Below, in pieces: positions 1-64,000 of a stretch of 64,000 nt of DNA. The first letter of the stretch is position 1. Each line of letters begins with the position of its first letter. The position numbers and the translations under genes were made by a program. Source of the stretch: Trichosphaerium sp. ATCC 40318. Taxonomy: Eukaryota > Protista > Tubulinea. The notes under the pieces were generated by a model, which did not search any database, was not told the origin of the DNA, and saw nothing but the letters and a program-made list of their open reading frames with translations. The stretch covers positions 682,001 through 746,000 of the forward strand of contig JALMLS010000093.1 in the NCBI GenBank assembly GCA_038496445.1, written 5' to 3'.

Positions 1-193
1 CACAGCACTTAAAATTTACACACCTGGGACAATAGTAATTGTACGTTTCACTTTAAAAATAAACATCTGGAGTAAACAACAATCTAATGCTATCTTCTTT
101 TTCTAGAGCATTGCTGGAAGTTTTCTGGTAACCAAAAAAAACTCACGTGTCCACTTTAAAATACTTAAGTTGTGTTAACTTGGATTGTTCTAG

Positions 194-263
194 GTATGGC
201 TAATATCAATTCATATGGTGGCTGGATTCGCCGCTTGTAGTGCTTTATTTCTTGTTACTACAG
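194..263 (+). CDS. Possible exon of a membrane-protein gene entering from the left edge
   Basis: AG|...|GT-bounded segment reading VWLISIHMVAGFAACSALFLVTT (hydrophobic); the rest of the gene could not be assembled. Confidence 0.25.
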
Positions 264-1036
264 GTATTTCTATAGTACAAAGAGTACGATACCGAGAAAG
301 AAATTACCAAATACTTTAAAACCTAAGTAAAGTTGTTTGTTACAAGAACATTAACCATGATTATTGCAATATCAACCTTGGCAATATGCGTCCTGACAAC
401 TCTTTGAAAACCATAAAAATTATTTGATGTTAAGATGTAGGTATTGTCCTTGTTGGACTTAGGCTGTTACATTAATTAGAAGTTACATGAGACTGGTTAT
501 GTTTTGTTTCAAAATATTTCTTATTTGAGTTAACGTTACGAAGTAAGGGATTGAGTTTATTGTACAGGGAATATTCAATTCAAAAGATTGTGAAAAAAAT
601 ATTGTATGTTACAAAGTTATGAGCTTGCAGATAGTGTAACAAGTCTATTTAATTTCTTTAAAATCTTTTTGATTTTTTTTGTTTTATCTTGATACCTATG
701 TCCAGTTATTAGAACATGCTCAAGGTTTACCAAACCAGTAACCATCTTTTCAAAATTATCAATATCTAAGTACATATAGATAGGACAACGATAATCTAGA
801 ACCTTAATAGAACTACACCTAAACAGAAATTAGATCAAGACAATAACTTCTTTTTTTTTTTTTGGTACCAGACAGGTGTAGCCAAAACCAACTTTATTAA
901 TGTCTCTCTATCTTCTTCGTATTCTCCAAAAATACCTATATACAATGTATTTATAGGGTAGTTGAAAAAAGAAGCAAGAACAGATCTATCAAGCCTACAT
1001 GAACATCAGAAATACTTTCCAAAAAAAGAACTAAGC

Positions 1037-2709
1037 CTACTTTTGCGTGCAGAGAAGCTGAAAAATACGCTCACCAAGGCTTGGTACAAGCATTGAAATA
1101 TTTCCATTAAGCGTATCACCCTTAGTACACAGACATGCTATTTTTTCAAGGCACAAAAAAGTAAGTGTAGGTGGATTAGCAAAGCGTGTAGTAGCTTCTT
1201 TTGTTGATGCAAAGTTTAAGCCAGATCGTGTTGTTAAGTCTCTGATTTTAGAAGCAATAGGCACTTTGTGAGGAACAGTTACAAGTTCATTAGGTGAATC
1301 TATACCACATCTTCCATATCCACCATTCTGTCCCCAAGCCAAAACATCACCATCAGCAGTTAGCACTACGGAAAGTTTAAGTCAGAAAACACGTTAGCAT
1401 AACTTAACTTACCTGTCATATGATACACACCACATCCGATAGATACAATACGTTCTTGTATAGGTAAAAGCGTTGGTACTGCATTCTCAGAGTATTCATA
1501 TGTCTTAAAAAAATAATAACGACCCCAAGTAAACACTTTTCCCTGAACGGCAAAAGCAGTTAAAAAAAATCCTTTGAACTTTATAGAATGCTTATCGTTG
1601 TGGTTATACAAATTAAACTTACCTGATCGTTAAGAGCCATTATACTATATCCACATGCTTTGACTTGTACGATATTTGTTAAATTACACAACAAGTACAC
1701 TGACTGCTCTCCATTAGCCTAGAACCGATAGCTATTCGACATTTATTTGAAGCAACCTACCTGTCCTGTCCATGTGATAACACGTCCACAACAAGTTAAT
1801 GCTGCGCCATGATGATATCCTCCCTTTAACATTATCAACAAAGAGTAAACCAATGTATGTGTATTGTCTCTGAAACTTCTTTCGAAGCATAATAAAAAAG
1901 AAGTTTTGTTAAGTTTTACATACACTGATGTCTGCTATTTTGAACTGCTTAAACTCAGGTGTATCAAGTACTCTTCTAATACCTAATTTATCGATTTGAT
2001 ACGCAGCGCGACTATGCGTTATGCCAAAAAAGTGGTACTCTAATACGGCTTGAGCATTAAAAAACAAAGAATAAAAAAGCACGTCTCACAAAAGGATAGA
2101 CCTGCCTCACACGTGTTGACTAAAACGTTGAGTATTATATGTAATGTTAACGCACCTGTATTACACACTTTAGCAAAGCGTAGATCTGTGTCAACCTAAA
2201 ATGTGGTCAGAGGCGAAGAAAGAAAAAGATAAGAACCTAAAAAACAAATGGAAAAACCGCCACTTTCCGTTCCCAAAAAAAAATAACACTACAATCCGCA
2301 TTCATGGTCACGTGAGTTTATGGACAATAAATAGTACCTTTGAAAACGTTGATGGAATAGTTTGTGTACACTTTGACGCCCATACTTCGCCCTCTGAGGT
2401 TAAAGCAATACCTCCATAGCGACCAATTGCCATATCAACAATATTGACGTCTAAACAAATTAAAAATCCTTATTAACGCCAGAAACCATCATAACACAAC
2501 GCAAGACAGCGATACGAAAGCAATAAGTAATAAAATAGGCTCTTTAAACCAAATAAAGAAGCGCTTACCCATAAGTGATTCTATACGCCATGGTTCAGGT
2601 CCTTTTGATCCCTGCTCCTCTCGGCCTTAATTTGGTTAAAAACGGTTTGATGCTACCAAAAAAAGATAAAAACACAACGAACCCCACCAGTAAGTGCCTC
2701 CATTGTCAT
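1037..2709 (-). CDS. RCC1-repeat protein with C-terminal BC-box-like motif (multi-exon)
   Basis: Exons with RCC1 signatures: IALTSEGEVWAS, GGYHHGAALTCCGRVITW, GKVFTWG, IGCGVYH, LTADGDVLAWGQN..GRCG; C-terminal PPTLTFLCLEKI. Confidence 0.8.
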
Positions 2710-2989
2710 CTATGCCACATACAAAAAAGTCTCCAATAAACAAACGCGTCAGCTTCAATTCTTCCACATACTTATGACGTATAGGCGCTCTAAACAATAT
2801 TAACGAATAAAGAGCGTTTGAATGATCAAAAAATGGTTTAAACTCGACGTTACCGCCAATTCATATTCTTTGTTGGCATTGTGTATGCAACGCGTGCCTT
2901 TGGCAGAAATAACCTCGGTTTCCTTCTAGTGTGTCTGTACTTGGCGCTAAATTAGTTTCATTCGCTAAATAGCCCCACATATATACATG

Positions 2990-3590
2990 AGAAGCCATGC
3001 TGTGGTTTTATTAGTGGATTTGGCACTTTCTGAATATACAAAAACTTCTGAACAGTCAAATTGAGTATAATTCTGTGAACGCAGCCCAAGTCTATTCGAC
3101 CACATCCAGGTATCACTGTGCTCATCACAAGTTCATTCTGCTTAAAATAAAACAAGGTACAAATAGTCTATATACCTACACGTGTATTAGATGTAGTGAT
3201 GGTGTTAATGGCTCGAAATATTGGCCTGTAGAGCCAAATGCAAATACTTGTGAATTGAGAAAGTTTATTATCCAATAACAATTTTGTGCTGTGGTTTAGT
3301 GCTACCGACCTTGTTCTCTTGCATACTAAATGGCTTGAAGAATACAACACCGAGAGAAGGATCTTCGTGAACATCAAAGCTTGTCTCTTGAATTTCACTT
3401 GGTAGCGTGCACCCCCAGTAATTGCTAGTCGCAGTAACACAGTACTTTTCACTTCCAGCTTTTAAATTCCTCAGTATTGTCGAAAATATTTGAAAAGTGA
3501 TACACCAAGCCATTAGAAAACAATCACCAGACGACAACAAGTACTGGAATTTTGCTGGTGTTCAAAAATATGTATTACAGCTTTATTGAC
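2990..3590 (+). mobile_element. Possible degenerate Tc1/mariner (DDE_3-like) transposase relic
   Basis: Stop- and frameshift-broken patches in the expected order: IRCSDGVNGSKY, DLVLLHTKWLEEYN, LSIVENI*KVIHQAIRKQSP (cf. Tc1 DLNPIENLW); no TIRs seen. Confidence 0.25.
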
Positions 3591-3704
3591 ACTTATTAGA
3601 TACATTACCCATTATTTAATACGAACGTCATAAGTTTATTTACTGCTTGAAGATGTAGTTAAATAAAACCATCGGTTTTTTTCGCACTTTTTTTCCCAAC
3701 AGGT

Positions 3705-4791
3705 TTACTGGAGCACACACCTCTCTTTAAGTTGTTGCTTTTGTTGCTGTTGCTGTTGCTTCTGTTGCTGTTCCAACTTATCTACTACCGTCCCCATAGC
3801 CATATTCCACATGTCTCTGATATCGCCTTCGTTAGTGGCACATGTCTCTACATAAGCTACATTTGCCTTCTTGGATTCTTTCAAAGCTTCCTCATTAGAC
3901 ACGCCACCTTCACTTCGAAGGTCTAGTTTCATACCAACCAACACTATTGGCATATCTGGTACAACAGATCGCACTTCAGGGATCCAGTAATACAATGCAT
4001 GCTCAAACGAACTTCTGTTATTGACAGCAAAGCAAACTATAACAACATCTTGTGATTTATAACCAAGACGCCGTAGTTTTAAAAATGATGACTCAGACGG
4101 CATATCACACAAGCGAGGTGAAACTGCGTGTAAAAAGTTGTACAATACGTGAGTAGTGACTGGAAACATTGGGGCCAATGTATTGAAGACACCAGCTTCA
4201 TGCCCGTCCTGAAAAAGTACGTTACTAACAGGATTAAGAAAAATATAGGAACCTCGTCAAAGCATATAAACCTCAAGAGAGATGTAGTTTTGCCTTTGAA
4301 TGAAGTCAACTTACAAACGTGTCATATGTTATGCCATACCTACGCCATGATCACCAACAAGAGCAAGATGCAACAAATTTCTCTACAATACCATTTTTAA
4401 GCAAACCAGTTGAGTTTTACAAAACGTTTTTACCTCAAGATCTAACAGAGGTTCAGATATCCATTCTCTTGCTTTTTCTACAAATAAACTCTTTTGTAAA
4501 ACTTTTCCCTGACTTGTTGGTTACGAGGCGAAAAAATACAAGATTGATATTACCATTGTTGTAGGTAGCTCTAAGTGCGTATAATAAGAATAAAAATCAT
4601 CAACGTGTCGTTTCCAAATTGAATCCTGTGCCGTGAGCTCCTGCCAATGACGTGACACGCTCTGAAATACACACAGGTGGTACCTAGGGCGGTTATGTTA
4701 ATTAACAAAAAACAAGCAAATACCACTCCAAATTATCGAAAACGTTCAGCCACACTATCTCAGGAAGAGTTTCCCATGTTAGGTTAGACAT
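3705..4791 (-). CDS. F-box + atypical Rho/Rac-family GTPase fusion with poly-Q and CaaX
   Basis: Spliced frame: MSNLTWETLPEIVWLNVFDNLEWYHLCVFQSVSRHWQELTAQDSIWKRH (F-box), then LALVGDHGVGKT (G1), LCDMPSE (degenerate G3), DVVIVCFAV, WIPEVR, IVLVGMKLDLR (G4), YVETCA (G5), ending CVLQ. Confidence 0.8.
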
Positions 4792-5181
4792 AACACTTGT
4801 ATAAAAGAGAAATAATGCTGTATCAACATCAATTCAAGCAAAGTGTTTTGGCCGGAAAAACTGGCGGAGCAAAATCAGAAATATAGGATTATAGCACTGC
4901 AAAATAAAATAGCGCCTAGGTTATACTGCGGACTACAGTGTGAGGCGTTTAATAGGTTAAAAAAGTGCCTTAGTTGGTCCAACAAAAGAGCCATCTACTG
5001 AGCCCTCTTCCAAGGTGAGGTATTGTTGACATTTCTTCTGCAGATTAAGCTCCAAGCCTGGTTTCAAAATCTTGTTGTGTGAACTTTTTGGATAGCTGCT
5101 ATATTTGTAGTGATATTACAAAACAAAGGTCGATGACAAACAAATGAGAAAGAGGAACAAAGCGTCAATACAAGCAAGTTT

Positions 5182-6555
5182 TTAGTTTATTTCCACTTTA
5201 TACAAGTCATCAATTTTACCTTCTACCTCACCAACTACATAAATTGTACCTTTCGAATATCCAACAACATTAGCAGCACAAATATTAGGATCAATATCAA
5301 CTTTTTCTACTTTATGTTTATCATCGTCATTTAGAGACATTCTGTATACACCTTCGAAACTACCAAAGTAAAAACATTCTTGTTTTTCATCATAAACAAG
5401 ACCATTAATAACATGTTTACCTTTGTAAACAACTTCAAAAAAAGGAATCATTTTTTTCTTCTTGTCGATACTCTTCTTCGCTGTCTTCTCCGCCTTGTCT
5501 TTGGCGACATCTTTGTTCTTATCCCCCTTGTTCCCTGTGGTCTTTTCTGTGTTGTCTTTCGTTTCTTTATCACTGACAGCCTGTTTGTCCTTATCATCCT
5601 TCTTCTCATTCTCATCAACCTCCTTCTTGTCATCATTCTTTCCTACTTTTTTCTTATTAACTTTATCATTCTTTTCTTCTTCTGATTCCTCCCTAAACTT
5701 AAGAATCTTTACACGTCCATAATAATCAAATCCTTGTTCTTCAAGAGCCATATCAACAACATAAATATCTTGAGTTTTCTTGTTTATACACATTGTATCA
5801 AAGAAAGATAAAACTCTACCATCATCAGAAGAAGTATCACTTGGTTGCGTAGATACTGTACTGACTACGTAGCCGCTTAATGTTGTAGATCGGAACTTTT
5901 CGTTGTTGTCCAGTATTATAAGGTTTTTATTATCCTTATCAAATGATAAAGCGCCTGGAGTGTTCAGTTTTGCTGGTTTCGGTTTTGGTGTTTTTGGAAT
6001 CTTTTTCTTCTTTTCTGCCTTTGATGTACCTTTACCTCCCTTTAAAGGTTTCACCTCTTGTTTTTCGTTGTTTTCAGGTGTTTCAGTAGCCTGTTTGGAG
6101 GTGATGGTGTCCACAGAACCTTTTTTGTTATGTACGCCTATTATTGTCGATATTGTTTGCTTTTTGATGTCTATGGCGCGTATTGTATGGTTTTCAGAGT
6201 CGGAAACGTACAACATATCATTTTCATCTAAATAACCGTTTTTATGTCATTCTTTTTGTTTGATTACGTTGTACCTATAGCCAAGCACTCTGGACAACCT
6301 AAATGAGCAGTTTTGAAATCTCCGTCATGTTTCTCTTTATCAGAGTCTTTCTGGGGTATAAGCGTTTCTATTTGACCCGTTTGGCTTATTTTGCCGAACG
6401 TTTTTTCAGTCTTGGAAACAAAATACGCCTAAAGGTCACTAAGCGTTATAACTACGCGTAATGCGTACGTCTCCCGTTGACGAAATCGCCATGGAACTTA
6501 GCAGCGGTAGCTTTAGCATCGGTTCGCCTGGGGCGTATTGTGACGCTCTGGCCAT
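5182..6555 (-). CDS. NHL-repeat/beta-propeller protein with long Lys/Asp/Glu-rich inserts
   Basis: LYVSDSENHTIRAID, AKLNTPGALSFD, DIYVVD; upstream exons MARASQ...ISSTGD and HDGDFKTAHLGCPECLAI. Confidence 0.65.
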
Positions 6556-6963
6556 GTTTTTGGTACCTTACAGATATCAGGAGCGTTATTATAGCTTCGT
6601 ACTGGCATTTCGCGTTGTAACAGTTGCAACATGCAATCTATGGCGTCTGTACGCACTACACGTGCGATGGCCTGCTTTTACAATAAACATCAATCGAATT
6701 AAAACAAATTAAGCCAAGAACATTACGCTTTTTTAGGTTGTGTTCAATGTTAAGACAAACTCTTCTTTGGTTTCAATCTGTCACGTGCACGCAGTAAGTG
6801 GTGAAATGTGTTCAATTTTGAAATAGCTTGTATGTACAGAGGTAGTTGTGTAGACAAAGAATTAACGAAGTACAAAACATGGACATATACCATAAAAGTA
6901 AAGTAACTCATATAAATACACTTTTATTACAATTTGTAACCTCTTGTTGCGTTGTTCTCTTTT

Positions 6964-9172
6964 CTAGTAGCCACCTTGTCCTCCTCCATATCCATTATTA
7001 CTTTGTTGTTGGCTTTGTATATACGCCGGTCTTGTGTTAACAGACAAAGATCGCTTTGGTAGTGGAGGTCCCGAAGAAGGTAGCGTAGGTACAGCTCTCT
7101 TTGGTGGTACAGAAGGTGCATACCTTCGCTGAGGTACAGAAGGAGAAGCAGTTCTCTTAGGTTGAGCTACAGGAGAGAAGCTACGCTTAGGAACTACTGG
7201 ACTGCTTGGTCCTCTTGGAGGATATACAGGTGACCTCTGTGGGGTTGCTGGTCCAGGTGAACTTCCATACGTTTGATGTTGAATGGTACCTCTTGGTGAG
7301 GGAAAAGATCTTTGCGGTACTTGTGAAGACGGACTATGCTGTCGTTGTTGATTATGGTATTGCGGTTGTATTTGTGGTTGTACTTGTGGCTCCATATGTA
7401 TACCTGGTGGTCCAGCAAGATATCCAGGGTCTTCTTCCTCATATGTATCCATTTGTATCACGTTCATATCCGGCATGTTTTCTGGCATTTGATTCGAATA
7501 CGGATCTTGTGGTTGAGCTCTTGGCTGTGTAATATGTTTTGGTTGTTGCATACTCATAGGTCTTTGTGGTGTAGAAGGTGGATAGTTACCGCCTTGATGT
7601 TGAATATACCCAGGTGATTGTTCATGTGAAAGAAGTCGAGATCTAGGCGATTTACGTGGAGGTAAATTATTTTGATAAGGAATATGTTGTGATGAACGGT
7701 TTTGTTGAGCATTGCGTTGTCGTAGTACTATTGAAGGGCTTCTAGACTCTGCCTTAGGTTGAAATGAACCTCTACTTTGATGCATACTCTCCATAGTTTG
7801 TATTTTACTTGCACGTTGTATTGGCGTTGCATTCAATGACGGTTGTGATATATTTCTTCTTATATTACCACTTGTACGAGGTTGGTTATGATTATGCACT
7901 ACTGACGCTTTTGCCAAGTTTGTTGAAGCACTCTTTACAATAGGTCTTGTATTATTGTTCGTTGACATACGTCTTGGTACTGCAGGGTTTACATGGGTAT
8001 TACCCTAAAAGAGAGTAAATACCAAAAACGAAAATCGAAAAAAAAACCAATAGTTTCGCTCTCCTGTTGAAAGAGTCACGTGGTTGCGTACCGGCTCGAA
8101 TCTTGGAGATTGCGAAGAATTTAAATTTCTATTGACTTGGTTTGTTCTTGTGCCAGTAGATTGAGTTTCTTGGGACTGCATTTGGAAGTTGGAAGTCGTC
8201 GATTGCTCTTTGAAACATCGTTCTGAAAATGGTGTCAAATAACAAAAATTTTACACTCACTTCTAGTGTACCTTGAGCTTCTTTTAATAAACGCATGGTA
8301 CTTGGATTCTTAGCACCATGATAAGCATAATCCCAGGGGGTTTCCTACAGGATAGTTAATGATTGTTGAGACCTGTAAATATCAGAAAGAAACCAAGGAA
8401 AATCATTGGTTGGCTGAACAAAAGAAAACTCTTAGACTGTACCCTAACGCCACCACGTTCCATTTTAGCTAAAGGATTCGCTCCACTATTGAGTAATAGT
8501 TGTACTAATGTAGGTCTAGACTCAATCGAAGCAAGATGAAGTGGTGTCTCCTACAAGAGTGTCAACGAATAAAAAAACAATCAAAAAAACTTGCGTAAAA
8601 CTTTGCTTTAGCGTTTACATCTGCTCCAGCTTTTATTAACAGCTTACAAGTCTCTAGGTAGTTACCATAACATCTAATAAACAGGTTTAGAGTAAAATCA
8701 CATTTACGAGCGGAATTTCTAGCGAGGAATTGATTTAATGTGCGTACGCTCTATGAAGTGGTGTATCATGCTATAAACAAGCGTTAAAAGGTTTATTGTT
8801 TCGAAGTGGTTTCTTTACGCAAAAACGACCGAAACGTACCTGAATATTCTCTACGGCGTTAACGTTTGCGCCACTGACTATTAAAAAAGCAACAACTTCA
8901 CTTCTACCTTCGCTACACGCAGCATGAAGCGCTGTTTCCTTTTAACATACGGTTAGTGCTACTACGTAATTGTGCACATACTCCTGTTTTAGTTCGTGCG
9001 TTTACGTCAACATTCTTTGCAATAAGTTGAGTAACTTTATCAACACGCCCTTTACGTGATGCTTTAATGAGTTTCTTTGCCTTGCCTTTCATTACGCATC
9101 AACCAGTTGTACCGAAAAACGAACAATGAACATAGAAAAACGCGGACTGTCAACTAGATTGCTGGCAGCCAT
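6964..9172 (-). CDS. Ankyrin-repeat protein with long Pro/Gln/Ser-rich C-terminal tail
   Basis: ETALHAAC, HDTPLHRAC, ETPLHLAS, ETPWDYA repeats; likely first exon MAASNLVD (ATG 9172) spliced to SKAKKLIKASRKG; alternative ATG at 9092. Confidence 0.85.
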
Positions 9173-9339
9173 ATAGCGGAATAGAACCCTTCATCAGGGC
9201 AGAAGGGTTGTTGCCTAAAGGGGTTTAGTATTACCCGTTTTGCTTATAACAATGATGTATTCTTGTGAGAACAGTAGGAATTAATTAGTGTATTTTACAA
9301 GTATCTCTTAGACGGTTTATGTACAATTTGTTTTGGTTT

Positions 9340-9643
9340 TCAATGTTTGTGACCACAAGAACTCTCACTATCGCTCTCACTATCGCTTTCATCCCATCTA
9401 CGCGGTTTATGGTATACACAACATTCTAAATGGCGTTTGTTAAAAAAAAGGCGGGTTTCGTTCTGAGAAGGTACAATTTTGATACTACGTACTCTTAGAC
9501 TTCTTTTTATTCATATTTTCATTGTCTACTGTATCTTCTGCCCAACTGACATGTTTACGCTTTAACTTCAGTACAACAGGTGCCTCTGTAGCAACAGTAG
9601 TTACCAAATTGGTGCTAACGTTATTGGTGGCTGTATTACTCAT
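9340..9643 (-). CDS. PPP1R11: Protein phosphatase 1 inhibitor-3 (Ypi1/PPP1R11), two exons; absent from the ORF track
   Basis: KRKHVSWAEDTVDNENMNKKKSK|KCCVYHKPRRWDESDSE matches the RVxW + DTVDNE + CCIY family signature. Confidence 0.92.
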
Positions 9644-10130
9644 TTCCTCGTTTCAAACAAACTTGCTTTTTTGAATGCTCAACACATTTCTTGTCGGTGG
9701 TATTACTACACGTTTATAGGTTAACTACCATAACCACTATATCAGATATAGCATGCTTAGGAACCTGAGAGTTTACTAGGTAAGGCATTAAAATATCACG
9801 TGATTTTTCTAAAGTTGTCTCACACAACATTGCTTTTTGAACTTGAGCTTTTTTAATAGAACTCGATATTCCTTTTTCTACTTATGCGTCAGTGTTGGTG
9901 CGCTATTCTTTTTAAAAACATGTGCAATAAGGATTAAGTTATTAGATACTTTAGTTTCAACCCTCTTGAAGAACTCAATAGCACTCTGTCATTGTCTAAT
10001 ACTTTAATTTGTAAATAGTGTAGGATTCTGTAACTGCAAAGGAAACCAGAAACTCAAGAAAAGTTTTTACATCGTTTATTGTACATTAAATAATCTAGAG
10101 AAAAATGGTTTTGTTTTTTTTTTTTGACTC

Positions 10131-11933
10131 TTAAACAGTATTCTTTCTCATTAAAAGTAAAGGAGACAATGCCTTCACTGGCGCAGGTCGCTTAATACGT
10201 TCTGTGAGAATATCAGGACAATCTTTGGGAGTCATTTTCCATCGAAGAGGTTTCTTCCTTGGTACGTCTCTTCGCTTAGCCGTGGGTTTTCTAGCGCTTC
10301 CTCCTCTTGATTTTTTTGGAGAAGCTCTACGTTTTTTATCCCTTGATGTTTTTGGCACTGTTGCACGAAGTTTATGATGACCGGATATTTTCGCTGTTTT
10401 CGGGGTCGTTGTAGTACTTTTTCCCTTTGGAGTTGTGAACTTTTTAGGTGAAATTGTGGGCACTGAGTTCTTTGGAGATGATTGTACAATAAAATCTTCG
10501 AGTTTCCCAATGAGATCTCCATGTTGACAAGGTAAAACTTTTGGCAGTTCAGGTAAACTTTCTGTTACTTTAGACGCAGAATCCCATAAAAGATTAATAA
10601 GATAATTCTTCCATGCCTTTTAAACAATAAGAATTTAATTTGGTTTTTTTACATTCCACGTGACAATCACGTGTTTGGAAAAAAATAAATACTTACGCTG
10701 TGGTTAATCTTTGACATATCCTTTCTTTGTTTGGCTATGCAGAGAAGATATTTCGCTATGTAAGTGTAAGTAAGAACAAAGACAGTTGATGAGTCTTTTC
10801 AAAAAAAAACGTACTCATATAAAAGAGCTGTGTATCATTTTGACATGCGAAAGCATTCTTAAATGGAGGAATTCTAATTCCCTAAGCTTAATAAGATACT
10901 AGGTACGGTTATTAAAATACATACATTGGGTTTATTGAGATGGAAATTCCATGGTATGTCGTCCACCTACATTCAAAGAAATTAGGATAAGTATTTTAAG
11001 TTTGCTCATACGTGAACAGTGTTGTGTTTGTTATACTGTGGGTATTTAGACCATATAATTTGTAACGGCTTTACAGACGGGTATATATCTTGATTGGTCT
11101 GTGTAGAACGTTTTTTAATAGCCACACAATGATCTTTGTTTAAAGCTATAATTGCTATTAGTTTTCTTTTGTTTATGTCGCTAAACCACACCTGCTACAA
11201 TCTTAAATTTCCTACTTGTTAACAATCCCAAATGCTTCATCTTTTGTTCAACATATTTAAAAGGAGTAGAAGACCTAAAGATGATAAGAGAGCGAACGTG
11301 AAAAAGAACAATCAAACTCCCAAAAAAAAAAGTGTTGTGAATTGGGCCTTTGTGTAGTTTTTCTTTTGTTATCTTAGTACCATATTATAATATCATAGCG
11401 TTCGTAGCAAGCCTCCTAAATGCGGACATTAATTAGTTGTGAACTTCAGAAAATAACGGAGTGTACGTACAAGAAATTCGTTCATGTATGGTCTCCGGAA
11501 ATGGTAGAGGAGTTCCAGATCTTTTTTATACTGTTTTTTAATTGATGCTTTCCATTGATGATCATATAAAGTATAATCTATATCAAGTACCAGACAGAGC
11601 TTCCCTGGGCGTGGTTTTGCATATTCTGCAAAGGGTAACTACAAATGTTAGGAGTTTAAAGAAGCAAAGTCTCCAACTGTTTGTAAGGTGTTGAAACGCG
11701 TAGCAGTCACGGTTTTAAGCATTACGAACGCCTACCTTTGCTGATTCCTTAAGTTGTTCAGCAACGTCTTTTTTTCTCTTCGGATTAGCTTTACGTGGCG
11801 TCGGTTTTACTATAACGACGGGTTTTGCTGTCTTAGAAGAAAAGCGAACTATGACGCTAACCAATATAAATGCAGCCATGCTTAGAGGCAACAATTGCCA
11901 CGGCACTAACGTAACGTCAAGCATTTCGTACAT
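10131..11933 (-). CDS. UBLCP1-like HAD (FCP/SCP) phosphatase with N-terminal TM helix and basic C-terminal tail
   Basis: KPRPGKLCLVLDIDYTLYD, RRPYMNEFL, VKPLQIIWSKYPQYNKHNT, DDIPWNF; hydrophobic N-terminus; Lys/Arg-rich tail with TPK/SPKK motifs. Confidence 0.8.
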
Positions 11934-12122
11934 TGTGACGCAATAAAAGCCTACACTAGGCTAAGCCGCAAAATAACATAAGCGCACCTTAGCTACAAAC
12001 TCTTAAACTTACAATGAGGCTTGCATTGCGATGTACAAAGCAGTGCCAAGACGACTAAATACCAACCAACCCACAAAAGTCATTCAGTTAAACGCAGCTA
12101 ATATTTATTGTTGTTACAACTA

Positions 12123-13946
12123 ATGGCTACGCTAACAAACGAAGAGTTAATAAGGCAACACTATGGCTACACATACTCAGATGATGAGGAAGAAATACTG
12201 CTTCCCAAAATAACGCCTGTACCAACCCTTGTAGAACTATCGCTGAATGTAGCTGTGACAAGTTTTAGCCGCGTAAACAACTCTGTACGTCGAGAGGATA
12301 ATTAATTTACCATAACAATTTTGTAAGACTCTACGAATACTACCAGCGCGACTATTACGCATTTTAATGGCAAAAATGGAAGAAAAAAACATTCTGGACG
12401 AATCAAATATTGAACGCTTTTTCTTGCCTACCATTCGCACTCTCAACCTTCGGAATATGAAATACGTCGATAAGAGCATGTTTAATAAAATTAAAGCGAG
12501 GTTAGTTAAAAAAACATTCAACTCGGCCTAGTTAGCTACGAAACATCAGTATACTGATCTTACATTACAGATGCACTAATTTACAAATATTCTGCCTGTC
12601 CGATATACATTACACTACAGAATCAGCCTTAATAGATACTATAATATCACTACCACAACTGACAATACTCGAGATTACCAACAGGTTACATTTAAGCACA
12701 TAATTTAAATTTTCTTTCAAAAAAAAGAAAAAAAATGCTGACTTTTGTTTAGCGCAATTTCGGACAATGCAATAACACAAATAGTAAAAAGTCAACATAA
12801 ACTTAAAGGTCTTAATGTTGACGGATGTCAGATAACAGGTACTAAGTTATTGGCTTTGCAATCTAAGAAAAATTGTTACTAACTTTTTTTCCTTCTTTTA
12901 AGGCACGTGCTTGGCTAATGTTGTGGCTTGTTGTAAAGAATTGGTCGCTTTGAATGTATCTAATATTAATACCTTGGACAATGAATGTCTCTTCAATTTT
13001 CTTGACAAGTGCAAGTCTTTAAAGTACTTGAACTGTACAGACTGCTTGTTTATAGGTACGCTTTTATTACTCATAGCATTATAACATCACGTTTTTCTCA
13101 CCACTTGACGTGCTTGTATTTTAATAATTAACTGTAAACAAAGATGACAATGCACTACTCAAAGTCAGGAAATATAATAATATACAAAACTCAGTACTGG
13201 ATTCCCTTGAAGATTTATGGACAACAATTACAACTGAGGCTACATAACTGCCGTATTAACGTAGTTTCATATCAACGACTTGAAATAAAACTTAAGTTCC
13301 AAATTCTCCTTGCTACGTAGCCTTTTGCAACAATAAACTTGATGTAAACCGAAAACATTAAAAAGGTGTAAGTACAAACAACAACTATTGCTTAACATGT
13401 GCGTGGCTTAAAATGTGCTCAAGTGGAATCGAAAAAAATGACGTCTACTTGTACTGAAGATGTGCTAGAACTTCAAGTAAAGTACGCCAAAGCACAAAAG
13501 AGTGAAATGAGAGCACTTTACTATGTTGAATTCCAGAGATTGAGGCTAGAATCTCAGAAGAGAAAATACGACATGCAGTACTCGCTTTACGAAGAGAAGA
13601 AACAACATACTGATGAACTAGAGGTTGCGTTGTCTCTAAACACAAGAAGCCGCTATAATTCCTTTCCTAGGAGCGTCTCATTCAGGCTCGTGAAGCTTGT
13701 AGAGAAGATGCGAATACTTTTTACAACGCCGACGAATCCAATAATGAAGATGTCTCTGATCATGAGGTACCTTGGAGTCTGCTACCCGTGCTAGTTTCGT
13801 TTAATAGTCATTCTTACTTTTCTTGTGAGCATTTAATCGGTTGGCACATCACCTCAGACGACAGGATACAAAATGATTTAAGCGAGATAATCAAGAGCGC
13901 TGAAGAAGCGCTCCATTCAATAAAAATCAAAGAACCCACGCAATAA
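12123..13946 (+). CDS. Cys-containing LRR protein with N-terminal BC-box-like motif and C-terminal coiled coil
   Basis: VPTLVELSL; LRR units IRTLNLRNMKYVD, LKGLNVDGCQITG, LVALNVSN, LKYLNCTDC; helical charged C-terminus; 3' end approximate. Confidence 0.65.
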
Positions 13947-14086
13947 ACAAATCGTTTACATGATAAAAACGTTGACTTTGTTCTTTTTTGTTTTTCACAA
14001 TGCACGTAAAACGTGCTTTACATTTTGACAATGTAATACATATCACTCTACATGTCATAAAGCTTGCTATTACCTTTTTGCAACGA

Positions 14087-16574
14087 TTACTTCATTGTTA
14101 AGCGTTTAAATTTGGCAACAACATCCTACAAACAAAGAACTGAGCAAGCTACTTTATGTGTAATCGAAAAATAATATGTCGTACAGGGAAATGGCAGTTC
14201 ATGTATTCTTCAGATTCTATTGTTGCTTCACTTTCTGGATATCCATCCCATTTTACTTTGTATACATTAACCTCAAGACTCCGTCCTTTTTCATCCTTGA
14301 CTCTAACAACACTCTTCTTAAGAATTCTTTCAGGGGTATCTATCTGAACTTCTTCTTTTTGGGTTTTCTCTGTCTTTACTTTAACGCTTGTGTGTACTTG
14401 TTGTTTCTTCCTTTGAGATGTTGAAGTAGTAGTAGGTGTGTTTCCAGGAGACATATTGATGGTTGAATTAATACTACCAGATATACTTGCAGCTAAAACA
14501 ACATTCAGAGAAAAACTGATCACTCACACTACTGTTCTCCCATGTAGTACCTTGAATCATATTGTTGTCAACGTTTACTGGATCCAGTGGAATGTGGTAC
14601 ATATAAGCATTTGTTAATATTGTGCATATAGCGAGCCTATTACTTCGATAAACCAAAAGTTAAAAATGTTGATTGATAGATATCACATACCTTTTCTTTA
14701 ATAATGTATTGTCACCTGATCCACGTGCTAATTTTTTAGTCCTCCTTTCTAATACAATATACTCTTTATCATTATCCGATTCAGCCTTACTCAGGGTAAG
14801 ATTTTCCTTTGGCGACAACACAACATGTAAAAATCTTGCAACTGCATGAATCCTAGAAAAAGAGTAAGTTTTTTAAAGGTGAATTTAAACGTTCTTGAAG
14901 TTATTAGTAAAGTCACCAAAATACCAATAATTTATAGCTAGAAGACAAGGATCCAGAGCTTTTTTAAAGATAAGCAAGAGAATTGTATGAGTTTTATGCA
15001 TAAAGCACTGTACCATATTTTGTTAAACATGTCTCCTTGTCTGCTATGATTATTGAAAAAAAAACTCTATCTGGTGGTAAAGCTACTTGCTGTTATCACG
15101 TGATTTTTATATTCAAGAATATTCTCTTTTACCCTCTTTACTATTCTCAAACCATGTTTTAAGATCTGTAGGAGTTAACACAAGTACATCTACAACAAAA
15201 CAAGTAAGTATCAACAAGTTACTATTTACAACCTGTTTTCATTACATCGTCAATTGCCATATACTCCAATCCTCCTTTTATTGAAACTCCAGTTTGTTTA
15301 AGGTATGTGTACCATAATTCAGTCGTCTGTGTGATTACTAGAATCAATCAGTTAGCAAGAAAAAAATCAGAAAACGTACTCAAAGCTGTATTTGTAACCA
15401 GACGATTACAGCCACACATATCAACAAACTCGTTAACCAATGGAATATCTTGCTCCTTAATAAATTTTGACAGTGCCTCAGCTTTTATCTTCATGTCTGG
15501 GCATGACACAATACCTCCCTTGGTGAACACTAGCAAGACTGTAACAACTCTATTTTTATTCCAACTCACCAAGGCGTGACTCTTTCTTTGTCTTTAGCTC
15601 ATTGTCCTCAGTTATGCCTACAAATACAACTCATAAGGACAAAAATGCAGTGATTAATAGAACATACAAAGACCAGTGTCTGGGATACATTGATAGAAAC
15701 ATGCATCACTCTTATCTTAACAAAAACAGTGTTAAATACATTAGATACAAAAGTTTGAACATACATGTTTTGTTACGCACATCTTTCATCCAATTACAAA
15801 GTGAGCGTGAGTCAGTCAATAAACTTGACTCCCATGGTATTTTTGTAGATTTGGGGGTTACTGTTGTACAATGAACAAGGTAAGACAATAGACTAACTAT
15901 AAACGATTCATTAGGATGAGGATTACGTGGCCAAACAGAACACACTTCTTCAAGTCTAATAACAATGTAAAAAACACAGATTACAATTGTAATTTAAACA
16001 CCTTTTGAAATCGATATTAACACTTATCTCAGTAGTTCCAAAAGGTGTAAATACCCAGCCATCATTACTAGCAAGATTACGGCCACCTTAACAAACATAA
16101 GAATATGACTTCAAGGTATGCCAGGGTTTATGATTTTGTCGAAAAGGTATGCTCAGAGAAACAATTTTGATTTTAATGTCGTGCACAGAAGAAAAAAGTG
16201 TACTAAAAAATTGTGTACTTGGATGAGATAAACCGTTATCACAAGTGTACGGGACCTGAACAACTACGAATGGGGTCTCGGCGTCATCAAGTTGTTTAAT
16301 ATGGATCTATACAATGTTTATAAAGAGTTGTAACCGTTGAAAAGGGTACCTTGAGTACACTATTGTCCAGAAATGAAATTGATGATATTTCCTGTTTAAC
16401 AGACAATAGTTTGCGGTTTTTTCCTTTTTTCGGTTTAATCTGTAGTGTGAACACCGGTTTAATACTATTTGATGATTTCTTCAACCGCTTGCGAGGAGAC
16501 ACAGACTTTACCAACATGACCTCTTTTATTATTACTTCATTTAACGCCAACGCACTTAAGTGCTCATTCTTCAA
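14087..16574 (-). CDS. Large multi-exon protein with C-terminal chromodomain (5' end uncertain)
   Basis: TPERILKK...YKVKWDGYPESEATIESEEYM is a chromodomain; upstream exons unassigned. Confidence 0.6.
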
Positions 16575-16813
16575 CTAAAAACACGTGTTTTATAGTTTTT
16601 TCACCTGTGCAATTCCTCAGGCTGTTGCGCTACCCTATAGAAGTTGAGCGGCAATACGCAATCCTTATACTTAGCTACAGCTGAAACAGAAGAACTATCT
16701 TTAAACGTCACATGTTTTTTGTGAAACAAAACTGTACAACATACTTTTCGTGAACCCCGACCTTCTAGTCTTATTTACACAAGTAGTACATGTTTTTAAG
16801 GTGTAAGACTTGT

Positions 16814-17761
16814 TTATTGGCGTCTTTTGTACATTGTAAGATTTATAACATTGCTCGTAACCAATGAGGCATCACCACAATTTTTTTTTGCGTATATTTT
16901 GACTTTTGCAAATACTTGAAGAGGAAACACATCTGGTGTTTCATCACAGGCAGCCATCACTTCAGAAGTTTTACCTTGAAGAGATAATGTACCAGAAGAC
17001 AGATGAGATGTTCTAGATGATAATCCTGTCTTTTTGTTATCAAAAAGTAATGATATCTCACTTGTTTGTACATCTCCTGGATTCAATGTAATGTCGGTGC
17101 TAACATCGTTCTTTCCTTCTGCTTTAAAAAATTGAGAATAACTGTGGTTAGTCTTGAAATTGCTGAGAAACCCTCCATGCTCCTTCATTATAGGTTTCCA
17201 AATATAAATAACATGACCACCTTCAATTAGGTGATGTCCATCAACCTTTAATCCATAGCCAAGGTAAGCTATCTTTTTTGTTTTACCAATATTCTCAAGT
17301 TTAAGTTTGAATGTTATACTCTGTCCTTTGTGTACATGTTTCTTGTCACAACTCAACTCTGCAATGATGTTCGGACGAAGCTTATGTCGATACTTCTCTT
17401 TCCATGTGACTGCTGCATCAACATTTTAGCATTTGAGGACATGATTGTAACGAGATGTAGAGGACGTACGATATTTAAAATCTTTCACGATTTGTTGCTG
17501 GATACGAGCCTGTTTTACAATATATCGGTGGACAGCAAACTCTATTTCTTCAGCGTCAGGTCCCCACTTCCGATGGTACAAATGGCGATAAATGTAATCT
17601 GAGTCACTTCGTATCATTTCGCATAGATATTGATTCGATTGTTGTAAAGAAGCTAAATCTTGCCATGAAAGGTCGTTTCTTACAATAATATTCTGTAGTA
17701 TCTCAACAGGAAGCAAAAACAAGTCTGCGACATCTGTAGATGAGATGTCTGTATTTGCCAT
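16814..17761 (-). CDS. F-box protein (two exons)
   Basis: LFLLPVEILQNII...DLASLQQSNQYL (F-box); a GTACGT...CAG intron removes the in-frame TAA and joins the two ORFs (KY|PVTWKEKY). Confidence 0.75.
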
Positions 17762-18090
17762 ATCGCCTTGTCGTTTAATACAATGTGTGGTTTATTGCTT
17801 TCTCTTCACTGAAGGACTACTTTAAAAAAAATACTTATTTTCCAAGAAAGAAATATAGCTAAGACATTTGCTCAGAGCTGGTCCAGCATTTGAAGTTAAA
17901 GTAATATTACTGCACTTACTAATAGAGAATGCACTAAGTCGGTTTACTTATCAGGTAGGTAAGAATACTGGTTTTTATTTTGTTTTGTTACTACTATACA
18001 TTTTGTGGCCCAACAAAAAAAAGCAAACATCACGTGATGTGTAGGTGAGTGGGAAGGAGGGAGGGCGTGGGGACCACTGTTAATAAATTA

Positions 18091-20955
18091 TCAATCTGAT
18101 CTCTTCTCCAGTTGTAGTGATGTTGCATATAACTTGTCTTCATTGTATACATCCAAGTTAAGTAGTCTTGAAACAAGTAATGGTACAACAACTAAGCCAT
18201 AAGCATAAGGCTGCCATTTTATCATTTCAAGAATAACCTTTGCATGTTGCCTACATTTTCCAAAGTTGATTAACGCTTGTCCTTTCTTATCAACATGATC
18301 GGGATGTGCATCATCAACAAATGTAAGATCTGTAAAGTACATCCCAAGATAAGGAACACAAGGAGGATCAGCACAACTGAGAAAATCACGAATCTTTCGA
18401 AGGTTTTTACTATTGTCAACTAGACGTAAAAAGTAAGTGATTGTTGAAGTAGTAACCAACAAAAAGGCTAAAAAAATAACTGTCAGTACGCACCAAAATC
18501 CCGTAAATGAGATATTATTTCCTTATGCTTGGTAGATAAACCCTAAATTGATTAAATCAACTTTTTTTTTTCAACAAATTCAAAATCTGTTTTCGACAAG
18601 AAATCTATTTGTCATGTCACTTACCCTCCATGTTTGACGTAATCTTGTTACAGATATCTGACTTAACCCTGCTATTACTTCCATAACACCATTAAGGTTT
18701 CTAAGGCTCACAAAGGCCTCACCAATTTCAATAAAATATTGCAAAACTTTGGTACGTTTTTTAATTGTTTTACGTTTTAAGATCTCAGTAGAGATCCATT
18801 TAGAAACATCGTTGAACCTATTTCTTACAAATTTAGTAAAGATCGTAGGTTTGAAAGATTCAAAAAAAAATGACAATCTCGAGAATTTGTCACGTGTAAA
18901 ATCACGTGCCGTATGATTAACATAAATATATTAGGTGCTTCTGTTTCTTTGTCTTCTTTTCTCCAACGTTGTCTAACGCATTCATAAGGCTGGACTTTAG
19001 CGTACATTCTAGTACGAAATAACATTAGACAACACCAACAAAAATAACAATTCATCAAAAACCCAACACTTGAGCTGTATACACAAGCAGGGAGAGTGTA
19101 TAGTTTAGGACAGATAAAATATTACTTTATGAGCTTACCTATGTTCTATGAGAGTAAGTTGGCGAGCAACTTCTAATGGTGGAAAATCCACGAAAGGTGT
19201 ATTCGGTGTTACTTTTTTAGGTAAAAGAGCTCTTGGTGCTGTACTCATTGCTACTTCTCTCATTACTTTTACTGTATCATCAGCTTCTCCACTACGCTAT
19301 AAAACCAATCACTAAATCACTACATAATAAATAACTACCGTACCATCTTTTCAAATAAAGGTTCAAGTCTTGACTTGTACGATGGGGGCATGCTCTGTAT
19401 AAATAACAATAATTCTTGTATATAGATATCCTTGTGGATAAAATCATTCCAATACTTTTGCATCCAATAAATCAAAATTGTAGCTGTTCTAGACAATAAT
19501 TAGAAGTAAATACAGGCGCATATAACCATTGCAGACAATAGTCGAAGAAGAAAAAAAACCACAAAGAATAAAAAAATACGAAAAAAAGAAGAAAAAAAAA
19601 GTTCCAACCCTTTCTTATTTCGGAGTAATGTGACAACATACCTATTTTGGGCAAACGTAACAGTAATAGCTGATTCATCTTCATCATTTGCTTCGAATTT
19701 TCGCCTTAAAATACGCACAATTTCCTGTGGTGTAGTAAAGGTACGAAAACTGAGCATAAACTGCTCCAAGTATGTATTATCCTCCCTGTATAGATTATTC
19801 ACAAGGAATTCTAGGGTTCCAGCCAATAAAAGCTTTCCTCCTTCGCTAGAAACGCCCCAAATAGCATCTGAGTCAACTTCATTTTGTTGTTCGACCAAAA
19901 AATCAATAGGACGCTGAAGCTCAGTGCTACTACTTCGAATTAGATATTTAAAGGCTTTTCTATAATGTACCGATTGACTCTTGCTCTAGGAGAACGTTGT
20001 GGAGATGGTGGAGTATCTGCAGAGGAATCTGTATGCTCAAGGCTAGAACGCTTCTCTTCTTCTGTTGCTTCCTTAAAACACGTGTCAGAATAAGTTTGAC
20101 AGTGGTTTTGTTTAGGTACCAATTTTAAGTTTAATTCCATCAAATCCTATAGCTTATATCAAACAGAGTATAGCAAAAATGGTTCGTACTGTTTCTATAG
20201 TAATTGTGGCACGCTTTCTATGCGCATTTATCAAGGATTTGTTCTGATTTTTTAAATTCGGTACAAGAGGTTTAAATCCAAAGAAATTATGACCCTGTGG
20301 CGTACTGGCATAATCCTACGACAACTGTGGGTCATAGTTGAAATTACACGTGTAATTCCACACGTACTTTTGTAGGCCTGCTCCAAAGCATCTGAGGAGA
20401 TTGTGTAGGTACCTCTGCTAGGTTATCACCTGATTTAGAACGTGGTATTGGTGGTTCACTGCCAGCTGTCTCTTTTTTCTTGTGCAATTGTAGTTTTAAC
20501 TTCTGCTGTGCTAACCATGCTTTACTAGCCGATTTTGTTCGCTCTGGGATAGTAGGCTTGGAACGGGGCGATTTCGGCGTATCAATCGATTTCGATTTTT
20601 CTTTAGTAGGAAAACCGTCTGACCATGACCCATGGCGTACTTTAGGCGAAGATTGTCCTTTCTGAGCTTGTTTTGGTAAAAAGCAAAAGCATGTAATTGT
20701 GTACCTCTAGATTTTTTTGATATTTCGCCAGGAGTTGTTGCAATTCAGCTACTTTTGCTTTTTCAGCTTTTAACTCTTTTTGAAGTGCCTTTTGTTTTGT
20801 GCCCACTTTTTTGCCGCTTTGTGAAACGCTGCTACCTTCACTTGCGCCTTCGCGGCGTCAGTGCGACATCGCTTGTTTTCAGACAATAAATGTAGACAGT
20901 TGTAGCATGTACTAGTCGGGTCATTCGAGTTCGAATGCTTGCCATGACTAGACAT
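18091..20955 (-). CDS. Ras guanine-nucleotide exchange factor (REM + CDC25 domains)
   Basis: AGTLEFLV, FMLSFRTFTTP (REM); FPPLEVARQLTLIE, RFNDVSKW, LRNLNGVMEVIAGL, PPCVPYLGMYFTDLTF, LINFGK. Confidence 0.93.
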
Positions 20956-21102
20956 GGTGTTGTTCCTATGTCATACAGTAAACCAAACTCCTTTTGGTCA
21001 ATTTAATGATTGCACACCATTTTTGCGCCCGAAGATTTTCTATTGCAGTCAACGCCGACTTAGTTTTTCATTCCGAAGGTCCAACACAAAAATAAGTTTA
21101 CA

Positions 21103-22525
21103 ATGTCCAAACGCAAACGTTCATCATCGGAAGAAGCCCCACGCGCAACAAAAAAAGCGAAAATCGACAACAAAACCTGTCCTATTGCACTTCACAAATT
21201 GGAGTAAGAGAGTTTTTCTTATTTAACTCAACACCATTTCCTCATTCGACGTAGCCTCAAGGATGATGTGGTGACACTTATCAATAAAACCACCAAAGAG
21301 GTCTCACTAAGCGGTTGGTCCCTAAAATCGCAAAGTGGTGGCCAAGAATACAGCTTCCCTGATGACGCAACGCTAAAACCTGGCTGTACAGTGCGTTTTT
21401 TTTTTGTATTTTTGAACTTCAAGTGCGTTTACTTACTTTAATATGCAGTTATCTGTATGGTCTGGTGCTAAAAACTCAAATAAAGCCAAGGGAGGCAAAT
21501 CATCTCTGTTTTGGACAAAGGTAAGGAACATTATTTTTTTATCGACTACTTGAAACTAACCGTTAAAAAACGTAGTCTTATGTATGGAAAGATTCAGGTG
21601 ATGCTTGCGTACTTTACAACGCTGAAGGAGAACCTGTCGACGAAGTCGAGGTATTTAACGCTAAAATATGCTAAATCGTACTTTTAAACCTACTACGGTG
21701 TAATCTGAGCAGTTTCCTAAAACCTCTTTCTTTTTTTTCAAGCTGATAGCCCGAATAGGTTACAAAAGAGCGTGAGCCACCTTCAATTGCTATACAGAAA
21801 CTAGACGCAGACAGCCAGTGCATTTCGATAATTAATAGAGGAGGAGAAGACGTAGATATCGGAGGATACTTCTTGCGCACAATGAGGTACGTTTTTTTCG
21901 CTTTTTTAGACTCAAAACAACAAAAAGGCAATCTAACGCTCTTTTTAGGTTACATACTTTTACATTCCCTAAAAAAACAGTATTGAAGGCAGGCGACGTA
22001 ACTACAGGTAAACCCAAACTTCAAAAAAACTTTTCAAAAAAAACGCTAAAAGAGCCGTAAACTCTCGTTTCTCATTCTGTTGCACAACCAACGCTATTTT
22101 TCTCCTATTTCGATGTAAATTAACTTGTATTAATAGTATGGAGTGGTACAAAGCATAAGACTAAAAACGTACCACCATCAAGTTTCTGCTGGTACGTCTT
22201 TGATGCGGGAAACGAATTCGAAAAAAAAAGAGCGTCATGTCATTTTTCGAGGCTAATCTTTTGCATTTAGGAAATCCCATGATGGCTGGACTGATACTGA
22301 TGTCGCTGTACTATACGACAACCACTGTGTATTGGTAAGCTTTTCAAAAAATCAAAGATTATTCCTCCCTTTTTTTTGCTCCTGTTTCAGCGTTGTACTG
22401 ACTACCTCTTCTTGTAGGTACACAAGGTTACTGAGATGATTCACCTCGGAGAATTGACTGAACGTAATGTTCGCCCAAAATACACTAGCGAACCTGGAGA
22501 GTACCCAGAATGCATAATTCTTTAA
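21103..22525 (+). CDS. Protein with bipartite NLS, two lamin-tail domains (LTD) and C-terminal CaaX
   Basis: MSKRKR..KKAK; LTD1 VSLSGWSLKS..YSFPDDATLKPG..VWSG..VWKDSGD; LTD2 VDIGGYFL..FTFPKKTVLKAG..VWSG; ends ECIIL*. Confidence 0.8.
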
Positions 22526-22742
22526 AGAGATATTTCTATTATTTTACACAAATGTACACGTCGCGCTTGGGCGGTTTTTTTTTTTCTGTCTTTTCAACGC
22601 CGTGATAATAAAGTGATGTTATGACTACTTTTTTTCGTGTTGTTGTGGATTTTTTTTTGTTTTGGGCTTGGAGTGGTGAAATCTTTGGAAAATTTTTTTT
22701 GTGGGGTGATGGGATTTTTAAAGTGATCTCTTTCTAAGGATT

Positions 22743-24818
22743 TTAACTAAAACCCCATACCTCCAAGTGCATGCACGTAAAAAGATCAGATGAAGAAAGG
22801 CAAGCATTATTGAATGCTGTACATTTTCCACTACTGCCGTTGTTGAAGTCAGAATCTACCCATATTCCAAATTTACCACTAAATAGAATACAATGTCAAA
22901 TCAACAATTTTTTTTCTTCTCAAAAATACAAAAGCAAGACGTACCCGCCACCACCTAGGGCAATAGAATCTTCCTGAGCATACATGAAGAACTCATTTTT
23001 ACCTGTCCAAGGGTATGCTACAAGTGTAGGATACAAAGAAAACAAGAAGCCCTCTCCAGTGCCAAAAAATCCTAACAATTTGATGTAAGCCACAATGACT
23101 AGTATATGAACCGAAAATAAAATTACATACCTTTTGTAGGTTTCCAAGCCTCAGTTGCAAGCCCACCAAAAACCTTCATGGTGTGTTAGACAATGGGTGC
23201 AGCAAGATGGTTTTTTTTTTCAAACGTTCAAAAAAACGTACATAATTCATTGTATCTTCGACAACAATCAATGTTGGGCTCTTATCCTTTAGTTTATTAT
23301 AAAATGTGTTGATAGATATACCATGCTTCGCTGTAGAGTAAAGTAGGTTCCAAGTCTTAGCACGTAATCGTAATGGCAAGTGAGCGTTTAACTAACCATT
23401 ATAACGTCAGTTTCTCCTCATCAAACTTAGTGTAAAGAATAAGAGTACCTTATCAAAATCTGTGCCATTTAGAATTACAGACTGACCTTTTATTGTTGGC
23501 GAATAACTTATATTATCAACACTGCTTTGAGAAGAGGTTCTAAGAGGCTAAAACAAGTTTTTAGCGACACGACCAAAAAAAGAAAAAGGTTGCTGTACAC
23601 GTTGTTCTTCTTCTTTTGGTGCGTTAGGGATGTGTCCACGTAGTCTGTTTGCTAGTTCAGTTGCACTTTATAGGAGAACTCATTAGCTTTAAGAACGTAA
23701 AAGTAAACGGTTGTCAATGAAATACAAACTTGCGTAAGACGTTTTGACTTGTTGTTTGAAAGCAGTTTATGTACATACCTCGCATTGCTTACAGTAAAAT
23801 GGAATAGGCTTCCAGACGCAGGATCTTTCTTCTTTTGAACAGTTAGTTGTAGTGTACATATATTGGAGTCCTCTTGAACCAAAACCTAAGACATCATTAG
23901 CTTGTAATGCGAAGAAACATTTTTTAAGGCACCTCAACATCAGAAATAGACTTGACATCACAGGCAAATTGACAAGCTAGAAGTCCTTTCTGAAGAGCTA
24001 TAGGATTGTCTATTGCAGGCTCAAATATAACAAATTCAGGCGTAACAGTCAACACGCCCAGAATCTTGGCCAAACGTCAATCACCAGAAATTTTTCAAAC
24101 AAAGCTGTTTTTTTTTTTTCATCCTTCTTACCTTGTCTGTTTCTTTAATATATCGCACGTGCTCTTTATAAACCTGTGTATTTTTCGATGTATCGTTTCC
24201 TTGCTCAGTTGATGTCTTCTCGGTGTATGGGAAATACACGCGGTCTCGCACCTGTCGTAGACGTACCTGAGAACTGTTAGAAAGTTTGAGATGACGTTTT
24301 TTTTCAATTTTTTTTTCTTTACCAGCAATGGAATTTCGTCGGTTGTTGGTGACAATGAGGCCTTTAGAGTTTTTGGCTATTCTTTTTAGTGTATAATTAA
24401 GCGTTTAGGACGTACAATTGACCAAGTACGCTTCGTGCTAGATTGCCTTGAGAGAGTTTTTGTTTTAGGCGCATTATATACCTGTAGAACCTAATTTATA
24501 ACGTTCAGAATGGCGTAGGCTGCGTAATTCTTTTTTTTTGAAGAGAAGTAACGTACTTGTTCTGGCGTGATGTCGTGCTCGTTGAATATCTTATTTATTC
24601 GCTTCAACGCAGTTTTTGGGGTGTTTGTTTTGACGGAAATGGACGTAACGGTGTCACCTATACAAAAACCATTGGTGATGCGCTGGAAATGACTGCTATA
24701 CCTTTAACAACGGTATAATCAACTGTAGGTCTCGTTTCTATTTGGCAATTACATTACAACCTATTTAATTGGCGTATTTCGTACCCTTTTTGGCCTTTTT
24801 TTCTTGGGGTTGCTCCAT
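22743..24818 (-). CDS. OXR1/NCOA7-like LysM + GRAM-like + TLDc protein
   Basis: YTVVKGDTVTSIS (LysM), GVLTVTPEFVIFEP, WNLLYSTAKHGISINTFY, FFGTGEGFLF, SIALGGG, EVWGFS*. Confidence 0.88.
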
Positions 24819-25025
24819 TTGTTACTATTGGCCGAAGTAACTTTGGAATTCAATGTATTGCTTGAAAGTGTCAAACTCAAATACAAGCGCGCGTGATGTG
24901 CTTAAGTGTAGAAGTAATCACAGTAGAATTGCTTGGAAATTGAAAAGGAAAAAGTCTGTGTTTTGTTCCGTGACATTTGTGCCAGAAATGTCTTGGAAAA
25001 AAAAAACGCCCTAAAATTGTAGAGT

Positions 25026-25639
25026 ATGGAAGTAGAACGCACAATGTCGGGTACAGTCTCTCAAATCAATTATAAAGCTAATTACGCATAAGAGTGGTCA
25101 AATAGTGAGAAATCAAAGGCTTTGCTTAGTTTTTGTCCTCTATGCAATTCTATATTACAACTACCTAATGCCAGCGCGGATTACAAGAGTAAATAGTGTT
25201 TATGTTACAATCTTTCTCAAATTTATTAGTGGCTTGCTCAGTATGCTCTTACACCGTAGACTTAAATGATCTACCATCAGAACAAGGTTTTAGATACGAA
25301 TTACGCATGGACGTACCAGAAGAGGATAAATCCGCTAAATTAAAGACAACCAACATCGCTGCGAAGGTATAAGCAGTTCTACAATTTTTTTTGACACTTT
25401 TCCCATTTTTTGTAAATCAACCTCTAACCGTTTCCTCAAAGATCACGGATGGTACAGTCGATTGCGTCAAATGTGGACATTTAGAATTATTTTTCAAAAC
25501 GAAGCAATTGAGATCTGCTGATGAAGGTCAAACAGTGTTCTATGAATGTTGTCGTTGCGCGTACGCTATCCTGTCTTTTCTTTTTTTGTTGAATTCAATT
25601 TTGACGTTCTTCAGGTACACATGGTCTGTGAACACATAA
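25026..25639 (+). CDS. RPA12: RNA polymerase I subunit RPA12
   Basis: FCPLCNSIL..CSVC N-terminal ribbon; CVKCGH...QLRSADEGQTVFYECCRC TFIIS-like ribbon. Confidence 0.9.
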
Positions 25640-25779
25640 ACTATGCGCATCACCAAACAAAAAACCTTTTTCTCGACTGTGTAGCAAATGTATATAGTAA
25701 AACCAAGTTGTTCACCTACACTCCTACTGTCAATTAGCATCTTAAGGCGCCATCAACTTCTCCATACTGGGTCATGTAA

Positions 25780-25959
25780 CGTGTATTAGCATTAAAAGGT
25801 GTACATACAATTAATCTTGCCAACACTTCAGTTACAGATGAAGGTGTAAAAGTGTTAAAAGGTCTACGTACAATTTACTTCATACCATCCAACACTTTAT
25901 TCGCAGACGACGGTATTAAAGCACTACAAGGTGTGAAAGTAATTCATGTGACAAATTAA
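25780..25959 (+). pseudogene. Truncated relic of the 'ALxGVHTINL' LRR family
   Basis: VLALKGVHTINLANTSVTDEGVKVLKGLRTIYF...DDGIKALQGVKVIHV*, preceded by an in-frame stop; same repeat as 37934-38680. Confidence 0.65.
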
Positions 25960-26187
25960 CTTCACAACGGCTTATTGTATCAACAATCACTATTGCCAAG
26001 GAAATGGCTGAACAACATTATTAACGTTGTGGTGCAGTATTCATTTGGTGTATGTGTTATTACAACAAAAATATTGTTTACTTACTACAAATAAACGTGT
26101 TGACAAACTTGACTGCAACTGACACGTGGGTTTTTTTCAATGGCGTAATTTACAATGTACATTTTGTTTTTTGAAGGGTGGGTTTTT

Positions 26188-29100
26188 TTACGATTCAGTC
26201 TCTTCGCTACTACTTTGTGTTGTCTCTTCGGATTCCTTTTCACTACTACTGCTACTACTACTAATTTCATCATCATCAGGAGCTACAAAAGTAGCAGGAG
26301 AAGCTGCAAAACTCGGAGCTTCAGCAAAGCTAGGAGTAGGAGCAAAACTCACATCTGTAAAACTTGGAGATTCACTGTAGCTATCAGCTGCAAAAGAATC
26401 AGGAGAAACCCTCCTTGGTTTCTTCTTTTTTTTCTTCTTGTTCTTTGTTATAAAGTTTGTATCTAACTCATCTGTAGTTGCTGAAACAACACCCTTAGAA
26501 GACCCTGAAGGGCTCTCTATTATAGGTAAAGCAGATGAGCTATTATTGTTGTTTATACCAACTTGTTCGCTCTCGCTAACACAAGTTTCTTCCATGCTGC
26601 TGACATTGTAGTTTCTTCCTGATAGGATACGTCCTTGTGATGCATGTAGTTTTGATAATTTTGTTATATAAGTTGATTTCTTCTCAGGTGCAACCTTTGA
26701 TATTGTAGCTATTATCTTACCCATTGTAGGTCTATAATAATGTTAGAAGAAAAAAGTGAGAAAAAAAAGTAAAAGTAAAAAAAAAGTTACGGGAGAATAG
26801 AAAAACTTGTTCCTTCTCTCCTTCTCTCTGCAGTATTTTTTTTTCCTTTAAATTCTGCTAACTGTACTGGTTTGTTTTATTATATTTTTCGAAAATTTTA
26901 GGTTCACCAACATGCACGTGTTTGAACAAAAGGCTGAATGGTTTTTTTTTTCTATTTTATAATTTGTGTACCTCTGAGATGGACGCTTCCAGCATATCTC
27001 CATAATATGTTTTAAAGTCTTGTCAGTGTCTTTTGGTATTTTTGGTTTCAATCCCTTATTTCTAATATCAATCAATTAACGGAGGTGTACATAGAGTGCA
27101 CCAAATAACGTACAGAATCTTGTAACCAAGAACTACAGAATTTTCATTACTATGAGGCTCCTCGCCAGCTACTAGTTCCCAAACGAGAATACCAAAACTC
27201 CATGTATCGCTTGCTTCAGTATATTCGCCATCAAGAGCCTCAGGTGCCATCCATTTAACAGGACCTGTCTGTACAGTACCATCGAATAATTCAAGCACGC
27301 TCTGAAGAAAAAGAGAGTTAGATACACGTGTCATATTGTCAAGAGCTACTTACATAGTCTGTGATCTTAGGAATACCCTCAGAATTCAACTAGATGAAGC
27401 GTGTTAAAGGGACAAGCAAGCAAAAAAAAAAGAGCAAAATAAGACAAGGTGGGGTTGTACCATAATGTTACGACATGAGACGTTCTTGTGTAGAATACCG
27501 TGATCATGAAGATGCTTTAGGCCTGTTGCGATACCTCGTGCCATGACAAGAGCATCCTCGTCTGTAAGACGAGTTTGTGGATTATAAGCAATAGCAGCCA
27601 AACACCCGCCATTCAAGTACTCCATGACAATGCTAACCCTGCTTCTCGCACGTTCGACACAAAAAGCGTACATCTACAATTTGTCATTAGGAAAACGATC
27701 AAAAGGAACAAAGTATTATTACAACGCCGAAAAATGGATGAGTTGTTGAAGAAACATCGAAAACGCACCTGCATGACGTTGTCGTGTTGAGGAATACTAG
27801 CTAGGTTCTTTACTACATCTAACACGTATTCTGGGTCGCCAAGGTTCGTGCATTGCTTGATAGCGACGGTATTGCCTCTCCATATGCCTACGAGAAGGTA
27901 AACAAAACGCACGGTAAAAGATAAAAAAAAAAGAAAAAAGATTTTTAGCGAAGAATGGTTTCGATCCATTGACCTTTGGGTTATGGGCCCAACACGCTCC
28001 CTGCTGCGCCACTTCGCTTTTTTCGATGGAAGTCAAAGACGATAATGGGTAGTCTTTCAAAATTAATAAAAGGACCGCTGTTGACTTTGTACTGGCTTAC
28101 AAAAACCCTTTTGTACCTTTGTAAACAACACCAAGAGTTCCTTGGCCAAGCTTTGATCCAACTAATCTGAAATCTCTGGCGCCTATTAGCCAGTCTTTAT
28201 CTGCTTTGTAGTTAGCACAACGAATAGAAGGTTTATTGGGACCTGGCAACGAGAATCTGCGTTGTGGTGAGCCACCTTCTTTCATGTTGAATGTTAGTGG
28301 TTCTCTGAAGTACATTGGCCGATTGTTTGAACCCTAGAATAATATTTGTTAGCTCTAAAACAAATCGAAAAATAAACAGCGTACAGATTTACCACTCTGG
28401 CTTGTACGTATTTTAATCAAATATAGAACAACCACTGTAGTAAGAAGCAAGCAAATACTTATAACAGCTGCAGCACTAATGATCAAAGCTGTTGTAACTG
28501 TACTCTCTGCATTGAGGTCAGAAATATAACCGTATTATATCTTTTTTTAAGCGTACTTCCATCGCCTTCTGTTACTGAACAAGCTGATGCCTCATCTTGC
28601 AATACAGCAACAATATTTGACATGTTGGTGTACCCAACATTGGGTACAATCAAGCGTGCAGTTATTGTAAACGACCTACAAGTAATTAAACATCGCTTGG
28701 GTTTTTTATGCCAGTAGTAAGACTTACTTGCATCCGCCATCATCATCCTCAGACCTCTTGTTTACAACAAAAGGTGGGCCATCAATAAAGAATTCAAAGG
28801 CGGTATTTGCTCCTTTTGCTGTGTACTCATTTGCATGAATATATTCTTCGTTAGCCTAGAATAACTATTGAGTAAACTGTAACAAGGAAAGCAAAAAAAT
28901 TTTCTTTGGTACCCTGACTGTATCTAACTCTACTGTCAAGTTTCCGAAATATGCTAGATCTGCATTGCTGACAGTGAAGAGATTACACAATATGACAACT
29001 TGTGATTGCAAGAGGTAAACAGTCTTTGCTGTAGTCAAGTCCTCCCGTGGAAAGCTGTCACATTTTGCAATGAATCCCTCAAGAGGTGGTAAAGCAGGCT

Positions 29101-32100
29101 ACAAAGAAAGTAAATAACAAAAAAAAGAGTTTACAGTAGAACAAGATACCTCTGTAGGTGGAGCAATTGTTGTAGTTGGTTCAGGTGTAGGTGCTGCAGT
29201 AGGAGGTAGCGGAGCTGGTGTAGGCACAACCACTAACTGGGTGAGATAAAAATTAATACTGACTGCGTACGTGCTGATCCCAAAACTCTGAAGCAAAGAT
29301 CGCTCATCTTGCCCTGATAATCAGTGAAGCACGTGTCCAATGTACTCCTAAGTATAACAATAAATCCTTTGAATCAATATTAAAGACTTATAGCGTACCA
29401 GGAGCTTGAGCATTGGTCACCAGGGAAAGAATTACCATCAAAAACGTCATTGGGATCCTACGTTAAATGAGATTGATGCAATAAAGGAAATTACATACCT
29501 TCCACACTGCCGGTTGTCCAAGTATACCTATGCGAAAATAAGCATCCCGTTTGGCACGCGACCAAACACTAAGAACGTACTTGATGAGTTGGTTGCTTTT
29601 CTACGCCAGTACCATCTGCCTTGGTTGTAGTCTAAGTTAGGTTGTATTTGTACCCTACGGTTATTATTGAGTACGTTCGCAGGCTAGGTTTGAAAATGAT
29701 GACTTACCAATAGTGCCCAGCAGGTAATTTACAAGGAATTGGGAGCTGAACTTGGAAATTTGGGTCTGTTTTGGACACCTGCACAAAATCGTTTCTGCAG
29801 ACGATTGAATCTAGAGAATCAAGGTGTTAATACAATGTATTTAAGTTGCTCGTTATAATACCTGGCTCAGCAATATCATCAATATCGACAATACTATCGA
29901 AGATGAAAATATTTACACCCTAAAATTGATGAGTTTCCGATACTTCCAGCAATTTATGACATACAGTTAGTGACGAGCAATTGTCTCCTTCGAGAAAGCA
30001 TTCAGACGAATTTGCGAAGAATGCACCTGCGTGAACGTGCGAAATAATCCATTCTAAGGGAGGTTGTCAGTTCATTTGTGTTTATTATTTTGCTAATCAG
30101 AAAAAAAGAAATATATCATTCAGTACCTTGGCCGTATGGTACAACAAAGTCATCAGCAAGAAAGAAGTCTATAATAGAATGATTAGTAAGGATATTATTT
30201 GGTAACCCAATAAAAGGTGGTCTTACCTTCAACAAAGGTATATTGGCTTGTAATTCGCTGAGAAAGAATACCCTTCTCTGTACATCCTTCAAATAAATCA
30301 GGTGTTGTTTCTGCAAGCACCTCAGGTTCTCTTGGTGATACTATGGTTTTGCCACCTACAAAAGTCAATGATACATATCTTTACAACCACAGGAAGTTGT
30401 GCAAAAAACCAAGCATTGTAGGCGTACTTCTTTTAACAAATGCAAGTGATTCCAATCTTGAATCTACAGGCAAGCTTCCAGTGGAGAAAAGAGGAGTTCC
30501 ATCCTTTGAGAATACTCTAATCGATGATTGTTAGCAGTTCAGATATGGTTGAGGTGCAAGTTAAGATACTGACCTTATAAACAAACGGAACTTGTTAAAG
30601 AAATTGTGACCGACGTAAATGTTATCATCAGGACCAATAACAATTGTCCAAGCCAAGTCAACTAAATAAAACGTAAGAAGAAAACAAGCACGCAAAAATA
30701 AAGCGAAGGCATTCTGAAACGCACCATCACAACTCATTGGTGCACAGGTATCATTGACTAAGATATCAATATCACCGGTTACTACATGATAACGATACAA
30801 GCGCCTATCAATATCTACATAGTAGAGGTATGGTAGACTCAAAGCAATAGCATAAACATCTAGATAAAAAGTGGTAAGGATTCATAAAAAACAGGATTGA
30901 AATCGTACCTAAATCTACAGAGAGTACTGAGTTTGGTGGTGTTGTAGTATTTGTTCCATTTTTTATCATTTCGTATGGTAAATCGTAAAATTCAAACTTT
31001 GTGACATCTTGTTTTGAAGTGTTAATAGCAACTTAATGTGATAAAGCCATAGGTAACGTACTATCATGGTAACACATTGCAACAAGACTATCTTCGTCTA
31101 CATCCATGGTCCACATTGAATGATTTGTAAACGAGGTGCATGGTAGGATATAAGTGTGGTTGTGTAAACTTATAAGATCTAAACAACGGTGTCAAAGAAA
31201 TGTTCAGTAGAAACAAACATTATTGAACTGACGTACCGTTGCTCCCAGCAGAATCCATAACAGGAAGCCTATTGACATGCATTAGTACATGACGTAGTGT
31301 TGATGCTAGTACGTACTTTAGTATTCTTCGATTTTTAGTATCACAAGCCAACAGTGAATTGTTCCATAAACGAACAGTTCGTATCAATGTTCTAAACTAT
31401 GAGATGTGATTAATATTGACAATTACTCTGTTTATACTACTATTATTAACATACATCTGTATCTACAAATCTCATTGTTGGTGTATCTAGACTTTTCCAT
31501 GGAGCCTAAAGTATATATTTTTAGTTTTTTCGAAAATGTCTTTTTTTGGAATAGTTTTTTTTGTATTTGGCATACCCTGGAGTTAAAAGTTAGTAAGATA
31601 CGATTAAAAACGCACAAATATGTAACGTACTCAAATATAAATACAGGTGGCAACGCGTCTGTTGTCGGAGAAACTGATCCGATAACTGTACCGAAAATGT
31701 TAACAAAAAACTGTTTGCTTTTTTACTCAATTTGTAGTTGACGTACTAGAGCCATCTATTGTCCCAGAAATGATAGATGTATAAGGTACATTTGTAGTAT
31801 TAATTGGTGAGAAATTACCTACAATCAACAACAGTGTTACCCCAAAGTTGATTTATTTTTGTACTGAAAAAAAAAGGATGTGTACCGCTTAAATCGAGAT
31901 AGTAAATCTCCTGTTCCTTTGATTCAGCAACAAGTAAATCGTAGTCGGTAGATAAACCTAGAAATTACGTTAAACAAATAAGGAGTGGCTTAAAATTCTT
32001 ACTAGAAGGGAGAGGTTTGTCTTCAGTTATTTCTAGTTGGTACGAGCCAGTCTACAAATCAAGTAAGACCTCTTTTTTTAAACTCAGGAACCGCAAGTAA

Positions 32101-33004
32101 TAGCTTGCGCGTGCACAAAAAAAAAGAGTACTGCAGAAAGAATTGCATTATTTCAGATATTAAAGGGCGTACAACATCAGCATACCCGCCAACAACTATA
32201 TAGTATGTGACGTTATTCGTAGTATTAATCTTGAGGCCTGACATTGGCGGACAAGTAGCTAAATCATCGCTTTCTCCTAAACAAGTGCCCAAAGTGTTAT
32301 TACCCGCGTCACAAGGTCCAGTAGAGACGTAAAGAGTGGTGTCAAATTCTGTTCCAGCATTACATAAGGAAAGAATAAAGGGATTCCCTGTGCCAACGAA
32401 TTTGTAGTAATGCCCAACCCTTGTAGCGTGTTATTTCGTGACGATTGTTTACGAGTGTCTCGAAATGAAAGGTGGAAAAACGTACCTGGGGCTGCCGCAA
32501 ACAAGTGTTGCTGGTGGTTCGCAAGTAGTTGGCGGTTCAGTGGTCGGTATTGAGTCGCTTGACACGGGCGCAACAGTAGTGCCATTTGTAGTTGGAGCAA
32601 ATGATGTTGGGGCTATTGTTGTTGGTGCCGTGGTTGTAGGAGCGTCAGTTGCATTGGTGGTTGGGGCAATGGTGGTATTAGCAAAAGGCGAGTTCGAGGT
32701 CGTAGGCGGTATTGTAGTGTTATCAGTGGTCTCGTTTGACTGTGTAGGAGTAATAGGGCATGAGTAATTATACGGATCGCTTGTATTTCTTTTTACATTC
32801 AATTAGCATTATGTGTTTGATGTAGTAGTACCCATTGATTATTATCGTTGTTGTAAAATCCCCTGTTATGGTTTGGGCATTTTCACAGTTATAAATTGCT
32901 ATTTATCCGTTATACTAAATAACGACGCGACTAAAGTTCGTACCAGTAATGGGTAATAATAAACACAGGAATATTATATTGTATACGCTAAATGCTCGCA
33001 ACAT
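26188..33004 (-). CDS. Single-pass receptor with tyrosine-kinase-like domain, probable pseudokinase
   Basis: Signal peptide [20 protein letters not shown], Thr/Pro-rich stalks, beta-rich ectodomain, [72 protein letters not shown]; Ser/acidic tail. Confidence 0.8.
27923..27939 (-). terminator. Pol III oligo-T terminator of tRNA-iMet
   Basis: T6 and T10 runs begin 6 nt downstream of the tRNA 3' end. Confidence 0.7.
27946..28018 (-). tRNA. Initiator tRNA-Met (CAT), intronic
   Basis: AGCGAAG...CTTCGCT-A with A1-U72 pair, anticodon stem TTGGG/CCCAA, loop CCCATAA, T-loop ATCGAAA (A54/A60), all eukaryotic initiator hallmarks. Confidence 0.96.
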
Positions 33005-33288
33005 CACGCACACGCGTAAATACTTGAGTATATGTTGCCAATCAAATCATTACAAAACTAGTTTGTGGTTTAAAGTAAGTTTTGAAGTTTAAAGACTACC
33101 CATTACTTAAGATCGGTAGAAACACACCCCCAAAGTGCATAAAGTGAACATTTCACGTGAAGAATATCGCCTTATTTTACAAAACAAGGTGTTAGTTGAA
33201 TGGCAAGTACAAGAATTCGATTTTTTAGAGTACAATTTAGTGTCATGCCACTAAACAATTTACAAGTGCACGATATTTTTTTTTCTTT

Positions 33289-34249
33289 TTACGCAGGTTC
33301 ATCCCATTTTACGCCACGCTGATAGTCTTGGTATTTATCTTCTGTAGTTGGGTTATAATTTGGCTCTAACTCTGAAAAGTGCTTTAACGTCCACCACTTC
33401 CTATCAGGAGGGTTGTTCAACATGTGCTTGTATTGACCGATATTTAACCAGTGATCAGCATCTGCTTTGAACTCTTTGTAGTTAACACGAAGCTGTATAA
33501 GCCAAGAGTCAGGATGAGGATCAAAGTAAGGATCCGTTGGATCTTCTATGGACTTGTAAGAACTTGTTGTTGGTGTAATTGCATGAACGCACCAACGCTT
33601 TCGCCTAGTAGCGAGGGTTTATCTATCAGTTTCTTGTTTGCAATGTATACTTTACCATTTACCTTCAAGTGTCAGGATTTCGCCAATAAGTGCTTAAAAA
33701 CGTACTGGACATGTCAGTTCTGCGTTGTCAAACGTCGCGAATAGCGGTTTATTGTTTGTTTTACGATATTCCTTGGTATCTACACTTTGGTTAAGAAATT
33801 TGACATTTGTGGGTAAGTTTAGGTTGCGTGAAAGGTTCATGTAGAGGCAAAGTAACGCGTTTGCATACATTTAAAGAAAGAACGTACCCACTTTATTTTG
33901 TGTCATCAAAAATGCGAATGCTGATGATTTACGAATAAACGTATCGGGTTCCGCTATTGTTTGCACTTGAATAATGTTTCCAAAGCGTTCCTACTGATAT
34001 TAACGACAATATCGCTTGTACGTGTTGTATTACCTTTAAATGAGGTGTTATGCCAATTGTACAAATATCATCTTTGCCTTGATGAATCCACATGTGCCAT
34101 TTATTAAACCTGTATTCTCCACGTCGACTTTCAGTCTTGCATCGAATGGTAGCTCGTGTAAGGCCATTGCGCACATTTTTGTAATTATTGATTTGGGTGC
34201 TATTAACGCGTACACCAGTACACCTTAGAGCTGTACGAGCCTGTAGCAT
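33289..34249 (-). CDS. Divergent glycine-cleavage-H-like (lipoyl-domain fold) protein, probably mitochondrial
   Basis: Arg-rich presequence; YRFNKWHMWI..CTIGITPH..FGNI, LTCPVNGKV..N..L..KPSLL, SWLIQL follow the GCSH pattern. Confidence 0.65.
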
Positions 34250-34331
34250 GGCAACTAACTATGAATAATGGCCATAGACCAAATAAGACTTTACGCAAAT
34301 TGTTGTAACGCTGCTATGATAAAAACGTAAC

Positions 34332-35697
34332 ATGAACTTTGCAAAGTTTGCCAGCGTTCAAGATAAGCTTATTCTGACTCATGGGTCTTTTGAAGATACT
34401 AAACGCGCTTACGAGAACATAATACGCACTCACTGGTTTAATAGAAAGGTAATATAGCGGTTTGATATTGTCTAACAAATGTAGGTTGACATTTTTACAC
34501 CAAAGTCAATAAAAACACCTAAAAAGCCTGAATTCTTTTACTCCTCAGCGTCTAGTATTGTGCATCTTATTAATGACGATTTTATTGATCGCCATGTTCG
34601 TAAAGGTACCAAATCCGTGCAACATGCATAAGCTTGCGTTACAGACTTGTCTAGTAATCACTTACACTCATGAATGCCTCTAACAAGTGTTAGGAAGCCT
34701 TTTTTTACTCTCCATGAGCGGTGTAGACAATACTAACAAGGTTTGCATATGTGACGGCAAGGTGAGTTGTTAATGCAAAAATAGTACTGACAATATATCA
34801 ACAGCTTCATTTACGCTTAGACAAGAAAACCTATGAGCTCTTAGGTCTAGTGGGAAAACAAACAACATATCCAAAAAAAGTAAAAAAAACACGGTTCAAT
34901 ATTACGATAGATTTGCGTGCACCACAGTTTGTAGAAGGTGCTAATATGTTTGATCGCGTTAAATGGTGTCTATCAAGTACACGTGGTATAACATCAACAA
35001 ATACGATAATCACATGGGCTGATGAAGATGGTATTGTGAAAGACATAAATTTTCCGCCAGAATTTTCTTCGAAAAAATTAAGGTGTAACGTGCGTAGTCT
35101 TTTCTTTACTCCAATGTAACTTGCTATAGGGTGATGGACAAACTCTTCAATTAAGAGTACCAGAGATATCAGTTGAACAGTTTCTAGATGGGTCTCAAGG
35201 CTTTGATGAAGAATCAGTATTAGAATTGCAAGAATATATTGGTGCAGTCCTCTGTGGTTTTGAAGGGTAATACTTTCTTCCTCTCTGCTATCTTTCTAAC
35301 TTCCTTCTTATAGAATTTTACAAGCCAAGAATACAAGCGAACCCTTATCTACATACGAGAATGATTTGATACAATCTAGTAGAGAAGAAGATGCAACTTT
35401 GTACAGATATGAAGGATTAATAAATCCAGAATGGATTTTAACTTACTTGGAGAACTTAAGGTACACACCTTCAGTTATTGTTTAGCCGCTAATAGATGAT
35501 TTAGGGTTAGCGTTAATAGTGGTGCTGTTCCATGGGCGGCATTGTCAGTCACTGGGTTTGAGGATAGTCTTATAAGCTGGCAAAAGAATGAACACTCTTT
35601 CCTTATGAGCGGTGATAATGATTACATTATTGTAGTTTTACCAAATGATAAGTACTTGGTGATGGCGTCTGTAGGACAGTATGATACATACAGTTAA
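34332..35697 (+). CDS. RPP40: RNase P/MRP subunit p40
   Basis: LRLDKKTYELLGLVGK, EYIGAVLCG, VPWAALSVTGFEDSLISWQKNEHSF..GDNDY C-terminal signature. Confidence 0.88.
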
Positions 35698-36474
35698 AGT
35701 ACAATTTCGTTTAACGTAATTTTTTCTTTTAACGTTCGAAATACACATTCAAAAAAGCGCTTCTACTGTTCTTGAATGGTCAACCAATGCCCCTAATAAA
35801 GTCTACTTGTATATACAGTACTGGTGTTGTGGTGTGGGCACACTTACAAAGGCGGAGATGAAATACGAAAGTGGTATTCGCTGAAGGAGGTTTACAGTTT
35901 TTTTTTAGCCAATATGACGGTCTTTGACCTTGCTTTGTGGTTAGACCAGCGTAATGGCGAACAAAGGTGTTTCAGTCGCTTCAACACCACAAGTTATAAA
36001 CAGGAGCATAAACCTTGATAATGTTAATGTAAGTTACTGTAGATTCGTTCGTTTTATTGCGCGTACTGACTACAAATAGGCAAAGGACTGGGATGAGGTA
36101 GAAACAGAATACTTGTTATACCTTGTTGAACAAAACGGTAAAAATTGGGATAGAGTCGCTGAAGAGTTCCGTATGAAGAAGACTCCAACGGTGCGAACAT
36201 AATTAACGCGTTCTTTTTAAAATTAAGAAATATATTATGTTTATTTTGCTTCGTTATCAAAATTATCAAATACTTCGTTCACTTTTTTCACTGTATGAAA
36301 AACACAAAACGGAATTAAATAACATCACACTTTGACCAGCAAAACGTTTTTGTTGTGAAACAAAAAAACCCAAAACTGTTTGTACAACTTCACTTGTTAA
36401 TAGAAAAACTGACTTTGTACTAGGAGTGTCAGGCGTATTATGTGTTTTTATGTAAACTACAAGGTTGGTTTGAA

Positions 36475-37370
36475 ATGATGGAACAACCAAAACCTCGTGC
36501 TACTGTGAAGAAAACAAAAAGAAAAGCGCCAACAACAAAAACAGCGTAAGATTTTTTTTTCAAAGATAAAGGCCACTCAACCGATATTTTTTTCTCGTTC
36601 GATTTCCTCTTTTTTTGATGTTTTTAGTACACCTGGGCAGAAATCAAAGCGCCAAAGGCGTAGAGCAACAGAGATACGCAGAAAATTTCTATGTAGTATT
36701 GAAGGATGTCCACGTGCCTATGGCACTGAAGGAGCACTGAAATTCCATTATAAATCAAAGCACCCTACAGAGAAGTATGTTGCACCAGCTCCACAGAAAC
36801 AACCAGATATACCAACACCAGTACAACTACGTAACTTTGCTGAAGGTAATAACAAAAATTATTTTCTCTTTCTTTTTTGTACTATTTTTTTTTGTTCAGT
36901 TAACAAACTTAAAGTTGGAGTAGGACCTTCGCCACTCGCTGGTATACCTGCATACCAAACACAGGTACATCGCAATGTCTGATTTTTTTGGTCACTATGG
37001 TTGATATTTTCTGGTTTCCCTTTTGATAGTATGTATCTAATGTTGTTGTTTAGGGAGTCAATGTTATCACTGCATCTGTTAGTGCGTATTCTCCTCAAAG
37101 TATGTATTCTGTCATATTTGTTTTTTGTTAAGCACTAAAATGTAAGCTCACATAACAATAGTCTCCACATTGGCTACAGTAGCGCAAACTGCAAACGCAC
37201 GTGAAATACATACCTTGTTTTACATTTTAAAACGTTTTTTTTTTTCTAATTCGTTTCAAGTTTTTTCTGACAATTACTTTCAGTTCTCTCAGGAAGGCCA
37301 GCGTGTCCGTCCATCATCTGCACCTCCTCTATTCCCTCCTCCACGTCACGTGACAATTGCTCCTGGTTGA
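36475..37370 (+). CDS. Single C2H2 zinc-finger protein
   Basis: RQRRRATEIRRKFLCSIEGCPRAYGTEGALKFHYKSKH; Pro-rich tail over small exons. Confidence 0.8.
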
Positions 37371-37933
37371 TTTTTCTCACTTGGCGCCTATGGAGCCTTT
37401 TTCTTGTACATTTGTTTTTTATTTGTCGGCTTATTAGAATAAATTCCCTCAATCGTTTGTGTATGTCTTGAAAGTAGCTTTCAAAATAGAAATCCTCCCA
37501 TGTACTTCATAAATCCGAAACAAGTCAAAAGTGTTCTATTGTAGAAACAATATGCTCATGGTACTGTTATGTACCACGCGTCGAAGATTCGCGCTCGAAG
37601 TATGCATATAGGTAGAAGGTATTATTTTCTGTCTTTTGCCCGTAATTTCCGTCCCTTTTTATGTTTTTCGCTTTCAAACCAAAAAACGTGTTAGTAAGCG
37701 TTTTTAGTGTTATTTTTGATATTGTTACTTGCTATGCTTAATTTCCTTTTCCTACATAGTATTTATACTTCCATCTATACCATTCGGTTGTAAAAGGTTA
37801 GATAGATGAGAATTAAAAAGTTGGGAGTCACGTGACTAAATTTCCAAACGAGGGGTGTCCAATTGTTCAAAATTCGTTCACATCCTTTTTTGCCTTTTTT
37901 TTTATTCAATCACTGGCATAAGTCTATTTTAGA

Positions 37934-38680
37934 CCTCGAAATCCTACTGATACGAATATAACGGTTCTTCCTAATGAGTTATTGGTGCATATAAGCAGCT
38001 TGGTTGATGATCGGTTCGCTATAGCTCAGTGTTGTTGGTTATTTGCTGATATCATTCACTGTCACGTTGGATACAAGAAAATATACATAACCTCTTACTC
38101 CGAAGTTAGCACAGTAGCTAAGTACCCCGCCTTACTAAAAAATACATCGTTTGTTTGTAGCAATGTAACTAACAAACAAGTAATCGCTCTCGCTGGTGCC
38201 AAGAATGTAAATCTCGATCAATGTTACGAAGTAACAGACGAAGGTATATCTGCACTTGCTGGAGTACATACTATAAATCTATCGATGTGTAAGCAGTTGA
38301 CTGATAAAGGTATCTCTGCTCTTGCAGGCGTTTATTCCATAGATCTAAAATGGTGTACGCACGTGACAGATATTGGTATTCAAGCTCTTGCTGGAGTTCA
38401 TAAAATTAACATCGCATATTGTAAGAAAGTTACAGATGATGGGATTGCTGCCTTGGCAGGTGTACATGAGATAAATTTATTCGGGTGTTACCTTGTTTCA
38501 GATAAAGGTGTTAAGGCTTTGGGTGGTGTACATACGATAAATATAGGAGGGTGCGATAAAGTTACTGATGAAGGCATAGCAGCTCTTATTGGTGTTCATA
38601 CACTTCATATATTTGGATGTAACAAGGTTACAAATGGTGCAATTGAGGCTCTAAACGTTTATCATTGTTCTTACCGTTAA
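37934..38680 (+). CDS. F-box-like + tandem LRR protein (single long exon; start not identified)
   Basis: VLPNELLVHIS; about 7 repeats of ALAGVHTINLxxCxxVTDEGI; no in-frame ATG before the F-box, but an acceptor TTTTAG ends at 37932. Confidence 0.75.
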   Translation, partial: PRNPTDTNITVLPNELLVHISSLVDDRFAIAQCCWLFADIIHCHVGYKKIYITSYSEVSTVAKYPALLKNTSFVCSNVTNKQVIALAGAKNVNLDQCYEVTDEGISALAGVHTINLSMCKQLTDKGISALAGVYSIDLKWCTHVTDIGIQALAGVHKINIAYCKKVTDDGIAALAGVHEINLFGCYLVSDKGVKALGGVHTINIGGCDKVTDEGIAALIGVHTLHIFGCNKVTNGAIEALNVYHCSYR

Positions 38681-39151
38681 TACAAAGGCTGATAAGCAAC
38701 ATTCGATTATAGCGTGTTTTATACAATAAAGTGTTAGAATCATTAGGCTATTCTATTTGACTTATATCCTCGTGCCATTGTACAGTTAGTGTATTCCTTT
38801 TGTGAATGGCAACTAGGATACACCAGTGCGCACTCACTAGTTAGCTTTCTAAACGACCATTCTTGAGGCTTTTAGAAAATCAAACAAAGTTGTGTACTGA
38901 TTTAATAAAACACCACAACTTTCGTGTTGCTCAGTTTTGTGCTATCAATGCGTTGTAGTATTTCTTCGTTTCCACAACACTGTATTGTTGAATACTTGTG
39001 TTCATTAGCAACTGCACATAATATATATAGTAACATCAAAGCATCATCTAATCTATAGTCTTCTGATATAAACTCCATACATATAACATCCCAGTTTATT
39101 CCATCAACCGCCATTGAAGCAACCCAAAAAAAAATCAGAAAAAAGACAAAG

Positions 39152-39985
39152 CTACTTTTGGTGTACCTTTGTGTCTTGTTTAAATAAAGAAATTATAGTG
39201 TCTGAATCATTACAATATGTTGGATCACATATTTGACTGTTGTGTTTTTGTGTTGTCTTTGATTCCAGTCTGTAGTTGTGACTTGTGTCACATGTATTCA
39301 AAAAAGTATTTGCCACCTTGAAATCATTTTTATCCCACTTGAATACCAATCGATATAAAACTTTATGACATAAATCAGATCCACAAAAACACTCTTCATT
39401 GTACTTGTGTGGTTCTTTCAAGTATGTATCTCTATCAACTATCCAATTGTAGTCTATTGAAATCTCGTCAAATTGAGATATCTCTTTACTAGAAAAAATG
39501 GCAAGATGAACTTCTTTGTTTATCATAACAAAAGAAAGCTCACAATTTGGGTCACAAGAATGGTTTATAAAGTGAGCAATATTACCATACTTTGTTGGAT
39601 CAATACATAAGTCTTCTCCATTTTTAAGTTCACCAAAAGCAGCTAAGTGTTGTTGACGTTCCCATGAGAGCTCTGATGAGCAAATACTATCTTTTCTAAC
39701 CACACCGAAATACATTAACATCAAGCTACCTGCAGGTACTGTTTTATCACCACAATACTCAAGAAAAAACCCTGTAGCTGGTGCGTAGTTGAGTTTTATT
39801 TGGATATCTAATTGTTGTTTTGTCTGAGGCCTTACTGTCGTACCAGGAAACCAAATATCGTTCTTATTAATGCCTTCATACTGTATTTTTGTCACTAAAT
39901 TACAATAGTCCTGTAAAACCTTACAATTTCCTGACTTTAGCGCTTCTTCGTATTCTACATTGTGTATTGCCATTTGATTACTCAA
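39152..39985 (-). CDS. SET-domain lysine methyltransferase with post-SET cysteines (boundaries uncertain)
   Basis: IDPTKYGNIAHFINHSCDPNC, EISIDY, CFCGSDLC. Confidence 0.85.
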   Translation of the reverse strand: MSNQMAIHNVEYEEALKSGNCKVLQDYCNLVTKIQYEGINKNDIWFPGTTVRPQTKQQLDIQIKLNYAPATGFFLEYCGDKTVPAGSLMLMYFGVVRKDSICSSELSWERQQHLAAFGELKNGEDLCIDPTKYGNIAHFINHSCDPNCELSFVMINKEVHLAIFSSKEISQFDEISIDYNWIVDRDTYLKEPHKYNEECFCGSDLCHKVLYRLVFKWDKNDFKVANTFLNTCDTSHNYRLESKTTQKHNSQICDPTYCNDSDTIISLFKQDTKVHQK

Positions 39986-40398
39986 AAAGTGTTTTACAAA
40001 ACTTGCCTTAAACGTTTTCTTAGAAACCTATCAAGCAGCACTTCTTTACATACCACGTGATACTCGCCGAGCAAGTTTGAGCCAACTTCTTCATCATCAG
40101 GTATTAGCAGTAGTATACCATTTTATTCGATTTGCTGCAGTGTAATAGCGTGTTGCAAAAGGGGGTAGCATCGCTTTTGGGCAGTTTCGAAAAATGTTGA
40201 TTTTTGACATTTACGGGATTTCTGATACTGTCTCACAAGCGATGCTACCCCATGTGCTAGAAAGTTCTCATCTGTGCTATATACGCTTTCATTCAAACAC
40301 CTACTGCTCACCTACGATCACAAAAAAGCACAACTGTAGAAAACCAATGACCAAGTTGCTGGCTTGTTTTAGTAACCGCTTTCCCTTTTTAACAACTA

Positions 40399-43020
40399 AT
40401 GACCTATTTTGTTTCAATAGTGGCGCTTCTGGTACTTACCTACGCACAGGGTATGAGATTTCACACTCTCTTGACACCTGGCTTACTTTATCAATATATA
40501 GTCGCTACAGCAACGTTTGTAGACCCACAATTCAATGTGTTTATGAACACTCAAGAGATTTCTGCAAACTTTACTGGGTTACCAATCGTACTAGTAGATA
40601 TATCATTAGGTGCGCCTGGAGGCGTACCAACATACTTCTACTTCATTGCAGGTGACGTCACGGTTTTCGCCTTTTCTGTACTTGCTTATCTTAAATAGCG
40701 CCAACTCAATTGCTACTGGACGCAGCAACTCCTCAAAGTACGTTTACCATTACACCTGTCGTGTTTTGCGAAAAATCCACCAAAACCTGTTTTTCGCCTT
40801 TGTATGGCCTTTACACGCGTATGAGGTTTGTATGTGACTATTATGCGTCCTGCGAACAAATAATGGCGAAAATGTTCGAGTTTTCTTTGTAGCAACTTCG
40901 TAAACGAATTACACAAAATCTCGAGAACGATTTTCGGCATGATTGAATCCATACTCATTTTTATGCACGTCTTGACATGGATAAATCTAAAACATAGTAT
41001 CATAGGCTTTTTTAATGGCACAAGCACGCACAATGAATTACTATTTGATGGTTCAGTCTTTGCTCAAATTCATAAACCGAACCTCGAGTTTGGTAGTGAC
41101 AAAGGAGCAGCTGTTTATGTAAACACAACAGATGACATTGTCAGCTTCACAACTATATTCGAACCTGCTCAAACGGTACAGTGCAAGATGTACTTTTTTG
41201 CAAAAAAGCCTTTCGCCATTTAACCTTTGCGACAAGTTTTATCTGTCAGTGCAACACGTGTCAAATTACAATCAACACTTTATCTTATTGTTTTTGTAGT
41301 TTATAGACGTGACACCTACAACTAAAATAATAGAATGTGGTATTGGTATTGAATGTGTGTATCACGTGTCATTTGACAGATCAGAATTCGAAGGTATTAA
41401 TGAAGAATAATTTGTCATGTTTGTTACTTTAGCGAAGTTCGTGTTGTGTACTTTCCTGAAGTGCACACAATTTCTTGGTGTTGAAATGATACTCACTGTT
41501 TAGTGTTGTTGGGTTTTTTACCTATTAACGATAATTAGCTTCTGGAAACGAAAGATTTCTTGTCAATGTAGAAATTCCTTCAAATGGATCATATTTCTTT
41601 GTAATAGATGATTCAGCTACGCCTATGAGCATCATGTACAATAGAAGTATGCCCAAAATGAAATCTCACTATTGTTAACAATAATCTGTAGCTTCCCCTG
41701 GTAACTACGATCTTGGTATTACTCATCTGAATGCTGCAGGTTGTTTTATAAAAACAATTACCAGCAAAGAAGACAATTTGTTCCGTGTTAGCCATGCGAA
41801 AGTTGAAGTTTCACAGTCAAAGGTAAGAAACATTCTTTGGCTTTTTTTATATCAACATATCTTTGTTAGGTGTTTGGAAACATGACTTTAGTTCAAACGT
41901 TATCAAAGGAACTTGGTAGTATTTCTACTGCTATGTTAGATAGTACATTGTACACTCTGATAGCTAAGGAAGGGGAATTAACTCTGGCAAAAACTAATGT
42001 CAATTGCTCCCTTGATGACCCTTTTTTGGGTTTTTCCTTTAATTCTTTAACTATACCCACTATAACACCTCAAGTGTCTGCTGTTATTTCATTAGAAACA
42101 GCTATAAATGAAGACTTATTGATTGTTTATGCAGAGACAGGACCAAAAGTTACAATACGTGCCTACAAAGTAAGTGGCTATGTGACTTTGTTTTTAACCA
42201 TCTTTCTTGTAGAATATTTTTCTTCCACCAACACATACAAACAACACTCTAAGTACAGCTAATATAAATGAACTAACTGCTACCTTTGATACAATAGAAT
42301 GTGTAGTTACAGTACGCCTTTCATTGGGTGAGACCCAAAAGTCACTATCTTGTCTAACTTTGCCAGGTTGTTGTATTGTTTGCTGATAATACATCTAATA
42401 TTATATTTTATGACGAATCATCAGGCGTATTTTCATGCACACCACCGCCGCCAACCACTGTTCCACCAACTCCCCAACCAACAACTCTTTCACCAACTCC
42501 TCAACCAACAACTCTTTCTCCTGTATCACCAACAACTATACCATCCCAAGAACCGGTAGCTCCTGTTGTATTCAGACTGACAATCAGCAGAGTTGTTGAA
42601 ACGTTACCAATCAATGCTACATTTGATATCTTAGATGTTATATACTCCAGTGATGCAATACCTATTAACATCACACATTGTCCTAATATCTCTACAGTCG
42701 CAGTCTCTTTTGAAAATGAGACTGTTTTTGATTCCATTCTTGAACAAGGCAACTTCACTTTAATCACATTTTCACAACAATGTACAGAATCTATAAGTCT
42801 AGATAGTGTGAAAGTAACAAGCCCAGACAATAGACAATGTCAAACACAAACACTTAAGCAAATTCGATCATTTGTTGTTTTGATATCTTCTTGTGAAGAT
42901 AGCTCTTCTAAAGATAATACTGTACGAAATTATTATGTAATTTCAGGCTGTGCAGTTTTATTTGTAGCCATAGTCATAGCGGGAATAATTGCAATATACT
43001 TGTACATACATAGGCACTAA
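40399..43020 (+). CDS. Type I membrane glycoprotein of unknown function
   Basis: Signal peptide MTYFVSIVALLVLTYAQ, beta-rich exons, PTPQPTT repeats, Cys-containing juxtamembrane domain, C-terminal TM. Confidence 0.7.
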
Positions 43021-43518
43021 TAAACATAATGCAATCACGTGATTTGACAAAAAGTTTGTAGCACCTGTCCACTTCACTAATTATCGAACTTAGCAGTGAG
43101 CATGATTACATTTCTAAAGTGTCCTTTCACTTTTTGTAGATTTCTCCAACCTTGAGAAAGGGTTTGTTGTATCTGACCCACCGATTGCTCAAGTAACTAG
43201 TTAAGCCTGTACCAACGCCACTGAAAAAGCGGAAACTGCTTTCCAATAAAATAGTATTTGATCAATCTTGAGCAGTTTCACTTCGGTTTCAGAGAAACAA
43301 GAGTACTCTTTGCTTTCGTTAGTCAACACCCGTCATTGAACGGATAGAGCTCGCAATTGAATCAGCGGAGCGTAGCTTTATTAACCTATATTGTCGACAA
43401 CCTAATACAGTGTTTATTGAGCTTCGATGGAAAAAAAGTTCCAGGTGCTCTTATTCTTTAATTATTTATTTAGTTGGAGCGTTCTAACCATTACCAAATA
43501 GTTAAATACCAACATAAA

Positions 43519-43990
43519 ATGCCAACACTTGCTACACCTACCTACAGAGTTACAACTGGATATTGTAGACTTAGACCTGGAAGTTTACTTAAAATGGGCG
43601 TTACTATCAAAGACTTTAGCCACAACAACAAGGTTTGATGGTGATTGTAAAAAACATGGAAAATGGAAAAAAATTAAATGGACTAAACACAATGATGGTA
43701 GTATCTCAGAGCCGCGACTGTTTATTCAATCACACTGGGTACACGGTATAAAAGAAGGAGAGTCCAAACAGTGGTATATAAACAATGGTCAATTGAGGAG
43801 AAAGTGTTACTACAAGAATGATAAACTCGATGGTTTGTATATCAGCTGGTATGATGATGGTAGCATGTGGGTTAAGTGTACCTATGTAAGCAATAAACTG
43901 GAAGGTGAATACAAGCGTTGGGATAAATATGGTAGAGTGTGGGTGCAGTGATATTTTGTGACATCAAGTGGAGTACCAGTGTTGGAATAA
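43519..43990 (+). pseudogene. Intronless F-box-like + MORN-variant repeat gene, probably disrupted
   Basis: LLHLPTELQLDI; repeats KEGESKQWYINNGQLRRKCYYKNDKLDGLYISWYDDGSMWVKCTYVSNKLEGEYKRW; ATG 43519 is out of frame with the ORF; TGA at 43949 falls at a repeat Cys position. Confidence 0.65.
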
Positions 43991-44421
43991 CATAGGACTT
44001 ATTTAATAAAATGGTTGCAAAACAAGATTGGAAGCCTTTTCTCGTTCAACAAAACTATAAGGTATATACCTACGACGTACCTTACAGAGCGCAGTTTTAC
44101 CACGTGGTTCACAAAGTATTCAAGAAAGACCTTTGTTGTTCAAGCAGATAAGTTATGGGTTATGCATTAACCAAAAAGCTCATCTGCTACCCAAAAAAAA
44201 AAATAACATCACACATACCTCTTTGGATTACTTTTTCTTATGAGACTATTGTTTACGCTTTATAAAGTTGGTTAGTGATCAAGTGGGAAAAAGTGATTGG
44301 TCGTAGGTAAAGGCTTGTATGAAATAAGATGTTCTGTAACAAATTTTATTTAAATCATCAACAACTTGTATTTTTTTGGGCTAATCAATAAAGTTTCTAG
44401 CGATTTCTTGTGTTATGTACT

Positions 44422-47400
44422 TTAACATAATGTCATTTCTTCTGGGCTAATATCAGCAGCAGTTTGAATGATATCAACAGTAAAAGGTGCAGGTAAAGCC
44501 CATTTTTGAGGTTTAGCACGTTCTTTTCTTGAAGCGTTTATTGCTGTCTTAACTGCGCTTGCAACACTGTAAGATAGTACTACAGGAGGCTCACCAACAG
44601 CCTTTGATCCAAGAACACCCTATTTCGAGATATTCAATAAACACAATTAAAAACAAAAACTGGTGTCACGTGTTTTTTCTTAATAGCAACAAAAAAAATA
44701 CAAGAAATGCAATTGTAACGCACTCTAGCAAAAGAAGAGTCTGGAAGTAGTGAAATACGGAAATCAATAGGTGAATCAGCAACACAAGGTGGTTTATACT
44801 CCCATGTAGAGTCAGAGTGTAGTTTACCATCAGAACCAGTTAGGATCTCTTCTCTAAAGAAAGCCTTGTTTTAGAAACAGAACACCAAATAGAGTAGGTT
44901 TTGCTTAAAAAACCTCAGTTAATGTTTGCAATGTACCTGAGGAAGTATCCTATACCAGTTACGAAACCACCTTCGGCTTGACCAACATCAATGATGGCGT
45001 TCAAGGATTTTGCAGAATCATAGAGAATATCTACTCTTCTTACTGTTGTTTCTCCAGTTAATACGTCAACTTCTACTTCAGAGCATGCAACACCAGAAGC
45101 AAAGTAATCAGCATGGAAAGGACTCCAAGGAAGTGCTTTTTCGCTTGTTCTCCTGAAAGGAAAAAAGTTAACAAAAATCACGTGTGGTGTCACGTGAAAG
45201 GTAAGACTGTAAGAAACTATTGAATTACGTCGATACGTACTTTCCAGTTGGTACAAAGTTTGCAGTAGCACTTAGCAACATGTTAAGCCCCTTAGCCTTT
45301 GCGCAAAGTGCCTGTAAAAGAAGTCAGGTTTACAAAACGACTTGTAGAAAAATCCGGGTTGGGTGTTTTCGTGCTTTTACTAACCTTCCAAGTAGTAGGT
45401 TTACCCTCCTTAGTGAGTAATGTACGAACGTAATGCATGGTCTTATTGAGTTTTACACAAGCGAGCCTTAACAGTAAGTTAACAGGTACAAGAATAAAAT
45501 CTTGCTCAATAAGGCAAAGGCGATAGGCAGAAGAATAAAAAAGTACTCACCTGGCAGCTTCTGCGTTTGCTTCGGATGCAGTAGAACCACCAACAAACAT
45601 GGTATTAGGAATAACATCAGTATTACTGTCACCAACACGAATCATGCTGATATCACAGCCTAGAGTCAATGCAACAGTTTGAGCTACTTTTGTGTTGAGA
45701 CCTTGACCGATCTCTACGCCACCGCTGTAAACTACAACTGTACCATCGCCACCGTTGATGTTGATCTAATAACATGCGTTAATGGTAACCAAACTGTTAA
45801 AAATTAATATAAGCGTACCAGTGCTTGAGTACCAATAGAGTAGGATTGGCAACAACCGTACTTAATACCCATTAAGCTAATACCTCGTTTTTTCCATTTG
45901 TTTTGGCTACACCCCGTTAGAACTACGCTTTTATACTGTAAGGACTTACGTATTGTATGTGTCAATCTCACCAGAGCGCTTATCGAACTCAGCATCTACC
46001 TTCAACCTAAGATGGACAATAAGAAATTGAAGAGCAAAGCATCTTAGCGTACTTGTTGTACATGGCGCGAATGTTAAAGTCGTTACCCAAGTGTTGACCA
46101 CATGGGTTGATACGATTTCTAGTAGTGTACATATTCTTCTCACGGACATCTTGTGGTGAAATACCAAGTTTGGCGGCAACACATTCAATCACAGTCTAAA
46201 CAATGTTAGATTGAAAAAAAACTTGTTTAGTCGGTTTTTTGGTACCTCTGTTATGGTGATAGCTTGAATGTGACCAAACGAACGAACAGCTGTACGTGAA
46301 GGTATATGTGTCCTACATTGCTTGACTGTACTTAATACATTAGGAACATGGTATACACCATCCAATTCTTCGTTGAATCTATTGTTAATGTTAACACAAA
46401 TAACAAAAAAACCCTCTCAGAGTTTAAAACATGTTTCGTACTCAATAACTAAAGCTCCCCAAAAGTCAGTTGACATTCCAGAGTTACCATAACCATCATA
46501 TTTAACAGCTACAATAGTTCCATCCTTTTTGAAACCGACCTTAAAATCTACTTTGAACTCTGTACGTCCACCGACCTATTCAAATAATATTTTAATAAAG
46601 TTTTTCTCTCGTGACCTTTGTCTTACCACACGACAATCATCCCAAATGCTCATTGCTAGTTTTATAGGTCTATTTAATTTCCTAGAAGAGTTTTAACATA
46701 ATTGTTGTTACTGCCATCCAGTGTGTGAGTAAACAAGACTTACTTTGAAGCAACAGCACAAGCTCCAGCACAGTAAACGTGACGAGATAATTTACCTCCA
46801 AAAGCACCTCCAGCCCTTCTGGTTTTGACACAAACGTCATTACCTGATACACCAAGGATACTAGCAATCTATTGAAGGGAAACAGGTTAAAACACGCCAT
46901 ATATTAAAGAAGTTTCTCATTTAATTACTTCGGGAAAGAGTGAGCTAGAGAACGTACTTTTGTTCTTGTGTAATCAGGCGCTTGATTACCAATGAATACA
47001 TCTATACCATCACCTTCTTTAGGTATACAATAAGCCGATTGGCGCTCCATATAAAAGTGCTTTTGACCACCTAGCAACAGAAATTTAGTTGATAAGAAAA
47101 AAAAAAGAATTAAACTAGTTTTCAGTAACTAGGCGCACTGTGCCTTAAAACTCTAAATTTTACATCTCAAAAGGTGCCTTGTTTTACCAAAACGTTGTTA
47201 ATAATAAGAAAAAAAACATACCAGCATACGCAGTATCAGTTATGATTTCATCACATTCAGCCTAAGCAACAAAATTTAGAATAGAAAAAAACACCAAAAG
47301 GGCAAATGGCGTACCCAAGCAGCTTCAACATCACCACATTTTATAACATGTGGATCTCCTGAAAAAGAATCTGCAGCAATGGCGTCCTCGATTGAGAGAA

Positions 47401-50400
47401 TAGGCTTTGTAAACTCTATACAAGAAGAGTCAATAAATTGTAAAGAAAAAGATAGTGTTGATGAACAAACAAAGGATTTATACCTTCACCAGCATATTCG
47501 ACTGTAACAAGTTTAGAAGCTTCATTGGCTTCTCTTTGAGAAGCTGCTACAACAACACCAATTGGTTGACCATGGTAAGTAACTAAAAACGGGTTAACAT
47601 AATAGCCAATCATCCAAAACAAGAAAATCATAAGTGAGTACCTTTGTCTTTCGCAAATAATACTTCTTCTCCTGGTGCTGCACCACAATCAGCAGATCCA
47701 GGAATATCATCAGCGCTTACCCAATCAACAACACCAGGTGCTAGGGACGAGATTAAAATCAAAAGGGAGCAGAGAAAGGTTCTTGGATAGGCCAAATTGA
47801 AATACTTACCAGCCAAAGCCTTTGATGTGTCAACACTCTTGATATTACAAACAACGCGATCAGAGAGTACAAATGCAGCGTACAACGTGCGACCAGTAGC
47901 AGGAATATCATCAGTGAATTTAGCTTCACCTGATGCCTGATACGGAGCAGTGAGCTTGGTAGTAGCTACAAAAACGTTATAAACACAAGGGATTTTTTTT
48001 AACTAACCTGGACGATCCTCGTGTATTGGGTAACTAACGTGACTGGTGCTGACATCACGAACAATATCTCCTGCTCCAGATACTAAATTAGCTGGGATAT
48101 CTCCTGATGCATCTAAGACAGGAAAGTTAAACTTTGTAGGGGCATCACAACGTACTCTTCATGTACAAGAAGAACTTGTAGAAGAAATTTTGAACAAGGT
48201 TTTTCCTGTACGCCTTTTTTACAAAGAAATTAGTCAACATAAAGTCAAAACATGACTATTTTTTGGCTTACCTCTTTACCTTCTGGTCTTGCTTGAGACT
48301 TGTACTGGTCTTCAGACTCAGGTACAATTTCTTTAGCAATGCTCTCAAGCGCAGCTTCAAGTGTAGTTGCGTCAAACGATTTTGAAGTCTGAAAAGATTT
48401 TTTTAGTCAGCGGTCAAGCTTCTTCCAATTCGCTGGATGCTAGACGTACCAGTAATCTTTCAGTGTTCTCTGCACGCACTGGATGCTTTCCAACTACGCC
48501 GTATACGACAGTAGCCTTTTCAATGGTAGTACCTGACATGGTAACAGAAAAACCAGCGTTGATAAGAGCATGTGAGTTCATAGGACGAAGGGCTGTTCTG
48601 TATGAAACATAGTGTTCATTGCTCTTTGCAAATGGAACAGTAAGAGATAAGACAATATATCCTTTACCAGAATAACTCAATAGAGCTTTCATGTCCATAC
48701 TAGAACGTGTTATTGAGACAAGGTAATCTCTTTAGAGTTTTAAAAAAACCAACTAAACAACGTACTCTGTGGTGGTTCCACTGGCTTCCAGGACACTAAA
48801 CCTTGCGCCTGCAGCATACAAAACTGTTGCCGTATCTGATGCGAATCCCTAAATATGTTAACAATCACAAGCGCAAAAGCTTTTCTTTTGTTACCTGGTA
48901 TTTGCACATCATAACACCTCCTACCCAAGAGGCTCTACCGCGTACTTGGCGACCAGATATCTTAGACAAGTGACTTATAATATTAGGGAATGTTGTAGGT
49001 GACTTTGATTTGTGTTCTTCGAACGTAGAGATGAGTTGTTGGATTGAAACAGCAGCTCCAACTGTGAGAGCTAGAAAAAAAGCTGTTAGGTCAACATCTT
49101 CATGTGGCGAGGCATACCAGAGTCTGATGCAACAATTGATTTTAGTTCTGGAACATGCTTGATATCAATAAAAGCTTCTACTGATGGATCAGGGTATACA
49201 CCATTCATAGTATTGCCAACAATCAATTTATATTTTTTTCCCTTTTTGAATGTACAGTAAGCAATAAAACACGTGGACAATCAAAAAAACAATGTGTACC
49301 TGTGTTTCGTATTGTTGTACTAGTTTCAATGCCTATTGAGGTACACTGTTAGTACATAAACAAGAGAAAGTGGTTGAGGTACTTGCCTTTTGAAGTTCGA
49401 CAACTCGGTGCCATTCTGCGCCATGCCCGGAAAAATATATTGGACTTGGCTATACAAGGTTAGTAATCACACAACAAAAGAGAGTATTTTTTTAATCGTA
49501 CTTTGCAAGTTTTTAGTTCTGCTGGTGGCTTTTTGTCATGTTCTTCATGGGAATAAGGCATGAACTTCTTTCCTGAGCGAAAGTTAACAACAAATAAAAT
49601 TGGCCGACGCTGATTCCAAAAAAAGACGAAGATCCAAAAAGGAAGAAACGAAAAGAAATTTCCAAAATATCCATTACCTTTTCCTATGTCTTCAATATCA
49701 ACAGTAGGACAATTTTTACAATCAACAGCGAAAGTATTAAACGCATCAACAATAGGTCGGTATCCAGTACAACGACAGATATTTCCTAACAACTTTCTTT
49801 AAAAAACAATAATCCAAAAAAAAAGGCCTAAATTGAAATGTATCTCCGCACCATCTATAGCCGTAGAGACCTGGTCCAAAGTAGGTTTACCCTCAGTCTC
49901 TTGTAAAAGAGAGTACATGGACATTACCTAGGGAGGTTTTAGCGAAGCTCTGAAAAGTAGATTGATTGTACCATGCCAGGCGTACAAAAACCACATTGGC
50001 TTCCGTTGTTAGCCGCCAAACGCTGTTGTACTGGGTGATGACCGCTTCTACTATTACCAATACCTTCAGTAGTGGTAACGTTACATCCCTAAGGTTGTCT
50101 ATAACGATACAGACTGTCACATGCTTTACTTACGTCAAGAGCTAATAAAGGAAGTAGGCAACCATTCGCTGGCTGATTGACGTGTTTTCCTAGAGCTCTT
50201 GGTGAGATAGACAAAAGCATAAAAAAAGTGTACCGGTTTTTTCGTCGTAATAAGTGACAAGCACAGTACAAGCGCCACAACCACCCTACAAATAACAGAA
50301 TAAACAATATATCAGAGTTTGCGCGGAAGTACCTGGCCACAACTCAGTTTAGTGCCTGTACACCCTTCTTCTTTACGTAGATACTCTAAAACAGTGACAC

Positions 50401-50522
50401 GAGGATTAACTCCAGATAAAACGCGCTAGCAAAAGTAAGCCAACTTGAATGGTTTAAAGGCAACTGTATCGTACTTTTTTGCCATTTACGAATACAGTTA
50501 TTGTATTCTTTGTTTCCGACAT
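44422..50522 (-). CDS. Xanthine dehydrogenase/aldehyde oxidase family molybdoflavoprotein (many exons)
   Basis: [93 protein letters not shown]. Confidence 0.95.
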
Positions 50523-50897
50523 TTGCGGTTAAACAACGATAACAAGTGATCCCGAGGAAATAACGAATTACTGTGTTAAGTGACCAGAGGCTTAATGCTA
50601 CGGCTCACATGCCTGGTACATTTATGTGACACTTTTGTATACCTGTACATGGTTTGATGTAGGCTGCATGTTGTGATGTCACGCCAAAAGACTTCTTTGC
50701 CTTCATTGAAATCTGCTTAACGGGATTCTGATTAGCTTAGAATGTGGCGCTGAGGAAGGTCTTGCTTGGTAACTACATTGTATTAGGACTTTTCGTGATG
50801 CTTGCTAGACGTACAGTGTACTCCTCGAGGTATCAATGGTCGGCTAAGCAAAAAAAGGTGCTGGTTTCCTCAAAGCTTTGCTAGCTTATTGTACTAG

Positions 50898-52050
50898 TGT
50901 TACTACTGCTCGAAAGTAGATGACAACACCCAGAAAGCAATAAATGAGAGCGCTAAGCTAATAAAAGACGCTGAAGCGCTATTTATCACTACAGGCGCTG
51001 GAATGGGCGTAGACAGTGGTTTACCTACGTTTAGAGGTATGTGGCATTAACCGATTATTTATTTAAACCTCTACAGGTGCTGACGGTTTCTGGAGAGCTT
51101 ATCCGCCGTACAAAAAGCTAGGGCTTGAATTTGAAGAAATGGTTGGTGTCAAAAAGGTGTCAAATGTGAATTCACTTTTTTACTTTTTCTTCACAGGCAA
51201 CTCCCTCGTTGTTTGATGATAAACCTCATGTTGCTTGGGGATTTTACGGCCATCGTCTGAATCTTTATCGTAAAGCAAAACCTCACAAAGGGTATGACAT
51301 ACTAAAGGCATGGGGAGAGTCAAAGAAACATGTGAGGATCGATTTTCTTTTACAATTTCACTCAAGCTTTTTGTTTTTTAGAAATACTTTGCGTTCACCA
51401 GTAATGTTGATGGTATGTTTCAAAAGGCAAAATATGACTTGGATAGAATACTAGAAGTACATGGATCTCTAATGTATATACAAGGCCGGTCATCAGTACG
51501 AGCAAAGGTCAAGTGTTGCTCGAAGTAACCCAACAAATAGAACAGCCAGATAGAACCTGTACCAGACGATTTTTATGATAGGCTGGATATGGATACAGAG
51601 AAAATGGAAGCTCGTAAACTACCAAAGAAGTTTGGACAAGTTCTTAGACCAAGTGTTCTATTATTCAATGATTGGGAATGGAATGATAGCATATACCAAA
51701 AAGGCAATAGAAAGTTGCAGGCTTGGAAGAGATCATTAGGTGATTCATCAGTAGTCATTATAGAAATTGGTGCAGGTACAAACGTACCAACCATACGTTA
51801 TGCTGGTACGGACGATTAACAAATTTTAGCCATACTAAATGGTATTCTAGGCTCACGTTCCCTAACACGTGAAAACACAAGCATGATTAGAATTAACAAA
51901 GATGATCCGCATGAAGATGGTATCATAGGTATGGCGTGTTGTAGTTTTGATATTTTGCTTTGAACTTGCATACTGAGTACTTTGTTAGGTATTGGTCTGG
52001 GTGCTTTAGATGCTTTGGAACGAATAGAGAATGCCATGAAGAAATTATAA
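50898..52050 (+). CDS. Sirtuin (Sir2 family) NAD-dependent deacylase; 5' end uncertain
   Basis: GAGMGVDSGLPTFRG, AWGFYGHR, FTSNVDG, EVHGS, LRPSVLLFND, IEIGAGTNVPTIR, IRIN. Confidence 0.88.
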
Positions 52051-52302
52051 ACAAGCAAAAAATTGTATTTTTACCTGTTCTCTTTTTGCTACCACGTGTT
52101 CCTCAAACGTTGTTAATTTCCAAATACTACTTATTTGACTATGTGACATTAAACTTTGTTATTGCTTCATTTGTTGCATCTCGTCAACAAACTGTTGTGG
52201 GTGTGGGAGGAGTGGCTTAAGATTGTTAAGGTCAGATTGCAAATATCCGATTTGGTGAAAGTGCGTCTCTGGTGTAATTTTAGTGTATTTACATCATTTC
52301 AG

Positions 52303-54326
52303 TGTCAGCGATCATTAAATCTGTTGGCATTGTGTTATCAACAGTTCTTTTTATCTGTGTAACTGTCTACGTGTTAGATTCTGTAGTAAAACCGGATAAA
52401 CTAGACGTAAGATCATATTTACACGTCTGTAATGAACCACGCCCGTTAATATTGAGGTAAGCGCTAAAATGGTTCTACTTGTTACAAACATGCCACAGTC
52501 ACCGCGGATCGCGTCACCTGTTGCCAGAAAATACACTACACGCATTTAAATGGGCAAAGAAGTTAGGCGGGGACGTTTTAGAATTTGGTACGACTGAGAA
52601 TGCTTTTCTGCATCTATCAACTCACTGCCTATAATATGGGAGCGGTGAAAGCACTTTCAGAGATGAACTGTTTTTTAAAACAAGGTAGATGTTAGATTGA
52701 CATCTGATGGCGTTATGGTAGTAACACACGATCCAATAGTGGATAGGTACGTGTTATAACTCACAATGACCTGATTGAAGGATTTTTGACAGTCATAAAG
52801 TAGATTTAATTTTACGGTTGTAATAACCATTATTAGGACAACGGAAGGATCAGTTCGTGTTGAAGATGTCACCTTTGACACATTGCGAAAACTAGATGCT
52901 GGATATGGGTTCACACCTAAACAAAACAAAAGTAGAGACCAGGATGTTTCTGTTTTCCCTTTTAGAGGCCTTGATCATCGTATGCCGACATTAGCAGAGG
53001 TTTTAGATGCATTTCCAGGCACACCAAAGAATATTGAGGTAAGCAAAGAGCTACTAAATGAGTTTTGGGTTTTTTTGAAAAGCGCAAAAAAATACTTGGT
53101 TGTTTTTATTTTGGTGTTCAAGTAACAAAAGCTCTAATTGTTTGGGTGCTTTAGATAAAAGAAAATACACAAGATGTTGCAAAAGTATTATGGACAGTAC
53201 TACAACAATTTCCATATCAAATGGATCATGTCGCTGTTGCTAGCCAGTACGTCAACCTGTATTTTGAACCCTTTTTTGGTTTTATATGTTTACTTGCCAT
53301 CACGTGTTTTTGACTTAGATTCATTTTCAAAATTGCTCACTGTCAGTTATCTCTATTAATGTTTACGAACGATTATTATGTCGAATCGTCATTTAGAGAC
53401 GAGAAAGAAAAATTTTAACTCGGCGAATGTTGTTATGTTTTTTTTTTTGCTTGTGTACTTACTTATTCGATGTCTTAGATGGTGTGAAGTTCTCCATTAT
53501 TTTCGTGAAATCTCATTCCATATGGTTTCTACTACTGCTTGTGAGCAAGAGAGTATTCTGTTTGTTCTACTGTCTAAGCTTAGATTGTACAATATATATG
53601 CCTATTTGAGGTACAAAACAAAAGATAGAGAAAAAAGCAAGATTATTTTCTTTCAAGTTGTCGATGAGTCTCGCACTCATCATCTTTAGTAAACCAGAAG
53701 CTGAGGGTTTTCAATTACCTTATGAGCATGCTGGTATGACCATAGCAACAAAGGAGCTTGTTGAAAGTGCACATAGAGTCGGTCAGAAGGTGCGGCTTTA
53801 TTATTACAACGTTATCAGGGTTAACCTGTTTTAGGTCATGTTCTGGGTCGCCAACTCTCCTGAAGTTATCAATAATATACTTGATACTGGAGCAGATGCT
53901 ATTGTAACAGACAGGACAGACATAGCCTACAAAGTGTTTAAAGAACGTGGTAAGTAACAAAGTCATTAACGTTTATAAAGTTTCTCAAGTGTTTTCTTAG
54001 GATACACTATGCCTGACCTCGAAGACACTGAGAAGTTTAAAAACACCCCTGAAGGATACTTCATACCTGAGTATACTAGCGAGGAGATATCTTCGTGCCG
54101 TACTTTCATGTGTACGATTGCAGAAAATCAAGTTTTATCAGTTGCAATCACAGGTACCAAGAAAAAAAAAACTAGTAATTTCTTTTTTGGTTACGTCTAG
54201 AAACCACTGTTGCATTTGTGCACAAATTTTTAACCCCTTTTAATACTAGGTTTGGTACTAGTATTGATCGTATACACGTGCATATCAAGTGGAAAATCTG
54301 ATAATCAAGCAATCAAAACTGAATAA
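52303..54326 (+). CDS. Glycerophosphodiester phosphodiesterase (GDPD1/GDE4-like) with terminal TM segments; 5' end uncertain
   Basis: SHRGSRHLLPENTLHAF, EFDVRLTSDG..VVTHD, MPTLAEVL, NIE|IK, GADAIVTDR. Confidence 0.88.
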
Positions 54327-54547
54327 ACAAGAAATATTTAAGACTCATCAACGCCTCGCTTCCTACTACTTGTGTATTTTCCAGCAACCTATTTTTATTA
54401 TTGAACACACTTTGAAGTTAAAAAAACCAACAAATTTGGATGTTAGTTTATTGTATCAAGTCAACTTGGAAGTCCAAAAATAATTTGGAAAAAACCAGTA
54501 CGTCCTGATCTAAATGAGAAAAAATTTGCTTTTTATTGGGAGTTTTT

Positions 54548-56497
54548 TCATACTGGACTTGTTTCAATTTGAGAATCACCGCTAAGCGTAGCAGATGAGT
54601 GAGCTGTTAATACTAGTTTCTGTTGATTACTTTTAATCATGAATACCATGAGAGCTATAAGGCATACAAGACTTAGGAAGCCAATAGTAGAAGCAGCTGC
54701 AATCAGAACATTGTTCAAGTTGTTCTTACCATCATCACAATGTGGGTCTGCATCCCATTGAACGAATATCCTTGATGTGGCCGATTTTGCTCCAGCCACA
54801 TCTTGGATCATCCGCAGACAAGGATCTTTTACACCGTTACTTAAATGAGCTCTATTCTCTGGAAAAACTTGACAGTTCTGTGGTGTTTCCATCACGACAT
54901 ACTCGTTTGTACTTGCTTGAGTAAGTACGATTTCCATGCTATCTTGTATATTAGGACACTTTGAAAAGCTTAAGGTGGCCATATTGGAAAGAACAAGCGT
55001 TGTATTCATGGTAACGTTCACCAAGCCTAAAAGGTAAAAAAACTGTCAGAAAACACTGTCAGAGGTTTCCAATACTCGTACCTTCGAATAGAATGGTTGT
55101 GTCAATATGAATCTCTCTTTTAACTATCTCTACGTCATTTTGGACTACCCACACACCCAGTGTTTCATTACATTTAGCGCCAGGTGGTATATCTCCAACG
55201 CAATCTGTTTTTTTAACACAAAAGAGTTAAAAAAAATGAGAAAAAATTATTTTAGCGCACAAAGATCACTTACTAGATTGGGCTGGTGTTTCGGAAGGAA
55301 TGTCAGTAGGTTCCAGTGTCATTGGTTCTTCGCTTGTTGGTGCGCTTGTTAACTTACATTTACCACTTTCTCCTATTTTTTATCTCAACTCAAAAACCCG
55401 GAACAATTTTTTTGCGGATTTTACCTGCTTTGTAAATGTCGTTTATTTGCTCTCCGGATAGAGCTTTACCTTTGTAAAACGATAGCTAAAAACCAAGATT
55501 AACCGTTTTATAGCGTAGTAGGACGTGCATACCTCGTCTAGCGTCCCTCTAAACGTTGCATTAAAGGTGGGTTTACCACCAATATAAAATGTATTGAGGC
55601 CTGTAGTTATTGGTTCCGCCACGCCGTTAATGGGATTGCAAGTACGAGCGAGAACTCCGTCTACTGCAAGTTAATACAATAATTATTTATTTATTTAGTA
55701 AAAATCACGTGACACGCACCAATATAAAGACATATTGTTTGTTCTTCCCTAAGAGAAGAGAGTGAGTTCTTTTGTCCGTTTATTTTTCAAAGGCGTTTTT
55801 TCAAGTAGCAATTTACCTGTTAATTACACCTGCAATATGGTGCCACTTCCTTGTGTCATGTAGTGAATGCGGACTATTTATTAGAACGAGAAATCCTGCA
55901 TCTAAAAGTTTTTTTAGAGTTTTTCAAAAGAAATGAAAAAAAAAAAAAAAAAAATATCACGTGCTTAATCTAACTTCAAAGACGAGTTTGTTATCTTCAA
56001 CTAGATACATAGAATATCCGCCAATTTCGCTGAGATGATGTATTAAATATTGTGCTGTCCCAAGCTTATCTCTTTTTAGCCAAAACTCGATAGTGACGCT
56101 ATCTAATGGCGTATAAGCAACATTAAAACTAAAAAAACATTTCATGTCAAAGTGTCTTAAAATACCTGTTTCGGGCGAAAAAACTGCATCTTTTGCTGTA
56201 ACAGAACCACCTGTTAGTTGTAAACCACCAGATACAAGAGCCTGATAGGTAAGAGATGAGAACAGATGAGAAAAAACAAAAGTTATGAAGCAAATGCGCA
56301 GATACCTGTTTTTGTAAATTGAAGTCGCTTTCATATTTACCAATAATGCTTGTTTCACGTGACGACACTTCTTCCTTAGTAATTAACGATACAGAATCGA
56401 ACTTCCACCAAGCCTTAACATGAGGATCCACCGGAGTGCATATTTGTATTGATAAAGTAATAAAAAGACATAAAAGAGCCAACAGACGAAGTGACAT
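54548..56497 (-). CDS. Type I membrane protein with LamG/concanavalin-like domain
   Basis: Signal peptide; AWWKFD, VTIEFWLK, WHHIAGV, FYIGG, FRGTLDE; C-terminal TM VLIAAASTIGFLSLVCLIALMVFMI. Confidence 0.82.
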
Positions 56498-56897
56498 TTC
56501 AGTGTTTTGTTAAAATAATAATCATAAAATTGACTTTTATTGGCCTTGGGTTTTCTCCCTCTGTGTACCTTTTTTTTCGTTTAGTATACCTCTAAACACT
56601 ACAACAACGACTCCGAAAATCGTTGCAATGCTTATTTTACAACTTAAGCAATATCTCCATGTCAAAAACTTATTTTCTTTTGCGTATCCGAAAAAACCCG
56701 AAAACGATGTTTGCTTTAATTGTCCGCTCCCACGGAATACTGTTGCCTTTAGATGATCTCTAGTACGTTTTAGAGATGAATAGAGGTGTATTAGAGGTCC
56801 AAGCTGTACTTTAGAAGTCTTGAGAGTCTGAGTCAGGTTTTATCTGAAAAGCTTTTGTTTGGTACTCTTGCTGACGTAAGCGCATTGAAAGGGTGAA

Positions 56898-58177
56898 ATG
56901 GGCCAACAACAGGCTACCGAAGAAAAGCCCGTTGAAGACAAAGAGCCACAGCCATTAAAAGATGAAGACATTTATAACGTCACGGAAATAAACGTATTAG
57001 AGCTTGTTAACCGCTAAGAGTTGTAATACTGTTTTTAGGTACAAGATGATAACGGACTACTCACATCACCTGATGGCGCTTTCGTGATGCCACCAGAGCT
57101 AATGGCGAAGATTTTTGGTAATTTGGAAGTTCAAACAATCCTAGAGCACGTAAAAAGCTCTTAGTACCTTAAAAATAATCGCCAACGTTAGGATACAGTA
57201 TATATGCAAGAATTGGTATTTGGTAATAGACTTTTTGTTCATTTTATTCCGAAAAACGTTAAAAAGTCGCCTAATACAACCCTATAGCTTTGTTGGGCAG
57301 ACTCATCGATACTTGATTTTAGAAAAACAAAGCTGAGATTAAAACCACGTGCTTTGACATCAGTTATACACCGTTGTGCCAGAATTAGTCACTCTTTAAA
57401 TCTTAAAAACTGCTGGCACGTGCACACATTCATTTGTTGGCTCTACTTTGTAGCGTTGCGGCAAAAGTAAAGTTAAAAAAAAAAGAAGGATAAAATAAGA
57501 CATGACTTTTTTGGCGTCACCACTTCTTTAGAACGCTTATAAAGTATTAGGAACTGTACAGATGCTTTGATACATACTATACCTACAGGTTCACTTCGAA
57601 TACTTAACCTATCAGCGTGTTTAGACATCACAAACACTGCATTACTACATATCGCAAAAATGAAATCTTTGCGTGTCTTAGTACTAACTCATTGTACGCT
57701 TATTCTTTTCATTCTCACTAACCTTACATACCAGGTATGAGAATCTCAGATCCAGGTATTTGGGCTATACGAAACATGCAACTCACTGATCTCCATCTCA
57801 ATGTTTGTAACAATCTTTCTACGTGCAAAGGTTTAAGTCAAATGACAACCCTCACTACTTTGAACCTGAGTCGTGTTCGATGTACTACAACTCAAAATGC
57901 ACTTGTAGAGGCAATGTCACTTACAAAATTACAAAGAGTTGACATGTCAGTAATGACAAGTGATAATACTTTCAAAGAAGTTGCTCTTGATTTAACGGTT
58001 TTTAAAGACTTGAATGAGCTTTGTGTAGACGCAATAAGTGTGACGAGGATTCCTGGGATATTAGACCAACTGAGGACTATGCCTAGCTTTCATACATTGT
58101 ACTTGCCTTCAGGTCTTAGAAATACCGTAATTGAAGGCCATTTTCGGGTCGTTCATGCTCCCCATGATTGGCTTTAA
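56898..58177 (+). CDS. F-box/LRR protein with possible N-myristoylation (MGQQQA)
   Basis: MPPELMAKIFGNL..ILEIQYICKNWYLL (F-box); LRRs LRILNLSACLDITN, LTDLHLNVC, LTTLNLS. Confidence 0.82.
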
Positions 58178-58850
58178 TAAATATACACAAAGGTTTTTGT
58201 TTCTATTAATTTATTTATAATTTGCACTACTAGTTGTGCGTTCAGCATTTCATGGTGCTGAGGGTTGGTCATCTGACAATAGTCAGTTTAGTTTTACGTT
58301 TAAGTACGCTCTCTTCGGGCTTTTGCTCTAGCGGCTCTTTGGGCGCTTTCCCAGTCCTCCCATTCGGGAGTATCTACCTACACGCACTTGTGAATAACCA
58401 AAAGCGCGTTTGAAACAATTTAAACCAAATAGTTGTTGCAAATGTACCTTATGTGGGTTTTCTGGTGGGTACTGGCTCACAGGCTCGCTTACTGCAGGTG
58501 TTGTTGCTGGCGCAGGATCTACAAAATTGGCATGGTCAGAATTGGGAAACAAAGTTTCGAAATCCGTCACACTCAATTGAGCAGTCCTTTTACGCCAGAC
58601 AATTTCACGATGCGGTTGTGTAAAGTATAACTCAATATGTACAAGAGAAAAGAGAGAAAAGAACCGCATCCGTTAAATTAATTCACGTTTTTTTTTTTCA
58701 AAGTAATATTACAGTTTTTGCTTCACTATATTAGCGTGAAGCGCTAAATTACAGCAAAAGAGGGTAGAATAGAGATAACCTTTTCAATCCACTACGATTA
58801 CGTAGCGAACTAAAATAAAGGCCAGGACTGCTCAAAGGAGGCGAACAGAA

Positions 58851-59291
<441 letters not shown>

Positions 59292-59852
59292 TGGTAGTTG
59301 TTGTAGATTGTTTGGTGTTGTTATATTATGACTTATTCAGGCGTAAAATTTTCCCTGGAACAGCCCTGGAAAATTACTGCAGCGTTATTACCCCACTATG
59401 TATTTTTGGAGATTTATTTTTGTATATGTACGATACAATTGCTGTAGCGGTTGACATTCGAAAAAAACGAAAATACAATGATGCTAGAGTTTTTTTCTAA
59501 ACGAAAAACTGCATCAAATCTACATTCCTTTTCTCGGACAATCTGACTGACTCCTTGAACAAAGTATACCCGCTTGAATACTGAAACTAGCTCGGACTTT
59601 TTCACCTTTACAATTGCGCAATTTGCGTAAGTTTTTACGCACGCTGAAATTTTCCACTCTTGTAACCGCCGCTGAGGCGAGGTCAGGCTTCTACGGAGCA
59701 TTTACGAGCGACGAGAGGTCTTATAAAGTGTGAATGTAAAAATATTGCGAACGCGCTATAAAAGAAGCGTTGACACTCGCCACTACGTTATTTTAGAAGC
59801 TTTGGTGCCAAGAAAGCCTTTCTCCGTAAAGGCAGGTACATAATCTGATATT

Positions 59853-61442
59853 CTACAAAACCTTGCCACTTTCTTCTTTTTCGTTCATCTCCGCTTCAGA
59901 CTCCTTCTTTTCCTGTTCTAGCCGTTCTTTCTCGGCCTTTTGTTCTTGAAGAATTTTTAATTTCTCAGCGAAGATTTTATCAAATTCTTCTTTCTCGCTA
60001 TTTTGTTGTTTATCACTATCAGTAGCCCACTTTGCCGTCCTATCTGATTGATACAACATTAGAATGCCTTCAGGGAGAGTCATAGTATCTTGGACATTAT
60101 CGGCAGCAGTAGCGTATATTTCCATGCCTAGAGGTTGCATACAGTGAGTAATACCGATCAACAAGAGGTAAATGAGCCAAAAAAACTTTTTCTGCCCATT
60201 ACGTTTAAAAATAGCATAATCAGAAAATGGAAACGTTTAGCGCAAAAATACATTCCAAAAGCATCACTGTACCCAAATTATAATGTCGTAGCACCATGCC
60301 ATCACCCTAATAATGTATTTAATGATATTGGAATAGATAGATAATAATATTATCTGTACCTTCTCGCTATTAACTTTAGAGCATCTAAACGGTTTACTGG
60401 TTACCATGAACGTCCGACAGGCAGCAGGGCGGTATTTATAAACCTAGTAGAGCTAAGAAAATTGTTTTGAAAAAAGAAGTCTGGTACGCACTGTACAAGC
60501 TCCTTCATCACTAAGGAATACACACTTGGTCGTTTCGTACGACTTTTTCCAAAATTTATCAACATCGTCAGCACCATAATTAGCTTGTAAATGCAATAGC
60601 TGTAATTGCTCTTTGCTACGCATTATCATTAGTACAAGCATCTGACGCGTATAAAAATATGCTACCAGGCGAACAGCACGAGAATCAAATTAAAATACAA
60701 CAAAAAAGCTACGTAACGCACGTTGGTCCTCCGGCTTTTTTCATACGCCTGTACAATAATTTAGCTTCATCAGAAGTTATAAAAACCATCTGATGGCAGC
60801 AATGAGCACAACCTAATAAAAGGTCGGTAAACAAGAAATGTCATGTCACGTTAGAAAAAAAAATGGCGCCGCGAAGGCAGAATCGAACTGCTATCACTCC
60901 CGTGATCTACAGGTTTGAAGCCTGCACCGGGGACCACCCCTGGCTCGTCTCGGCGATGAACAAACGCGGTTCTCGTGCTTTTGTGCTTGACTTTATGAAA
61001 ACAAAAAAAGTTGTGGTTTATTGTAAGTGTCAAGTGTATTGGTACCTTTTTTACACGAGAGTTTAGGAGTGCCAACTGCTTTTTGATGAAGTGTAAACGC
61101 TTTCAGTTGTCTGTGGACTTCTCTTGCCCTTTTTGCGCCTGGTTTCATCTTAGCGAGCTCTTGTGTAATTAAAAGCATGTTATCTGCTACATCTTTTTGT
61201 TGTTTTTTCGGTGCTTGCGCCATCAATGCCATTAACCCTTCTGTTACTTTCATATCCTCCATTGTAGGCTCATTTACCGGCTTTTCAGCTTCTTTCTTCA
61301 GTTTGGCATCTCGCTCTGCGCGTTTGTGTTTTTGCGAGTTTGGGTAGTTTGGCAGAAGCACGTAGGCGCGTTTTGGACTGTACACTGCCTTTTTGACCAG
61401 TTGAGCGGTATGAGAAAACCGCGTTACGCGTAGTAAGCTCAT
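59853..61442 (-). CDS. YkgJ/UPF0153-type CxxxCxxCC cysteine-cluster protein with probable mitochondrial presequence; 3' end uncertain
   Basis: Spliced SCKK|GCAHCC..ITSDEA, CVFLSDEGACT|VYKYRPAACR; N-terminus MSLLRVTRFSHTAQL. Confidence 0.82.
60855..60863 (-). terminator. Pol III oligo-T terminator of tRNA-Sec
   Basis: T9 directly follows the encoded CCA. Confidence 0.75.
60864..60954 (-). tRNA. Selenocysteine tRNA (UCA), intronic, with encoded CCA
   Basis: GCCGAGACG-A-GCCAGGGGTGGTCCCCGG-TGCAGG CTTCAAA CCTGTA-long variable arm-GCAG TTCGATT CTGC-CTTCGCGGC-G-CCA; 9/4 acceptor/T fold, G73, anticodon arm matching the eukaryotic tRNA-Sec consensus. Confidence 0.95.
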
Positions 61443-61597
61443 TGCAGTGGGCAAGTGACTCTTGTACCAGAGTGGACCAATTCAGACCTGTGGAATTATG
61501 GCGAAACAAAGGTAGCTAATTTTTCACATCGCAGTAGCATTAACGTTGTGCTTTGACACGCTTACCTTGTTCATAAGTGGACTCCTTTGCGTTGATA

Positions 61598-64000
61598 ATG
61601 GTATTCGTACATTTCACACTTTGTCTAATTCGACACGCCTCTTATTTTGATTTAGTACAACAACAACAACAATGCGTACCCTCCGCCGAATAACCAACCA
61701 AAATACAACAACTATGGCTACAACAATCAACAACAACCGAATACACGCATGCAAAGGTCGCATACACAACCGTTGAGCGGTTTTTCAGGGTTAGCTCAAA
61801 ATCTCTCAAATGGCCTCAATAGTTTCGCATCGAGTTTAAATAACTCGGCAAGCTTCGGTGGCGCGCAGCGGCAGCATTCAGTTGTACCGGCGTATAACCA
61901 ACCACAACAGCAACCGAATTATGCGCCTGGGGTACGCTTACGCTAGTTAGCGTTTCACTATTCAACCGATAAACTAATTACATGTAGCAACAACCCCAAC
62001 CCCAATCATATGGAAGCTATCAGCAACCCAACTATGGTGGAAATCAGGCAGTCGTACCACAGGTAGGCAACAAAATATAGCTTTCCGTAAAACGTTAATT
62101 TGTCCACAAAAGCCGAAACTTTACAAATTCGCGTTCTCATAAGAGCATATTTCTAATGCGTAATGAATATCTCATGATTTTTTTGTAGCCAAACTTCGGT
62201 GCAAAACCTCTGCCGCCTCAACAGACGCCGCAGTATGGTAATCCTAGCCCAGTGCCAAATTATGGATCCAGCAACGGACAACTGCAAAGACAACCTAGCT
62301 ATGGTTCTAATAACGGACAGCCACCACAAAACTATAATTATCAACCTCCTATTGCTGGTGGCCCAAAACAACCTCTGTATAGATCAAACAGTGGTGGACC
62401 ACCTAACCAACCATACCCACAACCAGGGCCACCAAAACAACAATACTCACAACAGCCTGTTGTACCGCACCCACAACCTCTGTATAGGTCAGGCAGTGGC
62501 GGACCACCTAATCAACCTTACCCACAACCAGGACCTCACAAACAACCATACCAACAACAACCCGGCGCTGGTCAACAGCAATACATGCCAAAACAACCGC
62601 ACCCACAGTCTTTGTATAGGTCAAATAGTGGTGGTCCACCCAAACAACCTTATCCACAGCCAGGATCGCATAAACAAGCATACCCACAGCCAGTGTACAG
62701 AGCAAATAGTGGCGGTCCACCTAACCAACCTTACCCACAACCTGGACCTCACAAGCAACCGTACCCACAACCTGGGGCACCAAAACAAATGTACAGAGCT
62801 TTAAGTGGAGTTCAACCTTACAGGCAACCGGGGCCTCCAAAAAATAATGCGTATGCCAACCAGCCTCAAGGTCAACCATATGGACGTCCACAGCAAGTGT
62901 ACGGGCAACCAAAGCAAGCAATGTTTAGACATGGATCTGGAGGTCAACCTCAACCAGTAATGGCGCCTAAAGGTAACTACCAGCCTGCTCCTAGAGGTAA
63001 TTCTGAAAGCGTTTTTTAATCCCTAAACTCACTCACTCAACAGATTCAGTACTTCGCAGTAGCTCTATGGGGTACCCAAAAGGACCAACACTAGCTAAAC
63101 GACCTCCATTGCGTACCAGTCAATCTGCATTGCAGCTTCCAAAAGGTGGATATGGAAAAATGTCTCCAGCTGCGCTTAACCTAGCACAAGGAGTATGTTG
63201 CATATTATTATTTTCTGCGCAATGTGAAAATTTGCTAATTTTTATGTAAGGGCTACCAACAAAATAGACTACCAAAGCTTGGTGTAATGTACTCGTAATC
63301 AGTTTAACTTAGCATATTAATATTCGTTTAGCCCCAAGCGTGCCTCACCAAGGAATACACCTCCATCATCTGGCCGCAAATCTAGCAATGCGTCATCACC
63401 TGCAAACGTTCGTTAACATTTCTATTTGGTACAGTTTTGTTTACCATACTGACTTGGCTTACCTAGTCATATCGATCATCTGGAAATGGTGTTGTTGTAA
63501 ACAAATCCAATAGCGGCTTACACAACTTCCCTTCATCAACTTTCAAGCCACCATTTGCTCAAAGACTAATTCTACGAAAGAATCGTATAACGAGCATTCC
63601 TTCAAAAATAAACCTCCTTGAGAGAACACTTGAAGAGCTTGACTTAGCTAATAATCTTATTAAAGAGCTTCATCCCAATATAGGTACGTTATACGTGAGA
63701 AAAGAACCATAAAAAAAAAACCTGCACGTGACTTTAAACTTACCTCTTTTTCTTTTCAGGTGTATTATCTAATCTACGTATTCTGTGTCTTGGAAATAAC
63801 AGGTTAAAGGAGCTTCCTTTTGCTATATTCCTTCTCACAAACCTTATCAAAATTGACGCACAACGTAATGAAATTTTGAACATTCCAAAGGATATTGCAA
63901 AGTTGGAACAATTGAGACACCTGAATATGTCTAACAATAAGCTCTTTAAACTCCCTGATTGCGTATGCGATCTAAAGGATATGGAGGAGTTGTTCCTCAG
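61598..64000 (+). CDS. Large protein with Pro/Gln/Tyr/Gly-rich N-terminus followed by LRRs (runs off the window)
   Basis: ATG-only first coding exon spliced to YNNNNNAYPPP; LRRs LEELDLANNLIKELHPNI, LRILCLGNNRLKELP, LRHLNMSNNKLFKLP. Confidence 0.8.
62373..62795 (+). repeat. Coding quasi-tandem repeat, 4 copies of (L/V)YRxxSGGPPNQPYPQPGPxKQ
   Basis: Visible in the 62252..63019 translation and as recurring ggtggaccacctaaccaacc-like DNA units. Confidence 0.85.

Follow-up and report, generated by a model that had tools for sequence, protein, structure and literature searches.

The locus holds a eukaryote-type selenocysteine tRNA gene (tRNA-Sec) that lies within the first intron of a putative YkgJ-like protein gene in Trichosphaerium sp. 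ATCC 40318. Both genes are on the minus strand of the window, the 64,000-nt stretch of DNA that was analyzed, and therefore share the same sense, and the tRNA begins 91 nt past the 5' splice site of the host intron. The features, in the direction of transcription, are as follows.

61046..61442, minus strand: host exon 1, coding part, with the ATG at 61442 (ORF reading and contigs)
60813..61045, minus strand: host intron 1 (233 nt), with GT..AG borders, interrupting a Gly codon in phase 1 (exon-exon joint)
60868..60954, minus strand: tRNA-Sec(UCA) body, 87 nt (Rfam RF01852, fold)
60916..60918, minus strand: anticodon UCA, which reads UGA (sequence and Rfam alignment)
60864..60867, minus strand: discriminator G73 (60867) and genome-encoded CCA (60866-60864) (sequence)
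60850..60854, minus strand: CTAAC, a possible branch site with its A ~38 nt from the 3' splice site (sequence only)
60722..60812, minus strand: host exon 2, (G)CAHCCHQMVF... (joints 60810|61044 and 60615|60722)
60492..60615, minus strand: host exon 3 (joints in the X1 contig)
60360..60443, minus strand: host exon 4, containing VYKYRPAACRTF (joints in the X1 contig)
60273..60306, minus strand: host exon 5 (joints in the X1 contig)
59853..60127, minus strand: host exon 6, coding part, with the stop codon TAG at 59855-59853 (X1 joint and ORF reading)

Structure of the tRNA-Sec gene

The nested element is a genuine eukaryote-type tRNA-Sec gene. The sequence 60954..60868 on the minus strand gives a full-model match to Rfam RF01852 (61.7 bits against a gathering score of 47; E = 4e-10) that covers model positions 1-91 of 91, and a permissive Rfam scan returned the same match. 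The cloverleaf was recovered by folding and has the eukaryotic 9/4 form, as opposed to the bacterial 8/5 form of tRNA-Sec: its acceptor stem has 9 bp and its T stem 4 bp (GCAG/CUGC). The acceptor arms, GCCGAGACG and CUUCGCGGC, contain the mismatches A5.G and C8.U. In the D arm, a single A bulges from a stem of six pairs that is capped by the loop UGGU (4 nt). The anticodon loop (CUUCAAA) has 7 nt on a 6-bp stem, and the variable arm is long, with a stem of 5 bp and a GGGA loop. ARAGORN, with the settings used, called only the initiator methionine tRNA (iMet) gene in the window and missed tRNA-Sec. The 64-kb window contains no second tRNA-Sec copy, and no further known RNA families or SECIS elements were found in it at E<=0.05.

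Structural comparison was based on 41 eukaryotic tRNA-Sec bodies, comprising 40 from metagenomes and that of Trichosphaerium. A mismatch at acceptor position 8 is present in all 41, and 12 have a second mismatch at positions 4-6, so that acceptor-stem defects are normal for the tRNA-Sec family. G73 is found in 40/41 bodies, and the 22-nt anticodon arm is the same as in nearly all 40 metagenome bodies. The bulged A of the D arm is unique to the Trichosphaerium gene in this sample, and the arm is 20 nt long, compared with 19 nt in 38/40 others. In addition, its Rfam score is the lowest among 21 tRNA-Sec genes compared, the others scoring 69-80 bits. The low score and the unique bulge together suggest that reduced function, or a better second copy elsewhere, is possible.

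The preliminary description of this DNA had placed a full tRNA-Sec, in host sense, in the 233-nt intron between SCKK and GCAHCC. The Rfam match and the splice joint bear this out, except that the strand requires correction, as all of these features belong to the minus strand of the window. Its reading of the 3' end as G-CCA-T9 followed by CTAAC agrees with the sequence, and the bulged A that it reported in the D stem is present. The A5.G acceptor mismatch also stands, and C8.U must be added to it.

Host gene and splicing

Transcript evidence consists of contigs assembled from four public runs, which are described as cDNA but of which none is recorded as RNA. Such contigs are unable to show RNA ends, and none spans the whole tRNA-Sec. 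In contigs of runs X3 and X4, the joint 60810|61044 leaves out 233 nt, whose ends read CT..AC on the plus strand, and links the two flanking exons, which indicates that host intron 1 is really spliced; the joining of these exons in RNA was a point that the preliminary description had singled out for checking. Host exon 1 is covered by contigs at 61044-61136, 61163-61350, and 61228-61475, and its product has a basic N terminus and ends in ...SCKK plus the first base of the Gly codon. The X1 contig starts inside tRNA-Sec (nt 51) and continues through the T9 run that follows the tRNA into exon 2, indicating that Pol II transcripts containing tRNA-Sec exist. Introns 2-5 have been removed from it and intron 1 alone is retained, and host exon 1 and the upstream portion of intron 1 have no X1 contig. 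A second branch-site candidate in intron 1, besides CTAAC and likewise read from the sequence, is TTTAC within TTGTTTACC, ~20 nt from the 3' splice site.

The host is probably a small CxxCxxCC-type (YkgJ-like) protein gene, an assignment supported at the motif level only. The exon 1/2 joint creates C-KKG-C-AH-CC, a CxxxCxxCC arrangement that is one residue longer than the YkgJ spacing. The exon 4 segment VYKYRPAACRTF aligns with residues 73-84 of Escherichia coli YkgJ, IYKNRSSTCREF (BLASTP E = 8e-4, single comparison), and CAHCC of exon 2 aligns with CGACC of YkgJ below significance; exon 3 gave no alignment with E. coli YkgJ. The order of motifs is also that of YkgJ, an N-terminal Cys cluster ending in CC being followed by a C-terminal [IV]Y..R...CR.F. 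E. coli YkgJ itself matches Pfam PF03692 (CxxCxxCC / YkgJ) at 44.6 bits. Pfam searches with the exons one by one, each only 28-41 aa, returned no family for exons 1-4 at E<=10 and only a weak, chance-level Cwf15 match for exon 6. The YkgJ-type host proposed earlier thus holds as far as its motifs go. The intron does split the Cys motif, as had been pointed out, but no reason was seen for giving the split any meaning, and the idea was dropped, as the intron that holds the iMet gene is likewise in phase 1 in a Gly codon.

The iMet gene (27946-28018) is also nested in host sense, with T6 and T10 runs just downstream. Its intron interrupts a Gly codon of a kinase P-loop region, and the layout is nearly that of the tRNA-Sec intron. 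Host-sense nesting therefore applies to 2/2 tRNA genes in the window, a count that proves nothing. An alignment of the two introns was examined for a shared mobile element: they have in common only the 9-mer TTGTTTACC, close to the 3' splice site, and, upstream, the 8-mer AAAGTCAA, too little for a decision.

Putative Pol III signals and encoded CCA

The following features bear on transcription of the tRNA-Sec gene, with positions in parentheses counted from the tRNA start.

61003..61009, minus strand: T7 run (-55..-49) (sequence)
60991..60997, minus strand: CATAAAG (-43..-37) (sequence)
60879..60889, minus strand: T arm AGTTCGATTCT, matching 9/11 positions of the B-box consensus (sequence)
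60855..60863, minus strand: T9 run directly after CCA, a probable Pol III terminator (sequence)

A run of at least nine T's starting no more than 8 nt from a given point has a chance of ~0.003 in this window. The Pol III B-box consensus is GGTTCGANTCC, and the match of the T arm to it is weak evidence alone, because tRNA structure already constrains the T loop. Taken together, the T9 run directly after CCA and the B-box match make the gene look like a self-contained Pol III unit. Upstream signals are less typical. No TATA was found at -33..-27, in line with the lack of a clear TATA in the preliminary description; the best word, at -31, is CACAAAA (5/7), whereas ~30/58 other tRNA-Sec gene copies have a TATA match of at least 6/7 starting in this interval. 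The sole TATA-like word upstream of tRNA-Sec, CATAAAG, lies ~13 nt further out than the usual position of -30. The T7 run would halt Pol III arriving from further upstream, and we infer that initiation would occur within ~48 nt of tRNA-Sec. PSE and distal activator elements are lineage specific. No U6 or other snRNA gene was found in the window, and a scan for bacterial-type promoters and terminators gave nothing relevant at the locus.

CCA follows G73 in 12/60 unique tRNA-Sec copies (those of the metagenomes plus the Trichosphaerium gene), which represent 5 of 22-26 lineages (binomial P, 2e-5 to 5e-5), and every one of the 12 has a T-run within 9 nt. None of 80 non-Sec tRNA genes on the same contigs encodes CCA (Fisher P, 2e-5). 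The rarity of CCA in eukaryotic tRNA genes, assumed at the outset, is therefore correct in general but not for tRNA-Sec genes terminated by T-runs, where CCA occurs in 5/13 lineages. Encoded CCA in tRNA-Sec is probably not due to chance, and its recurrence among T-run-terminated tRNA-Sec genes means that it is no peculiarity of the Trichosphaerium locus. Secmarker found encoded CCA in 3% of eukaryotic tRNA-Sec genes (PMC5330540).

The metagenome genes with this 3' architecture (L001, L003, L004, L012, L023, L042, L051, L052, L061, L065, and L069) come from marine and coral-associated samples and have the T-run 0-6 nt after G73-CCA. L023, with G-CCA-T6, lacks a spacer, like the Trichosphaerium gene. 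Unlike the latter, all but L052 have a TATA starting at -32..-28, and the bodies of these CCA-bearing genes are not close to the Trichosphaerium body. A tblastn search with the six host exons against 87 metagenome loci gave only chance-level matches (E >=0.66) and so no relative of the host gene beside a metagenome tRNA-Sec. By this search nesting is not seen elsewhere, but the 87 loci include no close relative. An origin of CCA from a retroposed mature tRNA was rejected, as CCA is followed by T9 and not by an A tail; the same CCA and T-run design in unrelated lineages also contradicts it. Encoded CCA plus a T-run may thus be a recurrent eukaryotic tRNA-Sec design that the earlier figure of 3% obscured, which provides a testable lead. 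If this holds, tRNA-Sec would often mature without RNase Z and CCA addition.

Expression of the nested gene

We favor, with a probability of roughly two-thirds, a working tRNA-Sec gene that is an autonomous Pol III unit and is nested in host sense in intron 1 of the YkgJ-like gene by happenstance. The internal B box would be recognized by TFIIIC, and Pol III would start in the last ~48 nt before tRNA-Sec, a limit suggested by the lack of a TATA at -30 and by the T7 run at -55..-49 as a bound. Termination would occur in the T9 run, giving a ...GCCA-U(n) transcript finished by trimming of the U tail rather than by RNase Z cutting and CCA addition. Trimming is proposed over RNase Z because CCA is an anti-determinant for the eukaryotic enzyme. 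The tRNA would then be serylated, converted to Sec-tRNA, and used to read UGA in the selenoprotein mRNAs of the organism. Pol II transcription of the host would read through the tRNA gene, and the spliceosome would normally remove the whole intron.

Release from the Pol II intron, as raised in the preliminary description, is not favored. Under this alternative, tRNA-Sec would be made from host pre-mRNA or from the excised intron by RNase P and 3' trimming, much as snoRNAs are obtained from introns. Its supply would be tied to host transcription, and cutting out the tRNA and splicing intron 1 would be competing events. The host-sense orientation and the lack of a TATA at -30 fit such a route, as does the X1 contig, which resembles the polyadenylated 3' fragment that would be left if the RNA were cut in or close to tRNA-Sec, although its end may be an assembly break or reflect 3' bias. 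The iMet gene, also in host sense and in an intron of nearly the same layout, points the same way, but T9 after CCA and T6/T10 after iMet are needs of Pol III and superfluous for Pol II. Trypanosoma brucei offers a precedent, and the authors of that study raised the same idea for intronic tRNAs; nevertheless, A and B boxes are absent from the T. brucei genes, whereas the T loop of the Trichosphaerium tRNA-Sec fits the B box (PMC2943599). With both the T9 run and the B-box match against it, this route seems unlikely. A broader version, in which the Pol III-type small-RNA genes of this amoeba (tRNAs, tRNA-Sec, and 5S rRNA) lie systematically in introns in host sense and are coupled to their hosts, with RNase P-type excision competing with splicing, would be a long shot. 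If true, X1-type contigs would be polyadenylated 3' fragments left by tRNA excision, RNase Z would be dispensable for maturation of the excised tRNA thanks to its encoded CCA, and the locus would be a second independent Pol II-linked tRNA-Sec after that of trypanosomes and part of a genome-wide rule.

It is decidedly improbable that the gene is a decaying or minor paralogue carried passively in the intron while a working gene lies elsewhere. Its Rfam score (61.7 versus 69-80 bits) is the lowest of 21, and the 1-nt bulge unique to it lies in the stem of the D arm, which is an identity element for PSTK (PMC2330242); the A5.G mismatch and the missing upstream TATA could be further signs of decay. 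However, every feature that defines the family is intact (the UCA anticodon, G73, helices of the 9/4 form, a D loop of 4 nt, and a long variable arm), the anticodon arm is that of nearly all 40 other bodies, second acceptor mismatches are shared by 12/41 bodies, and the terminator is kept. Furthermore, tRNA-Sec is single copy in most genomes (PMC8744743, PMC5330540), and the window holds no other copy. The suggestion that transcription of the tRNA modulates splicing has one hint in its favor, the X1 contig, which retains intron 1 only, with the four downstream introns gone and nothing on exon 1. On such a view the nested gene would act mainly on its host, tuning output of the metal-binding protein: removal of intron 1 would be hindered by bound TFIIIC/TFIIIB, by passing Pol III, or by the tRNA folded in the pre-mRNA, or an internal start would arise. 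Host promoters and intronic tRNA genes do affect each other in Caenorhabditis elegans (PMC4999229). X1 is, however, one contig from one run, X3 and X4 are spliced normally, and an X1-type transcript looks like a by-product, as it is truncated and has neither the initiating ATG nor the first of the motif's Cys residues. No reason was found to link the host gene to selenium, and a mainly regulatory role is highly improbable.

The intronic layout is real but has precedents, and it implies no new mechanism. The tRNA-Sec gene of C. elegans is located in an intron of a gene transcribed by Pol II (Aeby et al. 2010, PMC2943599), and introns contain 44% of the tRNA genes of this nematode, which Pol III nonetheless transcribes (Sagi et al. 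2016, PMC4999229). The two organisms are alike in having tRNA-Sec in a spliceosomal intron of a protein gene and intronic tRNA genes that keep Pol III features, but the nematode belongs to a supergroup different from that of the amoeba-like protist, and the Trichosphaerium gene differs in encoding CCA and in lacking the -30 TATA. Host sense is shared by only 56% of C. elegans intronic tRNAs (PMC4999229). The locus, which is probably the tRNA-Sec gene of this marine amoeba, places a protist alongside C. elegans as an example of intronic tRNA-Sec, and same-sense nesting of Pol III genes that may interact with host-intron splicing in this genome is a testable lead. A literature search found nothing on nested tRNA genes in amoebae, and the description of the Trichosphaerium sp. 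genome (PMC10521059) mentions neither tRNAs nor selenoproteins.

Vertebrate tRNA-Sec (Trsp) is driven by an upstream promoter and not by internal boxes (PMC8744743, PMC2943599), a point against the internal-box reading favored here. It belongs to the same RNA family and shares the 9/4 fold, the common anticodon arm, and a T-run terminator with the Trichosphaerium gene. Vertebrate Trsp has an upstream TATA, PSE, and activator, starts at +1, and receives its CCA after trailer removal (PMC8744743; PMC2943599), whereas the Trichosphaerium gene is intronic, encodes CCA, and has no TATA at -30. The tRNA-Sec of T. brucei is transcribed by Pol II inside a polycistron (PMC2943599) and is similar in that it lies, in the same sense, within a Pol II unit and has no recognizable upstream Pol III promoter. 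It has no A or B boxes and lies between coding regions of the polycistron, in contrast to the B-box match, T9 terminator, and location in a cis-spliced intron found here.

Release of tRNA-like RNAs from Pol II transcripts also has parallels. mascRNA is a tRNA-like RNA cut from MALAT1. GUT15 of Arabidopsis is an intron-encoded tRNA-like RNA cut from a Pol II transcript (PMC6152437). As in Trichosphaerium, a tRNA-shaped element lies in a Pol II transcript, and RNase P-type release could explain the start of the X1 contig. Neither GUT15 nor mascRNA can be transcribed autonomously or is a decoding tRNA, whereas the Trichosphaerium element is a complete tRNA-Sec with its own terminator.

tRNA-Sec gene and its host intron

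Rfam gave a tRNA-Sec match spanning the whole model on the minus strand at 60954..60868 (61.7 bits against a gathering score of 47; E 4e-10), and the same match was recovered in a permissive Rfam scan; ARAGORN, with the settings used here, did not report it. The gene has the eukaryotic 9/4 form, with two acceptor stem mismatches, A5.G and C8.U. Free folding recovered the cloverleaf, and the folding-energy z-score was unremarkable, as is usual for a single tRNA.

Elements of the tRNA-Sec gene, from the sequence and, for the arms and linker, the Rfam alignment
minus: acceptor stem, 9 bp, GCCGAGACG / CUUCGCGGC
minus: acceptor/D linker, 2 nt
minus: D arm, six pairs, one bulged A, 4-nt loop UGGU
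60918-60916 (anticodon UCA), minus: anticodon arm, 6-bp stem, loop CUUCAAA
minus: variable arm, 5-bp stem
minus: T stem, 4 bp, GCAG/CUGC
60867, minus: G73, directly 3' of the tRNA body
60866-60864, minus: encoded CCA, directly after G73
60863-60855, minus: T9 run, directly after CCA
60854-60850, minus: CTAAC, directly after T9

The preliminary description of a full eukaryote-type tRNA-Sec with an A5.G mismatch, a bulged D-stem A and the order G-CCA-T9-CTAAC is thus borne out in every listed element; the strand and C8.U are additions to it. The host gene was read from the sequence as six minus-strand exons with the ATG at 61442.

Exons and introns of the host gene
61442-61046, minus: exon 1 (coding part), 397 nt
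61045-60813, minus: intron 1, 233 nt
60812-60722, minus: exon 2, 91 nt
60721-60616, minus: intron 2, 106 nt
60615-60492, minus: exon 3, 124 nt
60491-60444, minus: intron 3, 48 nt
60443-60360, minus: exon 4, 84 nt
60359-60307, minus: intron 4, 53 nt
60306-60273, minus: exon 5, 34 nt
60272-60128, minus: intron 5, 145 nt
60127-59853, minus: exon 6, to the stop TAG (59855-59853), 275 nt

All exon joints were borne out by contigs from public sequencing runs (X1 to X4) aligned to 59800-61700. The joint 60810|61044, present in one contig each of X3 and X4, skips 233 nt that read CT..AC at their plus-strand ends and correspond to intron 1, and introns 2 to 5 are spliced out in a 1,158-nt contig of X1. 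None of these runs is recorded as RNA, and the host contigs were taken as cDNA because spliced contigs have no other possible source. The flanking exons are therefore joined in RNA. Intron 1 is a phase 1 intron that interrupts a Gly codon, with ...SCKK upstream and (G)CAHCC downstream, so that the C-x3-C-x2-CC cluster is indeed split, as originally described. The tRNA-Sec starts 91 nt past the 5' splice site, the T9 terminator ends 41 nt upstream of the 3' splice site, and tRNA and host share the same sense, which confirms the nesting.

The host was searched against protein families exon by exon, each exon alone. No Pfam family was reached by any single exon, whereas Escherichia coli YkgJ itself scores 44.6 bits against PF03692 (CxxCxxCC). 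Exon 4 (VYKYRPAACRTF) aligns to IYKNRSSTCREF of E. coli YkgJ (E 8e-4), CAHCC of exon 2 has a place collinear with CGACC in a nonsignificant alignment, and exon 3 does not align to YkgJ. Given these single-exon results, the proposed YkgJ-type identity is plausible at the motif level but not established as family membership.

The host gene and a plus-strand neighbor diverge, with transcript ends at most ~33 bp apart (61475-61508): on one side, X2 contigs extend to 61475, and on the other they begin at 61508. The neighbor has a 55-nt GT..AG intron at 61600-61654, followed by a Pro/Gln-rich repeat ORF (62252-63019).

Comparison with metagenome tRNA-Sec genes

Metagenome contigs were scanned with a pattern of anticodon loop plus T loop, designed so as not to match the human T loop, which gave 87 loci; the comparison set, window gene included, comprised 60 unique gene copies and 41 unique tRNA sequences (bodies). 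No close relative of the window gene was found among the metagenome loci. A position 8 acceptor mismatch (U.U or C.U) occurs in 41/41 bodies, and A5.G is ordinary, since 12 of the 41 have a second mismatch at positions 4 to 6. The D arm is 19 nt long in 38 of the 40 other bodies and 20 nt in the window gene alone, making the bulged A unique in the sample. Rfam scores were 69 to 80 bits for 20 metagenome genes versus 61.7 for the window gene, the lowest, which appears to be a diverged yet complete member of the tRNA-Sec family.

CCA directly follows G73 in 12/60 unique copies, distributed over five lineages: a coral-associated multicopy metagenome family, a related picoplankton-type pair of loci (L001 and L052), two further loci (L023 and L042) and the window gene. 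Against a chance expectation of 1/64 after a given base, five of 22 to 26 lineages (90 to 95% clustering) gives a binomial P of 2e-5 to 5e-5, and 5/13 lineages with a T-run within 14 nt gives P of about 1e-6, in a small sample shaped by the search pattern and weighted towards marine lineages. Encoded CCA was absent from all 80 unique non-Sec tRNA genes that ARAGORN found on the same contigs as a control (Fisher P 2e-5). The stated rarity of encoded CCA in eukaryotes agrees with this control and with the 3% of eukaryotic tRNA-Sec overall in the Secmarker survey (PMC5330540), but not with the tRNA-Sec copies sampled here. In each copy with CCA, a run of four or more T begins 3 to 9 nt past G73 (0 to 6 nt past CCA), and CCA followed by a T-run can safely be called a recurrent tRNA-Sec design rather than a peculiarity of the window locus. 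Since CCA acts as an anti-determinant against eukaryotic RNase Z, and the acceptor/T helix of tRNA-Sec has 13 bp rather than 12, U-tail trimming alone could plausibly mature a transcript that ends in GCCA-UUU. In vertebrate tRNA-Sec, unlike the window gene with its encoded CCA, the trailer is taken off and CCA is added afterwards (PMC8744743).

A large group with bodies starting GTGTGCATGA (L002, L009, L020, L026, L037, L038, L049, L053, L059, L062, L075, L081 and similar loci) has no T-run in the 20 nt downstream and, in most cases, no TATA at -30; it may use another terminator or another expression mode. On one 2.4-kb metagenome contig (L076:87-2399), U5, U1, U4, U3, U6, SRP RNA and tRNA-Sec genes are tightly clustered on one strand, and on a 2.7-kb contig (L027:67-2592) a 5S rRNA gene, about 25 tRNA genes and tRNA-Sec lie nearly end to end.

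Transcription of the nested gene

The best reading, with a probability of about 0.68, is that the tRNA-Sec gene works and forms its own Pol III transcription unit within intron 1, which is normally spliced out of the host transcript. The T9 run begins at the first possible base after CCA, and the chance that a run of at least nine T starts within 8 nt of a given point in the window is about 0.003. The T arm, AGTTCGATTCT, agrees with the B-box consensus at 9/11 positions, but the structure of the tRNA constrains this arm anyway, so the agreement is weak evidence. A TATA word (at least 6/7) starts at -33..-27 in about 30 of the 58 other tRNA-Sec copies; the window gene has none there and only CATAAAG at -43..-37, in keeping with the earlier remark that no clear TATA is visible, and this counts against a vertebrate-type promoter. 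Any Pol III start would be bounded by a T7 run at -55..-49.

Derivation of the tRNA from the host transcript, earlier proposed as release from a Pol II intron, is unlikely, although it draws on the shared sense and on an X1 contig that starts at tRNA nucleotide 51 (60904), keeps the remainder of intron 1, including CCA-T9, and continues unspliced into exon 2, with introns 2 to 5 removed; no X1 contig aligned to 59800-61700 covers exon 1 or the 5' part of intron 1. At 60722-60904, this contig hints at a transcript starting or cut at the tRNA. The pattern could arise if unspliced pre-mRNA were cut at the tRNA and left a 3' product, or from an internal start, selective intron 1 retention with 3' bias or an assembly break, causes among which contigs alone cannot choose. 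Such an RNA looks like a by-product because neither the start codon nor the motif's first Cys would be present in it. The placement of T9 and, weakly, the B-box agreement speak instead for Pol III, as do T6 and T10 runs downstream of the iMet tRNA gene elsewhere in the window. It is improbable that the window tRNA-Sec is a minor or decaying copy, and a chiefly host-regulatory role for the nested gene seems very improbable. The X1 transcript and the recurrent CCA plus T-run design are both worth following up.

Both the Pol II link and the nesting have precedents: Trypanosoma brucei tRNA-Sec is a Pol II product, and Caenorhabditis elegans tRNA-Sec is intronic, as remarked in the T. brucei paper (PMC2943599). 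Introns hold 44% of C. elegans tRNA genes; of these intronic genes 56% are in the host's sense, and host promoters influence them (PMC4999229).

A second nested tRNA gene and genome context

The initiator tRNA-Met (iMet) gene (28018..27946, minus) has no encoded CCA and lies, in the sense of its host, inside an intron (28116..27888) interrupting a Gly codon of a protein-kinase gene (GVVYKG|...). The iMet and tRNA-Sec introns have a nearly equal layout (229 versus 233 nt, both in phase 1 and within a Gly codon, and a distance of 98 versus 91 nt between 5' splice site and tRNA). The GC content of the window (about 0.37) and its short introns agree with the Trichosphaerium draft genome (37.69% GC, mean intron 75 bp), the report of which mentions neither tRNAs nor selenoproteins (PMC10521059). 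Because the genome is so compact and intron dense, a tRNA inside an intron is expected by chance; the sole nonrandom aspect would be a sense bias, for which the window offers two genes, both same-sense.

The two tRNA-bearing introns have in common AAAGTCAA, upstream of the tRNA at differing distances, and the 9-mer TTGTTTACC, ~20 nt before the 3' splice site (60826-60834 and 27897-27905, both minus); these could mark a branch-site region or an element related to Pol III, or be shared by chance. TTGTTTACC occurs in three copies in the window versus 0.8 expected.
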